This document shows, piece after piece, positions 1 through 64,000 of a DNA stretch of 64,000 bases. The number at the start of each line of letters is the position of its first letter. The first letter of the stretch is position 1. The notes under the pieces were generated by a model. That model saw only the letters and a program-made list of their open reading frames with translations. It made no database searches and had not been told where the DNA came from. The stretch is from the sequence record MN453779.2; one strand, 5' to 3'. Made by a program: the position numbers and the translations under genes.

Positions 1-903
1 TTACGGCATGTAGTTTGGGTTAGAAATACCGCGTTTATCTTCAGCCATCATCTCGGTAAGACCGCCATCACGCAGTGCTTGCAGAGTAGCAGTAGGCTGT
101 TTGAAGCCAGCAGGAGCCGCACGACCACTTGGGTTGTACATCGGCATACGCTTCATTACACTACGCGCAATCTCTTTAGCAGCATAGGTGTCAAACTCGA
201 TCAGGCCAGTGAACTCAGTGTTGATTTCACGGACTTTACCTGCCGGAGAATCTACATCATAACTGAACTCATACTGAGGACCTTCCTTAGGCATTTGCGC
301 AAGGACAATCGCGGCATGACGTACATCTTGCCAGTTACGGGTAGGCTCGAAGTAAACAGAACTTGCAGAGATTTCATCAAGCAGAAGTTCACCACCATAA
401 TTCAAAGTGATAATCTTCGGATGATGGATAACTGGATCATTAAGCAGGTAACTGATCCAAGCATCAAACAGTTTGGAGAACGGTTCACCTTCAGGATCAA
501 GTGCATTATGACTGATAGTACCAAATTGACGGCTGGAACCAACTGGGAAGGAGAGTGTAGCGCCACCAGCCCAAGTGATATCATGGTAGTCAACAGAAGT
601 ACGAACGGTCAGACCTGACCAGTTACGGCTTCGAGTTTCCATGTAAGCGCGCAGCAAACCGTGGAGTTCTTTACCACCAGGCATTGCGGAGAATGCAGAT
701 GGGGTAGAGAGCATCACACAGTAAGGACGTTGCGATACATAAGGTTGTTCCTGGACATAACGGAAGTTGTTCGGAGCAAATCCGTACTGACCGCCGTTAG
801 CAGCATTGATCACCGGAGTATTACCGATATCAAACGCTCGCTGGAAATCGCTGTTGCCAGGAAGCAACATCTTATTATCCCGATGTGGGCTATTAGTAGA
901 CAT
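1..903 (-). CDS. Putative tail tube protein (phiKZ gp30-like)
   Basis: 300-aa ORF directly downstream of the sheath gene on the same strand. Size and position match the sheath-tube pair of phiKZ-like phages. Confidence 0.65.
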   Translation of the reverse strand: MSTNSPHRDNKMLLPGNSDFQRAFDIGNTPVINAANGGQYGFAPNNFRYVQEQPYVSQRPYCVMLSTPSAFSAMPGGKELHGLLRAYMETRSRNWSGLTVRTSVDYHDITWAGGATLSFPVGSSRQFGTISHNALDPEGEPFSKLFDAWISYLLNDPVIHHPKIITLNYGGELLLDEISASSVYFEPTRNWQDVRHAAIVLAQMPKEGPQYEFSYDVDSPAGKVREINTEFTGLIEFDTYAAKEIARSVMKRMPMYNPSGRAAPAGFKQPTATLQALRDGGLTEMMAEDKRGISNPNYMP

Positions 904-913
904 TGACTATTCC

Positions 914-3112
914 TTATTGAGCGGTCAGACTTGTCTCGTTATAGGCTTCCAGTACGGAGTTCATCATATAAACACCTTTGGAGAACCACAGACGAGTAGT
1001 CGTGTACATGACAGATTTACCGTTAGGTTCATCTTCCCGGAAACCTGGTTCAACTTCCCAGTTAACGATGACAGAACCAAACTTCTCACGGATATCTTTC
1101 TCAGCTGTATCTTTAACAAAGGCAATATAACCTTGTTGACGATACTGAGTGTCACCAGAGATCTTGATCCAAGTGTCCTGAAGTACCTTCTCCACACAGA
1201 CACATTTCCAAACGTTGGAAAGGTCTTTCAGTACAGAGTCGGTGTTATCATAAACAGTCGGCAGAGCCGGTCGGCAATACTGAGAAGTATTCAAAGGAGT
1301 TACCGAGATAGCACCTTTGGTGAGGTTGTTAGCAGCCGGATCATCATCTTCAAACTGAACCAGTGGATCGTGAGCAACGCGCAGGGTGCGGTTACCTTCG
1401 TGATCAGGCATTCGATCACCGTAGATCTTGCCATCGTTACCACCACCTGCATAAGCAAATGCGTACATGGTATCGATGTTCAGAGAGAAGCGACCAAAAG
1501 TCGGTTCATCGATGATGCGACAATCCCACATGTTAATCGCTGCGCGACAAGCATGAGATTGGAAAGTCTCAGATTCCGGATACATGACAATCTTAGAGTT
1601 CAACGATTCCATAGTGGAATAGAGTTGCTCTTGAGATTTCTTCTTCAGATATTCAGTTGCACACAGTACAACAATGATATCTTTACGAACACCCAGGAAA
1701 TCGATCAGTGCATCTTTAACCGCTTCATTATAACCAACGTCCCACATAAAGGAAGTACGGTTACGAATGACGTCTTTGACATCCAAAGAACGACGGTAAG
1801 AAACAAAGTAAGCTTCCAGCAGAGATTGGTTCATGTACCAATATTGCTTATGACTTACAATAGCCGGAGAGCTGGTATTGGGAACCCAAACACCATCAAC
1901 TTCAGTAGTCCAGTCGGCGGGAGCGTCCGGGTACTTACCAGTTTTATCAGCATAGGGGTTAATACCACCGTTAGCTTGCAAGTAACTGTTCAGACCGACA
2001 CGAGTACCTTTGAGCTTGGAAGGAACATCTACCAGACCACCGAAGACGATGTGGTGATAATTCTTACCATAATGGTTAACCAAACTCAGCGGGTTCATGA
2101 TCGCTCCTTGGGGAAGGACATCGGTCTTGATCACCGGGGGAGTTTGTTTACCATCACCATATTCAGCTGCATACAGTTTAGTACAAACATCGTTCAGATA
2201 GTTGGTATAAACATGAGCAGATTCAAACGGTGCCGCTTTATCTTCCACTGGACGGTTTACTTGACGACCGGTGAAACGATCCAGACCACCTTGTACAGAA
2301 TAACGAACGTTATTAGCGCCAACGCTATTGAACAGGGTAATAACGGAATCGGGAGAACCGATAGTAGTAGTTGCTGGTACACGGATTCCACTAGAAAGTA
2401 GCTCACCGATGTTCATGGTGAACGGATATGCACCGTAGTTGATTACAAAACGCGCGATCTCATTCCAGTCGGTACCAAAAGAGTGACCAATGGCTGCATA
2501 CATTGCGTTGTAGCTATCGCCAATGCCTGAGAGTAACTCAAACAGCGGATAGAACGTCCCCGCGGTATCAGCAGGAACTGCTTTACCAGCAGGAGCGATA
2601 ACTTCGAAACTCTTAACCTCTCCTACAGCGGTAGCTTGATCGACAAACATGGTTGCCGGAGAAACAAAGATACCAGGAACAGTAGGAGTGTCTTCATCTA
2701 CCTTTGGATTACCTGCAATGTCAAGCACATAGTCATCACGGGAATCACGTTCGTAGTTAGGAACAGGAACACCTTCGAAGAGAACAACCCCGAGAATAGT
2801 ACGCGCTACTTCGACGTTATTAGTGAGACGCTTAAAGCTGAAAGAAGCTTGCGCTGCAGACCCAAGCTTTTGAATAGCGACCGCGATCGGGTTATAAAAC
2901 GGACCATACGGATCCATTACATCACCGAACTTCTCTTTGAAGTCAGCGACCGCGACTGTATCGCGTTTAGTCGGGCCCCGAGGGGTGACCATAGCGAAGT
3001 CAGGAAAGTGAGCAGGAGAGGCGAAAACGGGGATTGGATTAGTAAGATTTTCTTTGCTAACAATACCTTCGTTTACCACTTTTCCCGGAATCACTTTATT
3101 AAAAGTAGTCAT
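914..3112 (-). CDS. Tail sheath protein (phiKZ gp29-like)
   Basis: 732 aa with sheath-like N-terminus (TPRGPT...F...FG) and C-terminal WDVGY and PALPTVY segments. Strong codon bias. Divergent from the three-virion-gene/terminase block, as in phiKZ. Confidence 0.8.
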   Translation of the reverse strand: MTTFNKVIPGKVVNEGIVSKENLTNPIPVFASPAHFPDFAMVTPRGPTKRDTVAVADFKEKFGDVMDPYGPFYNPIAVAIQKLGSAAQASFSFKRLTNNVEVARTILGVVLFEGVPVPNYERDSRDDYVLDIAGNPKVDEDTPTVPGIFVSPATMFVDQATAVGEVKSFEVIAPAGKAVPADTAGTFYPLFELLSGIGDSYNAMYAAIGHSFGTDWNEIARFVINYGAYPFTMNIGELLSSGIRVPATTTIGSPDSVITLFNSVGANNVRYSVQGGLDRFTGRQVNRPVEDKAAPFESAHVYTNYLNDVCTKLYAAEYGDGKQTPPVIKTDVLPQGAIMNPLSLVNHYGKNYHHIVFGGLVDVPSKLKGTRVGLNSYLQANGGINPYADKTGKYPDAPADWTTEVDGVWVPNTSSPAIVSHKQYWYMNQSLLEAYFVSYRRSLDVKDVIRNRTSFMWDVGYNEAVKDALIDFLGVRKDIIVVLCATEYLKKKSQEQLYSTMESLNSKIVMYPESETFQSHACRAAINMWDCRIIDEPTFGRFSLNIDTMYAFAYAGGGNDGKIYGDRMPDHEGNRTLRVAHDPLVQFEDDDPAANNLTKGAISVTPLNTSQYCRPALPTVYDNTDSVLKDLSNVWKCVCVEKVLQDTWIKISGDTQYRQQGYIAFVKDTAEKDIREKFGSVIVNWEVEPGFREDEPNGKSVMYTTTRLWFSKGVYMMNSVLEAYNETSLTAQ

Positions 3113-3226
3113 ACTCGACTCCGAAATTATGTTGGATTTTTTTGATCAAAAAAATCAATCGTATGACCTTACGGCCACTAGATGGTTTAACGTTAATACG
3201 CATAACATTATTTTGGGACTAGACCT

Positions 3227-4102
3227 ATGATTATAAATGGTTACGACACCACAGTCGGTAGTCGTTTTAAAGTAAAAGACAAAGCAACTGAAACCATTCG
3301 AATGCTCCAAAGTAGCGATAAATTGGAGTTGGTGGATCAACGTGGGGTTTACGCAATCTCTCACAAGAATGATTACAATCTTCCTCCTTTTATCTTCCCT
3401 ATTTCCACGCAAAACTACATGCGTGAAAAAGTAACTATTTTTGATCAACGTCCGTACATTAATAAGGAAGGTAGAAACGTTAATCTTCCCGAATATAATG
3501 TCATGTTGTTAGCTGCCTGTTTGCAACAAGATCTGCAAAACAATCAAACCACTTTGATCAAATCAGTTCGTCCATTTACTATCAAAGCATTCGCTAATGC
3601 AATGGGTCGTAAACTGGAACGCATGGTAATGCTGGACGTGAATCAATCTATGGTGGTTCGCGTCATCCTAGCTTATTATTATGTTTGTCTTCTGGAAAAT
3701 AGTCGAGATGACTTTGCATTCGTAGCCCAGAACAGCATTCATGGTGCGCTGCGTTTTCCTATTCCTTTTATCCAAGAGACAATCAAAGATTTGGGTTTTG
3801 TTAACACTCTTCCAGAACTACTGAAGGCACTGACCACTCATCCTGCTTTGCAATCTCTTTCTCGTTTGGATCTTCCAGGTCTGGTACAAGCTGGCACCAC
3901 CATCTTCTTTTCTACCTCTGGGTTTAAACAACTCATGGGTGCTGCACTAGAGATGCCTGCATTGTTCACTGCTCTGTGCTGGGGTGCTGCTACTCAACGT
4001 ATTTACCAAAACACTATGATTGGTGAAGAGTTGAACGTAAAGCAAGACAAACGTGTAGAGACCTTCATCAGTACTGTTGGATATTATTTTAAATCAGCCT
4101 AA
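3227..4102 (+). CDS. Virion structural protein (phiKZ gp28-like)
   Basis: 291-aa ORF, first gene of the block between sheath and terminase. Assigned by synteny. Confidence 0.5.
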   Translation: MIINGYDTTVGSRFKVKDKATETIRMLQSSDKLELVDQRGVYAISHKNDYNLPPFIFPISTQNYMREKVTIFDQRPYINKEGRNVNLPEYNVMLLAACLQQDLQNNQTTLIKSVRPFTIKAFANAMGRKLERMVMLDVNQSMVVRVILAYYYVCLLENSRDDFAFVAQNSIHGALRFPIPFIQETIKDLGFVNTLPELLKALTTHPALQSLSRLDLPGLVQAGTTIFFSTSGFKQLMGAALEMPALFTALCWGAATQRIYQNTMIGEELNVKQDKRVETFISTVGYYFKSA

Positions 4103-4118
4103 TCAACTGGGGTAATCC

Positions 4119-6935
4119 ATGACAGCTTATGTTGCTTCGCACACCCAGGAGAATAATCCACTTGTCGATTATGCATTTAACACGATGTGGGGTAATCCAG
4201 AATTGGATTCTCAATATCAACTTAAGCTTGCTCGGGTTTCTCCAGCGCTTGGTTATGTGAATAACTTCTTCTATATGGGGAAGTCGTTTACACTACCAAG
4301 TGAAGGTGTGTTTTATCATGTCTTTTCAATGGGTGGTTTAGACCTCGACTACTGGAATATGGGTAGTCGAGGCAATCACTGGTATCCGTTTAATACTTGG
4401 GTGAAAGCTTCCACTATTTCTCATGATCGTGGTGTTGGGTTGGATGTTTATAATAGCAAAGGTAGAATCTTTCCAAGAACTCATACCTATATTTTAAACA
4501 CCTTCGAGGGGAACACTTTTGTAGCATTCCCTATTAATGGTAATTATCCAATTCCTGTTAGTAGTAACATGTATATTCGTTGTTACACGACAGATATTAA
4601 CACTGCGATTATTCCAAGTGATCAACAAGTTAAATGGCGATTTGGTTATTCTGGGGTAGAGTTTGTAACTGGTTCTGATTTAACCAATTTGAAGAATCAT
4701 TACAATGCTTATTTAGCTTATGGTATTGGGAAAGTCACTTTCTTTGTAAATGGTGTTATTACTGATATTAGTAAGTATGTTGGTCGTATTGGTGATCTGT
4801 TAGAAGTTTACTACGATCCAACTATCAAAATGGAAGTAAAGTACCAGTACGGTAGTTTGAATGACTATTACTCTGAGAAAGATAGTAAACGAAAACTATT
4901 AATTTTCCCAGGGTTTACTGACAAACCTCGTAAATACCAGTACTTTGATGATTGTGAGTTCTTCGTAGTTAATCGGTTAACTGGGCTAGGTCTGTATTAT
5001 CATCGTAATAGTCAAGATGCTATTCGTCAGTTAACTCATCAGGATTATGGATTAACTTCTGACTACGTAAGTTTCTTGATTAGTGAACTTATTGGGTTGA
5101 GTAAAGGTAAAGCAACTGAGAATGATTTCGATGTTGTAGTTCGTTACAGAGATACTAAGTGGCAATTTAATCTAGGTCCCAATACTAGTCGTATTAATGA
5201 TCTTTACTTACTGGAAGATCCAGCAGTAATTCTTCAGGCGATGATTGGACCTCATGCTACTGTAAAAGAGTGGACTCCAAGTGAATTGGAGAAAGCTCCT
5301 TGTAACTATGTGCTCAACTCTATTGCACCAAAGATCACCACTGAACGTGTAAGAGACGCTTTAGGTTACAATGGTTGTTCTACAGCTCTGTCTGATTCAC
5401 CTCTGTATATGCCGTTCATTACTCCTGGTGATCCAGCCTTTGAAGATATCTTCCCAACACCACCTTATACTTCTGGGTTAGGATATCGTATTCCTGCTAG
5501 TTATGTTGAATCATCTACGGCTTATGAGTATAACAAAGATGGATTATATATCCGTAAGAGTTCTATTCGTAATAGTGAATGGTTTAAACCAGGCCAGGAT
5601 ACTCACTACGTGGAGTTTGTAGTAGGTCAGGCCAGTACATGGTTAGACTATGAAATTAGCAGGGTAGATGTCCAAGCTAGACCTGGTTATGGATTCCGGG
5701 TATTTAAAGCAGGCTGGATTATTGATGATAATCCAGAGCCCACACCAGATACTAGTTTGTTTGCTAATGAAGTAGCAATTACTTCTGACGGTAATGACAT
5801 CTATCCTAGTCCCACAGAGTTAAGCATTGGTGGTGATTTAACATTAGCTAATCCAGTTGGACCTGTGACCACAGGTAGACCAGATGGCAAGTGGGTCGAC
5901 ATTACTGACAGTAATGAATACCAAGTTATCGATGGTGTTATTAAATGGAAGTTCGATACCAACAACCACGTTGGATTAGTTATCTTTGATACCATTCATT
6001 TGTATAACGAATTTGATCTAACACATGTTGATAATTCCGTTTACTTTGGTATTACGCACCAGTGGGAAATTGGTGGTGTTCTAGCTACTATGGAACCTGG
6101 TCAACTTGATGTCTGGTGTAATGGACATCCATTGATTGAGAACGTGGACTATAAGGTAGAATATCCTTATGTATACATAATCTCTAAAATGTGGTTAGAT
6201 CAATCTGGTACAAACAAGTTTGCTTATCGTGGACGAGGACTCAGTGCTGGTGGTTTGATCCCATCTAGTGAACTGGGTTTTGTAATGGATGGAGTGATTG
6301 GGCACAACGGTCGTTATAATCTTCGCATAGATCGTCCCACAAAGACTATTATTAACGGTAGACTTTGGATCACCTCTGCAATTGATCAAGCTGAAGATAT
6401 TCATCACGGAACTAATGTAGCTGTATTGAACGGATTCCCCTATGAGGTAAAACACATCTACTGTGATAATAAGTATGTTGAACAGTGTGATTTACATTGG
6501 GGATTTAAAGAATCCAGAGAGCTTGATAAGAAGGTTAGTGACTACTTGACAGAACACGTTAAGTACAAACCTAAAGCTCCTGTTAATTATCCGTATCTTC
6601 AGGAAGACCGTTATAGACTCTTTAGTCCATTCTTAAGTCAAATTGTAAATGAACTGATCTTAGGTTTCTTACCGACTCCTACGCCTAGCGATACGCCGAT
6701 TAAATATCCAGACAGTGTAATTGATAATTTAACTCGTCCTTATCAATGGTTGTTGAAGTTTGATCCGATTAAACTTAACATGGATTTGAGATTCTTCTCT
6801 GTTCATCCTTACAGTAATCTTACTCGTCCAACTGTTACTCCTAATCAATTAACAATTATCTCTCGAGTTAACGATTTGTATCTCGATGGTAAGTTGAAGA
6901 TTGAAGGTTTCTTTGAGGTATCGTCTAATGTTTGA
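4119..6935 (+). CDS. Large virion structural protein (phiKZ gp27-like)
   Basis: 938-aa ORF, GGGGT RBS, Y/N/G-rich and beta-rich composition. Assigned by synteny. Confidence 0.5.
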   Translation: MTAYVASHTQENNPLVDYAFNTMWGNPELDSQYQLKLARVSPALGYVNNFFYMGKSFTLPSEGVFYHVFSMGGLDLDYWNMGSRGNHWYPFNTWVKASTISHDRGVGLDVYNSKGRIFPRTHTYILNTFEGNTFVAFPINGNYPIPVSSNMYIRCYTTDINTAIIPSDQQVKWRFGYSGVEFVTGSDLTNLKNHYNAYLAYGIGKVTFFVNGVITDISKYVGRIGDLLEVYYDPTIKMEVKYQYGSLNDYYSEKDSKRKLLIFPGFTDKPRKYQYFDDCEFFVVNRLTGLGLYYHRNSQDAIRQLTHQDYGLTSDYVSFLISELIGLSKGKATENDFDVVVRYRDTKWQFNLGPNTSRINDLYLLEDPAVILQAMIGPHATVKEWTPSELEKAPCNYVLNSIAPKITTERVRDALGYNGCSTALSDSPLYMPFITPGDPAFEDIFPTPPYTSGLGYRIPASYVESSTAYEYNKDGLYIRKSSIRNSEWFKPGQDTHYVEFVVGQASTWLDYEISRVDVQARPGYGFRVFKAGWIIDDNPEPTPDTSLFANEVAITSDGNDIYPSPTELSIGGDLTLANPVGPVTTGRPDGKWVDITDSNEYQVIDGVIKWKFDTNNHVGLVIFDTIHLYNEFDLTHVDNSVYFGITHQWEIGGVLATMEPGQLDVWCNGHPLIENVDYKVEYPYVYIISKMWLDQSGTNKFAYRGRGLSAGGLIPSSELGFVMDGVIGHNGRYNLRIDRPTKTIINGRLWITSAIDQAEDIHHGTNVAVLNGFPYEVKHIYCDNKYVEQCDLHWGFKESRELDKKVSDYLTEHVKYKPKAPVNYPYLQEDRYRLFSPFLSQIVNELILGFLPTPTPSDTPIKYPDSVIDNLTRPYQWLLKFDPIKLNMDLRFFSVHPYSNLTRPTVTPNQLTIISRVNDLYLDGKLKIEGFFEVSSNV

Positions 6936-8667
6936 TGGACAACCAACGATTCCAGATACAAATGGAGTGTTCCCAGGGAACACTCCTAGTCGTCCTAATG
7001 GAGACGAACTAAAACGTGTTTGGTATATTGAACAGATTTATGATCCTGATGTTCACCCTGTTGAGGATATGACTAAGTACGTTGTTCCTTACGAAGGTGA
7101 GATCGTAATTGATCGTCCTGCTCACAAGTTTTACGAAGTTTCTCATGTAGATCGTTACGGAACTTGGAAAAGTACCTTTGTACCTTGGTATCCAATTCCA
7201 GAAACTAGCGAGAATGATTACTCTTTGTTCCCTAAGCACGAATACGGATTCCTACAGGGTGAATTAGCACTCTGTATCGATTACAGTGTTCGTCCTCCGG
7301 TTGCTAGGGTAGATGCTAACGCCACTGCTCCTGATGCTGCTTATGCGTTGCTGTACGAAGGTTCGGTGATTGGCGAAGCTGGCAAGATTATCTCTGCCAG
7401 ATATTCGGGTTCTGATCTGGTCGATAACCATATCTCTGTTTCTCCTGTTGTTATTGACAACTTGGAGAATAAGACCATCATGGGTGCTGATAGTTTCTCA
7501 GTTCAACTGAATGAAGCCGCGATGCCTAATGGTAAACGCTGTACTTTGGTTTATTACGATGTAGCAGGTAGACCCATTCCACCTACCTATTCAGTAGCAG
7601 TACAACACAGCGCATATCTGAAAGATCATCAACTGGGTCAACGTTACGTTAAATCCATTGAGTTGGTTTCCCCTTGGTTTACTAACTCTACACTTCCTAG
7701 TACCTTGTTTATTCCTATTAACTTGGCATTAAAAGCTGTAGAGTTTAGAGCGAAAGTTCATTATTCTGATGGTAGTTACGAAGAACATCCAGTAAACAGT
7801 TTTAATGGTGAATCTGGATTTACTTTGTCAGGGTTGGAACAATATAAACCAACTACCCCAGGTCAATCCACTAATGCGCTGGTATTGTCTTATGCTTACA
7901 AAAATAATGAGCAAGCTTATATCGCGCAGCCGGGTTCTCCCAAGCATACGTCAAACCGTTATACGATTGTTGCAACGACTGCTCAGGGCAGTTATAGTCC
8001 TCGTATTTACAGTTACCCTTATTGGGATCCTGCTGCTGGGTGGAAGCTTCGTCATTGGCTTACTGATCTGGATCGGCGGTATTGTCGAGATGTTACACAA
8101 CTGGTCACTCTGAATGAAGCAAGCCCCGCATTTGACGGTCGTAAATACGGTGAAGAACAAAACCTTATTTTCAACCTGAATATGCGGGATGTTTCTGCCA
8201 GTTATGAACCTTGGTCATTTGTCCAACATACTACTATCACATTGTACTCTGATGGAACAGTAGAGGGTCGTAAGTGGGATGTTCGACACTCATACGGGAA
8301 ACCTGCTTTCAATGCCTTGTCTGTTGAGTACATTGAACAAGTAGGTGGGAGCCAAATTGCTAAATTTGCTGGGATGGCTTCTTTGGAAGATTTCCTTAAC
8401 AAAGCGTATTATGGGTTTGACCCTATCTATGATCCGAGAACTGAAAGTAAAGCTTTAGTTCCCACTCATTTTGATTTGGTGAAGAACAATAATACCGCTA
8501 GAACCGGTATACCAATTGGGGAGTTTAACAACATTCCTGTAGGTGACTTGTCATTTAGTAATGGTGAAGGTGTCTATCTTCGTTGGACTCGTCGTGAAGC
8601 TTCAGGTAACGAACTACAGTTAGGTGTATCCGCTGGTGTCTGTAAGAAAGTAGTTGTTTACTCTTAA
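6928..8667 (+). CDS. Virion structural protein (phiKZ gp26-like)
   Basis: Start reassigned to the ATG at 6928, behind a GAGGT RBS and overlapping the upstream stop. About 579 aa. Assigned by synteny. Confidence 0.5.
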   Translation: MFDGQPTIPDTNGVFPGNTPSRPNGDELKRVWYIEQIYDPDVHPVEDMTKYVVPYEGEIVIDRPAHKFYEVSHVDRYGTWKSTFVPWYPIPETSENDYSLFPKHEYGFLQGELALCIDYSVRPPVARVDANATAPDAAYALLYEGSVIGEAGKIISARYSGSDLVDNHISVSPVVIDNLENKTIMGADSFSVQLNEAAMPNGKRCTLVYYDVAGRPIPPTYSVAVQHSAYLKDHQLGQRYVKSIELVSPWFTNSTLPSTLFIPINLALKAVEFRAKVHYSDGSYEEHPVNSFNGESGFTLSGLEQYKPTTPGQSTNALVLSYAYKNNEQAYIAQPGSPKHTSNRYTIVATTAQGSYSPRIYSYPYWDPAAGWKLRHWLTDLDRRYCRDVTQLVTLNEASPAFDGRKYGEEQNLIFNLNMRDVSASYEPWSFVQHTTITLYSDGTVEGRKWDVRHSYGKPAFNALSVEYIEQVGGSQIAKFAGMASLEDFLNKAYYGFDPIYDPRTESKALVPTHFDLVKNNNTARTGIPIGEFNNIPVGDLSFSNGEGVYLRWTRREASGNELQLGVSAGVCKKVVVYS

Positions 8668-8677
8668 TTCATAATAA

Positions 8678-8709
8678 GCTAACTCTAGACCTCGAGGTCT
8701 AGAGTTAGC
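8678..8709. terminator. Intrinsic terminator hairpin
   Basis: GCTAACTCTAGACCT-cg-AGGTCTAGAGTTAGC perfect inverted repeat after the virion block. Confidence 0.75.
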
Positions 8710-8734
8710 AATATGTTTGTTACTTTTAAGATCC

Positions 8735-8768
8735 ACATATTTTCAAACCTATATTACTATAGTGTATA
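8735..8768 (+). promoter_or_regulatory. phiKZ-type early promoter (TATATTAC core at 8750-8757)
   Basis: TTTTCAAACCTATATTACTATAGTG. Related motifs recur with cores at 14173, 24004, 30885, 35416, 42430, 44806, 51683, 57139 and 62321. Confidence 0.8.
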
Positions 8769-8818
8769 GATAAGAAAGTTATTTTAACTTCTTTCACCTT
8801 TAAGTATAGATAAGGAAT

Positions 8819-9778
8819 ATGATTATGTCTAAGCAAATCAAAATTGAAGTACCGGCCAATGTTTCTGGTATGGATGTTTGGAAAGCATTTCAAGCTAAAG
8901 GTAAACCAGTTCTTGAAATCAGTGAAGATGAGTGGGTCGGTGCAAGTGGCGCTACGGAGTACTTTGACCACTGGGATACTCTTTCCACTCAAGGTCATAA
9001 AGTGGCACTGGGGATTGATCATCATGGTCGGCACGTCATTATGATCAGGAATGAAGGATTTATCTTCCAGCGTTATTCTGACAGCAGCCAAACCTGGGTT
9101 CTGAATGGTGCTAATGAATTCCGCAATAAAGTCAGTCACGCTGAAGTGGGACTTGACGGCTGGAAATATATCTGCGAACGGTTCAAAGTTCAACCTGTTG
9201 TTGAATCTGAACCCGCCATTGTAGATCAAGGTGAGGAGAAAGAAATGGCTCCTAAAGATAAAGTGATCAATATCACTGTTACCAATGAACAAGCACAATC
9301 CGAACCCACCCAAATTAAGGAAGAAACCAAAATGAACACCACCACTCAAACTACTTCTGCACTGAACCTGAACTCCGACATGAACAACGCAGCGCCTGCT
9401 GTATCCACCAACACTGACAACCTAGGTATCGACACTACCACAGGAATCCTGGTAGCTGCTGGTGCTGCACTGGGCACCTGTCTGGGTATTCAATACACTG
9501 AAAACCGCTTCGATCTGACCTCCAATGTAATCACCGGCGCTGCTGTTACTCTGGCTGCAGCAGCATCCTTCGGTGCAGCTAAAGCTGGTCTGAATGAGAA
9601 ACTCGGTACCTACACCGGCATAGCTTCTCATGCGGCTCTGGGTGCTCTGGTGGGTGGTGTAACAGCCCAAGGTATGAAGTTTGGCGCCGACAAGTACCTC
9701 CCAACTCTGGAGCTTCAAGATGACACTACTGAACAAGCTCTGATCGAAGTGACGGAACTTCCTGTACTGGAAGCTTAA
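8819..9778 (+). CDS. Early protein with C-terminal hydrophobic (membrane) helices
   Basis: 319 aa, follows an early promoter and AAGGA RBS. Three Ala/Gly-rich hydrophobic segments in the last 120 aa. High-expression codon usage. Confidence 0.7.
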   Translation: MIMSKQIKIEVPANVSGMDVWKAFQAKGKPVLEISEDEWVGASGATEYFDHWDTLSTQGHKVALGIDHHGRHVIMIRNEGFIFQRYSDSSQTWVLNGANEFRNKVSHAEVGLDGWKYICERFKVQPVVESEPAIVDQGEEKEMAPKDKVINITVTNEQAQSEPTQIKEETKMNTTTQTTSALNLNSDMNNAAPAVSTNTDNLGIDTTTGILVAAGAALGTCLGIQYTENRFDLTSNVITGAAVTLAAAASFGAAKAGLNEKLGTYTGIASHAALGALVGGVTAQGMKFGADKYLPTLELQDDTTEQALIEVTELPVLEA

Positions 9779-9845
9779 TTAAATCGGACCTATAGTTTTC
9801 ACCATAGGTCCATTAATTTATATTTTTTAATTCTAGAGGTGTAAA

Positions 9846-10322
9846 ATGACTAAACGTTTCCATACCGTTCTTATCACTTCAGCCAATACCGCAACTATTA
9901 CTGATATCAGAACAAACGGTAAATTAAACATCACCTTTACCGGTAAAGTATTAAAAACCTGTGATGACTTTTTAGATTTCATCAATGAACTTCAAGAATG
10001 TCTTTGGGAAAAGAAAACATTGATCCTTGAGCTTTTTGGTGAATCACATATCTATTTCGACTGGATGATTGTGTTGGATGGGTCTGTGAGTTTGCGCGAT
10101 TGCGAACTTCACAATACCGATCTGGAAAACGTAAAACTCTCTAATGTAAACGTCAGGCTATGGAAAAACGCTATCATTAAATACAGTGAAATGGAGAACC
10201 AGGTTCTTCAGCATGAAGGTGGTGACCTGATGGTTAGATTCTGTTCTAGTGAGAGTACTAAACTTTCTTCTCTATTCTCAGATGACACTTTGATCATGTT
10301 TGACCAAGTACATACACGTTAA
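9846..10322 (+). CDS. Hypothetical protein, paralog of 33319-33783
   Basis: GAGGT RBS. Shares the (I/L)N(E/D)..L..K.LILELFG motif with 33319-33783. Confidence 0.65.
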   Translation: MTKRFHTVLITSANTATITDIRTNGKLNITFTGKVLKTCDDFLDFINELQECLWEKKTLILELFGESHIYFDWMIVLDGSVSLRDCELHNTDLENVKLSNVNVRLWKNAIIKYSEMENQVLQHEGGDLMVRFCSSESTKLSSLFSDDTLIMFDQVHTR

Positions 10323-10329
10323 CCTAGTT

Positions 10330-10359
10330 AACCTCTACTCCCAATTGGGAGTAGAGGTT
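10330..10359. terminator. Terminator hairpin, CTCTACTCCC family
   Basis: AACCTCTACTCCC-aatt-GGGAGTAGAGGTT followed by a T run. Confidence 0.8.
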
Positions 10360-10458
10360 TTTTAATACTTTATTTATTTTTCTTTAAAACTTTATTACAG
10401 ATGCTATGGAAACCAAGACAGTCTGGTGAAGTATTATATTCTAAACTAGGATTTACCA

Positions 10459-13400
10459 ATGAATCAAGATAAACTTAATACGGCCAAGTCGATACTTAAT
10501 CACTTAGGGATTAAAGCTGAATCTCTTCCCAACTTTGTAACAGATTGTTATTCTAAACAAATACCTTGTGTTGATTTAGATGAACGTGTACTAGCTCATT
10601 ATGAAGATGAATCTTTAAGCACCCTTAAAACAGTCAGATTTCTAAAAGACTTCTCAAGGTTTGGTGCAGGTATACATTTAGAGACAACTAACCAAACGTT
10701 TCTAAGGACAGCTGAGTTATTTAGGCAGATGGGAATTAAGAACTATTTCTTTATGCTTCAGCTTAATAACCCATTACTCAAAGATGTTGATCCATGGGCT
10801 GATGATTTAACCGATGAACAGAAGTTCATGGTATTGGAAGAGGCAAGATGTAATATATGGTACTGCCTTAGAGAACTAATTAAAATTGATGGTAGAAGGT
10901 TTCAGGGTAACCGTGCTGTTATTAGCTTTATATGGTCCTGTTTGAACCATATTCCGACACTAATATTGATGCCACGCCAATCTGGGAAAGCCATGCATAG
11001 CGCTGCCAACATAAAGGTACCTGGGGGGTGGTCGTGCATAAAAGATATCAAAGTGGGGGATGTAGTCACTTCTAAAGACGGTTCACTATCTAATGTTACA
11101 GGCGTTTTTCCTCAAGGAACGACTGATATTTATCGTGTTCATTTTGTTGATGGTAGGGCTGCTGATTGTTGCGGTGAACACCTTTGGACAGTTTGGGACG
11201 CTGGTAAGGGACGGCGTGGTAAATGGAGGGTGATGGACACTCTTTCGATAATGGAAAGAATTCCTGAATTGAAACGTGCTAGAAACCATTTATCGGTCCC
11301 TCTTATTGATCCTGATAAAACCACCCCTCCTAGCAATTTACCTTTACATCCTTATTTGTTAGGTGTCTTGCTTGGTGACGGGTCATTGGGACAAGGTAGT
11401 GTTTCTATTACTAAACCAGATCCTGAACTACAAAAAAGAGTTTCAAAAATTTTACCTAAAGGTTACGTTATTTCTCAGCACTCAGAGATTAAACGTTTCG
11501 GTATTGTAAAGGGGGAGGATTTTGATTCTAGCAAACACACTTCTATACAGGACTTGTTGCGAGAACTCAAATTACATGGTACTAGCACGTTCACTAAGTT
11601 TATCCCCGAGTGTTATAAATTAGCTTCTCACGGTCAGCGTCTTCGGTTACTACAAGGATTGATGGACACAGACGGGACTGCTGAGAAGGGGGGAAATACT
11701 TATTATTCCACTAGTAATGAACAACTAGCTAATGACGTTTTATACTTAGCTAGAAGCTTAGGTAATATTGCTAGGATTAAGAAGGAACAAAAATATTACA
11801 CACATAAAGGGGAGCGTAAACCAGGTCAACCTAGTTATAGAGTTCTGATTCGTAGTAGGGAACCATGGAACCTATTCCAAGATCCTAAGCGTAAAGCTCG
11901 TGTACAAAACTGCACAAGGGGTTTGGTGTTTAACAGTAAGTTAGCTATCTACTCTGTTGAGAAGCTTCCTGAGCAAGCTAAGACCATTTGTATTGAGATT
12001 GATCACCCTGATCAGTTGTACATCGTAGATGACTTCGTAGTAACTCACAACACTGTTGGTATGCAGGTAATGGCTTTCATATTACAGTATATCATCGGGC
12101 GTGGTTATCGTACAGGACTTATCACTCTTGCAGCTTCTAACCGGATGCAGTTCATTAATGCACTTAAGAAGATTCGAGCTGGACTTCCTGAGTACATGAT
12201 TAACATGAACTACAAGGACAAGGATGCTGGTAACATTCTTTCTTATCAGGCATACGGACAGGATAAAGAAAACACCTTTGAAGTAAAAGTACCTAGTGGT
12301 GGTGAAGATGGTGCCGAAAACGTATCTCGTGGTAACACGTTTGAAACACTGTTATTTGACGAACCAGCTTGGACTAAGTACATTGAAAACATAATGAACG
12401 GTGCTGGTCCTAGTACATTGACTGCTCAGAAGAATGCTCGGGAAAAGGGTATTCCTTACTTTACAGCAGAAGCTACTACTCCTAATAGTGTACTTAAGGA
12501 CGAAGGTAAGTACATGCATGACAAGATGGTTTCTAGTACTGAATGGAGAGAGATCTTCTTTGACAGTTACAGTGAGACACATTTAGTCGAAAGAGTAATG
12601 AAAGCTTCACCTGTGAAAACCACTTATCCTAGATTTGCTATGCAGTTTAACCATTTACAATTAGGTTTTGGTCACGATTGGGTTAAACGGACAATGGATA
12701 AGTTAGGTTTGAGCTGGGCTAAGGCCAAGATAGACCTTTTGCTTTTCTGGAGTGAAGACTCTAAGAATAAACTCTTTGATGACAAAACTCGGGAGAAACT
12801 TAACGATAGTAAAGTTGAACCGATTTGGAATGAGGAGATAAATGATACTGGTTTGTTTGTAGATTGGTTTGTCACTAAGGAGAGATTAGACGAGTTAGTA
12901 AATGATCCAACTGAGTTTATCTTGATGGGTGTCGATACATCTGATGCTATTAACAAGGATGCTTGTACATTAGTATTAAGACGCATGAAGACTGGTGAGA
13001 ACATTGGGGTAGGGCGTTATCCATTAGCATTCTTGGATGACGTTACAACTGTTCTGCGCGAGATGATCTTGAGGATTGAAAACTCTTTATTGATTATTGA
13101 ACGTAACCGTGCTGCGCACATGATCGAGCAACTGTTACTGACATTACCAAGTTACGGAATAGATCCATTTAAGCGTATATTCAACGATATTTATCAAGAT
13201 CCGATTAAATATAAAAATGAATATCGTGATGTTCAAGAGGTAATGTTCAAGTTTAGAACTAAAGAGTTTTATTTGAAACATAAAGCCAGATTTGGGTTCT
13301 TAACTAATGCTGAAACTCGTAGACAGATGTATGGGTTTATTTTGGAAGCTGTGAGCAATACTGGTAGTGGGATTAGATACAGACATTTGGTGGATGAACT

Positions 13401-13827
13401 AATTGGTTTGGAAACTGATATGGATGGTCGTATTGACCACGGTAAGAAAGGTCATGACGACTTGGTAATTGCTTGGCTGTTAAGTTATTGGGCCATTCGT
13501 ATGTTGAAGAATAGTTCACTGTACGGCATTCCTCCTGGTCAAGCTTTAACTCAGATCTCTACTTTAACTGGTAGTCAAGACGGCGAGAACTATACCAAAG
13601 ATCAACTAGAATTGTTTATGTTGATTAAGGAACGCATTGAACAGTTGAGTAAAGAACTGGAAGATAGTGATTCTGATATGGTTGGTAAGCGCATTGAGTT
13701 AGAGATACGTAAATTGGGAGAATTCATTCCTAAGAGTCTCAAACGCGTATTGACTATTGACGAAATCATTAGCAATGCTTCTGCCGAACGTAGTAAACGT
13801 GCCATCAACAGACGTTTTAATAGATAA
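10459..13827 (+). CDS. terL: Terminase large subunit, intein-containing (768-aa extein)
   Basis: Walker A PRQSGK|T split by an intein, Walker B LLFDE, nuclease GVDTS and HDDLVIAW motifs. Position matches the phiKZ terminase. Confidence 0.9.
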   Translation: MNQDKLNTAKSILNHLGIKAESLPNFVTDCYSKQIPCVDLDERVLAHYEDESLSTLKTVRFLKDFSRFGAGIHLETTNQTFLRTAELFRQMGIKNYFFMLQLNNPLLKDVDPWADDLTDEQKFMVLEEARCNIWYCLRELIKIDGRRFQGNRAVISFIWSCLNHIPTLILMPRQSGKAMHSAANIKVPGGWSCIKDIKVGDVVTSKDGSLSNVTGVFPQGTTDIYRVHFVDGRAADCCGEHLWTVWDAGKGRRGKWRVMDTLSIMERIPELKRARNHLSVPLIDPDKTTPPSNLPLHPYLLGVLLGDGSLGQGSVSITKPDPELQKRVSKILPKGYVISQHSEIKRFGIVKGEDFDSSKHTSIQDLLRELKLHGTSTFTKFIPECYKLASHGQRLRLLQGLMDTDGTAEKGGNTYYSTSNEQLANDVLYLARSLGNIARIKKEQKYYTHKGERKPGQPSYRVLIRSREPWNLFQDPKRKARVQNCTRGLVFNSKLAIYSVEKLPEQAKTICIEIDHPDQLYIVDDFVVTHNTVGMQVMAFILQYIIGRGYRTGLITLAASNRMQFINALKKIRAGLPEYMINMNYKDKDAGNILSYQAYGQDKENTFEVKVPSGGEDGAENVSRGNTFETLLFDEPAWTKYIENIMNGAGPSTLTAQKNAREKGIPYFTAEATTPNSVLKDEGKYMHDKMVSSTEWREIFFDSYSETHLVERVMKASPVKTTYPRFAMQFNHLQLGFGHDWVKRTMDKLGLSWAKAKIDLLLFWSEDSKNKLFDDKTREKLNDSKVEPIWNEEINDTGLFVDWFVTKERLDELVNDPTEFILMGVDTSDAINKDACTLVLRRMKTGENIGVGRYPLAFLDDVTTVLREMILRIENSLLIIERNRAAHMIEQLLLTLPSYGIDPFKRIFNDIYQDPIKYKNEYRDVQEVMFKFRTKEFYLKHKARFGFLTNAETRRQMYGFILEAVSNTGSGIRYRHLVDELIGLETDMDGRIDHGKKGHDDLVIAWLLSYWAIRMLKNSSLYGIPPGQALTQISTLTGSQDGENYTKDQLELFMLIKERIEQLSKELEDSDSDMVGKRIELEIRKLGEFIPKSLKRVLTIDEIISNASAERSKRAINRRFNR
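10990..12051 (+). mobile_element. Class 3 intein with LAGLIDADG homing endonuclease (354 aa)
   Basis: Starts with Ala (AMHSAAN) and ends VVTHN|T. Shows the W-C-T triad: HLW in block B, TICIEI in block F, THN in block G. LAGLIDADG motifs LLGVLLGDGS and LLQGLMDTDG. Confidence 0.88.
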
Positions 13828-13836
13828 GGGGCTAAT

Positions 13837-14100
13837 ATGATTTATGGATTAATAACAGTTGTTTGGTTACTGTTTTGTTATGTTACAGACCTTAATGATT
13901 TATACATTATACCGGCGTGTTTCTTTATCGGAAGAGAGGTCGCTCAAGCTGAACAAAGGGTGATCTCACAATACTACGGTAATAAGAGGGTAAATGCTCC
14001 TTGGTATTGTGGTCTTGAGGAAAGAGCTTGGACTAAGAAGGGAATACTGGATTTAGTTATTCCTTGGTTGGTAACTTTGTGTTATAGTTTTATCATTTAA
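13837..14100 (+). CDS. Small membrane protein
   Basis: 87 aa with hydrophobic ends and a GREVAQAE...GNKRVNAPW core. GGGG RBS. Confidence 0.6.
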   Translation: MIYGLITVVWLLFCYVTDLNDLYIIPACFFIGREVAQAEQRVISQYYGNKRVNAPWYCGLEERAWTKKGILDLVIPWLVTLCYSFII

Positions 14101-14108
14101 ATAATTTA

Positions 14109-14141
14109 AACTCTACTTACTCCTAAGGAGTAAGTAGAGTT
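14109..14141. terminator. Terminator hairpin
   Basis: AACTCTACTTACTCCT-a-AGGAGTAAGTAGAGTT inverted repeat. Confidence 0.75.
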
Positions 14142-14208
14142 ACTTTTGTTATTTCCTATAATTTCTTAAACCTATATTATTGTAGAGAAGTATTAAGGAG
14201 TTATAGTT

Positions 14209-15255
14209 ATGATAAATGTTTATTTCTCAGAATTACCTAAAACTTTAACTGAAATATTAGGGTTAAAGTACGATGGTACTATGTCTTATGAAGAACGCGT
14301 TCAGAAAAGATATGATTACATTAAAGAACAGTACGAACTAGATAACAAATATGAAGGATGGGATTACTTAGAGAATGTTAAATACGGTTTAAAGTTTGAT
14401 CATTTAATTACTTTTGAATATATGATATCTACTAAAGGTAGGATTTTAACTTTATTTATGCAAGAAGGAAGATATAAAGTACTTAGAGGAGATATTAGTA
14501 GGACTGGGTACAGTAACCAAACTATAACTATGGATAAATCTGGTTATAAGTGTTCGCGGCACCGATCCTTGTCTTCAACATTCATCCCTAAACCAAGTCA
14601 TTATAAACAAGGAATAAATCGTTTAGTAGTTAATCATAAAGATTTAATTAAGTTAAATAACCACTTTACTAATTTAGAATGGTGTACTAATCAGGAGAAT
14701 TTACGTCATCAAGTTATTGAGCATGGCAAGGTTAACGTTTATTTTAATCAAATATTTGAAGGTACGGTAGAAATAGATTGTAAATACAAAGGTGTTAAGT
14801 TTAAAGTATTTGGGGCGGAGGGGTTAGAAGAAATAGGACTTTACCGTGGATGTATTAATGAAATTTTCTCTGGTAGAAAGGAGCTTTCATTTGGTTGTAG
14901 TTGGAAGATAATAACTCAGGAAGAGGCTGATAAACTTCCAGATATTCCAGAATTCATTAAAGATAAGTTTATAAACAACATACCCTATACGGATATAAGA
15001 GTTAAACCTTTGAAAGGTACTGTTGTTAGGGACTGTGAATATAAAGGTTTAGAATTCGTAACTTATGGTAAACAAGAACTAGTGTCTTTAGGGTTTAATC
15101 AAGGTAATGTTTCAGTTTCTATCACAACCGGAAAGGTTACCCAGAGTTGTTTATGGGAATATATTTCCAGAGATGAGGCAGAATTATTACAAAGAGGATT
15201 AACTAAAGATCAACAGAAAGTTATTGTTACCAAGAGAGGACCTAATAAGAAGTAA
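14209..15255 (+). CDS. Free-standing HNH homing endonuclease
   Basis: HR.L...FIP...VVNHKDLIKLNNHFTNLEWCT.QEN HNH core plus two C-terminal repeats. Has its own early promoter (14173) and a downstream hairpin (15259-15284). Confidence 0.85.
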   Translation: MINVYFSELPKTLTEILGLKYDGTMSYEERVQKRYDYIKEQYELDNKYEGWDYLENVKYGLKFDHLITFEYMISTKGRILTLFMQEGRYKVLRGDISRTGYSNQTITMDKSGYKCSRHRSLSSTFIPKPSHYKQGINRLVVNHKDLIKLNNHFTNLEWCTNQENLRHQVIEHGKVNVYFNQIFEGTVEIDCKYKGVKFKVFGAEGLEEIGLYRGCINEIFSGRKELSFGCSWKIITQEEADKLPDIPEFIKDKFINNIPYTDIRVKPLKGTVVRDCEYKGLEFVTYGKQELVSLGFNQGNVSVSITTGKVTQSCLWEYISRDEAELLQRGLTKDQQKVIVTKRGPNKK

Positions 15256-15350
15256 ATCCAACACCTTCCTAATGGAAGGTGTTGGTATAAATAACCTCAT
15301 TTTCTTTTTATTGATTTTATGACCCTTTAATTTAACTAAGGAAATGAATT

Positions 15351-17819
15351 ATGCATAACACTGGGAACCCCTTGGGCTCAAAAGACATCCTTGATCTCTA
15401 TGACAACAGTGAGAACATCGATTACTTTGTTAATTCGCAAGAAGACGAACACCCAGATCGGTTTGGTGTTAAACGACTTACTTTGGCCGGATTGATCAAA
15501 CGCTCCATGGCGCTGCGAAATGAAATCAATGATTTCTCCGGTGCACTACCATTTACACCTGCATGGTCTGATGTTCCAATGAACGTCAGCACTGGCGTCG
15601 GGGGTGAAGGAGGCGCACTTAACCTTCAAGCTAGTGCGCTTGGTAACCGAACTGAATATCTTAAAGAAAGTGTTGATGGGCTTTTTTCTCGTTCAATTGA
15701 TCTTTCTGCGGCTAAATATGGGATCAAGGGACTTGCTACAGACATTAATGGTGTGAAGCAAGCCATTAGTGACGCCGAGGAATACGGTCTCTCAATCACC
15801 GCCCCTAAGAACCTGGTGATTAAGTTAGTAGGCACTGACGTTCTTACCTTCAGCTCAAGTTGTGACTTCAATCATTGCAAAATTGATTTGTCTGGGTTCT
15901 CAGGTAGAATCGTCTTTACAGATGGTGGTGTCTGGACAACTTATGATCAAACCCACCCTGTTGTCTCCAAACTGAATGCAGTGGCGACACTAGATGGAAC
16001 AGTTATTAATGCTTGGGACGGGGTTCCAGAAGTTGAGAACAGTTTCGTTAAATTTAACACCAATCAAAATTTCTACAGCTATCGACAAGCTGTTGTTAAA
16101 CGGAATGAACTTAACTGTCATACTCGATTTGGACAGCTTGACAGTTCATTCCTTTATCCGTTACCTGGATCTGCTATAACTTCGGTAGAAGTTAAGAAGT
16201 TCCCTGAGACTTATACAGTTGTCAAGAACATCAACTTCCACTTAGGTTCCAATGACACCATTAGTGATCTCGTCACTATCTCTGGTAGCTTATTGATTTT
16301 TGAGAACGTTATTTTTAACCAAAATAACTTTAAAAATATACTCAAAAATCAAACCTGGCTGTCAGTGGTTAAATCCGCATATGTTCAGGTAAGGAACGTT
16401 CGTTTTGTTTGGGTTTCGATCTCTGGCGCTACTAGCGGATATACGTACAACATTGGGATGTACGACTCCTACCACCTTAGGTTTGATAACGTTAAAGGCA
16501 GTGGTGATGGATGGGGTGCTACTGGTAGTAACCTTTGTCGCATTATCAAGTTTAACGAATGTCATTTATCTCGGATTGACTTCCACCAGCCTTTTAGTGA
16601 GTTAATGCAGATCAGCAACTCCAAGCTGGGAAGTTGGGGCATTTTGGTCACTGCAATTGGTAACTTGCTGATTGAAAATACCGAGTTTACTATTTCTGAT
16701 AACATCAACATCAATAACCATGGCTATATTCGGAGTCGTGACGATACCGGTGGTTTCTGTGATGGTGACTTGAAAATTCGCAACTGTTTCTTTACTGACA
16801 ACACTTCTACCGCGATGCAAGACCTGATCAAACATCAATATTCGAATAATCCTAAGCCTGCTGATTCACCAATCACCTATCGATACTGGCGGACAATTGA
16901 AATTATTGGCATTGGATGTAATAAGCGTCTTAATCTGGCTCCTAACATTGTTCCCAACGTTGGTATTTGTTACCCGATTAAGATTACAATTAGGAATGGG
17001 GTACGTGGCGACTTTGAATTTAATTCGCGTGACTTCAAAGATTATATCCCAACTGTCACTAAGCTCTATCCAAGTAATACTCCAATCAGTAACTACCCGA
17101 ACGTCTCTATCTCCATCGATGATTTGAACTTGAGATACATCTCCGTGGTTGAAGCGGCGAGTAGCAGTAAGTTTAACTTCCATGTTAACTTATCGAAAAT
17201 CTACAACACGGACCGGAACACTGGGTGTTTAGTGGAAACTACCGTTGAAGGTGTTTTGAATATCACGGACTCCATCATAGGTGGACTGGACTTCTATTCT
17301 GGTGGATTCACCAATAAATATCTTTGGGTTTCCATGATGGGTGGTGCGTTGAAACACGATGGTAGTCTAAACCAAGAACCATTGAATGGTTTCAATTCTT
17401 TTGTTTCGGTAAATCTCATTAATGTGCTTATTTCTACAATCTCTGAAGCAATGTTAGGTATTATAGCCAAAGCGAAAGTCTCAAGCTGCAACTATATTGT
17501 TGCTGATGCGGCTCAGCAAGGGTTATTAATTGGTAACTTCAACACTAATAATGGCTGGACAGGGCCAGTTGAATTACCCATCCCTGCATCGTTTAACAGA
17601 ATGAACATGTTGACATTGATCACTGGTTTTGACAGTGATAATAGTCGTAAATCCCACACGTTCATGCTAGCCAGGGCAAATTGTTCAATAACGATTGAAT
17701 ATCTTCCTGGAAGTCATCTAACTGTGACAACTGGTGCAGGTAACTCAAAAATCACGGTATCGAGTACTGAGTACACTACTCCAGCATCTGTTCCAAGATC
17801 TCTTTACGTTTATAGTTAA
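15351..17819 (+). CDS. Tailspike / tail fibre, probable beta-helix polysaccharide depolymerase
   Basis: N-terminal TGNPLGS.D..DLYDN.EN.D...DRFG anchor and GGEGG.LN.QA..LGNRT.YLK fibre motif. Then a long N/S/I-rich repetitive beta-strand region typical of parallel beta-helices. Confidence 0.75.
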   Translation: MHNTGNPLGSKDILDLYDNSENIDYFVNSQEDEHPDRFGVKRLTLAGLIKRSMALRNEINDFSGALPFTPAWSDVPMNVSTGVGGEGGALNLQASALGNRTEYLKESVDGLFSRSIDLSAAKYGIKGLATDINGVKQAISDAEEYGLSITAPKNLVIKLVGTDVLTFSSSCDFNHCKIDLSGFSGRIVFTDGGVWTTYDQTHPVVSKLNAVATLDGTVINAWDGVPEVENSFVKFNTNQNFYSYRQAVVKRNELNCHTRFGQLDSSFLYPLPGSAITSVEVKKFPETYTVVKNINFHLGSNDTISDLVTISGSLLIFENVIFNQNNFKNILKNQTWLSVVKSAYVQVRNVRFVWVSISGATSGYTYNIGMYDSYHLRFDNVKGSGDGWGATGSNLCRIIKFNECHLSRIDFHQPFSELMQISNSKLGSWGILVTAIGNLLIENTEFTISDNININNHGYIRSRDDTGGFCDGDLKIRNCFFTDNTSTAMQDLIKHQYSNNPKPADSPITYRYWRTIEIIGIGCNKRLNLAPNIVPNVGICYPIKITIRNGVRGDFEFNSRDFKDYIPTVTKLYPSNTPISNYPNVSISIDDLNLRYISVVEAASSSKFNFHVNLSKIYNTDRNTGCLVETTVEGVLNITDSIIGGLDFYSGGFTNKYLWVSMMGGALKHDGSLNQEPLNGFNSFVSVNLINVLISTISEAMLGIIAKAKVSSCNYIVADAAQQGLLIGNFNTNNGWTGPVELPIPASFNRMNMLTLITGFDSDNSRKSHTFMLARANCSITIEYLPGSHLTVTTGAGNSKITVSSTEYTTPASVPRSLYVYS

Positions 17820-17822
17820 CAA

Positions 17823-17854
17823 AACCTCTACTCCCCATTTGGGGAGTAGAGGTT
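17823..17854. terminator. Bidirectional terminator hairpin
   Basis: AACCTCTACTCCCCA-tt-TGGGGAGTAGAGGTT between convergent genes. Confidence 0.8.
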
Positions 17855-17861
17855 ACTTTAC

Positions 17862-18494
17862 TTACGCCGCTACTTTAAAATTGTTAACAATTTTAAGCAA
17901 GTTTTCCAAACTAGTTTCATCTGGACGAAGGATTTGAACGTTAACACCAAACTGATCTACCAAGTAATCAAGAGAACGTAGGTATTTGTCGCGATATGTT
18001 TCAAATACATCCTTATCTTTGAACATCAAATCCTTGGCATTGACCTCGCGTTTTTCCTCGACCGCTTTATTAAGTCGTTCCAAGAATTCTTCATGATTAA
18101 TATCAATAAAAATAACGAGGGACGGAAGAATATCAAATCCGTAACTTGACAAGAGCTTCTTGTTGAATTGAAAGATCTCGCTTGGAGTCACGTGGTCGTC
18201 TGATTGATAGACCATAGAGGTGATGAAATTGCGATCACTGATGACATCACGACCGTGTTTCAAATAAGGTCCAATGACCTTTTGGAATGCTTCCACCCGA
18301 CTCACCCCAAAACCTTGGATCTCTTCATCCTTGGTCATGGTGTTACTAACGAGTTTGGCTTTAAAAGCTTGACTCTCCGGACTTTCATTGAAAGGTTCTG
18401 CTGTAACCCGGGCCTTAATGGCAGCTCCGAGCTTTTTACAAACGGTCGATTTTCCGCCAAAGTCCATTGCTTCGACGACAATATACAATCCCAC
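17862..18494 (-). CDS. tmk: Thymidylate kinase
   Basis: IVVEAMDFGGKST P-loop, TAEP and SDRNFITSMVYQ motifs. Confidence 0.88.
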   Translation of the reverse strand: MGLYIVVEAMDFGGKSTVCKKLGAAIKARVTAEPFNESPESQAFKAKLVSNTMTKDEEIQGFGVSRVEAFQKVIGPYLKHGRDVISDRNFITSMVYQSDDHVTPSEIFQFNKKLLSSYGFDILPSLVIFIDINHEEFLERLNKAVEEKREVNAKDLMFKDKDVFETYRDKYLRSLDYLVDQFGVNVQILRPDETSLENLLKIVNNFKVAA

Positions 18495-18505
18495 ACTCTA
18501 CTCCT

Positions 18506-19981
18506 TTATTTATAATAGTCACGCACTAATGTTCTAATTACAATGTACAACATCAACCCATTACGTAGACAAGCCACGCTGTACTGAGTCTTGATTCCGG
18601 TCATTGCTGTGATTAACTTATCACCATTCTTTCTAAGCTTGTGAACCAATTCATTAATTGACTTATTACTAGTGTATCCGCCGCGTAGTTTATATACAAC
18701 GTTGCTCAAGTCATTATAACGTATAGAGTTAGAGCTCAGGTACTCAAAAAGGTGAGTAATAACATCATCTACAAACTCTCTGTATTTCTCACCCTTTGGA
18801 TGATTGTACTGGGTAGGAAACTCTTTAACTACTAAAGCCAATTTATCTTCAAATTGTTTCTGTGCTTTAGAGTCATCAATTGCTTTGGCGGCAAAACCCA
18901 GCAGTTCTTGCTTGTAGAAAGAGTGTCCATCAGTGATAATGTTATTGATGTAAGTACGAAAGGCATTTACATTCTTTTGAATATCTTTCAGGTCGATCTG
19001 ACCATCGCTAATAACAAAGCCTGATTCTGTTTCCACCAGGTTAACACTATCTTTAACCTCATAAAGCACTTTGGTAAAATCGTTAACAACACCCTTTAAA
19101 CGGGATTCCATGTCATTTACCATGTAGACAATTTTCTTATCATTGTCCATTTTGGTGAATGTGTCATAGTGGATACCTGTTTTAGGATCAATAATGAATT
19201 CAGCACGTGCTTTAAACAGAGCATTCCAACTACCGTAACGTTTGATGTCAAACTTCATCGACAGTTTGTTATAAGCAGTTTGAGCAACACTAGGTTTTAC
19301 CAAATAAGCAAAATAGTGGTTCATGATAGATGTTAAAATACGATAGTGGAATAACACCACCAAATTAACTAAAGCGTCATCTTTCATATTTTTCGGTAAA
19401 TTGGATTTGTGTACCTTATGCATCAAATAAACAATGGATAAGTTAAATGCATCTGAAGATACTTTAAAGTCCTTATTGACCCACTTACACTTTATTAACT
19501 CATCACGAAGCTTTACTTCATCAACGTCAATAATATCTGTAAAGAAAGCTACGCGATCAGCAGTTTTAAAAACGATTCGATGTGTACCAAGATATGGTGT
19601 CCCGAAGAACTCTGCGTGATCGTTATCTTTAGTTGCAAAACCATAAACAAAACGTCTAAGAGTGGAAACCCATTTGGGAGTAATTTCCAGGTCTTCTACT
19701 AACCCTTCAAAAACACCATAAACTGAATGATCAGTGTTGTAGTTGTAGTTTGGGACTAAAGCTTCTAACCCAGCAATACATTCGGCAATATCCTCAAAGC
19801 TTTCTAAACCACCATATTCGGTTATAGACCGAACAGGGGCAAACATAGAGCTAAGATACTCTTCGCTTCCAGAAAGCTTACTAAGGACTTCCTGTAGCTC
19901 TAAAAAGCTATTATCGTAATCTGCTTCTTCTAAAGGTTCAGGATTAAATCTAGCTTGAACCTGATGGCTAAATTGATTCAT
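18506..19981 (-). CDS. Conserved hypothetical phage protein
   Basis: 491-aa helical ORF in an operon with its neighbours, GGAG RBS. Confidence 0.7.
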   Translation of the reverse strand: MNQFSHQVQARFNPEPLEEADYDNSFLELQEVLSKLSGSEEYLSSMFAPVRSITEYGGLESFEDIAECIAGLEALVPNYNYNTDHSVYGVFEGLVEDLEITPKWVSTLRRFVYGFATKDNDHAEFFGTPYLGTHRIVFKTADRVAFFTDIIDVDEVKLRDELIKCKWVNKDFKVSSDAFNLSIVYLMHKVHKSNLPKNMKDDALVNLVVLFHYRILTSIMNHYFAYLVKPSVAQTAYNKLSMKFDIKRYGSWNALFKARAEFIIDPKTGIHYDTFTKMDNDKKIVYMVNDMESRLKGVVNDFTKVLYEVKDSVNLVETESGFVISDGQIDLKDIQKNVNAFRTYINNIITDGHSFYKQELLGFAAKAIDDSKAQKQFEDKLALVVKEFPTQYNHPKGEKYREFVDDVITHLFEYLSSNSIRYNDLSNVVYKLRGGYTSNKSINELVHKLRKNGDKLITAMTGIKTQYSVACLRNGLMLYIVIRTLVRDYYK

Positions 19982-19995
19982 TTAATCCTTCTCCA

Positions 19996-20847
19996 TTAAC
20001 GCTTTCTTGGGACCATCATTTTCAGCGAATCACTAACACCTTTTGGATCAGCGTAAGCAAGGTGTTTCTTTAATTCTTCGTTGAAGAACTCTTTAAACTC
20101 TCTAGCAGAATCTGCGTAACGTTCTACATCATCGCGCACATCGTCCACAGATACACCATAACGACTCACAGCCTCTTGCATACCTCTACGACACGTCTTA
20201 TAAATGTAAGCCTTTGTAGCTAGTTCTACGAGTTCGTAGAACTTATCGTACATCTTAGGTGGGATTACTGAGAAGTGTTCGTCGTAAGCTAAAATTACTT
20301 TAGCGATCATATTAAACATCGCTGCGCCAGCATCTCTTATTAAGAAAGAGTTATTACCAGTCATGGTGAAACTAGTAAATGAACGCTGTACGTTACTGTC
20401 GTCCAAACCAGTCATTAGTCTATTTAGTGCATTACCCACCTGACCACCAGTTCCGCAAGCACCATTCCCACTTGTCATGTTATAACCAGATGCAATAGCG
20501 CGATTAAGATTACCCGGATACACTTCAATAACTGAAATAATCTTTCTACCGCCCGTAAGAAAATCTGGTACATTTACATGTATATGTCCGCCCTGCATGT
20601 TCGTTATTCTAGCGCTGCTTAAATCAATGATCTCACTCGAACCTCCTATCACGTTAAGCAACGGTGCAACCATCTTGAGAATTACTTTCTCACGGATACC
20701 TTGCTCAATACTGTATTCAGTGTTAACAGGAGACCATACAGAACCAAATCCGGCGTTTGGGTTATCGAACGCTAACTTTAACAAATATTCAGGAATATCA
20801 TTAACTCCTGATATTAAATTTTGAATAGAAAAGTCCACTGGTGACAT
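19996..20847 (-). CDS. Conserved hypothetical, possibly virion protein
   Basis: 283-aa ORF with AAGGA RBS. The virion role is inferred only. Confidence 0.65.
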   Translation of the reverse strand: MSPVDFSIQNLISGVNDIPEYLLKLAFDNPNAGFGSVWSPVNTEYSIEQGIREKVILKMVAPLLNVIGGSSEIIDLSSARITNMQGGHIHVNVPDFLTGGRKIISVIEVYPGNLNRAIASGYNMTSGNGACGTGGQVGNALNRLMTGLDDSNVQRSFTSFTMTGNNSFLIRDAGAAMFNMIAKVILAYDEHFSVIPPKMYDKFYELVELATKAYIYKTCRRGMQEAVSRYGVSVDDVRDDVERYADSAREFKEFFNEELKKHLAYADPKGVSDSLKMMVPRKR

Positions 20848-20919
20848 TGTGTTTATCCTTATAATTAGGTTACTTTAGGAAGTTACAAAAGATCAAAAAT
20901 CAATAATGAATAAACATAA

Positions 20920-20951
20920 ACCCTACCCTCCCAATTAAGGGAGGGTAGGGT
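20920..20951 (-). terminator. Terminator closing the minus-strand non-coding transcript
   Basis: ACCCTACCCTCCC-aattaa-GGGAGGGTAGGGT, followed on the minus strand by TTATGTTTATT. Confidence 0.7.
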
Positions 20952-20954
20952 AAC

Positions 20955-21595
20955 TTATGTTAAAGTTAAATGCTCATCCCACAAGACTATCCGTGACCCA
21001 CCTTGGGATCCTCAGATCCCTATGAATTACAGATAGTCTTGCAGGTCGTGCACTCACTGCACCACTTCCACCCGACGAAAGGTGGCATACAGTTTGCTCA
21101 GTTAGCTCTAGTCGTCTAGCAGAGAGGCCCTGCTCTAGGGCACTAACTTACGCGCTGCTTATAACGCATCAGATGGCCTAACCGGCAAACGATGCGGGAA
21201 CTCACTGTTAGGGCGTTCCTTAATTGAGCAAGTCAGGAATAGATGATCCCGAGTTACTCTAGACGTCTTTGTTTCATGTCGCAGTCTTACTTCGACTATA
21301 ACTTTCAGACTTATTTGTCGCTTAAACGACACTACGCTTCGTCTGAAAGGCAATACCTCTTTGTTTCACGTCCTGAGGTTTTCTATTTGGGACGATCCCG
21401 CCACGTAGGGATTTGGATGTCTCTTAGCTGTTTGAATGCACCGTTAGGATAAAGGAGATATGCTGACCGAGCATTATAACAACGGGAAACAATTAAGAGA
21501 CTACTAGGACGATCACTACTTTTGAATTACCAAACAGTGATCGAATAGGTGAACCATCAATCCCACATTCACCTAACCGGGATGGTTAAAGTAAA
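20955..21595 (-). ncRNA. Candidate large structured non-coding RNA (~630 nt)
   Basis: No credible ORF. More than 10 stems, several extended by G-U pairs only on the minus strand, a 5' H-type pseudoknot and a downstream terminator. Confidence 0.65.
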
Positions 21596-21624
21596 AAATT
21601 GATGATTCAAGAGGGGTGTTATCC

Positions 21625-21875
21625 ATGAGAGAAAATACTTTCTATTAAGCTTTGAGTTTCAACAAGATGTGATAGAGCATGAAGCAACAGAAGAGTTTAT
21701 TCAAACATGGATAACAATGTGGTCCGGCGACTGGAACTCGAATCCAGAAGACTTACGTCGCCACATTTTAAGTATGGTCCCTTTACCGATTTGGGCACCG
21801 CCGGAATATATAGATCGGATCTTTCTCTTTGTTGTCATGAACACCAATAGGTCTCATATTGTTTATTTACCTTAG
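21625..21875 (+). pseudogene. Small ORF with an apparent 1-nt frameshift after codon 3
   Basis: GAGGGG RBS and ATG at 21625 stop after 7 codons. One extra A in the A4 run at 21632-21635 would join it to the 21669-21875 frame. Confidence 0.4.
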
Positions 21876-21968
21876 TCACTTCAATTCGAGTCAAAGTGTA
21901 ATTTTTCGGATAAATGTTAGATTGACAAGTTTCTTGAGAAAGATCTAAATTGAGGAAACTTTGATTAC

Positions 21969-22229
21969 CTACAATTCGATATCAAAAGATATAGGATTTT
22001 CTTTGGTGAGCTTTGCAAGGAGTTCGGTGTATCCACCAATCAACTCCCCATCAAGAAAAATCTGGGGGACGGTAGAAATCTCCTTTCCGCACAACTTACT
22101 TAATCCGTCTTTACCGATACCGGTTGTAACGATATCGATGTATTCAAAATCAATTTCTTTTTGTTCTAAGAGATCCTTAGCCTTTACACAATAAGGGCAA
22201 TTTTCTCTGCCATAAACTTGTGCTTTCAT
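21969..22229 (-). CDS. Glutaredoxin
   Basis: CPYC active site plus TVPQIF and IGGY motifs. Confidence 0.92.
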   Translation of the reverse strand: MKAQVYGRENCPYCVKAKDLLEQKEIDFEYIDIVTTGIGKDGLSKLCGKEISTVPQIFLDGELIGGYTELLAKLTKENPISFDIEL

Positions 22230-22323
22230 TTACTACCTTAAATATGGTAATAACCAGCTAGATTAAATAAGTGAGATAATGGGTAAAATTTTCTATTATA
22301 CTTATTTAACCAAGAGATTTAAA

Positions 22324-22400
22324 TGGTGGGCCTGGTGCGATTTGAACGCACTACCTAAGCCTTATGAGGACTCAGCTCTGACCAAGTGAGCTACAGGCCC
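22324..22400 (-). tRNA. tRNA with CAT anticodon (Met or Ile2)
   Basis: Full cloverleaf: GGGCCTG/CAGGCCC acceptor stem, CT-CAT-AA loop, TTCAAAT T-loop, encoded CCA. Confidence 0.92.
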
Positions 22401-22420
22401 TTGATTTACAAAACTTTTAT

Positions 22421-22924
22421 CTATAGCTTGAGCGTGTATCCCATATTCCGACAAACTTTTCTGTACTCTTCAAGATTAAATACTCCATTACAATCCGTGT
22501 ATTTAATCAAAGTGTTCATAGGTAATCCGGTGATTTCACAAGCTATTCTACATGTGGGATAACGTTTACCGTTAACATTCCATCCGGTCTTTTTGCGTAG
22601 CTTTTTTAGAGCGGCGCGATGTTTTTCTTCTGAGTCCCACCAGTTATCTTTACTTGTCCCTTTCATAAGGTGTTCTGGATTACAACGCCTTCTATTATGA
22701 CATGTATGTCTAACCACTTCTTCTTTTGTTATTTCACCATTGAAGACTTTATATACAAACCTATGAACAGACTCATTCTTACCAAGAAACCCATTTGGAT
22801 GAAATTGACCATAACCACCGCTAAGAGATCTGGTCCATTCCCAACATTTGTTTTCTTGATTAATAAAAATATGTGGTTTGATTTTATCTTCAAAAATAGT
22901 AAACAGTTCTTGATTAATCGTCAT
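22421..22924 (-). CDS. HNH endonuclease inside the tRNA cluster
   Basis: CWEW...GYG...VHRF.Y...VVRHTCHNRRRCNPEHL motif. Start placed at ATG 22924 behind a GGTGA RBS. Confidence 0.88.
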   Translation of the reverse strand: MTINQELFTIFEDKIKPHIFINQENKCWEWTRSLSGGYGQFHPNGFLGKNESVHRFVYKVFNGEITKEEVVRHTCHNRRRCNPEHLMKGTSKDNWWDSEEKHRAALKKLRKKTGWNVNGKRYPTCRIACEITGLPMNTLIKYTDCNGVFNLEEYRKVCRNMGYTLKL

Positions 22925-22944
22925 TTTATCACCATTAATCAAAT

Positions 22945-22977
22945 AGGTCGGAGCTCTAACCGCTGAGCTAAAGACCC
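22945..22977 (-). pseudogene. 5' half of a tRNA ending at U33
   Basis: GGGTCTT-TA-GCTC-AGCGGTTA-GAGC-T-CCGAC-CT corresponds to positions 1-33 of a tRNA. No matching 3' half is found. Confidence 0.8.
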
Positions 22978-22984
22978 TGTAAAA

Positions 22985-23061
22985 TGGTGAGCTCGGTGCG
23001 ACTTGAACGCACGACAGGAAGCTTAGAAGGCTTCTATTCTATCCAACTGAATTACGAGCTC
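22985..23061 (-). tRNA. tRNA-Arg (TCT)
   Basis: GAGCTCG/CGAGCTC acceptor stem, GAAGC-CT-TCT-AA-GCTTC anticodon arm, encoded CCA. Confidence 0.93.
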
Positions 23062-23064
23062 TGA

Positions 23065-23300
23065 ATAGGTGGGTAGGAACAAATCCTACCCGACATGTAT
23101 TACTTCGTTCTATCCCCAAGGTGCGCAAATGTCCGACCCGGTTTAGGGTTGAAATTATCAAGTGGTAGATTCGGAAGTAATAATGTTCTTTGAAATAGGG
23201 CGAGATGTTAGACCGGACTTTATACCGGTATCTCCTGGTGGTAAGTTCACCAAGCAACTTATTTTCAGTCTACTAACATCTCTAAGTCGAGTAACTAGAT
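23065..23300 (-). ncRNA. Candidate structured RNA or leader upstream of the tRNA operon
   Basis: Stems at 23202-23211/23273-23282 (10 bp), 23099-23106/23174-23181 and 23071-23078/23084-23091. TATATTAT promoter-like motif on the minus strand at 23329-23336. Confidence 0.45.
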
Positions 23301-23360
23301 TAACTATTTACTTCTACTATACTTCAACATAATATAAACATTATGCTTATTAAATAAAAA

Positions 23361-23391
23361 TACTCCTAGTTAGTTGGAGTAACTAGGAGTA
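23361..23391 (-). terminator. Terminator hairpin
   Basis: TACTCCTAGTTA/TAACTAGGAGTA with a T tract on the minus strand. Confidence 0.7.
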
Positions 23392-24067
23392 AAACAAAAA
23401 CGCATGGAAGCATTTTTGAACGGCTCGTTACTTTTTAATTAACTCTTTATAAAAACTAATTAAAAAGTAAGTGTTGATTTAACACCTACAAAAATAAACC
23501 CTACAGGAAAAAGAACAAAACAATGAAAAGAAAACCAACGCACGAAGAACCCCGAGTTCTTCCTTAAGAACACTTTGTTAAATATCCTTAAGGAAGAGAA
23601 GATGTAGGGATCATCTTCTCTGGAATAACAAGCACCTAAACGTACATGAAAGCAAGGGAATACTTTCCTAATAGTAACTCTTTTAGAATTAACATTAGGA
23701 AAGCCACAGATATCTAGGAGGAGGAAAATATCTGTGACTTTTTATTACGGAGGCTTTTCAAATGCAAGAAGCTAACTGTTAGCGGCAGTCTGACTTCTTT
23801 AAGTTCACTTAATAAAAATAAACTTAAAGAAATAAGGTAACAAATAATATTAGATGCTACCTTAAACCAAAGCGGTATAAAAACAATCAAGGATCCGATC
23901 ATGAAAAACACTACTGGTAACTACCGAACGTTTTTCTTTCACATATAATAAATAACTTGTTGTAAATAAATAAAAATATTTAAGTCCCATAATTTTTCAG
24001 ATAGATATTATTTTAATGATAAACTAGTGAGGTTTAATTTTAACCTTAAGTGTAGAGAGGGTAGTTT

Positions 24068-24481
24068 ATGAGACTATTTGGTTGTGAAGAAAAGGTAAGT
24101 GGAAGAGATCGACAAGTTTTCGTGTTTAAGGATTTTGTTATTAAACTTCCTAGAACTGAAAGCTGGTTGTCATTTGTGAGAGGACTATGTTCCAACCTTA
24201 AGGAAATTGAAACTGTTACCAATTACGATGGGTTGTTTCCAGATCAGATCATGGAGATAAAGTGGTCGGGATTTTTCGGGATCGTACTTGTAGTTAAACG
24301 CTACCAGGAAGTTAGGGATGTGTCTGAACATAGATGCAGGTTCTTTAACAGACTGGAACGAATTTACGGTGCTGATACATCTGATTGGAAATTCATCTGG
24401 GATGAAGATAACAAAGTCTTTAATTACGGCTGGGACAAATACGGACGGCTCGTAAAATTAGATATTGGGGTTTATTACTGA
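24068..24481 (+). CDS. Minimal protein-kinase-like protein (type A)
   Basis: G.DR.V...FVIKLP, NLKE, D.K..N.G and KLDIG motifs in 137 aa. Confidence 0.65.
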   Translation: MRLFGCEEKVSGRDRQVFVFKDFVIKLPRTESWLSFVRGLCSNLKEIETVTNYDGLFPDQIMEIKWSGFFGIVLVVKRYQEVRDVSEHRCRFFNRLERIYGADTSDWKFIWDEDNKVFNYGWDKYGRLVKLDIGVYY

Positions 24482-24882
24482 TGAAGCTCTTTACACTCCC
24501 AATAAATCCTGGGACTACAAGAAATATTTTAATCTTTAAACATTTTGTAATAAAACTTCCAAGAACGTGTAGTTGGGATCTTTGGAAACCCAATCTTAGT
24601 GATTTTAAAGCTAGTCTTGCAGTAAATAGATTGGAGCGCAAGAACATCAAACAAAATCAGGATGTTCCCGGAATCCCTAAGTTATATTTTTCAGACCCCT
24701 TTGGTTTTATCATCATTATGAAACGTTATCGAAAGTTTGACTCGGTAGCTCAGTACGTAAAACTTTATGATGAACTCATTAAAACATCGAGGTTGGAAAA
24801 AGAGTTCTGGGAAGATGATGCCTGTATCAGTAATTTTGGTTTAGACGAAAACAATCAAATTGTAAAAATTGACTTAGGTTAG
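24481..24882 (+). CDS. Minimal protein-kinase-like protein (type B)
   Basis: GTTR.I...FVIKLP, NRLE, DDACISNFG and terminal KIDLG motifs. TGATG coupling to the upstream gene. Confidence 0.65.
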   Translation: MKLFTLPINPGTTRNILIFKHFVIKLPRTCSWDLWKPNLSDFKASLAVNRLERKNIKQNQDVPGIPKLYFSDPFGFIIIMKRYRKFDSVAQYVKLYDELIKTSRLEKEFWEDDACISNFGLDENNQIVKIDLG

Positions 24883-24891
24883 GAGTGGTAT

Positions 24892-25506
24892 ATGAACTTT
24901 GATCAAATTAAGAAACGTGTTCAGCTTAATTTGCGTAATGCGTTTTCTGTAACTCATGTTAAACAGGAGTTGGTTAATCAAAAACTCATTAAAGACATGA
25001 GAGTACTGTGTGAATTTCGGGTCGAGTGCATTAGTTTTGTACTTAACAACGAGGAGAAACACTTTATCTTTTATATCGATAAACTCGATGGTCTTTATTT
25101 CACTAGGAGTAAAGAAGGGATGTTGGACGAACTTACTTCTAGAATACGTTATTACGATTTTACCTTTGAACTCACCGATGATCCTGAGTACCGTAATGAC
25201 ATCACCGGTAAACTTCTGGAAAGTATTATCGGTCGTGAAGCTCGTCAGCAGATGCACAACACTTTCAACTTCTGGAAGGAAGAAGCACAAGCCCGAGGCA
25301 ATAACTTCTTTTACACACTAGGTTACAAAGTAACTGGGTACAATAAACGCACCATGTCGTTTACAGCTGACTTTGAACTTAACGTTCGAAAAGAGGATGA
25401 AGACGAATTTATCAGTTATCGTGGTCAGTTTGTCGATGGTTCTGCTGTTAACATTAAAACAGACTGGAATGGTGTTTATGTGACACTTTCCGATATCTTC
25501 TATTAA
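24892..25506 (+). CDS. Hypothetical protein
   Basis: 204 aa, AGGAG RBS. Confidence 0.7.
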   Translation: MNFDQIKKRVQLNLRNAFSVTHVKQELVNQKLIKDMRVLCEFRVECISFVLNNEEKHFIFYIDKLDGLYFTRSKEGMLDELTSRIRYYDFTFELTDDPEYRNDITGKLLESIIGREARQQMHNTFNFWKEEAQARGNNFFYTLGYKVTGYNKRTMSFTADFELNVRKEDEDEFISYRGQFVDGSAVNIKTDWNGVYVTLSDIFY

Positions 25507-25575
25507 TTATGTGATAGACATCCAGGGAGGTAACTCCCTGTTATTTTTACACGTTAATAGTCGGGGATTGGTCTA

Positions 25576-26259
25576 ATGGGAACGATAGGTTTGAAAATTA
25601 AAATGTTGTTTGTTTATGTTATTTTGAAGATTATGTCCAAAAACATAGAAGTAATCAACGAGAAAGTTAAAGAGTTGGTTATCTGGGCTAATGGTAAAAA
25701 TAACGACAATGTTCTTTTGGGCGGGATTGGAAGTGTGGAAGTTCGCTTGGTGAAAGAGGGTAGAGGATGGTGGATTCATATTAAAGGTCTAGGTGTACCT
25801 TTGATCAAGGATCGACTCACCAACGGTTTCTATGCTTTCAATAAGAAGACCGTGGGACGTCTGGAGGCTCTTTTCATTACCTGGGCTGGGGTAGACTTCA
25901 AACACGACATCGATCACATCTGTGACTATATCAAGGGATTTGACTACATGTGTCAAGTTCCTGAGTTTGGCATCTTTGATCGTATTCGTGAAACCAAGAA
26001 AGAAGTTCACTTTACCCCTCACGAAGACTTTGGCAATTACATTGATGTGAGAGGTAATGTTGCTCGTAAGGTCTATGGACAATATTCCCTGGAATTGTGT
26101 TTTAAGATCAATTCAAAGTTTTGCCGAGGGTTTGTGGGTGAGTTAGTTATTGATGAAATCAAACCTATCGATATTACTACCGTATTCACTCAGAAGGAAT
26201 TTAACAAGTCCCTGGGTTGGTTGGTATCGGATTACGTTCAAAACGTCGTAAAGTGTTAA
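25576..26259 (+). CDS. Hypothetical protein
   Basis: 227-aa ORF co-oriented with the early block. Start uncertain. Confidence 0.65.
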   Translation: MGTIGLKIKMLFVYVILKIMSKNIEVINEKVKELVIWANGKNNDNVLLGGIGSVEVRLVKEGRGWWIHIKGLGVPLIKDRLTNGFYAFNKKTVGRLEALFITWAGVDFKHDIDHICDYIKGFDYMCQVPEFGIFDRIRETKKEVHFTPHEDFGNYIDVRGNVARKVYGQYSLELCFKINSKFCRGFVGELVIDEIKPIDITTVFTQKEFNKSLGWLVSDYVQNVVKC

Positions 26260-26327
26260 ATAGACATGCTGAGAAGGAGAGATCCTTCTCAGTGTTATTA
26301 TTTTTGCTGTCCAATGGAGTGTAGGAA

Positions 26328-26990
26328 ATGAAAACAGTATTTGATCGCGCTGATAAAGCAGTATTGAATATGGCACGGATCGTCAACCTCTTTGCTTGTG
26401 ATAAAGAGATTCTGGAAGCCATAGAAATTGAGTTGATAGGTTCTCGTGGTAAGAAAATCAATATTCTTACCTGCGGTAATGTAAAACTGCAAGCAGTGAT
26501 AGAAGACATGAATGTTTATCTGGGTTTTGGAGATGTTAGGTTCAAAGAAGAGTGTCTCCCTACCCTTCCTGGATGTTCTTTTAAAATCAACTTGTTGGTC
26601 AAGAACCACGACGAGATTTCTAATGATCTTCGTAAACGGTTTATCATTACCTATGAAAGTCGTTACAGAACCGCACTGCAACGCTTTATGAACAATTTGA
26701 AAGCTGGTTCCATGCAAAGGTCAGGATTCTGGTCAAAGCTGTTTAAACGGGGTCGGGTAAGCTTTAAGTCTGCTAACCCGGTTATCAATGAAATGTTCAC
26801 TTTGAAAGAAGTGGTCCCGTTTAACGGATACGATTTAACATTGAAGTTTGATATCCTGGGCGAGATTAAGGGAATAGGAACTTACTACAACAATTACAAC
26901 CCTGATATTTACATGTCAGTTTCTAAAGATACTCCTGAGAAACTCACTGATGGTGTTATCGGTAACATCATGAGCAAATACATCCTGTAA
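26328..26990 (+). CDS. Hypothetical protein
   Basis: 220 aa, AGGA RBS. Confidence 0.7.
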   Translation: MKTVFDRADKAVLNMARIVNLFACDKEILEAIEIELIGSRGKKINILTCGNVKLQAVIEDMNVYLGFGDVRFKEECLPTLPGCSFKINLLVKNHDEISNDLRKRFIITYESRYRTALQRFMNNLKAGSMQRSGFWSKLFKRGRVSFKSANPVINEMFTLKEVVPFNGYDLTLKFDILGEIKGIGTYYNNYNPDIYMSVSKDTPEKLTDGVIGNIMSKYIL

Positions 26991-27009
26991 TCTAGGAAGG
27001 AAAATAACT

Positions 27010-27768
27010 ATGAAAACTTTTAATCCATGTGAGAGAATGTCCTCACTCCATTCCGCCATGGATGTCAACTATGCACTTATTCAAGATTTCCGTGAACTGG
27101 GGTATTCTCAGTTCTTTCTTCCACTGTTGGAGTATAACAACTATGCTCGTAAACATCTGAAAGAAACTATTGCTAGTTTAAATGTTAGAGGAGAGTTTGA
27201 ACTTAAAATTGGAGTAGTCTGTAAGAACCAGATTAGTTTGGTTCGTAATAAACAACACAAATACTCTCTTCATGTTTCTGATGTTTACACTCAGGATAAA
27301 GAGATTATTTCTTTGTCTGGTATTCGTGATCTGTTTAACGAAGCTCAGGTCAGTATGATCATGACTAGACTGAATGCTTGTAAGTATCCGGAAGATCTCT
27401 ATTACAAACACTTTGAGATTATTCGTTCTAACATTGCTAAGTCTTTGACAGTGGGAAAGGTTAGCTTTGTTGATAAGCTTCTCAAACGTCCTAAGGAGAT
27501 TTCCTTTGACACCGGCGGATACACAGAAGGAAAATGGGTAGAAGCTCCGTATACAGCTTACTATGGGCTTTGGGGAAATGTTGAGGTTGAAGGACGGTGT
27601 AACTATTACGTTGGTATGATTAATCTTAGTTTGTTCCCTGAGATCCATACACCGGTTCACATCAAGCATTTTAAAGTTCTGTTCAATAAAGATCTTAAAA
27701 GTCTAGGGACTTACTTGGCTAAAGATATTGCGAGTCAGGTGTGTCAAGCGCTAGGTCCTAAATTCTAG
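27010..27768 (+). CDS. Hypothetical protein
   Basis: 252 aa, AGGAAGGA RBS. Confidence 0.7.
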   Translation: MKTFNPCERMSSLHSAMDVNYALIQDFRELGYSQFFLPLLEYNNYARKHLKETIASLNVRGEFELKIGVVCKNQISLVRNKQHKYSLHVSDVYTQDKEIISLSGIRDLFNEAQVSMIMTRLNACKYPEDLYYKHFEIIRSNIAKSLTVGKVSFVDKLLKRPKEISFDTGGYTEGKWVEAPYTAYYGLWGNVEVEGRCNYYVGMINLSLFPEIHTPVHIKHFKVLFNKDLKSLGTYLAKDIASQVCQALGPKF

Positions 27769-27829
27769 ATGTTTCATTTATTACAGGGTTGATTTTTAAT
27801 TAAACTAAATTTAGATAAGGAAAAATACC

Positions 27830-28459
27830 ATGTTTAAAAATGTTAATGAAATTGTTCAATATAAAGAACAGATTAAACAAGTCATTCACGACATAACCTC
27901 ACCGAAAGCTGAAAGTAAAGAGGTCGATATAAATATTAAAGAGATACAAGAAGTATTAAGAATTTCTTTTATCGACCTTAGAGGAGATCATAAGGTAGTG
28001 AAATTTGATTTGATTAAAAATATTTTTGATTCTGGGGAACAACAACTGGCGTCTATTAAAAACATTAGCACATTTACTGAATTAGATTTCTTTGCTAATG
28101 GTGAGGTGATGAAAGAAAGCGTTGACGCTTGTTACGAACTATTCTTTATTACATTTGTTACTCGTTTAGTGAGCAACTCGGTTTATGTTGTACATGACGT
28201 TTTCAAAGGAAATTTACTTCTTGATTTCTTAAAATCAGGACAGCTTAAAGGGTTAGATATAAAGAACACGACTAGAACAGTAAAGTACACAGTCTTTGAT
28301 AAACATGAAAATGTCGTTTGGGAAACTTCAATGAGTAATAGAACAGGATGTAAGCATTTCAACTTGGACAGTGGCTATTTTAATGGTGTTTTGATTTCTG
28401 CAATGACAATGGCTTTGATTTACAATGAAGATAACTGGGATGTAAACATTTCAAGTTAA
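27830..28459 (+). CDS. Hypothetical protein
   Basis: 209 aa, AAGGA RBS. Confidence 0.7.
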   Translation: MFKNVNEIVQYKEQIKQVIHDITSPKAESKEVDINIKEIQEVLRISFIDLRGDHKVVKFDLIKNIFDSGEQQLASIKNISTFTELDFFANGEVMKESVDACYELFFITFVTRLVSNSVYVVHDVFKGNLLLDFLKSGQLKGLDIKNTTRTVKYTVFDKHENVVWETSMSNRTGCKHFNLDSGYFNGVLISAMTMALIYNEDNWDVNISS

Positions 28460-28663
28460 TTGGGGATCTGAATTGGTTAATAAATAGGAATTGGTATTTT
28501 CAGTAATGGGTAAGGCGATTTATTTGTCTTACCCATTTATTTTAACATTACATTTTTATGTAAAAAGTATATTATATGTAATTGGTTTACTTTTCTTGAT
28601 TTTTGAACGTCATTTAACTTGGTTTCTTCACTCCTTTTTAAATCGGATTTATTTTCGATTTAA

Positions 28664-28719
28664 GGGGGGTTTGGGGGGTCCAGGTCAAAGTGGGGTCCAA
28701 AGGTCAAGTGCGGGTCCAA
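28664..28719. repeat. G-rich imperfect tandem repeat (GGGTCCA..GGTCAA.GT units)
   Basis: Units at 28675-28691, 28692-28709 and 28710-28719. G6, G6, G4 and G3 runs inside an AT-rich intergenic gap. Confidence 0.7.
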
Positions 28720-28955
28720 TTACCTAGTTCGGGTGAGTGGGCGGCTGGAAGCCTATTATACTTAATTAGTAAAATGAGTATGATGGTAAGATAAGAATGA
28801 ACGTAGTGAATGCCTTATCCATCAATACGAATGAACTGTAACTAGGTAAGAAGAAAAGTAATACATTTTAAAGATACTACAAACAACTTACTCTGGGTGA
28901 ATAACCTGGGGTAAGGGAATATGTTTGTTCATTTAAATAAACTATTAAAGAGGAT

Positions 28956-29300
28956 ATGAGAGTGAATATTGAAAAAGAAGTTGAACTGTTAATAAAGACT
29001 TTTAAAAATATATATTTTAATATTGATAAAGAATCATTAGTAATTTCCATAAAACCTATCAACATTAAACAACTTGGGCATATCTCAGTTAGTAAAGAAA
29101 ATGAACAACAACTTGTAGAACTATTAGATAATCAAGTTAATTTAAGATGGGGTTATGGTTTCTGCCAAGAGTCTCCCATTATTGAGATTTATTTAGGTGA
29201 TGGGAAAAGGGGTTGTTGTTTTGATAGTATACAGACATTATCTCCAACCACTGAAGGGCTAGTAGAACTAATAGTGGAGTTATTTGAAGATCTAACTTAG
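28956..29300 (+). CDS. Hypothetical protein
   Basis: 114 aa, GAGGA RBS. Confidence 0.6.
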   Translation: MRVNIEKEVELLIKTFKNIYFNIDKESLVISIKPINIKQLGHISVSKENEQQLVELLDNQVNLRWGYGFCQESPIIEIYLGDGKRGCCFDSIQTLSPTTEGLVELIVELFEDLT

Positions 29301-29482
29301 AGAACAGTTTATGCTAAGTTCATCAGGATTGATAATACTTACTAGTTTATTGATAAAGGCTGTAACTAGTAAACTAGAGTTTACACCTGGAACGTTACAA
29401 GATTCAGATTTCTACGCTTTAATTAAATCAATTGGTGAAAATCTAGTTTATTAAACTTTTACATTAAATCTAGGAGAAGAAA

Positions 29483-29989
29483 ATGAAACTAACAATGCGT
29501 GAAGTTAATCTCATGATTAACAATAACATCTATCTCTTTGGGAAATTCCTGGATAAGGAGATAGATCGAGTAGAGATCAAGTTACCGGATAACGAAGAAG
29601 TGGGAGTTGATCGCACTATTGTTTTCCAACATGGCACTGAAGAGAATGGGGTGATACAGTTTATTACTGGTGATAAGGATCCGATCACAAAGAAGATCAA
29701 GATTAAAGTACGGGAAGAGGAACTCCACGTAAAACTTGCATCTAAACTGGAGCTGGCAGAGGCATTAATTCAGCGAGAACTGGGGGACATTATGCTGGAA
29801 TCCAGTTTCAATGAAATGGTGGATGATCCGGAAGTGAATAAGCAGGTGTGTCCATTTATTTCCAATAAGAGAATTGATGAGTACGTTCTCACATCCACAC
29901 AGGAACTGGATGGTAGATTGTCAATAATTTTGTTGAGTCTTTATATTCAAGGTTCGTACTGGATTGATCGACCCATGGAAGTAAAATAA
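29483..29989 (+). CDS. Hypothetical protein
   Basis: 168 aa, TCTAGGAGAAGAAAATG leader. Confidence 0.7.
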   Translation: MKLTMREVNLMINNNIYLFGKFLDKEIDRVEIKLPDNEEVGVDRTIVFQHGTEENGVIQFITGDKDPITKKIKIKVREEELHVKLASKLELAEALIQRELGDIMLESSFNEMVDDPEVNKQVCPFISNKRIDEYVLTSTQELDGRLSIILLSLYIQGSYWIDRPMEVK

Positions 29990-30073
29990 ATAATAACTAA
30001 CGATAACTTACTCTGGGCCTTAACCCAGAGTAAGTTCTGTTTTTCATATTACTAATAAGTCTAGGAGAAGAAA

Positions 30074-30433
30074 ATGAAATTACGTATGGATGTATTGAAA
30101 AGTAACATTGGTTCTAAAAGTGTAGAACTTGTTAAGTTTATTCGTAAAGAGATTGAAGAGGTCAGTTTTGCTATAACTGTTGATATGGATTACCGGATGG
30201 TAATGAAGCCAGCTTACGGATCACTTTACTCCACTTCCGTAATTGATACAGTTACCAAAGAAGTAAAGGATGAGGTAAACCATAGACAACGTTTCTTTGG
30301 TCATCTGGAAAGATTACACGGTAACGATATACCTTGTTGGAATTTTGTTTGGGATGAAGACAACAAGGTATTTAACTATGGCTGGGATAAATACGGTAGA
30401 TTAGTAAAAATAGATTTAGGGATTTTTCACTAA
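30074..30433 (+). CDS. Chimeric protein: 29483-like N-terminus fused to a kinase-like C-terminal half
   Basis: C-terminal WDEDNKVFNYGWDKYGRLVK is identical to 24068-24481. N-terminal MKL.M...KF..KEI resembles 29483. Confidence 0.65.
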   Translation: MKLRMDVLKSNIGSKSVELVKFIRKEIEEVSFAITVDMDYRMVMKPAYGSLYSTSVIDTVTKEVKDEVNHRQRFFGHLERLHGNDIPCWNFVWDEDNKVFNYGWDKYGRLVKIDLGIFH

Positions 30434-30798
30434 TGTTTATTAATCGTAAAGGATGTACTAGAACGGTTTTGGTTTTTAATGACTTTGTGATTAAAATTCC
30501 AACCTTAAACTCTTGGGAGCTTTTTCTTCATGGTCTGCTGGCAAATATTACTGAAGAAAGGTTTAGTAGGGAGTTAGATAATCGATTAGGTCTAGTCCCC
30601 ATGTATTATGGTAGTAAGCTGGGGATTTATGTTGTTAGTAAAAGAGCCAGAGAAGTAAAGCACCGTGGGTTGTTCTGGGTAGAATTGGGAAGATTAGCGG
30701 CCTTATCAGATCTTCATCCTGACTTTTGGTATCACGATGCAAAACCCGAAAACTTTGGATATATTAATAATCAACTTGTAAAAATTGACCTAGGTTAG
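30433..30798 (+). CDS. Minimal protein-kinase-like protein (type B)
   Basis: GCTRTV...FVIKIP, NITE, YHDAKPENFG and terminal KIDLG motifs in 121 aa. Confidence 0.75.
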   Translation: MFINRKGCTRTVLVFNDFVIKIPTLNSWELFLHGLLANITEERFSRELDNRLGLVPMYYGSKLGIYVVSKRAREVKHRGLFWVELGRLAALSDLHPDFWYHDAKPENFGYINNQLVKIDLG

Positions 30799-30833
30799 GA
30801 GTAGCATATGAACTTTGATCAAATTAAGAAACG
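30769..30833 (+). repeat. 65-bp direct repeat of 24853-24917
   Basis: 61 of 65 positions identical by manual comparison. Spans the kinase stop, an RBS and a truncated copy of the 24892 gene start. Confidence 0.85.
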
Positions 30834-30935
30834 CGGACTAAATACATAAGACAATTTAATTTAGGTTCTATAATTTTTCACATAGATATTATTTCTATGT
30901 AATGTTACAATATGTATTTCAAAGGAGTGTAGAAA

Positions 30936-31421
30936 ATGTCTGTTATTGAAAGTGTAAGTGAACTGAAGACTTTGACCAAAGCGTGTTTGAAGACTGTAAT
31001 GTTTCATAACGTCTTTATTCACTCCGGTGATTATCAATTCCGTAAGTTGAAAGGAAATCTTCTCATGGAATTGAAAGTGGAACTTCTTGATGGTAAACGG
31101 ATGCTCAACATCTACATTCATGGAAGTTCTGGTAACACTAAACAACTTCTTTCACTTTCTCTTGGTGATTGCAAGTCCTGGTACAATAAGGATTTCATCA
31201 GGGTTATTGAGCGAGCTTTGGTAAAACAGATGTTTGTTCGTCTAGGTGAAACCAAACAGATGGTATTTGATGATCTCGATTACTATTATGTTTACACTAA
31301 GAAATTGGATAAAGTTATCTGTAACGAAGTAGAACAAGCTATGAGTAATTTCCATTCTGGGGTGAGAGTTGTTAAAGCTCCATTTAGGAAGTTGCTAGAA
31401 ACCCCTGTAGAACTCGTTTAA
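30936..31421 (+). CDS. Hypothetical early protein
   Basis: 161 aa after the early promoter at 30885, AAGGAG RBS. Confidence 0.7.
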   Translation: MSVIESVSELKTLTKACLKTVMFHNVFIHSGDYQFRKLKGNLLMELKVELLDGKRMLNIYIHGSSGNTKQLLSLSLGDCKSWYNKDFIRVIERALVKQMFVRLGETKQMVFDDLDYYYVYTKKLDKVICNEVEQAMSNFHSGVRVVKAPFRKLLETPVELV

Positions 31422-31456
31422 ATAATAATTTTCTATTAAAGTCTAGGAGAAAGTAA

Positions 31457-32200
31457 ATGAAAATTTCTATTAAGCAATGTATGCAAGCAACTCCGGCGAT
31501 CATTGATCAAGTTTTTGTACATATCAACATGTACTTGAAACGTGCAGTTCATAACAACCATCTTGTTCCATTTAAAGTTTATGGATTCGATTGTAAGCTG
31601 ATTTTTATCAACGATGTGGACCAAGGTATCAAGATTGGTTTGAATATTGGAAATATCTCACACATTGATTTTATTATCAAGAAAGAAGACGTCGAGATTG
31701 GTGTGGTAAATATCGAGCATGTAAAAGAATATGTCAATGAACAAATGTTCAAAATTATCACTCGTCTGTTTTATCAATTGTTCACTTACGACGAAATTAA
31801 CAATTTGGTTAAAGAGTATGGAGAATGTGACTATGGTGACATTTCTCACCTGTTTAATAAACATTACCCCTCAATAGAAGTTCAGAAACGTACTAATGGG
31901 TATCGTTACTATACCTGGGTGGGGATTCCTAAAGCTGATGAAGCAACATTACGTTTTGAAAACATTGTTCAAAATTCCATGTTTATGCCATTGAGCGATA
32001 TTGGTGAAGTTTCTATCTTTGATAAGGAATTTACAACTTTCGAAATGTCAAATGAGATTTCTAATCGTCCCATTGAAATTCCTGCCGAACAAGTTTACTA
32101 TGCTTGTAAGGTAATTGACAACTTTTGCTATGATTTGACCTTCCTTTGCATGAAGGGAGAATATAAACCAGAGTGGTTAAATACCATGGTTTCAATCTAA
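31457..32200 (+). CDS. Hypothetical protein
   Basis: 247 aa, TCTAGGAG leader. Confidence 0.7.
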   Translation: MKISIKQCMQATPAIIDQVFVHINMYLKRAVHNNHLVPFKVYGFDCKLIFINDVDQGIKIGLNIGNISHIDFIIKKEDVEIGVVNIEHVKEYVNEQMFKIITRLFYQLFTYDEINNLVKEYGECDYGDISHLFNKHYPSIEVQKRTNGYRYYTWVGIPKADEATLRFENIVQNSMFMPLSDIGEVSIFDKEFTTFEMSNEISNRPIEIPAEQVYYACKVIDNFCYDLTFLCMKGEYKPEWLNTMVSI

Positions 32201-32225
32201 TAGCAAATAAAATGGGATAAAACGA

Positions 32226-32594
32226 ATGCAACAAGTAGATAGTAAGTTTGAAAAGAAAATGGTAGTTTTTCTTAACAGTTTGATTAATCAGACTAAGAAA
32301 AACAAGATTGAACTTAACAGTAAAGCCGAATTCAATATAGATGGCAAAACTGTTGTGTTCACCGCCCTACCTGAATTTCGTAAATATGGAAGTTTCCAAG
32401 TTTGTAACTGGAATAGTCCTGTTTATAATAGTAACAAAGAAAGTGTAATAGCTTCTTTCAAACTGAAATTGAACGGAAACATGTTTGGTAAGTTTAGCGT
32501 TCATGTAAAACATGTGATAGGGGATGTTCCCGAGCACGAACTTATCAAACTCTCTCGTGAAATGAAACAGAACCTGATGGCCAGTTTAAACTAG
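32226..32594 (+). CDS. Hypothetical protein
   Basis: 122 aa, co-oriented with its neighbours. Confidence 0.65.
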   Translation: MQQVDSKFEKKMVVFLNSLINQTKKNKIELNSKAEFNIDGKTVVFTALPEFRKYGSFQVCNWNSPVYNSNKESVIASFKLKLNGNMFGKFSVHVKHVIGDVPEHELIKLSREMKQNLMASLN

Positions 32595-32605
32595 TCTAGG
32601 AGATA

Positions 32606-33241
32606 GTGCAAATGGAAATGACTGTTAGCGTAACCGAGTTCACTGATAACACCACTTTATTTTGGCAAGGTGTTGAAACCGCTCGTAAGAACTTCAAACA
32701 AACCCAGGTAGTGGGGTTTAGTAATATCATTGAACTGAATGAAACTATTAAAGTGGAGTTCTGGAATCAGTGTAATGAAGAAGGCGATCTTAATGTAAGC
32801 TGTTTGGTTCCTGGCTTGGGTTCTTCCGGTACTCTGGGGTTTAGCTACTCCGAGGTACAAGAAGATGAGATTCCTGAAGAAGTGTATGGTAATCACCTGT
32901 TGATCTTTATTAACAGCCTAGTTAAACATCTTGGTCACAAAGCTTATCAACAGTGGTGCGAAGAAACCGACTTTATAAGTTACATTGATCAGCTCAATAC
33001 TGATAGGATGACTGAACTTCTTCCCAAAGGGTTTGGTCTGATTCTGGAACCAGAAGTGCGTGGGTATGATCTTCAAGTGGTTGATAGTGAAGGTCAGTTG
33101 CTATACCGCGCATCTGGAGAAAACGTTCTTGACTTTGAAGAGAACACTTCCTGGGATAAGCTTAAGCTGGAGATTAAACTTGCTTGGATGACTGTTTATG
33201 TAAATGGTCTTGCTTTCAAAGATCAGAAAGTTATTATTTAA
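32606..33241 (+). CDS. Hypothetical protein
   Basis: 211 aa, TCTAGGAG leader, GTG start. Confidence 0.7.
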   Translation: MQMEMTVSVTEFTDNTTLFWQGVETARKNFKQTQVVGFSNIIELNETIKVEFWNQCNEEGDLNVSCLVPGLGSSGTLGFSYSEVQEDEIPEEVYGNHLLIFINSLVKHLGHKAYQQWCEETDFISYIDQLNTDRMTELLPKGFGLILEPEVRGYDLQVVDSEGQLLYRASGENVLDFEENTSWDKLKLEIKLAWMTVYVNGLAFKDQKVII

Positions 33242-33318
33242 ACCTATCTAGAGTAATCCAGGATTTCCTGGATTACTCTTTTAAGTCTAGTTGAATAAGT
33301 ACGATAGGAATAATTATA

Positions 33319-33783
33319 ATGATGAAAGAAGGTAGGATAAGTTATGTAATAGATGGAAATAAAGTTGTATTTCATGATAATCAACTAAATGGTAGTTTAG
33401 TATTGTATTTCAAACCTTTGAATCCTAAGCAAGGGTCAGATTTGATGTATGGTACTTTAAACGATATCTTGTTGTCGTTGAAGAGAAAAGAACTTATCTT
33501 GGAGTTATTCGGAATCACCAGAATAGATGTTCAAAAAGACATCATACTTAGAGGTAAGATTTTTCTTAAATCTAGTTTCTTATTTGATCCTGAATTGAAC
33601 AATTCTAAACTATACTTTGTTTCTATTAAAAGTCGCTGTGTAATTAACGAATCAGAGATTTCTCACTTTGGTGATACAAGACATGGATTGATTAGATTTG
33701 ATCACTGTAACATCTCCAAAGAAGATTTTGTAAGACTTCCAGCAGGAAGAGAAATTACTGTTATAAACAACCAGATCCATTAA
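33319..33783 (+). CDS. Hypothetical protein, paralog of 9846-10322
   Basis: 154 aa, LILELFG motif. Confidence 0.65.
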   Translation: MMKEGRISYVIDGNKVVFHDNQLNGSLVLYFKPLNPKQGSDLMYGTLNDILLSLKRKELILELFGITRIDVQKDIILRGKIFLKSSFLFDPELNNSKLYFVSIKSRCVINESEISHFGDTRHGLIRFDHCNISKEDFVRLPAGREITVINNQIH

Positions 33784-33800
33784 TCTAGAAAGAGGTCATT

Positions 33801-35333
33801 ATGAACGCTAAATTCATTATTGAACAAATCGTTATGTCAATGTCGTTTTTGAAAGCTGATCAATTTACCGAGCATAAGTTTATTAAACAGGAAGATGAAC
33901 ACGGGATGTATACGTGTTTGAAAACTGTCATTAATCATCCTGAAACTGGTCACTTGCAAAATAAAGTTGGTGTTGCTACAATTTTAGAGGATATCAAAGA
34001 AAAATTAGGAACTATATTTTTCAATTGGAGTTATCTCCTGGATGTTCTCTCCGAGATTAACAAATTAGAAAATATAGAAGAATACAAGGACGTGTTAGAG
34101 AATTTTCATTATCATTTATTAGAAAGGGCATTGACCCGCAAGGTAGATCTTTTTCTAGGTGAGGTGAACCAAGACGATCTGGCGGATCGTCGCGCTATAC
34201 TTGTGCGAGCTTTTCAGGGTCATTACTTAAACCTCCATTTATTTAATGAAACCATAGAACGTGCTTTTGATCTTAATCTTGGTAAACAAATGGAGTTACT
34301 TGTCGATGTATTCAATATTCCCCAAGAGATGGTTGAAGCTATCCTAGAAAAAGAAGATTCTTACGACCGTCGAGTTTTTACTATCAGTTCACTCCGAGAT
34401 TTCTTATTTGATAAAGAACCTTCTCCATCCAAACCAAAGGGTGATGCCGTTTCGGATGACACTCAAGCGGTTCAAGAAATTCTAAATAAACCAATTAAGG
34501 ACAAAGATATGAAACAAGAACAATTTTACACCAAACTGTATTTCTACACTGACGCAAAACACATTATCTTCTCAGATGGTAAAGCTCAGGACATTGCTGA
34601 ATGTTTCTCGAAACTATCTCCAGCTGATCAAGCTTCTGTTTGCTACGAGTTTGGTATTTTGGCTTCAGACATTCAGTATGTTCCGGGGATTGCCAATGTA
34701 CTTGCAACTATGTTCATGAATATGGATATGCAAAATCTTAAGCGCAAACTTTCAGATCTGGTTTCTTGTGGATTTATTGAAGAACTACACGATCGTCTCG
34801 ACGGTTGTAAAACCTGGGAAGATGCCAATAAACTTCACAAATATGTAATGGTGACTTTCAATGGAATGAAAATTCCAGATCTGAAGGATATCATTGTTAA
34901 ATACATGTCTTTGGATAATCACGATCAGTTTGATCACAATGGGACACAGCTAGCTGGTTTCTTTGCTGGTGTAATTTATGCTGATGCGATGACCATGGTT
35001 AAACGTCATGAAGAACAACTACACATGCCTAATGTGGTATCTCCGACTGATTTTGGGGTGATTAGTGACGATGTTGGTGAACTTTACATCCCTGATATTT
35101 ATGACCGCAATTTTGGTGCCGGGCTGCTAAAGAGTAAACAAGAAACCCAGCGCTCTAAATCAGAACAAGCATCAGACATTACTATGGACGATGTTCTCGA
35201 CATAGTGTTTGGACGACGTTCCTTCAGCGATAAAGAAAATGAACCCAAGCAACCAGTAAAAGAACAACAGAAAAACATTTTAGAAGACAATCGCAAAGTG
35301 CAGCGCCCTCGCATCATCATTATCAAACGTTAA
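33801..35333 (+). CDS. Hypothetical helical protein
   Basis: 510 aa, GAGGT RBS, followed by a hairpin at 35341-35370. Confidence 0.75.
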   Translation: MNAKFIIEQIVMSMSFLKADQFTEHKFIKQEDEHGMYTCLKTVINHPETGHLQNKVGVATILEDIKEKLGTIFFNWSYLLDVLSEINKLENIEEYKDVLENFHYHLLERALTRKVDLFLGEVNQDDLADRRAILVRAFQGHYLNLHLFNETIERAFDLNLGKQMELLVDVFNIPQEMVEAILEKEDSYDRRVFTISSLRDFLFDKEPSPSKPKGDAVSDDTQAVQEILNKPIKDKDMKQEQFYTKLYFYTDAKHIIFSDGKAQDIAECFSKLSPADQASVCYEFGILASDIQYVPGIANVLATMFMNMDMQNLKRKLSDLVSCGFIEELHDRLDGCKTWEDANKLHKYVMVTFNGMKIPDLKDIIVKYMSLDNHDQFDHNGTQLAGFFAGVIYADAMTMVKRHEEQLHMPNVVSPTDFGVISDDVGELYIPDIYDRNFGAGLLKSKQETQRSKSEQASDITMDDVLDIVFGRRSFSDKENEPKQPVKEQQKNILEDNRKVQRPRIIIIKR

Positions 35334-35519
35334 CATTTATACCCTCTACACCTGCAAAGGTGTAGAGGGTAGCTTAGCCTATTAAAATTTTGTCTATTCT
35401 ATAATTTTTCAAACCTATATTATTATTGTGTACCAGTAGGAAGAGTTTTAATTTTGACTAAGGAGTTTATCATGTAACTATAATCAAATCACCTATCTAA
35501 TTAGCACAGGGTCACTAGG

Positions 35520-35891
35520 ATGAACAAATCAGATTTAATAAAGAAAATATTCCTAGGAGAACTCTTTGAAGAAAAACCTAAGAGTTACCCCAAAGTTTAT
35601 TTTATCAAAGGTATGTTGCGAGATGATAACTTAAGGTTCTTTTCCACGTTCAGATATCGGGTTAATAAACAAGATGTTATTATTGTCTCTATCAAGATTG
35701 CTCTTGATAATCCAGAGAACAATGTATGTGTTTCATTGATCCATATTAAACCAATGAAAAAGTTCACTAAATCGATATTTCGCAAATCCTATCGAGTACT
35801 TTACAAAGGGATGGATGAGATCATTTCATCGTCATCTATTCTCCTTGCAGAGAAACTAGACAAGCTTGAGGAAAGCTTTAATGTCAAATAG
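35520..35891 (+). CDS. Hypothetical protein
   Basis: 123 aa after the early promoter at 35416. Confidence 0.6.
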   Translation: MNKSDLIKKIFLGELFEEKPKSYPKVYFIKGMLRDDNLRFFSTFRYRVNKQDVIIVSIKIALDNPENNVCVSLIHIKPMKKFTKSIFRKSYRVLYKGMDEIISSSSILLAEKLDKLEESFNVK

Positions 35892-36273
35892 TGTAGAAAA
35901 GTTAATCGTTATGATCAAGCGGGATGTGGGCGAGTTCCTTGATATGATCAAGAGTAAACCGTTTCCTTCTGAAATCAAAACTGAAGAAGCTAAAATGTTC
36001 AGTTTCAGTACCACTTGTACCGGAACTGAATTTAAGATCTCTGTTACAGCCTTAAAGACAGAATTCGCAGGTAAGTTTCTGATATACATAAATACTGCGT
36101 TTATGTCAGAGCCTAAAACAAAAGAATCAATTATTATCCACGGAGTTCCTCTTCACGGTACTTACGAGTCAACTCATGCTCTTGAGAATATCGAAGAAGA
36201 AGATCAACTGGATAGTGAAATCTATCGACTGATTGAAGAATCTCTTGAACAACATATCAGTCATGCTTTGTAA
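35881..36273 (+). CDS. Hypothetical protein
   Basis: ATG at 35881 behind a GAGGA RBS, overlapping the upstream stop. Confidence 0.65.
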   Translation: MSNSVEKLIVMIKRDVGEFLDMIKSKPFPSEIKTEEAKMFSFSTTCTGTEFKISVTALKTEFAGKFLIYINTAFMSEPKTKESIIIHGVPLHGTYESTHALENIEEEDQLDSEIYRLIEESLEQHISHAL

Positions 36274-36396
36274 CGCTCTGTATTGCGTTTAAATCAATTT
36301 CTTTATTAAATACGTACGATTCAATACTTTAGAGAAAAGAATCGTTTACAAGAGCTCTCAGCTCGTTTTAATCAATATGTTATCTAGGAGAAGAAA

Positions 36397-37347
36397 ATGG
36401 ATCGTTGCTTCAATATCTATGGTGCTGGTGGTGCTGGTATTAACATTCTGAACCAACTACTCAAAGAGTCCAAGTCCCAGCAGTTTATCAAACAAGTGGT
36501 TGGTCTAGATACTTCTGACGCCAACCCGGCTATCGATGGACTGTTTGAAATCGAACGCCTGGGTGATACTCGTGGCTCTGGTTCTGATAAGAGTGCCAAC
36601 ATCTCCCGTTATCCGGACTTCGTAAAACAAGTTCTGGCTAAACACCAACCTAACAGTATTAACATCGTGGTGTTCTCAGCCGCTGGTGGTTCAGGTTCTG
36701 GTATTGGGCCTTTCCTGGTACGCGCCATGTTGGAACGTGATATCCCAGTTCTGTCGGTAGTTATTGGTGATACAACTTCTATTAAAGAGTTTGATAACAC
36801 CATCTCCACCCTGCGTTCTCTGAATGCTCAGACTAAACTTGGTTGCCCGGTGTTGTTCGCTTATCGTGAAAACCAACTTGGCCGAACCCAAGGTGAAGTT
36901 AACCGTAACGTGCTGGAAGTAATTAACAATGCCATCATGATGTTCAATCTACAAAACGAACGTATTGATTACGCTGATGTTAAGAACTTTTTCTTCTTTA
37001 CCAATGTGGTTAAAGCAGATCCGATTCTTACTCAAGTATCGTTCTGTAACGATGAGAATGTGAAAGACTACAAGCGCACCCCAGTTGCTTGTATCTCTCT
37101 GTTCAATGACATTGATCAAATCAAAGCTCCGTTCGATAATCTCCTGTATCGCAAAGCCGGTTTGTTCGGACCTGAAACAGAAGGTCTGATTAACGCAGCT
37201 CACGCTCTGCTTGATCACGGTTCTACTCTTAATGAGTTGGAAGTAATGATGAAGCAACAAGAGACCAAACAGGCTGAACTCTCTGGTAAATACAAAGTAC
37301 AAAAAGATCTGAGCCAAGGTTCTGATGACCACGGTATGTTCTGTTAA
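36397..37347 (+). CDS. phuZ: PhuZ phage tubulin
   Basis: GAGGAGINI, LDTS, RGSGSD and tubulin signature AAGGSGSGIG in 316 aa. Confidence 0.93.
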   Translation: MDRCFNIYGAGGAGINILNQLLKESKSQQFIKQVVGLDTSDANPAIDGLFEIERLGDTRGSGSDKSANISRYPDFVKQVLAKHQPNSINIVVFSAAGGSGSGIGPFLVRAMLERDIPVLSVVIGDTTSIKEFDNTISTLRSLNAQTKLGCPVLFAYRENQLGRTQGEVNRNVLEVINNAIMMFNLQNERIDYADVKNFFFFTNVVKADPILTQVSFCNDENVKDYKRTPVACISLFNDIDQIKAPFDNLLYRKAGLFGPETEGLINAAHALLDHGSTLNELEVMMKQQETKQAELSGKYKVQKDLSQGSDDHGMFC

Positions 37348-37391
37348 TATAAATGGAGTAGAGGAGGGGATTAACCCTCCTCTAACTTATT

Positions 37392-37670
37392 ATGCAAATT
37401 CTTTTTAATCTGTCTAGTATAGGCAACAACTTAACTGTATTGTCGGAAGCTAAAGAGAGTTTGGCATATTCCATTTTACAAGACGCGTGTCTTGACCATG
37501 GTATCCCTCTCCCACCTTCGTCGTATAGTAGAAGTCTCTCCCATGAACACAGTTATCTTTTTGAATTGGTGAAGGGATATGTGGATGAGAAACTACTCAC
37601 TGTACCCACCCCGAGTTACGCGACCTTAACCAACCTAGGTCATCTTCACTTTCAACTCGATATTACTTAA
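37392..37670 (+). CDS. Hypothetical protein
   Basis: 92 aa in the block between PhuZ and the polymerase. Confidence 0.5.
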   Translation: MQILFNLSSIGNNLTVLSEAKESLAYSILQDACLDHGIPLPPSSYSRSLSHEHSYLFELVKGYVDEKLLTVPTPSYATLTNLGHLHFQLDIT

Positions 37671-37682
37671 CAAGGCCTGGTT

Positions 37683-38162
37683 ATGTTTCATATCGATTAC
37701 AATTTACTAAAATCACAAGTTGCTCTTACCTGTGTAATGTCAGGCGGACAAGCGACAGAAACTCTGGACTACAATAATGCTATCTATTACAGTAAACTCG
37801 CTCTAGATTGTATTGTTCATGTTCTCAATGATAAAGTAAATAAACCTGAAGAATCATTTTACCTGTATTGCGAAGAGTACCACAAGAACGATTGTCAATT
37901 CACCTTCCTTGGAGAAATTGTTATTGGAATGGTGTTAGATATCAAAAGACAGTTCTACACCTCAGGTTTTGATCCACGGTTGAAGTATAAACTACTTGAA
38001 CGTAAATTTAATAATATTCCTTGTTATCGCATCTGCATGGATTTAGAAGAGACGTTCCTCTTCTTTACTCCTAAGGAAGATAAGGAAGATGTTTCTCAAG
38101 CTGTATCTGATGATCCATCTCAGGAGATGTTAAATGAGCTCTTTGGGATTTACAGTCATTAA
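37683..38162 (+). CDS. Conserved hypothetical protein
   Basis: 159 aa, operon-like spacing. Confidence 0.65.
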   Translation: MFHIDYNLLKSQVALTCVMSGGQATETLDYNNAIYYSKLALDCIVHVLNDKVNKPEESFYLYCEEYHKNDCQFTFLGEIVIGMVLDIKRQFYTSGFDPRLKYKLLERKFNNIPCYRICMDLEETFLFFTPKEDKEDVSQAVSDDPSQEMLNELFGIYSH

Positions 38163-38580
38163 CTTCACCAACTTCTTTCCGTTTATAGAGCAAGCTCTTG
38201 ATGAGAAAGGAATGTACTCATCAAGAATGATAGTTAGAAAAGATTATCCATTCCTTGTTCCTGCGTTTCAAACATATCTAATTAGAAAGTGTGGTGTATT
38301 CTCTTTAGTTGGTTATGTAGAAGAACCGGTATTAACATCCTGGTTTGATTTTGAAACGTTAATAGAAGAGTTTGATGATTTACTACTACAGTTTAGAGAG
38401 TACCTCATATCTAATTTAGGGCTAGATCTACAAGCCAGGTATACTCTGGTTCGTTATCTGGATAATTTCAACTTTATCATTGCACAAGGAGAACAGGATG
38501 ATCCGGTACTCGACCACCAACATTCATCCCTTGTGGATGATTGTGAACAAGTGGTCACTGAATGCGACCCGTTTCTTTGA
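38134..38580 (+). CDS. Conserved hypothetical protein
   Basis: 148 aa, AGGAG RBS, overlapping its neighbours. Confidence 0.6.
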   Translation: MSSLGFTVINFTNFFPFIEQALDEKGMYSSRMIVRKDYPFLVPAFQTYLIRKCGVFSLVGYVEEPVLTSWFDFETLIEEFDDLLLQFREYLISNLGLDLQARYTLVRYLDNFNFIIAQGEQDDPVLDHQHSSLVDDCEQVVTECDPFL

Positions 38581-38791
38581 AATAGCGCAAGAGTATGTTC
38601 AAAATCGCAATCCTGAAGTTTTATCTATCAGGTTACAAATGCTGGAACCTACTCAAGGATTTATGTTAAATCAAGAAGTAAGACAACAGCTTGATTTACT
38701 TATCCAAACATTAGAATCTATTGAAGAATGGCAGAAGTGCTATTTCGAAAACCAACAGTTTATTGTTATAGAAGGGCAATTAAATGTCTGA
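38498..38791 (+). CDS. Hypothetical protein
   Basis: ATG at 38498 after an AGGAG RBS. Start uncertain. Confidence 0.55.
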   Translation: MIRYSTTNIHPLWMIVNKWSLNATRFFEIAQEYVQNRNPEVLSIRLQMLEPTQGFMLNQEVRQQLDLLIQTLESIEEWQKCYFENQQFIVIEGQLNV

Positions 38792-39086
38792 ACCTAAAAT
38801 CTTTACCCAACTGATTACGTTCCCAGGTATTCCGATTGAGACTGTAACAAATGCAGTTGGTCTCCTTATGAATGTTCATGGCGTAGAGCATCAACTGACA
38901 GTTAACCCAGAAGGGTTTTCTAGTGATGCACTAGTAACTGGCGACGAGGTAGCTGATATTCGGGCCACTAATCAATATCTGGAACTTAACGGTTTGCTTG
39001 GTGGACTTTCTCGCGATCATGAGTTGGTAACTTGCGATACTAAGTCAGATGGCAAATGTCTACATCTGACCTTCACTTGTAAGTAA
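38784..39086 (+). CDS. Hypothetical protein
   Basis: 100 aa, coupled to the upstream stop. Confidence 0.65.
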   Translation: MSEPKIFTQLITFPGIPIETVTNAVGLLMNVHGVEHQLTVNPEGFSSDALVTGDEVADIRATNQYLELNGLLGGLSRDHELVTCDTKSDGKCLHLTFTCK

Positions 39087-39095
39087 GGACACTAC

Positions 39096-39728
39096 ATGTT
39101 TGTCTACCTTAATGCGTTTAATTACGATGAACTCATTGGGGGAATCGTGGAGCGTTTAGGAATTCAAGACGAACCTTTGACCTATGAGATTTTGTTAAAG
39201 GCGTTCAAGAGTGTTTCAGAACGTTTAAAACGAAGGAAAGAGCTTCTTTCCTCCGCCAATGAAGATCCAGATAACGTAGTTGAAAAACTGGCTGATCGTT
39301 ATTTAGAACTAGTTAGGATTTCTCCCCACTTTAACGATGAAACTAATCCGATCAGTTTTCTAGTAGAACTAATAGTGGGTTCAAAACCTCAAAGTGTTTG
39401 GGAAGGTTATGAAATCTACCGGATTCTTTCCGAGGTTCACCAAGAAGTTGGTAATGATAAAGATGGTTATTGCTTGGACATTGACCCGGACGAGGCTCTA
39501 GCTATCGCTGAAACTATTCTGGAACACATTGAAAGTAATAAACTGATTGGGGAAAATCCTTTAGATTCTTTCCTAGAAGAACACATCAAAAATCAATTGA
39601 TTGGCGATGAACCAGGTTCTTTACAGTTAGAAGTAATAGATTCCCCAGGTAAAGTAGTGAACTATGGAAATGCTTTGATAACATTACCCCTATTACTTGC
39701 CAAGGTTGAACACTATGAAGTTATCTGA
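39096..39728 (+). CDS. Hypothetical acidic protein
   Basis: 210 aa, AAGGA RBS. Confidence 0.7.
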   Translation: MFVYLNAFNYDELIGGIVERLGIQDEPLTYEILLKAFKSVSERLKRRKELLSSANEDPDNVVEKLADRYLELVRISPHFNDETNPISFLVELIVGSKPQSVWEGYEIYRILSEVHQEVGNDKDGYCLDIDPDEALAIAETILEHIESNKLIGENPLDSFLEEHIKNQLIGDEPGSLQLEVIDSPGKVVNYGNALITLPLLLAKVEHYEVI

Positions 39729-40137
39729 AATCCAAAAAGGCGACCTAGTTAATTACGATATGATCACCCCAGGTATTTTTGGGGACCAGTATCGAGGTGT
39801 TTTGGTAGCAGGCGTGGTTGATTATACAGTAGCTTCCAGTATTGATCCAGAGCTTAATGTAAAACACCAAGCTTTCTATCCAATGTTTAAAAACACCGTG
39901 GATAACGTTAATGATCCATCTCGTTACGATTATCTGCTTATTAGACCAGACCCCACCCAATCTAATCTCTTGGTTATCGGTTATCCCTGGATTAATCCAA
40001 GTTCCCTAGAAGTAACCAAAGGTCGCTCTGCCCTTATTACCATTACCACTTGGGAACAGCGCTTTGAAAGCCCTTTAAAAGACTTTCTAGCTAATCTAGG
40101 TGTTCCTTACACCATTGATGTTCGCGATAAGTCCTAA
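39715..40137 (+). CDS. Conserved hypothetical protein
   Basis: ATG at 39715 after AAGGT, followed by a hairpin at 40156-40185. Confidence 0.65.
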   Translation: MKLSEIQKGDLVNYDMITPGIFGDQYRGVLVAGVVDYTVASSIDPELNVKHQAFYPMFKNTVDNVNDPSRYDYLLIRPDPTQSNLLVIGYPWINPSSLEVTKGRSALITITTWEQRFESPLKDFLANLGVPYTIDVRDKS

Positions 40138-40293
40138 CACCCTTAACTGATTCTAGCCCAACCTCCTTAATTGGGGGTTGGGTTAGTCTTTACATTTGTT
40201 ATTTTATCTTTTCACCACGATCGCAATTTAGTAGCCAACTAAACATTTAATCTCCCATCATTTGTTTTTCATATTTCTGTTGAGGGAACAGTT

Positions 40294-42360
40294 ATGTCAG
40301 AATCCAATCCGTTTCTCTCAGAAACGTACGAATCAGATCGTAATATAATTAAACACTCTATTGATCAGTATTCGGAATTGATTAGTAGAGTACAAGGTGA
40401 AGATAAAGAAGTTGTAAAGGCTAATTTACTAACCTATTTCAAAGCCAACAAAGAACAATATAAGTCTAAACGGGCTAAAGTTATTATTAAGAATAAAGTT
40501 GGCGATAGAGAAGTAAAGATTATCCCATTCTCGTCTGTATTAAAGCATGTGCAAGATAAAAACTATCACTTCTCACCAAGTATGATAGCTTACACCAATT
40601 CCGATGAAGAAGAATGTGTAAACTCAATCGGCACTCGGCTGTTTATTGCTAACCGTAAGTACTACAAGAACTTGCGTCAAGACGCCAAAGCTGTTAACGA
40701 TAAAGATCTTTATGGTAAATACCATGAACTTCAAAATGCTTTTAAGATATTCAACAACGCTCAATCTGGTGCTATGTCTTCTGGCGGGACTTGTCTCACC
40801 AATCAGACAGCACACACTTCACTTACATCAACAACGAGATGTCTGACCTCTACAGCTAACCTTACCAACGAACAGTTCATCGCCGGTAATCGTTTCTACC
40901 ATAACCCTGATGCTACCTTGCAGTCTATGATAGCTAGAATCCAAGTTACAGATTTCAAGTTACTTGAACAAGTGATGGAGGGCTATAAACTTCACTATCC
41001 TTCATCTGAAGATTTAATGAAACGTGTTAAATACTGCTCTAGTAGATATTGGGATTCTGAACCGCAGATGAAACTGATAGAGTCATTTGTAGATAAAATG
41101 AACCCTATTGAAAAGGCATCTATACTTTATACTCTAGACTTGTTTTCTTTGTTTAATCATAATAGAGAGTTTATCAAAACCTTCTTTGATAAATGGTGTC
41201 ATATACCAGAAGTTGATGAGACAAAACTACTCAAACCCGATAATGGCGATAGATATGTTCTCTGTGTCTCTAAGTTACCAAGAGAACATAGTAAAGAGCA
41301 ACTACAAGGACTCAATCATTATCACGTTCAAGTAGAAAAAGAATATGCTGATTTTATCAAAGTGTTCTTTAAATCTCCTATTCCTCCAACAGGATTATTC
41401 AATGTAATTAACGCTGTAAGGGACTGTGTACTCACTAGTGACACGGACTCGAGCATCATGAGCCTAGATGAGATGATTGATGCTTACGCTAGTGACGAAG
41501 CAAGCAAAATAAAACTCAACGGTGTTATTACATATTTTGTTAGAATGATCTCGTTAGACCAACATAGACAACTTTCGTCCAATATGAACGTGGCTAAGAA
41601 GAATCTTACACTTCTCGAGATGAAAAACGAATTCTACTTCTCTAGTTATGTTACAACTGATATGTCTAAACATTACTATGCTTATCAGGACATGGTAGAA
41701 GGAGTGGTTAACGAAGAAGTCGATATTGAGGTCAAGGGCGTCCAACTTAAGTCTTCTAAGATAGCAGCTGTTATTAAAGAAAAGGCCCAGGAATTGATGA
41801 TAGCTACCTTGGACGCGATTAAGACAGGGGAATCTTTAGATGCTGCCGAGGTCCTACACGGTATTGGGGAACTGGAAAGAGGTATCGTTAGCGACATTCA
41901 AAATGGTGATTATAAATGGCTTAGTCGCGAAAGTATCAAACCCGCTGCCGCGTATTCTAACCCAGATTCTGAAAAATACTTTTATCACTCTCTTTGGGAA
42001 GAAGTATTCTCAGAGAAATATGGTCCTGCACCTGAACTTCCTTACACTGGAATCAAGATGTCTGTTGATCTTACTTCTAAATCAAAGCTTAATGCTTATT
42101 TGGAAAAGATCGAAGACATTTCTATTCGTGAGAAGTTTAAGGTATTCCTAGAAAGTAAAGGTAAAGATAAGTTGACTAACCTTTATCTTCCTATGGAACG
42201 CGCCCAGAACTTGAAAGATATTCCGCTAGAACTCAAACAAGCCATTGACTACAGAACCTTGTTAAAACAAAACCTCAAGAGTGTTTACACTGTACTCCAT
42301 TCTACAGGTTTGTACATGATGAATGACAGTATTACCCGTTTAGTATCAGACGAACATTGA
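40294..42360 (+). CDS. Family B DNA polymerase, polymerase-domain subunit (phiKZ gp50-like)
   Basis: QNAFKIFNNAQSG, LTSDTDS, SKHYYA and EVKGVQLKSS motifs. Position between PhuZ and chimallin. Confidence 0.82.
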   Translation: MSESNPFLSETYESDRNIIKHSIDQYSELISRVQGEDKEVVKANLLTYFKANKEQYKSKRAKVIIKNKVGDREVKIIPFSSVLKHVQDKNYHFSPSMIAYTNSDEEECVNSIGTRLFIANRKYYKNLRQDAKAVNDKDLYGKYHELQNAFKIFNNAQSGAMSSGGTCLTNQTAHTSLTSTTRCLTSTANLTNEQFIAGNRFYHNPDATLQSMIARIQVTDFKLLEQVMEGYKLHYPSSEDLMKRVKYCSSRYWDSEPQMKLIESFVDKMNPIEKASILYTLDLFSLFNHNREFIKTFFDKWCHIPEVDETKLLKPDNGDRYVLCVSKLPREHSKEQLQGLNHYHVQVEKEYADFIKVFFKSPIPPTGLFNVINAVRDCVLTSDTDSSIMSLDEMIDAYASDEASKIKLNGVITYFVRMISLDQHRQLSSNMNVAKKNLTLLEMKNEFYFSSYVTTDMSKHYYAYQDMVEGVVNEEVDIEVKGVQLKSSKIAAVIKEKAQELMIATLDAIKTGESLDAAEVLHGIGELERGIVSDIQNGDYKWLSRESIKPAAAYSNPDSEKYFYHSLWEEVFSEKYGPAPELPYTGIKMSVDLTSKSKLNAYLEKIEDISIREKFKVFLESKGKDKLTNLYLPMERAQNLKDIPLELKQAIDYRTLLKQNLKSVYTVLHSTGLYMMNDSITRLVSDEH

Positions 42361-42466
42361 TCTTTACTCCTCTACTCCTTAATTGGGGTAGAGGAGGTTA
42401 TTTTATCCCTCCTATTTATTTTTCAAACCTATATTACTATAGTGTATAAATAAAAAGAGGTTTGAA

Positions 42467-43498
42467 ATGAAAATTGATGAACGACTACTTGCTTATAAAC
42501 CAATATCTGTTACTCTTAACTTTGATTGGGAAAAGACTACATTTGATCAAAGAGCTCAAATGAGGTGGGATTATATTCAGGAACAGAAAAAGAAAGATCC
42601 CAACTATGTTGGATATGATTTTCCTGAATGGTTTAGGAGTTCTCATGGCTCAAATGCCGACCGTAGTGGAAAATATTTCGTAGATAAAAATAAGTTAGTT
42701 AACACCATTGGTCAAATAGTAAAATTACAAGGTAAAGACGTTATTATTAGTTTTGGAAGTAAGAGAGATGATGGATATCTAGCGGTCAGGTTATCGTGCA
42801 ATGGCGGTCGCGGTAAAGCCAAAGTTCACCGAATAGTAGCATGTACTTTCATACCTATCCCTTTCAGACTAAGGGGGTGCAGCAAGAAAATAGTAGTTAA
42901 TCATAAGAATGATATTAGGCATTGTAATTTTATCTCTAATCTCGAATGGTGTACTAACCAAGAGAATATCACAAAGGCATACGAAACAGGAGTAAGTAAG
43001 GTCACACCGTTTAAATGTGTCGTCGGTGAAATTAATGGAATAGAAGGAAATGTTTATTATTTCTCTAGGATTTCTGAGCTCAACGAGTTGAAATTTAGCA
43101 ACTGGAAAATATATAACTCAGTAAATACAGGAAGTATGTATTGTCACGCTAGGTGGTATCAAATAAGTAAAGAGGAGTTATCAGGTAAGAAGTTAGGGAT
43201 ACCGGAAGAAGATCTATTAAAAATAAGGGATACAAAAAACGGAAATTTTAAATCAAGATGTGCTGTCGGGACGATTGTTTCGGATGGGCCATGCAAGGGA
43301 GAGATATTTTATATATTTGGTTCAGCAGAGTTACGTAAATACGGATTTGATGACAGTAGAGTCTCATCTGTAATATTAAATAAAAGAAAAACACATAGGG
43401 GTTGTACTTGGTATAGAATAAGTAGAAAAGAAAGTTTAGGTAAACCCATTGGTTTAACAGAAGCTCAAAAAGAACACATCTTTGGTAAGAAAGAATAA
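42467..43498 (+). CDS. Free-standing HNH homing endonuclease
   Basis: VHRIVACTFIP...VVNHKND...NFISNLEWCTNQENI motif. Own early promoter at 42430. Confidence 0.85.
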   Translation: MKIDERLLAYKPISVTLNFDWEKTTFDQRAQMRWDYIQEQKKKDPNYVGYDFPEWFRSSHGSNADRSGKYFVDKNKLVNTIGQIVKLQGKDVIISFGSKRDDGYLAVRLSCNGGRGKAKVHRIVACTFIPIPFRLRGCSKKIVVNHKNDIRHCNFISNLEWCTNQENITKAYETGVSKVTPFKCVVGEINGIEGNVYYFSRISELNELKFSNWKIYNSVNTGSMYCHARWYQISKEELSGKKLGIPEEDLLKIRDTKNGNFKSRCAVGTIVSDGPCKGEIFYIFGSAELRKYGFDDSRVSSVILNKRKTHRGCTWYRISRKESLGKPIGLTEAQKEHIFGKKE

Positions 43499-43554
43499 TC
43501 AATGTTATGTAACTTAACCTCTACCTTCCAGATGGGAAGGTAGAGGTATAATTA

Positions 43555-44646
43555 TCATCTTTCTTTTAAATCTAAATGAACATTGTAGAACTTGTTTCTC
43601 CAGTATGGATCTTTTATCTGATTAAGAATAAAAACAGGATTTAGTTTATAGAAAGTTCTTAATTGAGCTTCTATAATAGGATCCTGATATCCCATGTAAT
43701 CCATATAAGAGAGATATGGTTTCACCCAATATAAAGCAGCTAAGGTATAAATCCAGCCTAACTGAATAAACATCTGGGATTTACCGCAGTTAATGAAAGG
43801 ACCTGAGTTAGAATAAAGAGTAGGATGGTATTCCATATACTCAGTAAAACTTCTCAGTCGATCAGACATCAATTTCTTTTTCTTCCACGTTACATACCTA
43901 CCTAAGTCCATGGAGTAGTCTGTAAACGCGAATGGTGGATCTTGAATAACTATTTTGTCACCAGCCGTATAATTTAACATTACTGTTTCATTATGTACTG
44001 GATAATAATCCATCAGTACTAAATAGATGAAGTGCTGGGGTGTTAAACCTACATTAACATTACTGGCAACTCTATCAGTTAAGTAATAGTAATAACTTAG
44101 CACTAGTCGATGGAGATCCACTTGTATAGCGGTGTAGAAATCTTCTTGACCCTTTCTAATCTCGCTGTCTAATAACTTAGACAAATCCCAGTATTGAACA
44201 TTACTAGTGGAGAATATGGTCGAAAGTATTGGTTGCTCAGATATTTTTTCACGAGAGAGATCATCTATTGTCAACCCGTACTCGTTATCAAACGGAACGA
44301 CAAAAAGAGTATGATGATTGCTTTCAGGAAATACTGTATCGAGGTGATCTTTACCTTTGTTATATAACGAGGTAAGGTTAACCAAGCTTGCGTATTGTCT
44401 ACCTTTTAATTCCACCAAATTAAAAAGAGACTCTGATCCTGATACAATGTCAACCGAAAAGTGTTGAAGCAGTTGTACTAATGGATGTTGACTAGGAACA
44501 ACTCGATTACCTAGTTGGAAATACTTCCTATAGTTTTCTCTGTTTCTAGCTATAATACGTTGTAGGTTACCAAGACCTCCGTACTGTGGTACCGAGTATT
44601 GTAACCCATTGCTCTTTAGTTTGAAATGAGACATATGGTAACTCAA
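43555..44646 (-). CDS. Conserved hypothetical protein, divergent from chimallin
   Basis: 363-aa ORF, the only credible coding frame in this interval. Confidence 0.7.
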   Translation of the reverse strand: MSYHMSHFKLKSNGLQYSVPQYGGLGNLQRIIARNRENYRKYFQLGNRVVPSQHPLVQLLQHFSVDIVSGSESLFNLVELKGRQYASLVNLTSLYNKGKDHLDTVFPESNHHTLFVVPFDNEYGLTIDDLSREKISEQPILSTIFSTSNVQYWDLSKLLDSEIRKGQEDFYTAIQVDLHRLVLSYYYYLTDRVASNVNVGLTPQHFIYLVLMDYYPVHNETVMLNYTAGDKIVIQDPPFAFTDYSMDLGRYVTWKKKKLMSDRLRSFTEYMEYHPTLYSNSGPFINCGKSQMFIQLGWIYTLAALYWVKPYLSYMDYMGYQDPIIEAQLRTFYKLNPVFILNQIKDPYWRNKFYNVHLDLKER

Positions 44647-44900
44647 CTTAAAAAGATAAGTAATGTAGTATTATATGTACAAACATCTAGGTTCATCCTA
44701 GGTGTTAAAGCGGTAGCTGTACGTCGTATGGAAAATTCTGTCATACGATCAACGTAGGAATGACTAATTTGTGACAATTTTTATAGTTCTATAATTTTTC
44801 AAACCTATATTACCTAAGTGATAAGTAAGAGAAGTATTTTCAATTACTTTATTAACCCGCCACTAGTGATTTAAATAACTTTTAGCTAAAGGAAATTATC

Positions 44901-46802
44901 ATGCAAGTTAACAACAACGAAAACAACGCTATGAACACTACCCTGGGTCTGGGTACTTCTTCTAACGGTTCTGGTTCTCCTCTGGCTGCGCTGTTTGGTA
45001 GCACCAACCTGATCACCTCCTCCCACTCCGCAACCGAAGTTGCTGATGTGATCAAGTACCTGCAAGAGAAAGTTAAAGAGCTGCTGGCCAACACCGCCCC
45101 TGAAATCCAGAAAGCAACTCTGCCGCGTTTCATAGAACGGCCGACCTCTGACATCACCCCGCATCTGCCCGCCATCGCAATGTACACCGTACTGGGTACT
45201 AGCTGCTACGTTATGCCGATCCTGTTCTACAAAGCGGGTTTCACCGATGCCACCGATACCATCCAAATGGGTAACGAAGCTCCGCGTGGTTATGCTAAAA
45301 CTCCGACTTCCTTCATGACCAATGATGTAATGAAGAAGGTTAAGGAAAGCTTCAAATTGATCGACGGTAAAACCATGACCAACGTAGTGATTACCGCACC
45401 GATGGTAATGAACCTGGAGCGTTATATCAAAGCTGGTATTACCGGCGAAGATATGGCCGCTAAAGTTGGTCACAAACTGCTCAAAGAGTGGCAGACCGGT
45501 ATTACCAACATGGCTGCTCTGGAAACTCAGAAAGCTGGTGGTCAACTGCCCAACCCGTTTGCCGGTGGTAAACTGTTTGGTCAGCATGAAGCTGCTCTGG
45601 CTCGTGTTGAGTCTGTTCATCAACTGGTTGTTGATGGTCTGCCTGTTCCGTATAACCTGGCTGTTAAGCTGGCAACTGCCAACAAGAACAACATGACCAA
45701 CTACGGTAACAACACCGCCAAGACCATCCTGACAACTTACCTGAACGTCCAACTGGAAACCATGTCTCCTGGTCAGTTCAACGATGTTCGTGCTCGTAAC
45801 CCCGGTCGTCCTTGCGGTCCGATCGTTCCGGTTGTTGTAGCTGGCATGTCCAACCCTGGTGAAACCCTGCATCACAACAACTCCCTGATGACCCAACTGC
45901 TCGGTCTGTTCGCAAGTCTGGCAGCTAACGCACCGGTGTTCTTCTCCGAAGCGTTCCGTGGTCAACAGGTTGGTAACCGTGGTAACCTGGGCGTGTTCAA
46001 CAACTACATGGCTTCTATTCTGGGTCCTGTGTACGGTGCTGATCACAACCTCACCAACAAGAACATCACCAACATCGCAGTAACCAATGACTGGATCCAG
46101 CGTTATGTTGCTCCCCAAGCAGTATACGCAATCGATCTGATCGGTTATGTAGATGAAACCAGTAACAACGACTTCTGGTTCGGTATCACTTCTGGTGACA
46201 AGTCCTCTACCTACGTTCGTTCCATGATCTCCCTGTGTGATCTGCTGACCGGCGGTAAGTTCTCTGCTCTGGCTAAAGAGAACACTGAGAAAGGTGCAAA
46301 CCGTGACAAGTCCAAAGAGTGGGCGTTTGGTGATGCTATCATGCATCGTACCAACATCATCCGTCCTTACGGTATCGCCAAGAAAGGTAATGCTTGGTTT
46401 GATCTGGGTGAAGTCGATGGTATGTTCCTGCGTCAGCCCGAGTACTACGGTACCAATGAAGTAGCAATTAATGAGTACAACGCCCTGCTGCAAGGTAGCA
46501 TGGGTAACATTGATACTCGTATCCGTCAGTACAACATCCTGAACCGTCTGCAGGCGATGTTCAACAACGATGTGATCGTTGAAGGTTGGAGCCTGCGTTA
46601 TGTATTTAACCAATCCTTCTTCAACACCCTGGCTCAAGCAATGTCTGCTGCTGGTACTCTGTCCGTATCCGGTAACAACGCTGCCGCTAACTGGACCATG
46701 CACGTTCAGAACGAAATCCTGAACATGACCATGGGTGCTAGCCTGTCTAACGCTCCGGTCACTCAGAACGTAATGAACAACGTGATGTACACCCAGTTCT
46801 AA
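44901..46802 (+). CDS. chmA: Chimallin (phage nuclear shell protein)
   Basis: 633 aa, extreme high-expression codon bias, early promoter at 44806. Lies immediately upstream of the nvRNAP beta-prime gene, as phiKZ gp54 does. Assigned by size and synteny. Confidence 0.82.
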   Translation: MQVNNNENNAMNTTLGLGTSSNGSGSPLAALFGSTNLITSSHSATEVADVIKYLQEKVKELLANTAPEIQKATLPRFIERPTSDITPHLPAIAMYTVLGTSCYVMPILFYKAGFTDATDTIQMGNEAPRGYAKTPTSFMTNDVMKKVKESFKLIDGKTMTNVVITAPMVMNLERYIKAGITGEDMAAKVGHKLLKEWQTGITNMAALETQKAGGQLPNPFAGGKLFGQHEAALARVESVHQLVVDGLPVPYNLAVKLATANKNNMTNYGNNTAKTILTTYLNVQLETMSPGQFNDVRARNPGRPCGPIVPVVVAGMSNPGETLHHNNSLMTQLLGLFASLAANAPVFFSEAFRGQQVGNRGNLGVFNNYMASILGPVYGADHNLTNKNITNIAVTNDWIQRYVAPQAVYAIDLIGYVDETSNNDFWFGITSGDKSSTYVRSMISLCDLLTGGKFSALAKENTEKGANRDKSKEWAFGDAIMHRTNIIRPYGIAKKGNAWFDLGEVDGMFLRQPEYYGTNEVAINEYNALLQGSMGNIDTRIRQYNILNRLQAMFNNDVIVEGWSLRYVFNQSFFNTLAQAMSAAGTLSVSGNNAAANWTMHVQNEILNMTMGASLSNAPVTQNVMNNVMYTQF

Positions 46803-46888
46803 TAGAGCTGATAAACGTTAAGATGTAACTACTAGAGAGGAGGGTAATTCCTCCTCTCTAGTTTATTACCTGGAGGTAATTTTTTCGT

Positions 46889-49800
46889 ATGTCAACTTTA
46901 GCGAATGTACTTGAGCAGTATCAAATACAACATCTTCTTCCAACCACTCTATTTGATAAAATTATTGAAGAGTCAGGTTATACACCAGAAGGTGATGACG
47001 AAAGCTTTTACCAGCCTCTTTATCCAGACATTGAAGATTTTAATTATCGGCATGATACTACTACAGTTCATCCGATCTATCTGAATGATTTCGATTTTAA
47101 TATAGAAGAAGATCGAGAAAAGATTACTGCTCTACTACGTACCGAATATGAAGGAAACAATTTCGATACAGTCGCGAGCTGCACTTGTAAGAAACATCGG
47201 ACTAATGCGTACCTTGGTACAAGTTTCGTTTGTGACAGTTGTGGAGATCCTGTCACTAAACCACTTGGCGAGAAAATCGAAACCAAAGTCTGGCTTCGCA
47301 CTCCTGCTAATGTGTCAGGTTTTATTAATCCTACTATTGCGGAAGTGTTCTTTCGTAAACTTAACACCAAAACTCCTAAGGTAAATTTGATGGAGTATTG
47401 GATTAACAAAGAGTTTAGAAATGAAAAGCGTTTTAGAGACCCAAGTCATAGTGCGTTTAAAATAGCTTGTAAACTAGAAGCTTTCCGTTTGTCGCTCAAT
47501 ATCGAATTTGGATATAACGAGTTCGTTGACAATATGGATTTGATTATCAGATCAGCTATTGAACACGACACTAATGGTGTTCTGGATCTTACTGAAAAGA
47601 ACCGTGAACATTATGCGATGTTCTGGGAAAAATTCAAATCAAGAGCTGTAGCTCAACATCTCCCTTTGCCTAACAAGGTAACCTCTATTGTCGAGTCTGA
47701 CCAACGAGATAAATATGTTAATAAGGAGAAGAGTGATCTTGAAAAGATCTTTTACACCATTGCTGATATGTATCCAGCTTATGACTATCGTTCTACTGAG
47801 AACGCAGAGATCATGGGGAAGATCTTTACTAAACTCAAAAACATGATGTTGGATGTAACTGAATCTATCCTCTTCAAGAAGAAAGGGATGATTCGATATC
47901 ACGCTGGTGCTGGTAAGCTACCAATGACTGGTCGTTCTATTATCACAGGTGAATCTGGTGTTTGTCGCTCAGACACTATCATCGTTCCCTGGTTGTACGG
48001 AATAACTTGTTTGGATAAACACCTAACTAACTGGCTGTATCGGAAAGGTTATACCCCGCTGAAAGTAAAGGAGATTATACGTTCTGCTGCTAACTTTAAA
48101 CATCCTGTTGTAGAGGAGTTCTTTAACTGGGTAGAAAGTAATCGATACGCCATTGCAACGTGCGGTCGAAATCCTTCTATTCAGTATTTGTCAGCACGTG
48201 GTTTCTTTGTACAGTTTAACCGCGATGTAGAAGATAAATCCATCCGGATTCCGATCACTACAGTTAAGGAATTTAATGCCGATCGAAATGTATTTAGCAT
48301 ACATGTGGGAAAATAACTTAAACTATTTTCTCCAGTTAAATACACTCAGTCCCCCTAGGGTGAAAGTCCTAGTGAGGTACCTTTTGAATTGCTGGAAAGT
48401 CCACAAAAGTTACTTACCTAAGCTTAATTAGAAATGATTAAGTTAGTGGTGTCGAAAGACAGAAACAACAAGTAACCTGTCCTACGCTAAGAAATAATGC
48501 TAAGGGATACTAACAAGGGATAATCAGCCTCCGAGGATCTAAGTATATTCGTGATGAATAGATAGGATTCAGGTTCAACGACTGTCCCGTGGCTGGGAGT
48601 AGGGAAATCAGATTTCCTGAAGTATTAGGCACCTAACCGTGTAAAGACGTAGGTGATGGTATAGTCTGCTCCTCTAGTAATGTAGAGGCGGGTGTCTTAG
48701 CGCACCGGTGTTATTATGATAGCCAAAATGGCGAACGGTAATAACACGGACATAAGGTTCGACGGTAAACTTTTGCTGTCATTAAACCCTTTCAATTGCT
48801 GGAAACCCCTTAGAGCTTAATCAACTAAAGCGGAATTGGAAACAATAAACGTAAATGTTTGAAAATGATTAAGATTGGGCAATCAGCAGCGAAGCTTCTA
48901 AATACATTTGAGATGAATGGATACGAAGAACGTTCAACGACTACGTTCCCAGAAGCCTGGGATGATGAGGGCGCTTTAAAGCGAAGATATAGTCTCTACC
49001 GGTATGAAAGTATCGGATGGAAATCCCTGACCGGAATTCCACGTGATCTAGCGAATCACGAAGAGTCCTAAAAAGACGGAGAACAATAATGTTGTTAATA
49101 CCTGAATCCGATGGGTTCTTTGTTACTGAAACTGGTCGAGTATACGACAAAGACGGCAAAGAACGAAATTACTACACCAACGGAGACGGGTATATTACCG
49201 CCTCGATCTCTATTGGTGGTAAGTGGCAAACATTTGGGGTACAGCGGTTGGTCATGTTAGCCTATGAACCGATTGATAATCCAGATGACTACACGGTCAA
49301 TCATATTGACCTTGATAAAACCAATAACAACAAACCAAATTTAGAATGGCTGACAACAAAGTGGAACAATATCCATTCTGCTATTTTTAACAGTAAAGGT
49401 AAACGCCCTGTTGTCAGATGTTTGAATGGTGATGAAGAAATGTTCATCAAAGATGTGATGACGCTTCCCACAATTCTTGGTGTCGATATCCAGCAAATAT
49501 GGTTTGCAATTAAGAACTCAACCCAGATAAATGGATGGTCCATTTCACCGATCCCTTATGACGATAAAGAAATTATCCGATTATTGAACAGTTCCATTGG
49601 AACTGTTGATGGACCAGTGAGACCAGTTAGATGTTTAGACATCGAAACTGGAATTTGGAAAAATTACAAGAGTATGAAAGAAATGGCTAATGAATTTGGT
49701 GTTGGTATAACACACATCAGACATCGCTTAGCTACCTTTGAACGTCCTCGTATATTTCTCCAACGTTACATTATTCTGGATGATGGAGTTTCAGATGAGT

Positions 49801-50104
49801 TCATCACCCCAGAACTAATCGCCATGTTAAAGATGACTTGGACGAAGAAAAGAAAGCGTTGGTCAGAACGCTGTAATTAGGACTCGATAAAAACCACTTA
49901 TGTGGAACAATGTGATAGGATAACATGTATCTATTCTTTATCCCCGATATGGTGGGTAAAGTAAATGCGTATAGTAACTGGGGGCACCATCAAATGGTCG
50001 ATCCAAACAAGCCGTTTAAAACAAGTAGATTTGTTGCAGCGACACGAACTAATCTCTTAAACATAAATAGCGTACTTCTTAATACACCGATTGAGGAGGA
50101 CTAA
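46889..50104 (+). CDS. Non-virion RNA polymerase beta-prime N-terminal subunit, spliced: join(46889..48283, 48758..48766, 49919..50104), 529 aa
   Basis: Zn-binding Cys pairs, GRSIITG and CGRNPS motifs. Joining the three exons restores KEFNAD-FDG-DNMY (catalytic NADFDGD). Confidence 0.9.
48284..48757 (+). mobile_element. Group I intron 1 (474 nt, no ORF)
   Basis: Follows U and ends in G. Core motifs: P GAATTGCTGGAAA (48386), Q TAATCAGCC (48521), R GTTCAACGACT (48573), S GATGGTATAGTCT (48655). Confidence 0.88.
48767..49918 (+). mobile_element. Group I intron 2 (1152 nt) carrying an HNH ORF
   Basis: P1 pairs exon GACGGU with guide GCUGUC, including the U-G splice-site pair. Core motifs: P CAATTGCTGGAAA (48793), Q AATCAGCAG (48881), R CGTTCAACGACTA (48931), S GAAGATATAGTCT (48983). 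Ends in G. Confidence 0.92.
49089..49880 (+). CDS. Intron-encoded HNH homing endonuclease
   Basis: VQRLVMLAY...VNHIDLDKTNN...NLEWLT..WN..H motif and C-terminal RPVRCLD...YKS..E.A repeat. GGAG RBS. Lies 3' of the S motif. Confidence 0.88.
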   Translation: MLLIPESDGFFVTETGRVYDKDGKERNYYTNGDGYITASISIGGKWQTFGVQRLVMLAYEPIDNPDDYTVNHIDLDKTNNNKPNLEWLTTKWNNIHSAIFNSKGKRPVVRCLNGDEEMFIKDVMTLPTILGVDIQQIWFAIKNSTQINGWSISPIPYDDKEIIRLLNSSIGTVDGPVRPVRCLDIETGIWKNYKSMKEMANEFGVGITHIRHRLATFERPRIFLQRYIILDDGVSDEFITPELIAMLKMTWTKKRKRWSERCN

Positions 50105-50105
50105 T

Positions 50106-50756
50106 TTGAACGTAACATCAGCTTTCAATAGAGGTTGTGGTGGAAGCTTGAGTAGTGAAGCTGCCCAAGTCTACGATAGCTTCATGGGAAATATGTTGCA
50201 GAAATACGAAAACTTAACTGGATGGTTGAGCGAAACTGTAGATTCTGTAAAGAAAGCTCATAGCAACTTCATGTCTTCTAAAATGTGGGAGTTCTCTAAC
50301 CGTATTGGTAGAACAGGACACTACGTAGGAAGATTCGAAATCGGTTATCTGTCAGAAGTTCATTTCCAACAACAAGCCACTGGGTTTATGCGTAATTACA
50401 TTATGGCTAATCCTAACATGATGGCGTTGTATGAAACTGAACAAGTTTCTGGATATGGTGGAGATTTCTCTGACTTGTGTTCTGGTATTGGTCATGGTAA
50501 CTATTACTATGATAAAGCGATGGACGGATTAGTTACTCAAAATGAGAGTGATCAATACTTCTATCGTACTTACCACAATTCAATGGACGAAGGAACGCAT
50601 CTAAGTCCTAGAGAACGTTTCGATATTCAACGTACTTGGCGTGCGACCGACCACCACATTAAGAACTTGTTTGACTCGTCTAACATTGCGGGTGGAAACA
50701 TTCTTACTTTGGAAGAAGTTGAAGAACGTCGTAAAGCAGAAGAAGACAAAGAGTAA
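50106..50756 (+). CDS. Conserved core hypothetical protein
   Basis: TTG start behind GAGGAGG, about 216 aa, follows the nvRNAP gene. Confidence 0.7.
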   Translation: MNVTSAFNRGCGGSLSSEAAQVYDSFMGNMLQKYENLTGWLSETVDSVKKAHSNFMSSKMWEFSNRIGRTGHYVGRFEIGYLSEVHFQQQATGFMRNYIMANPNMMALYETEQVSGYGGDFSDLCSGIGHGNYYYDKAMDGLVTQNESDQYFYRTYHNSMDEGTHLSPRERFDIQRTWRATDHHIKNLFDSSNIAGGNILTLEEVEERRKAEEDKE

Positions 50757-50831
50757 TTAAACTGAACTACCTGAGGAGTTATCCTTGGGTAGTTCTTCTA
50801 TCTACTTTAAAAAAATTAAGGAAATAGACAA

Positions 50832-51158
50832 ATGAAGCAAGTTCACGAAGATGATATTTGTGTTGTAACACGATCTGAAGTTGATGTTAATCGTTACTAT
50901 GGAAGTGGACGTCGTAGTAAACTACCTCTGCCAATGCTTAGGTATCAGGACTCAAGTGATCCCAATAAAGAAAATGGTTTCACTTTGGAAGGTGTAATCG
51001 CTTCTGCTATTGATCGTTTGGAGCACTTTAATACTGGACAGTTTAAATGTGATCACAATGATCGTGCTTTGGAACATCTTCGTGGCGCATTGAAAGAACT
51101 CAATGACCGAGTAGAAGATCGTAAAGCGCGAGATGTTTACAACACCGACAAAGCTTAG
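50832..51158 (+). CDS. Tad1-like immune-signal sponge protein
   Basis: YQ...NG.T.E.VI...IDRLEHF....FKC..N..A...L..AL..L..R..DR..R.V pattern recalled from the Tad1 family. Confidence 0.6.
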   Translation: MKQVHEDDICVVTRSEVDVNRYYGSGRRSKLPLPMLRYQDSSDPNKENGFTLEGVIASAIDRLEHFNTGQFKCDHNDRALEHLRGALKELNDRVEDRKARDVYNTDKA

Positions 51159-51166
51159 GAGTTAAC

Positions 51167-51655
51167 ATGGGTGCTGGATACGCCTCTTTCCAGATGGATT
51201 TGAAAAGTGCTGTAGCGATTAATGCAGCAATTGAAAAAGAAGAGATTAAATGCGCTGATGACTTTCACGAGAAGTTAGCAACTAAGATTAATATTGTAGC
51301 TAATGATCTTCACGCAACACTAATGTATGACAAGCGAGATCCCGACATTAGTCCAGGGATTAATCGTAAATCATACAAAGCTAAGGTAATCAACGTAGAG
51401 AAGCTAGGAGTACCCGGTAAGCAATTCTACGCCCTAGTCCTTACCCTTGAGTCAGAAGAGATCCAGAAACGTTTTAAAGAGCTTCTGGAGCTTGGGTTTG
51501 AGCATTCCTTCCCAGAGCTTAAACTCCATTGTAGTTTGTACTATGGAGATGGGACTGAACTGTGTTATAAGTTCATGAAGCGTTTATTTGATGAAGGTAA
51601 ACTTCCAGAATACATTACACTTTGTAATGAGAACTGGAATGCTTGTAAAGACTAA
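51167..51655 (+). CDS. acb1: Acb1-like 2H phosphodiesterase (anti-CBASS)
   Basis: Two HxT/S motifs (LHATLMY, LHCSLYY) and LVLTLESE...R...L..GFEHSF, matching the T4 57B/Acb1 layout. Confidence 0.75.
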   Translation: MGAGYASFQMDLKSAVAINAAIEKEEIKCADDFHEKLATKINIVANDLHATLMYDKRDPDISPGINRKSYKAKVINVEKLGVPGKQFYALVLTLESEEIQKRFKELLELGFEHSFPELKLHCSLYYGDGTELCYKFMKRLFDEGKLPEYITLCNENWNACKD

Positions 51656-51751
51656 CCTTTAAGATCCATGAAATTTCAAACCTATATTACTAGAGTGATA
51701 AATATAAATAATGTTTCATCATCTCTCCATATATAGATAAGGAATATAACC

Positions 51752-51895
51752 ATGACTTCAGCTCAACTCCTCGGTCTTGCTTTCTTTGGTCCTATGATGG
51801 TAGTTACCTTTTCTGTCTTGGGGTTCTACTACTATAACCAGTGGAAAGAAAATAAAGCTAAGAAAGGTCCTATGGCTACCTTTAATAAGCGTTAA
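51752..51895 (+). CDS. 47-aa single-pass membrane protein (not in the ORF track)
   Basis: MTSAQLLGLAFFGPMMVVTFSVLGFYYYNQWKENKAKKGPMATFNKR. Early promoter at 51683, AAGGA RBS, downstream hairpin at 51905-51932. Confidence 0.7.
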   Translation: MTSAQLLGLAFFGPMMVVTFSVLGFYYYNQWKENKAKKGPMATFNKR

Positions 51896-51977
51896 GTTAT
51901 ACGTTGCTACTCTCCCAATTGGGAGAGTAGCAATATTAAGAATGATAATTTTTTTGTTTAAATTTAAGGAGTAATGT

Positions 51978-52391
51978 ATGCCAAAGGGTGTAGTTGCTAC
52001 CATGGATACTTTAGGTTTTGTTAAAGAACCTACTGTAAAGATTGACCGACTCATTGCTTACTGGTTTGCAAACCGTATTGATCAATCTATTATCCTCACT
52101 GGTATTTATAGTTATCAATATGTTGTTGCAAGACATCAGAACGATTTCCAAATTGATAATTTTATTAAAGATATGGAAGAAAGTTTACGTTCCTATCTTT
52201 TAGAGTGCTTCACAGGTGTCGAAGTAGTGGTAAGATCACCAGATTACGAACCAGTTAAAAAGATGTTTACATTAGCAGTATCTGGACAAGTAGAAGAAGA
52301 CGGTAAGCTGTATGATTTAGCAACGTCAGTTTCTGTTAATGGTAAGACATTCGAATTAATTCAAAGAGGAAGGAAAGAATATGCAAGGTAA
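51978..52391 (+). CDS. Conserved core hypothetical protein
   Basis: 137 aa, AAGGAG RBS. Confidence 0.7.
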   Translation: MPKGVVATMDTLGFVKEPTVKIDRLIAYWFANRIDQSIILTGIYSYQYVVARHQNDFQIDNFIKDMEESLRSYLLECFTGVEVVVRSPDYEPVKKMFTLAVSGQVEEDGKLYDLATSVSVNGKTFELIQRGRKEYAR

Positions 52392-53193
52392 AGAGGTTGC
52401 AGGTTTTGAAGGGGTTGATAAATTCGCTCACGGTGATTTGTTCGAATTCCTAAGTAAGTCCTTTGCTTATACAGAAGTGGCTGGACAACGTGTTATTCAG
52501 ACCCCGGATGGTTTATTTGTAGAACACGTGTTGATGGAAGAAGAGTACTTCGTAGATAACTGGCTGACCCAATTCGCTATTGGACACGCCGGTGATAAGA
52601 ACTACTTCGATATGGAGACTTGGAACCAACTTACCGATAACTTTACCAAAGGTGTAATTGTTATCAATGAGCAACGTCATCCAGTTCTGATCATTCGCAA
52701 GTTCACCGAAATGGTGCTTCCTGAAGACCTAATGGAGAAACTAGCCTTTTGCAGTAACTATGCTTCTAAAGCTAAGTTCGTTACCGACGAAGCCGAAAAG
52801 ACCGCTCTGATCAAACAGTTTGCTGAACAAGTCAATGCCATCACTAACTATGCTGGAGTAGACGAAGATTCTCTAACTAGTTTGATTCCTCCCGCTTTCT
52901 ACGATAAACACAATGTACATCCACTCACAATGAAACAATTGATCTACATTCGTGATACCTATAAAGTAGCGGGTCAATCTATCGATCCTGATGGCGATAT
53001 CTTTAAACGTCTTGAAACCATTATTACTAGGTTTAATAAAGGTGAAAAGATCAACGAGTCAGATAAGAAGTTTGTACTGGAAATTACCCAAAATGAATTT
53101 CTTTTTGACTACGAAGACCATTCGGTAGAAGAACCAATTTCAATCGAAAAAACGCCGTCAGAACCTGAAGAATTTGATCCGCTTGCGGATTAA
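52381..53193 (+). CDS. Conserved hypothetical protein
   Basis: 270 aa with an acidic C-terminus, overlapping the upstream stop. Confidence 0.7.
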   Translation: MQGKEVAGFEGVDKFAHGDLFEFLSKSFAYTEVAGQRVIQTPDGLFVEHVLMEEEYFVDNWLTQFAIGHAGDKNYFDMETWNQLTDNFTKGVIVINEQRHPVLIIRKFTEMVLPEDLMEKLAFCSNYASKAKFVTDEAEKTALIKQFAEQVNAITNYAGVDEDSLTSLIPPAFYDKHNVHPLTMKQLIYIRDTYKVAGQSIDPDGDIFKRLETIITRFNKGEKINESDKKFVLEITQNEFLFDYEDHSVEEPISIEKTPSEPEEFDPLAD

Positions 53194-53225
53194 ACTAATG
53201 AGGGTGTTTACGTCTAGGAACAGAC

Positions 53226-54359
53226 ATGGAAAAAAGATTTAATGCATTATGGTGTTCTGATCAACATACGTTGCACCCTCATACCTCCACACAACACATT
53301 TTGGATAACATGAGTCGTTTCTATTACAAAGATAACAACTTAAGTGATATCGATCTAAGTGTTTGGGGTGGGGACTTCTTCCATGACTTAGCGCCAGCTA
53401 ATGACAGTAACTTGTTGTTAGTGCATCGCTGGGTTAAAAAGTATTTACATAGTTGCCATGAACGTAAAGTCCATGTAAGAATATTAGAAGGAACATCTTC
53501 CCACGATTGGGGACAACCAGAGACTTTAGAAGTACTAAAACCAAAAGGTTCTCCTTATATCAAATACATTAACACGTTGAGTATTGAGTTTATTCCAGAA
53601 CTTGATATCAATGTAATGTATGTTCCTGATAACTTTGGTAAAACCTCCACCGAAGATATTTATGATCAAGCAGTTGAACTATTAGCTAATCACAACTTAA
53701 CTCAAGTGGATTTTATCTTCTTACATGGTGGGTTTGTATTTCAACTTCCTCCAGTTGCCAATAAGCACGGTACATTGTACGATGAATTGAAATGGAGTAA
53801 GTTAGCTAAACACGCTATCTTCTCAGGTCATATTCATAAACCTGGACAGAAATACAACATCTATTGTTCCGGTTCTTTTGATCGTATAGCTCATGGTGAA
53901 ATGCATCCAAAAGGTGCTTATAGATTCTCGTTCAATAAAGAACACTTCAGCGCCTCGTTCTACGAGAATGCTTATGCCCAGATCTATGATACGATCCAGA
54001 TAACTCCGGAAACTAACGTTAAGCAACTTACTAAGATCATTGATAGCTATTTAAGGAAATCGCCGCCACCTAAAACACGTATTAAAGTTAAAGGTGGTTT
54101 GTCAGCAGTAACGGTAGCTTTAATAAATGAGTACAAAGATCAATATCCGATGTACCATTTTGAAACTGATAATGTCAAGGAAGAGAATATTGATATAGAT
54201 GCTACTCTGTATTCTCCAGAAGACTATAAAGCCATCACGTTGACTAAAGATAATCTTAAAAGTAATTTGTTTAATTTCATGGAACCAACTATCGGTCAGA
54301 ACGATGACATAGATAAAGCGTACCTTGAACAGTTATTAGACGAGGTAATGAATGGTTAA
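53226..54359 (+). CDS. sbcD: SbcD/Mre11-like metallophosphoesterase nuclease
   Basis: SDQH, GGDFFH, LEGT.SHD, FLHG and SGHIH motifs. Confidence 0.85.
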   Translation: MEKRFNALWCSDQHTLHPHTSTQHILDNMSRFYYKDNNLSDIDLSVWGGDFFHDLAPANDSNLLLVHRWVKKYLHSCHERKVHVRILEGTSSHDWGQPETLEVLKPKGSPYIKYINTLSIEFIPELDINVMYVPDNFGKTSTEDIYDQAVELLANHNLTQVDFIFLHGGFVFQLPPVANKHGTLYDELKWSKLAKHAIFSGHIHKPGQKYNIYCSGSFDRIAHGEMHPKGAYRFSFNKEHFSASFYENAYAQIYDTIQITPETNVKQLTKIIDSYLRKSPPPKTRIKVKGGLSAVTVALINEYKDQYPMYHFETDNVKEENIDIDATLYSPEDYKAITLTKDNLKSNLFNFMEPTIGQNDDIDKAYLEQLLDEVMNG

Positions 54360-55164
54360 CCGCACACTAGGTACCGTACCGATAAGTGTCGGTACTGCAA
54401 TGGCCATAGAAGCTCTCCAGAGCGCTCCTATGCACAGATACCAAACACTCCTCGTCAATCTACGTACTGTGGTGAGAAATGCAAGAGAAGCGTTTGAGGA
54501 GCTTCCTAGCGAAACTGAACTTTTTAATGCAGCTAAAGATGATGTGGTGGGGATTGCGAATTATATTGCTGAACTTAAGTTGAAAACACTACTTGACATT
54601 AAGTTCTATTATCCTAGTTATCAAGCCCTACCAAGACTCTTTCCATTAGCTAAATTAAAAGAACAGGATCCCAGTAAGCTAGTTAATCCAAAAGAAGAGA
54701 ACAGAAAGAAAAAGATCATTCTTGATAATGGTGCACTAAAACGTCTTATTAAAGAGTTTGATAAGTTTGTTTCCCAAGTGGATTCATCTATTCCTCAGTT
54801 CTCAGGAGATGGGTTAATCATTACTCACCACCCTGTTGATCTAGTAACAACAGAAAGTTACCACAGATTGCATCTATTAGAGTCACACACTGGATCGATA
54901 AAAGGTTACGTTCAGTTTTACACTAAACTAACTGGAGGGAAAGAGTTAACTAATATCCCATTAAACAAACTGACCATTCAGATCTTTGGTGATAATGCTG
55001 TTAACTTCATGTCCCAATCAATCTCAGTGAAAAACGAAATCAAAGCTCTGGCTAAATCGGTACCATGGAGTACTGCATCCACGCCAAGCTTTATCGCTAG
55101 TACAATTAGACGGATGCCGAGCTCTGCGCCAGAACGCGACATTCTACTCAAAATGATTAAGTAA
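54352..55164 (+). CDS. Conserved core hypothetical protein (possible nuclease-like fold)
   Basis: 270 aa coupled to SbcD, with N.RTVVRN, ITHHPVDL and LLESHTG motifs. Function uncertain. Confidence 0.65.
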   Translation: MVNRTLGTVPISVGTAMAIEALQSAPMHRYQTLLVNLRTVVRNAREAFEELPSETELFNAAKDDVVGIANYIAELKLKTLLDIKFYYPSYQALPRLFPLAKLKEQDPSKLVNPKEENRKKKIILDNGALKRLIKEFDKFVSQVDSSIPQFSGDGLIITHHPVDLVTTESYHRLHLLESHTGSIKGYVQFYTKLTGGKELTNIPLNKLTIQIFGDNAVNFMSQSISVKNEIKALAKSVPWSTASTPSFIASTIRRMPSSAPERDILLKMIK

Positions 55165-55177
55165 AAGGAATATCAAT

Positions 55178-55213
55178 ATGTCTCAACAACAAGCTTTCCA
55201 ACGTCGTCCATAA
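55178..55213 (+). pseudogene. Orphan 5' stub (MSQQQAFQRRP-stop) of the 56314 gene
   Basis: AAGGA RBS plus 11 codons matching the first 11 codons of 56314 at 10 of 11 residues. Confidence 0.8.
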
Positions 55214-55277
55214 TTTTAGCGCTCTAAAAAATTTAGAACATATATCATCATTTAGAAATGTTGTAATGGAGTTCTAA

Positions 55278-56295
55278 ATGTGTGAAATAAAATTAATATC
55301 AGATATTCTTAATCTATCCTTAGCTAAGGAAGATCATGAAGAAACTGTACAAAAACGTTGGGATTATATTCAAGAGCAATTAGAGAAAGATCCTAATTGG
55401 GTGGGTTATGACCACGCCGAATACCATCACGGTAGGGTTGATCTCTTTATAAACTTTAATGGATGTGTAATTTCAACCAATGGAGAAGTGTTTAACAACA
55501 CCGGGGTATTGAATAAAGTTTACACTAATAATTGTAAGTATAAATTTACAACTTTAAAAAATAAAGAAAAATCAAGTAGCTACTTTATACATAGATTGTT
55601 GGCCTCAACATTTTTACCTAGAAAAAAATGATCTGGTTTCTAAACCTTTCCATAGATTGCAAGTGAACCATAAGGACGGAGTTAAAGCCAATAATATTTT
55701 ATTTAATCTTGAATGGTGCACTAGTAAAGAGAATATTATTCACGCGTTCGATAAAGGTTTGTGCAAAGGTATTTCTGGGTCGGAAAACTCAAGAACTATA
55801 CCTCTTTTGGCAACAGTGGTAATGATCGGACCTTTCAAAGGAAAGCAGTTTGTTTTAGTTGGTAAGCAAGAGTTTATAAATCATGGGTTTCACCAAGGTG
55901 GTGTGCATAGATGTTATAACAAAGATCTAGAAACTTCTAATGGATGCACTTGGGTTGGTATCGATCCTGATAAGATATCGGACTACCCAAGAACACCGCC
56001 AGAAGGATACTTGGATTATTACCGCGAGAACTATCTCCTTTCCATGCCAACTTCTATACCAATAGTAGGAACCATAGAAAGAGGTCCACATGCTGGATAC
56101 ACTTTCTGCTTAATAGGTAGAAAGGAAATAAAAGCTGCCGGTTTTATCGACTCTCATGTAAGAGAAGCTGGACATAAAAACGGTATGCATAAAGGTTGTC
56201 GATGGAAGGTTATATCTAAAGAAGAAGTTGGCCATTACCAAAGAACCTTACCAAAAGAAATTTTTAACACTATTCCAAAATACAACGAAAAGTAA
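55278..56295 (+). pseudogene. HNH homing endonuclease split by a frameshift at an A7 run
   Basis: IHRLLASTFLP (55278-55631) and VNHKDG..NN...NLEWCT.KEN (55657-56295) join into 338 aa if one A is removed from 55622-55628. Confidence 0.8.
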
Positions 56296-56313
56296 TTTAT
56301 TAAGGAAAAAAAT

Positions 56314-57051
56314 ATGTCACAACAACAAACATTTCAAAGACGTCCTCAACTACTTGCCAATGACTATCGTTACCCGGCTCCAATGTCCCGTGAACCTGTA
56401 GAGGGTGCTAAGTACCCTGCGCGTTGGACTTGGGAACAAGGTCTGGATGGTAAGATCTATTTTAAAGTTAACGACGGGGTATTCGGTAAAGACGACCGTA
56501 ACGCCAAAATGAAAGAAGTCGAAATGTCTGCCATGGATCGACTGTCCCTGTTCGAACTAATGAAAGATGCTTGTGATAACGCCAACTTCACCAAAACCCA
56601 GTACCACGTCAAGAAAGTTACTTTCGGTGCTGGCGGTCGTTTGAACGAACATCCGTCTACTCTTGGCATCTTTACTGTCATGCGTAGCCAAGAAGGACGA
56701 ATCTCGGTAGGTTATACCAAAGGTTCCTACAAAGTTATGTTTGAATTCAAATCACCATTTGATTCAATGATTATGGTATCTAAAGACGGTGAACCTTGTG
56801 AAGACCCAGGTTTGATGAGTCGTGTATATTGCAAGGCGTTTATCAATTTCTACGGCCCATACCTTAACGAGCTAGAGATTGCCGGTTATAAGCCGCGCGA
56901 GAGCAAGAACGCTGGTGGTAATAACAACGCTGGTGGTAACAGTGGTTGGAACGGCAATGGTGGTAATAACTGGAATGGCAACGGTGGCGGTAACAATAGT
57001 TCACAACGTAAACCAGATCCCACTTCTTTTGATGATGACTTGGACTTTTAA
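56314..57051 (+). CDS. chmC: ChmC-like nucleic-acid-binding protein (phiKZ gp67 position)
   Basis: 245 aa with a folded N-terminal domain and a G/N-rich disordered tail ending DDDLDF. Directly upstream of the sigma-like subunit. Assigned by synteny. Confidence 0.6.
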   Translation: MSQQQTFQRRPQLLANDYRYPAPMSREPVEGAKYPARWTWEQGLDGKIYFKVNDGVFGKDDRNAKMKEVEMSAMDRLSLFELMKDACDNANFTKTQYHVKKVTFGAGGRLNEHPSTLGIFTVMRSQEGRISVGYTKGSYKVMFEFKSPFDSMIMVSKDGEPCEDPGLMSRVYCKAFINFYGPYLNELEIAGYKPRESKNAGGNNNAGGNSGWNGNGGNNWNGNGGGNNSSQRKPDPTSFDDDLDF

Positions 57052-57177
57052 GAGTAACTTTTAAAACATTTAAAGAGAGAAGGCTTTAAGCCTTCTCTCT
57101 ATTATATCTATTTTTACCGTCCTATATTTTTTCAGATAGATATTATTTAAGTGTTATTCTAGGGGAGTGTTTAAAAA

Positions 57178-58779
57178 ATGCGATATAGCACCGTACTTTC
57201 TGGGAAACGACGGATTGATTCTGTTATCGTTTCTCACAATAATGAACAGATTGAATTTAAGGGAACACAAACGGTTTGCGGTGGCGATGCTGATCAAGAG
57301 TTGTTCGAATTCATGAACATCTTCTTTGAAGGTTGTCGTGAGAGTACTATGGATCAATTGTGGAATTTGTTTAAAGAAGGTAAACGAATTCTCCAACCTG
57401 GTTATTTCGAAGAAGCTGAAACTCCAGAACTATCGGAACTTCGTGAACGTAGTTTGGATTATCAGTTCCTAATCGATAAACTTGGCCCTATTGTCAAGCG
57501 TATGTACGAGTTGGTTACACCCAATGAAATTGCTTACGCAGCTCAAGTAACAGGTCGTACGGTAGCTCCTAAAGACCTGATGCGTATGGCAGCTATGGGG
57601 GACTATCCAGAAGAGACTACAATTGATAATGACAAGTATGCTGAGTTAGTTAAACTTGCTTTCACAGCTCAACTTTGCTTCCCTCTTATCAACCAGTTGT
57701 TAGACCAGATCAACGAAGTAACTGGTAAAGATTATCAGTACGCTGTAGTGGGTAGTATGATTTCTCAGATCCCTAGTATCGTAGAGATACCTGGTTGGAA
57801 GATCATGGATACCTATATCCGTGCAAGTTGTGCTCGTAAAGATAGTAAGCGGGAAAATACCGACGTGGTATCTGAAGAACGATATGTTGACTATATCGTA
57901 TTCGAGGGACTGTTTAGTAAACTCTCTTTGTCATTTATCCCGAGTCAACTCAAAGACAAAAACTTGTCCAAAGAGTTAAACTCATTAGTAGAAGGAAAAA
58001 TCCGTAAAGAACAATCTACAAAGTTTACAAGGTTCTCCGAAAGTAAACCAGGTAGCGATGATCAATCCATTCCAGAAAGTTATCGTATCGCTCAAACAGT
58101 AAATGGTTCTGATGAAGAAGCTATGGCAGAGTTCTTCTCATTTGGTATGTTTGATGAAGAAGATAAACCTCGTCATAAAGATATCTTTAAATACCAAGCA
58201 AAAGCTCTTGGAATTAAGGCCGAAAAGACCGTGGAGAAGTTGTTTCATAATCTTCCAACTGTTTGGGATTTTCGTTTTACCAACATTCAGAATCAATTAC
58301 TCCAGTTAGCGTTTATTGATGATATTAACTATTATCTTTATCCTGCTATGGATTATCGGCAGCTAACCGCTGCAATGTGTTTGGCGCAAGTTAAACTATT
58401 TGAACAAGGTTATGAACATCTTGCCCAACTAGTCTGTGCTATGCGTTCTAATGCTGTCCCTATTACTTACATGGGAGATGAATTCAAACTCTCTACCAAA
58501 GAGCGAGAGGATCTAATCGATCTGTGTTATATCTATGTGGGTCAATCCACTGCTAGTACAGATAACATGTTAGTGATGTCGGTACAATCCTTCCTAGATG
58601 AGTTAGCGGCCTCTGGGTGGGAATCTAATATCGAACCAGGATTATTGGGTAACCAGAAGTTCCTTGATGCAATGTCACCCGGTGATATGTATCCCATTGA
58701 TCTAGTACCAGAAATTAAACGTGAGTTACTTGCGTTGATTACCCAAACCCATAGTGTAGAAAAAGAAAACGAGGAATAA
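57178..58779 (+). CDS. nvRNAP promoter-specificity (sigma-like) subunit, phiKZ gp68-like
   Basis: 533 aa, early promoter at 57139, position in the core block. Confidence 0.65.
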   Translation: MRYSTVLSGKRRIDSVIVSHNNEQIEFKGTQTVCGGDADQELFEFMNIFFEGCRESTMDQLWNLFKEGKRILQPGYFEEAETPELSELRERSLDYQFLIDKLGPIVKRMYELVTPNEIAYAAQVTGRTVAPKDLMRMAAMGDYPEETTIDNDKYAELVKLAFTAQLCFPLINQLLDQINEVTGKDYQYAVVGSMISQIPSIVEIPGWKIMDTYIRASCARKDSKRENTDVVSEERYVDYIVFEGLFSKLSLSFIPSQLKDKNLSKELNSLVEGKIRKEQSTKFTRFSESKPGSDDQSIPESYRIAQTVNGSDEEAMAEFFSFGMFDEEDKPRHKDIFKYQAKALGIKAEKTVEKLFHNLPTVWDFRFTNIQNQLLQLAFIDDINYYLYPAMDYRQLTAAMCLAQVKLFEQGYEHLAQLVCAMRSNAVPITYMGDEFKLSTKEREDLIDLCYIYVGQSTASTDNMLVMSVQSFLDELAASGWESNIEPGLLGNQKFLDAMSPGDMYPIDLVPEIKRELLALITQTHSVEKENEE

Positions 58780-58784
58780 ATAAA

Positions 58785-60323
58785 ATGCAACTAGTTAACG
58801 CTCAAGTCGGTCTGACCAACCTGTACCCTGATCAAGTAATCCGTAATCCAGCAGTGAACATGGATAACCAGGTCATCGATACCTTGGTTTCTGAGAATCT
58901 GCAAGGTGGTGTAAATGAACGTTCCCTGTTAACGGCTGCTGCTCTTTCAGGTGGACTTAATGCTCAAGCTACTGGATTTGCTACTATCCAGAATGGTTGG
59001 AATGATAGCAAGGGTCTGATGAAACTGGATTTTATTGTTCAAGAATCTCCAGTGGCTGTTCAGTACATGCATGTGATTGGTTATATTCATAATAACAACT
59101 CACAAGGTCTTGACCTGAATGCTATATTTGTTCCGCAGTTCAGTTGGAAAAGTGAAGAAAGGATGGTGGGCTCTGGTTTGTTAGACACCCCAACAACCAT
59201 TAAGCGCACCATCGGTCAACGCACCGATTACCTGATGAATGATGGTTCGGCTTCTGATCAAATGGTCACCATGCGTCCTGGTGACGTAGTGGAGTATGCG
59301 CTTAACAATGCAACTCAGCAATCCATTATCGATCAGATGGAAGCAGAAGGTCTGGAAGGAATGACACCTGTTGGTACAGTAGCTGGTTCTAATATCTCAC
59401 GTGTGGGTGCAATTGCATCCAAACGGGGCAACCTGAACCCAGCTGGTTATGCCGCAGACATCCTGGGTGCCGGTCTATCTGTTCAGCGTGGGCAGAGAGT
59501 ATACCAGGGCGGTACCGAAATGGATGGTGTTATCCAAGGTCATGGGGAAGGTTTGTTCGGAGAACTAGCGAACTCAGCTCACCAAGTAGGTGGTACTGAA
59601 CCGGCTATCATGCGTGACAACTTCTTTGCTGAAATGTCATCAATGCTTGGTAATGTTCGGATGGCTGGTTTTACCGGGTATACCATTAATGATCTACTGA
59701 TGGTATTCGATAACCTGAACGAAGTACTTGACCTTACCTTGTTCGATGCCGAACAATACCGTGTGGATGATCTTTCTCTGAGTTGTGAAAGTATGGGTAC
59801 TTCCCAGCTCGCCGAATTTGTTAGTCATGAAATCATGATGAACGTTATGGATCTGCTGATCAAGTACGGTCTGACCACAATCTCTTTCCGTGGATCTAAC
59901 TGTGATAACTTTGGCGGCGATGGTGGATTGAGTAACATTGTTATTCTTCCGTATAACGTAACATCATTGACTGATAATGATTTTGACATGGGGTCTAAAG
60001 CAGAAGCTTTTGTAACCGCACTGACTAATCAGATCTTCACCAAACTCAATGGCATCAGTATTAACCAACTCACCCCGATCCGTTTTGATGTCCACGCAGA
60101 GCTCTTTGGTACCACTACCATTAATATGTGTGTAGTGACCGAAGATAACATCTCAACCGGATTCTCCATGAATGACGCTGGATCAGTCTCTGGGATGCAA
60201 TCTCGCACCTTCCCGACCTTTGCTATTAACAACGCTTCCTCTATTCTGGGTAATGATTCTACCGCTATCCAGATGGGTGCTAACTTCTATAGTAACATTA
60301 ACGAATACTTCACCGGCTACTAA
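58785..60323 (+). CDS. picA: PicA/Imp1-like nuclear import factor (phiKZ gp69 position)
   Basis: 512 aa immediately after the gp68-like gene. Assigned by size and synteny. Confidence 0.6.
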   Translation: MQLVNAQVGLTNLYPDQVIRNPAVNMDNQVIDTLVSENLQGGVNERSLLTAAALSGGLNAQATGFATIQNGWNDSKGLMKLDFIVQESPVAVQYMHVIGYIHNNNSQGLDLNAIFVPQFSWKSEERMVGSGLLDTPTTIKRTIGQRTDYLMNDGSASDQMVTMRPGDVVEYALNNATQQSIIDQMEAEGLEGMTPVGTVAGSNISRVGAIASKRGNLNPAGYAADILGAGLSVQRGQRVYQGGTEMDGVIQGHGEGLFGELANSAHQVGGTEPAIMRDNFFAEMSSMLGNVRMAGFTGYTINDLLMVFDNLNEVLDLTLFDAEQYRVDDLSLSCESMGTSQLAEFVSHEIMMNVMDLLIKYGLTTISFRGSNCDNFGGDGGLSNIVILPYNVTSLTDNDFDMGSKAEAFVTALTNQIFTKLNGISINQLTPIRFDVHAELFGTTTINMCVVTEDNISTGFSMNDAGSVSGMQSRTFPTFAINNASSILGNDSTAIQMGANFYSNINEYFTGY

Positions 60324-60344
60324 TTTTAGATGTAAGGATTTACA

Positions 60345-61868
60345 ATGAACCAACTTAACAGTATTTACCAATCCATGCTCAAATCCTGGGGTGTAAGTTT
60401 CACTCCCGATCACGAACTGATCCTGAATATGGCTGGTCAAGAAGTTCCAGTTAAAGTAGAAGATAAGCAAGTCTATCTTCCCACTAACGATAACCTTAAT
60501 GGTGTTACCATTGGTAAGGTATTCTTCCACCCTGCTTGTGAATCGGTAATGTCTAAGGAGACTGAGATCTTCAAAGTTATCCGTAAACTTACCTGCGCTC
60601 GCATCTATCAAGTGTTCCAACCTATTGCACAAGTGTTGTTTGCTGTGGCTGGTAAGAAGACTGGTAAAACTACTTCTGGTAAGATGCTGGAGAAACTGGA
60701 ACCTTTTAAGAACGCTTCTAAAGAAGTTAAAGAAGACGTTCTTACTCTGATCAAAGGAATTGGAATCACTCTGGAAGGCACAGGTATTGATAATCGTCTT
60801 ATCAACTGGAATCTGATCAAAGGTGGTAAAGATGATCAAGATCGTCACGTTTACTATACTGCCATCCCAGATTACCCGTATTACCTGGAACTGTGCCGCA
60901 TAGTAGCTCAAAACGATCATGTCAAACAAACAGGTCGTTTGAACTTCAACAACAACAACGTAAGTAAAGCTGCTATGGAGTTGGTGATTTATCTATTCGA
61001 GATGGTTTTCCCATCATGCCTGGATAACACTATAGCGAGTTACTCCGTGGTATCTCCTGACGCCGCACGTTTAACTGCTTACCTGCACTCTTACGGCTTG
61101 GTAGTAAGTGAGCTCAATTCCCTGATCAGCAAGTTCCGTAAGGATTTCGATACCATTGGTATTTATGGCATTGAACTAGACTGGCTGACTGAACTGGATT
61201 CATTGGGTGAATACAAAGGTCTTATTCCTCCCCTGGATTACAACAACTACAACGTAACCACTTCTGGTGACAATGTAGGAAGTCGTGCTCCTAGTAAAGC
61301 TGTCACTACCTTTAACCTATTTGGTAATAACGCGACCCAACAAAACCAGCAACAACAAACCAATACAGCTGTAAAGCAACCTAATGCTCCAGCGGCTCGT
61401 CCTGGTGAGCATTACATGGGATGTGACTACACCGAGTCCAATGGTGTATTTGAGTTTAAGTTCCAAATGCCTGGTGGTTTGATTCGTTCTGTATCAGTAA
61501 CCGAAGATAACCGCATTATCAATGAGATTGTAATTAATCCTGCGATGAGTGCGATGAACGGTCTGGGGAATACTCCTCTCGGAGGTATGAATGATCCACG
61601 TTTGCTTATGGCTCTTGCTCAAATGCAAAACAATGGTATTCCTCCCCTGATGGGTATGGGGATGAATAATGGTGGTGGGTTTGTTCGTGACCCATATACT
61701 GGTCAAATGGTTCCTACCGGTGGTAATAACGGCTATAACAACAATGGTTATAACTCAGCACCACTTGGTACCAATGACGCGTGGGGGAATAACAGCAATC
61801 AATATCAACCTATGGACGCTTATACAGCCACTGGCGCAGGTGGTACTGTAGGTGTAAATAACTTCTAA
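60345..61868 (+). CDS. Conserved core protein (phiKZ gp70 position)
   Basis: 507 aa, FHPACES motif, G/N/M-rich low-complexity tail. Confidence 0.65.
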   Translation: MNQLNSIYQSMLKSWGVSFTPDHELILNMAGQEVPVKVEDKQVYLPTNDNLNGVTIGKVFFHPACESVMSKETEIFKVIRKLTCARIYQVFQPIAQVLFAVAGKKTGKTTSGKMLEKLEPFKNASKEVKEDVLTLIKGIGITLEGTGIDNRLINWNLIKGGKDDQDRHVYYTAIPDYPYYLELCRIVAQNDHVKQTGRLNFNNNNVSKAAMELVIYLFEMVFPSCLDNTIASYSVVSPDAARLTAYLHSYGLVVSELNSLISKFRKDFDTIGIYGIELDWLTELDSLGEYKGLIPPLDYNNYNVTTSGDNVGSRAPSKAVTTFNLFGNNATQQNQQQQTNTAVKQPNAPAARPGEHYMGCDYTESNGVFEFKFQMPGGLIRSVSVTEDNRIINEIVINPAMSAMNGLGNTPLGGMNDPRLLMALAQMQNNGIPPLMGMGMNNGGGFVRDPYTGQMVPTGGNNGYNNNGYNSAPLGTNDAWGNNSNQYQPMDAYTATGAGGTVGVNNF

Positions 61869-61929
61869 ACAACAATAAGGTAGACCTGTAAGTCAGCTAA
61901 TGCTGACTTACAGGCTATTTTACCAATAT

Positions 61930-62268
61930 TTAATTTTCTCTTCTCACTCTAGTTACTTGGATAACAGAGTTAATGTTTTCTCTAGTAACAGTCCAAAACC
62001 CTTTTAAGTGGGAGAAATCTTGATTAGGATTCTCTATTCCATTTAAATAAGAAATAGTCCAGATCATATCTTCAGGAATAAGACTATTCATTCCCCCCAT
62101 ACTCCTAAGTAGTTTATGAAAATTGTTGCGATAAGCGAACCGTAAACTATCATCTACAAAAGGAGAGAATGAAGCTCTAGCTAAAAGGATTTCTTTACAA
62201 CTTCGAATAATAGTTTTGTATTCTTCAGTGTAGAAAAAAGAATTACCAGAGTTCATAGAAATTGGCAT
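61930..62268 (-). CDS. Conserved small hypothetical protein
   Basis: 112 aa, AAGGA RBS, lies antisense between core genes. Confidence 0.65.
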   Translation of the reverse strand: MPISMNSGNSFFYTEEYKTIIRSCKEILLARASFSPFVDDSLRFAYRNNFHKLLRSMGGMNSLIPEDMIWTISYLNGIENPNQDFSHLKGFWTVTRENINSVIQVTRVRREN

Positions 62269-62358
62269 GACAAAAGTTTCCTTTTATTAATTTTTTACAA
62301 GCCCTATAATATTTCAGACCGATATTATTAGAATGTAATTCTAGGGAGATATTTAAAA

Positions 62359-64000
62359 ATGAAAGACAAGAAACCTAAAAACCAACTTACCCATAGAACA
62401 AATGGTCTAGCGGTCGGGCTGAACGCATGTAAAGTCTCTTCATCACCTGCTAGATTATACATGCTTTCGAAAAATCTCGGCAAAGCGGCGGTAGTCTGGC
62501 ATCCGACAAATAGGAAGTTTAGCGCTGGCGATGAAGTCGAGTATGGGAAGACTGCTCGAAAAGTAGAAGCAGAGTCTGATGTGGAAGTTGAGGCTATTTT
62601 CTTTCCACGTAATATCCTTAACACCACCGAGCCTAATCTTTGGGGTAAAGTAAACGTTATAGTTCGTAATCTAGAAACAGGAATCTATGACGTGATTGAA
62701 CTGGAAAAGTTCAATACTCAAAACATGGATTTGGGATTCGAGTACAAATACGATGATGATCTACTTCGTAGTATCAAACCTGGTAGTCAATATCGTAAAG
62801 GGACTGTGTTTGGACAATCAGCTCGTATTTCTGAGAGTAATGAATGGTGTCCAGGTATTGAAACTAAAGTAGCTGCTATGAGCCACGTCTATACAGAAGA
62901 AGATGCTGTTCTGATCTTTGAAAGTTATGCACGTAAGGTTGGTGTTACTTTTAGTCGTAAACATGATTACCAGTGGAACGAAGAAGAGTTTATTCCGCTT
63001 AACTTGTACGGTAGCGCTGATAAACCACAACTCTGTCCACTGTCTGGCGAGCGCGTTCGGGAAGACGGTATTGTAATGGGGTTTCGTCGTAAGGATCCTA
63101 ATGCAGGTATCTCAGGGATGACTAAACGCTCCCTGATGATTCCAGATCCTATTTACGATGTATTGTTCTACTCCAGCCCAAACTGTATTGTAGCTGACAT
63201 CGAAGTTCAAACAGAACGTTACAAGAACCAATCTAATAATCGTAAAGCTGAGAAGCTCACTCAACCTCACACTTTGATCTTGGAAAAGATCGAAGAAGAA
63301 TATAACAACTATTATAACGATATTGTTAAATGGTTCGTTAATAAAGAACGTCAATATGCTGACAATGTTCCTTTGTCAGGGAAACTCTGGAATCTGATCT
63401 TTATGGCACGCGGTGCTATTACAAGGGATTTCAGCACTCCTCACTCTAATGGTAAATTCCATAAGGTAAAACGTAAAATCCACAACATCAATCTAAAGGA
63501 CTGGCGTATTATCGTTACTCTTAAGGAAGATGTAGAAGGTAAGGTACGTTTCAAGAATACTGGTATGGATGGTAACAAATCCGTTATCATGAAAATCTTA
63601 CCTGACTCTATGGCGCCTGTAGATGAGTATGGTAACAAAGCTGATATGATTGTGGGTAATACACCTGCATTTCGTCGTCAAACTTTGGGGTCGTTGATCG
63701 AGCTTGACGTGAACTTTGTTAACCAATATGTTTACAGAGAGATTAAACAAGCTTTTGAAAGTAAGGATTACGTGACAGCTTGGGATAAAGCACATCTGTT
63801 CTACAAAACAGTTAATCCCTCATTTGGGGAACTGGTAGAACAACTGAACGCTGAAGAACGAATGGCTCACCTAAGATGGATTATGAAAGATGAGAATGAA
63901 TTCGGTATTCTAGCACCTTCCGGTACTGATGACATAGGGATTAAGATCACTGAACGTTTGGCTGATACTTATGCTCATATCAAACCAACCCCTGTTACTT
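62359..64000 (+). CDS. nvRNAP beta subunit C-terminal part (partial, runs off the window; not in the ORF track)
   Basis: Frame from ATG 62359 reads SSPARLYM near its start and is in frame with KNTGMDGNKSVIMKILP (63541 onward), the RpoB G.K...HGNKGVI equivalent. Early promoter at 62321. Confidence 0.88.
   Translation, partial: MKDKKPKNQLTHRTNGLAVGLNACKVSSSPARLYMLSKNLGKAAVVWHPTNRKFSAGDEVEYGKTARKVEAESDVEVEAIFFPRNILNTTEPNLWGKVNVIVRNLETGIYDVIELEKFNTQNMDLGFEYKYDDDLLRSIKPGSQYRKGTVFGQSARISESNEWCPGIETKVAAMSHVYTEEDAVLIFESYARKVGVTFSRKHDYQWNEEEFIPLNLYGSADKPQLCPLSGERVREDGIVMGFRRKDPNAGISGMTKRSLMIPDPIYDVLFYSSPNCIVADIEVQTERYKNQSNNRKAEKLTQPHTLILEKIEEEYNNYYNDIVKWFVNKERQYADNVPLSGKLWNLIFMARGAITRDFSTPHSNGKFHKVKRKIHNINLKDWRIIVTLKEDVEGKVRFKNTGMDGNKSVIMKILPDSMAPVDEYGNKADMIVGNTPAFRRQTLGSLIELDVNFVNQYVYREIKQAFESKDYVTAWDKAHLFYKTVNPSFGELVEQLNAEERMAHLRWIMKDENEFGILAPSGTDDIGIKITERLADTYAHIKPTPVT

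Follow-up and report, generated by a model that had tools for sequence, protein, structure and literature searches.

A conserved gene pair for Tad1-like and Acb1-like proteins in the nucleus-forming Aeromonas phage PS2, a probable module against second-messenger immunity

The analysed stretch of DNA (the window; 64,000 nucleotides of sequence record MN453779.2) is part of Aeromonas phage PS2, a member of the genus Ferozepurvirus within the Chimalliviridae, the family of nucleus-forming jumbo phages. The region 49900-52400 is 100% identical to the PS2 record, at the same coordinates. It contains two open reading frames separated by a spacer of 8 nt, which lie at 50832-51655 exactly as the original prediction had described them. 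Both genes, PS2_0053 (gp53) and PS2_0054 (gp54), carry the label 'hypothetical protein' in GenBank. The locus is situated between the gene for RNA polymerase beta' and one resembling SbcD, approximately 4 kb downstream of the gene encoding the nuclear shell protein; the upstream neighbour of gp53 is gp52 (phrog_3254). The features referred to below are as follows:

44901-46802, nuclear shell protein (chimallin) gene (phrog_4795, E 7e-95)
50764..50795, + strand, terminator-like hairpin (14-pair stem with a T-rich tail after it), between gp52 and gp53 (from a scan)
50818..50822, + strand, Shine-Dalgarno-like AAGGA, 9 nt before the gp53 start codon (read from the sequence)
50832-51158, + strand, gp53 (PS2_0053), 108 aa, ATG start, predicted Tad1-family sponge-like protein
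51157..51161, + strand, AGGAG, putative ribosome-binding site for gp54, 5 nt before its ATG (read from the sequence)
51167-51655, + strand, gp54 (PS2_0054), 162 aa, ATG start, predicted Acb1-family 2H phosphodiesterase
51311-51313, + strand, His codon of the predicted gp54 catalytic motif 1 (H49-A-T51)
51527-51529, + strand, His codon of the predicted gp54 catalytic motif 2 (H121-C-S123)

A search of the whole PS2 record detected one Tad1-like gene only, and no loci related to gp53 were found in IMG/VR. Near-identical sequence was encountered solely in wastewater metagenome and metatranscriptome runs, in the form of contigs, which say nothing on expression. A search against NCBIfam returned nothing useful.

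The signals around the two genes suggest how they may be expressed. Upstream of the Tad1-like gene, each of the nine relatives that were aligned has a G+C-rich hairpin followed by a T run, and the stems differ among these phages, i.e. unrelated sequences occupy the same place. The pair therefore appears to constitute a unit of its own, apart from the polymerase genes. Within this unit, the AGGAG preceding gp54 overlaps the stop codon of gp53 (TAG, 51156-51158) and is situated close to the gp54 ATG, so translational coupling of gp54 to gp53 is plausible. The early-promoter motif of phiKZ, TATATTAC, was absent upstream of gp53 in a motif scan and was not enriched within the window (7 found versus 3.9 expected), while a scan for sigma-70 promoters gave background-level results.

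Selection was estimated using five Ferozepurvirus genomes. Both gp53 (dN 0.070, omega 0.17) and gp54 (dN 0.010, omega 0.04) are under purifying selection and are thus functional genes; omega for the genes flanking the pair is 0.03. At the protein level gp53 evolves approximately seven times faster than gp54 (dN).

Several lines of evidence place gp53 in the Tad1 family. As a single sequence it matched solved Tad1 chains with an E-value of 4.4e-5, over residues 46-106 (the helical hairpin) only. A profile built with 12 chimallivirus homologues matched the Tad1 entries with E-values of 2.4e-12 to 4.2e-12, and this match reaches back to the last beta-strand, beyond the range of the single-sequence alignment; the same profile matched the Tad1 of phiKZ (gp184) with an E-value of 1e-8. 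No Acb2 entry matched it at E-values up to 10. Hadary et al. distinguish the two sponge families by an HHpred match to 7UAW (Tad1) against 7UQ2/8H39 (Acb2), and by this measure gp53 falls with Tad1, its profile matching Tad1 and no Acb2 entry. The wider family is large: a search of 1.84 billion cluster representatives revealed 1472 clusters related to gp53. The Pfam domain PF24729 (Acb2_Tad1_hairpin) is present in precomputed annotations of gp53 homologues of 75-94% identity and in the Atlas clusters nearest to gp53. A direct Pfam scan gave no PF24729 match for gp53, nor for typical members of the family, and is hence uninformative; the same holds for a PF24729 genome search, which returned zero candidates, the 14 control genomes included.

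The predicted structure points in the same direction. The AlphaFold2 model of gp53 (73 sequences; pLDDT 95.2, pTM 0.82) comprises a four-stranded N-terminal sheet within residues 2-38 (strands 2-6, 10-14, 21-26 and 32-38) and two C-terminal helices (52-66 and 74-99). When this model was compared with the PDB using Foldseek, all of the 20 best matches were Tad1 structures (CbTad1 and CmTad1; probability 1.00, TMq 0.72-0.83, over the full length), and the first match to any other protein had an E-value of 0.19. The assignment of gp53 to the Tad1 family is therefore supported by both profile and modelled fold. The possibility that gp53 is an Acb2 protein was rejected, since neither its profile nor its fold matches Acb2.

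The residues expected to form the ligand pocket were mapped onto CbTad1 using ungapped sequence alignments, in which the CbTad1 number equals the gp53 number + 16 in the helical part. The residues with which CbTad1 stacks and reads adenine and holds the diphosphate are F82, F87, N92, R109, R113 and R78 (bioRxiv 10.1101/2022.05.03.490397; 10.1101/2023.11.15.567273). All six are kept in the alignment: R78, F82, F87, N92, R109 and R113 correspond to R62, F66, F71, N76, R93 and R97 of gp53. Five of them are invariant among the 12 chimallivirus homologues, F66 being the variable one. We read this pattern as that of a probable working sponge for an adenine-containing signal. Other contacts have changed. 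The cyclic-trinucleotide site of CbTad1 (R90 and T97) is replaced by D74 and E81, and because of these two substitutions gp53 is predicted not to bind cyclic trinucleotides. The hydrophobic contact of the CbTad1 hexamer (M104/W105) corresponds to K88/E89.

Less of the site that recognises the ribose-ribose linkage of gcADPR appears to remain. By sequence alignment only, H29, R57 and N122 of CbTad1 have no conserved counterpart in gp53: H29 is aligned to N20/R21, N122 to D106, and R57 falls within a two-residue deletion, while G55, which makes a backbone contact, is aligned to S41. Binding of gcADPR by gp53 is therefore not assured. The N-terminus of the Tad1-like protein had been predicted to be divergent, and this is true of these linkage residues; the N-terminal sheet itself is retained. 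The fastest-evolving stretch of gp53, and the sole long variable run among its close relatives, comprises residues 36-46, the beta4-alpha1 loop, which in Tad1 is a pocket-lining element.

Taking these substitutions into account, gp53 might be a sponge of the Tad1 fold whose ligand is not gcADPR (it could bind just a cyclic dinucleotide, or an undescribed signal), in which case Thoeris would not be covered. The loss of H29, R57 and N122, the rapid evolution of the pocket-lining loop and of gp53 as a whole relative to gp54, and the ready shifts of specificity reported for sponge families (bioRxiv 10.1101/2025.08.24.671296) are all consistent with this explanation. Nevertheless, the adenine-stacking and phosphate-binding residues are kept, all ten of the first Tad1 homologues tested, taken from diverse phages, inhibited Thoeris (bioRxiv 10.1101/2022.05.03.490397), and phiKZ Tad1, which has the same substitutions in the trinucleotide site, is reported to block both CBASS and Thoeris (PMC13282480). 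We therefore regard a sponge blind to gcADPR as unlikely, although it deserves serious consideration. It should also be mentioned that a quarter of the sponge homologues examined elsewhere inhibited none of the seven systems tested (bioRxiv 10.1101/2025.08.24.671296).

The protein encoded by the second gene, gp54, matches the Pfam family PF23474 (Acb1) with 52.5 bits against a gathering score of 27 (E 5.9e-14), and no other 2H family in Pfam, LigT and 2_5_RNA_ligase2 included, matches it at E-values up to 0.1. All 53 of the gp54 homologues found carry PF23474, and two of them, from phages D3 and N1M2, bear the UniRef name 'Anti-CBASS protein Acb1'. A profile of 42 homologues matched Acb1 entries only in the PDB (7T26 with an E-value of 8e-11, 9Q2G with 1e-10). 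The structural model of gp54 (pLDDT 92.7) is most similar to 9q2y, 9q2g, 7t26 and 7t27 (E 1.5e-6 to 1.1e-5, TMq 0.59-0.69), i.e. to PDE-9 of Burkholderia phage BCSR5 and Acb1 of phage FBB1; other 2H folds (plant CPDase, Usb1, LigT and CNPase) were matched at 1e-3 or worse. The structural group that includes PDE-9 and T4 Acb1 has the broadest activity on CD-NTase signals and degrades 3'3'-cGAMP (bioRxiv 10.1101/2025.08.21.671373; PMC9117128).

The predicted catalytic tetrad of gp54 is intact. H49, T51 and H121 are invariant in the 42 homologues, and the serine that stands in place of the second threonine (S123) is usual among 2H enzymes. Around this tetrad, Y5 is aligned to the stacking residue Y12 of Acb1, and F115 precedes H121 by six residues, as does F107 with respect to H113 in Acb1; no aromatic counterpart of Acb1 W74 was found in the alignment. 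E155 and W157, both conserved towards the C-terminus, are candidate equivalents of the adenine contact E141 and the base-stacking W147 of Acb1. The last strand of the model spans residues 149-158 and is followed by four residues, where the pLDDT is lowest (mean 63 for residues 161-162). An extra helix (residues 31-40), modelled with lower confidence, might cover the active site. Taken together, sequence and model support the classification of gp54 as an Acb1-family 2H phosphodiesterase with an intact catalytic tetrad. Homologues of gp54 are labelled 'structural protein' in several records; the notion that such a protein is a virion component found no support, and the text of the RisingSun proteomics study (PMC6034870) makes no mention of the gene product.

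Other records of relatives label the homologue RNA ligase or RNA 2',3'-cyclic phosphodiesterase, which raises the question of whether gp54 could be a housekeeping 2H enzyme (a 2',3'-cyclic phosphodiesterase, or one engaged in RNA-end healing or ligation), with a Tad1-like neighbour irrelevant to CBASS. The invariable position within a conserved block and the very low omega of gp54 would suit such a role, as would the retention of the nuclease gene by phage pEt-SU, where it occupies the slot alone, with no Tad1-like neighbour; moreover, some groups of viral 2H phosphodiesterases cleave no known immune messenger (bioRxiv 10.1101/2025.08.21.671373). This explanation is at odds with the exclusive match to Acb1 in both Pfam and the PDB, with the lead of the Acb1-group folds, roughly a thousandfold in E-value, over LigT, CPDase and Usb1, and with the linkage, or even fusion, of the gene to a sponge-family domain. 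In phage GAP32 the Acb1-like homologue sits among NAD-salvage-type genes, which likewise does not favour a housekeeping function. We find a purely housekeeping gp54 rather improbable.

The linkage itself was traced through related phages, which share a common gene order: RNA polymerase beta', the phrog_3254 gene, the slot in question, a small membrane ORF, a virion protein and, farther on, SbcD. Two adjacent genes were present in the slot in 14 of the chimallivirus genomes examined (PS2, PS1, ACP1, AVP1, pAEv1810, CF8, AerS_266, AhC3_1, LAh10, OBP, N1M2, SXP01, Yubaba and Sureiya). A single fused gene encoding a protein of 238-245 aa was identified six times, in Erwinia phage AH04, in Kosakonia phage Kc263 and in four metagenomic proteins, one of which is encoded in the same slot on a contig where chimallin is also present. 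No Tad1-like gene adjoins the more distant Acb1-like genes of RisingSun, Aphrodite1 and GAP32.

An hhalign comparison (probability 98.4%, E 4.2e-15) shows that the fusion proteins have an N-terminal domain homologous to gp53. Missing from this domain are the loop between alpha1 and alpha2 that carries F71, the Asn conserved at the position of N76 and the arginine-rich end of helix 2; with these pocket residues gone, the domain is still conserved among the six fusions. Inside the fusion protein one can still recognise Met-Ser-Asn-x-Gly-Tyr, with which the free nuclease begins. In a tree of the nuclease domains, the two-gene state is found in both main clades, and the fusions occur on the OBP/pEt-SU side only, in an unresolved part of the tree. 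The fusion looks derived.

Such proteins lend some plausibility to the view that gp53 and gp54 make up one physical machine, the Tad1-like part of which serves mainly as a scaffold through which the nuclease oligomerises or is regulated, rather than as an independent sponge. The conservation of a Tad1-like domain that has lost its pocket, and the tight, possibly translational, coupling of the two genes can be cited in its favour; however, the pocket residues (F66 excepted) do not vary among PS2 and the other phages with two genes, as would be expected of a working sponge. A scaffolding role of this kind in PS2 is, in our estimation, quite doubtful. A complex prediction with two copies each of gp53 and gp54 gave a score of 0.00, a 'no answer' that is evidence neither way.

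That the adjacency is merely an accident of synteny, with no functional connection, is very unlikely: both genes do lie in a long, co-linear, vertically inherited block, in which conserved order alone is weak evidence, but they have undergone independent fusion, they are separated from the upstream genes by a terminator in all aligned relatives, and the two protein families share a class of target molecules. The pairing of gp53 and gp54 is not a matter of chance.

We consider it likely, judging from sequence, models and analogy, that gp53 and gp54 together constitute a two-gene module for the removal of the second messengers of abortive-infection immunity, the kind of signal that the phage nuclear shell cannot be expected to block. 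We infer the oligomeric state, the ligands and substrates, the timing of expression and the effect on Thoeris, CBASS and CRISPR. By analogy with CbTad1, gp53 would form at least dimers, with pockets at the interface. In each pocket the adenine may be stacked between F66 and R93 and read by N76, the phosphates being held by R93 and R97. The protein would in this way sequester adenine-containing signals, namely 3'cADPR (gcADPR) of Thoeris and/or the cyclic dinucleotides of CBASS; unlike CbTad1 and CmTad1, it probably would not take up cyclic trinucleotides. The gp54 enzyme would be metal-independent and would use the tetrad H49-x-T51 and H121-x-S123 to open the 3'-5' bonds of cyclic di- and trinucleotides, e.g. 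3'3'-cGAMP and cAAA, thus covering CBASS and perhaps also type III CRISPR, by way of its cA3 signal. Both genes would share a transcript from their own unit behind the terminator, with gp54 probably coupled to gp53 in translation. Points against such a module, besides the lost contacts of gp53 and the short C-terminus and missing W74 counterpart of gp54, are the position of the Acb1-like gene, which is fixed in the core block, and its very low omega; both are less typical of accessory anti-defence genes.

A more novel reading of the pair is also conceivable, though we give it little credence. The two proteins might act as one coupled sponge-nuclease device, in which the Tad1-fold part captures a signal and the physically connected 2H part destroys it, or the Tad1 fold might serve as a scaffold or regulator of the enzyme, with fusions like those of AH04 and Kc263 as the end state; alternatively, gp53 might sequester an undescribed immune signal, an option raised because of the altered linkage-reading residues and the fast-evolving pocket loop.

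Returning to the module of sponge and nuclease, the sequences and models support reading the locus as a counter-signalling cassette as far as family membership and gene linkage are concerned. The prediction that the 108-aa protein is Tad1-like was borne out by a structural comparison that returned Tad1 folds alone along its full length (TMq 0.72-0.83), and the proposed Acb1-like 2H phosphodiesterase was likewise recovered, both by fold (E ~1e-6) and by PF23474 (52.5 versus 27 bits). The idea of a two-gene cassette has gained strength from the conserved adjacency, the separate transcription unit and the natural fusions.

Nucleus-forming jumbo phages are shielded from DNA-targeting defences. Their weak point should therefore be immunity that acts via RNA or small-molecule signals. 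According to a 2026 review, the Tad1 of phiKZ is the only anti-defence protein so far described in jumbo phages (PMC13282480). Our analysis indicates that a large branch of the Chimalliviridae, whose hosts are Aeromonas, Pseudomonas, Klebsiella, Serratia, Shewanella, Erwinia and Kosakonia, possesses a separate Tad1 homologue in direct coupling with an enzyme of the Acb1 family, and that the two are fused in some lineages. The natural variants (two genes, a fused gene, the nuclease only) provide a set for asking how sponges and nucleases divide their work, and the pair may matter for the choice of Aeromonas phages in aquaculture. The locus does not reveal a new kind of mechanism: both families are known, phiKZ Tad1 has been characterised, and the orthologous pair of AerS_266 has already been annotated in GenBank ('Anti-Thoeris, immune evasion protein' and 'Anti-CBASS, nuclease'). 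What is new is modest: the coupling is conserved, a natural fusion exists in which the sponge domain is seemingly degenerate, and the sponge, paired with an enzyme from a trinucleotide-cleaving family, apparently lacks the trinucleotide site itself. In the literature searched (with incomplete full-text coverage), we found no description of a Tad1-Acb1 pairing conserved in the Chimalliviridae, or of a Tad1-Acb1 fusion.

Compared with the Tad1 proteins of known structure or activity (CbTad1 and CmTad1, PDB 7UAV, 7UAW, 8SMD and 8KBB-8KBH, and SBSphiJ7 Tad1), the modelled gp53 has the same fold throughout (TMq ~0.8) and the same PF24729 hairpin; it is shorter, with 108 aa against 123-142 aa, and shares approximately 20% identity with them. 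The helical hairpin of PF24729 is also common to gp53 and the Acb2 proteins (T4 Vs.4 and PaMx33 Acb2), but gp53 differs from these in having the beta-sheet of the Tad1 type.

A closer comparison is provided by phiKZ gp184 (PDB 8Y6V chain I), which originates from the same virus family as PS2 and is matched by the gp53 profile over the hairpin. The phiKZ protein likewise lacks R90 and T97, and its substitutions in the trinucleotide site (E and N) are similar to those of gp53. It is a minor capsid protein, 230 aa long, whose N-terminal domain is wedged into the capsid and whose C-terminal part is injected after the head protease has cut it free (PMC11297242; bioRxiv 10.1101/2025.11.23.690004). 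The capsid-wedged domain is absent from gp53, and because of this gp53 is presumably synthesised after infection. As for the second gene, AntiDefenseFinder detected no Acb1 in phiKZ (PMC11724313).

The gp54 model shares its compact 2H fold and two His motifs with T4 Acb1, Acb1 of Erwinia phage FBB1 (7T26, 7T27) and BCSR5 PDE-9 (9Q2G, 9Q2Y). Its identity to the solved Acb1 enzymes is 17-18%, and its second motif is HxS instead of HxT. In Acb1, a flexible C-terminal lid of eight residues (145-152) lies over the ligand, whereas gp54 has only four residues after the last strand; nor does it have the N-terminal lid of PDE-9. The helix 31-40 of gp54 is, in turn, absent from the Acb1 enzymes.

Finally, the arrangement of the two genes resembles that of other signal-removing modules that are encoded together, such as the Tad2-Acb4 and Sequestin fusions, in which two sponges are joined (bioRxiv 10.1101/2025.07.12.664507), and the anti-defence islands described previously (PMC11724313). 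Those fusions combine a sponge with a sponge, whereas the chimallivirus fusion joins a sponge-family domain, seemingly degenerate, to an enzyme.

The RNA polymerase beta' gene of Aeromonas phage PS2 is split by a stretch of DNA (window 48317-49924) that contains both intron-like sequences and an endonuclease gene, arranged as follows:

46889-48316, gp48, main part of RNA polymerase beta'
48332-48687, second, weaker intron match (42 bits), between the two beta' parts
48702-49016, group I intron match RF00028 (79.6 bits; gathering score 50), between the two beta' parts
49089-49880, HNH endonuclease ORF, between the two beta' parts
49925-50104, 59-aa ORF, beta' end piece, 74% identical to the final 58 residues of beta' from OBP

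This interruption looks like a mobile intron inside an essential gene. The nuclear shell protein of the phage, chimallin, is gp47 (44901-46802 in the same window), which matches phrog_4795 at E 7e-95; a phmmer comparison of gp47 with the solved chimallins gave no direct match.

Downstream of the Acb1-like gene lies a further small ORF:

51752-51895, 47-aa hydrophobic ORF

An ORF of this type comes next after the Acb1-like gene in the two-gene, fused and nuclease-only relatives whose downstream region was read, with the exception of SXP01, where none is annotated, and it is kept even where the Tad1-like gene is absent. Upstream of the PS2 copy, at 51683-51690, is the motif TATATTAC, the core of the phiKZ early promoter, but the motif is not enriched within the window.

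Acb1-like genes are also found in other settings. In Cronobacter phage GAP32 (locus L016, 1-4889) the neighbours of the gene encode nicotinamide phosphoribosyltransferase, Sir2 and a Nudix hydrolase; this NAD-related setting suggests counter-defence. The ESM Atlas holds clusters in which an Acb1 domain is joined to a phage portal protein (PF06381 + PF23474), and such fusions suggest that in other phages the nuclease is delivered by the capsid.

When 31-letter words were sampled from window 50700-51800, the sequencing runs that contained 53-67% of them, a level that denotes close relatives and not identical copies, all came from wastewater: they are metagenomes and metatranscriptomes of several studies. 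PS2-like phages are therefore common in sewage.

In Aeromonas phage PS1 (locus L017, 1131-2334), the gp52 homologue and the Tad1-like gene are held apart by an inserted segment of 1.2 kb, which contains two ORFs of 40 and 347 aa. This insertion, absent from PS2, ACP1, AVP1 and pAEv1810, may be another mobile element.

The Tad1-like proteins themselves also vary. Conserved extensions of 35-75 aa precede the Tad1 core in N1M2, Yubaba and several metagenomic homologues:

L004 2899-2997; L011 1369-1494; proteins P0014 and P0015, N-terminal extensions of Tad1-like proteins (N1M2, Yubaba, metagenomic)

Among gp53 homologues of 75-94% identity, the helices are nearly invariant and the sole long variable run is the beta4-alpha1 loop (residues 36-46; window 50937-50969). 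In phiKZ gp184 the N-terminal extension is a capsid anchor, and in Tad1 the beta4-alpha1 loop, to which the variable residues 36-46 of gp53 correspond, is one of the loops lining the pocket.
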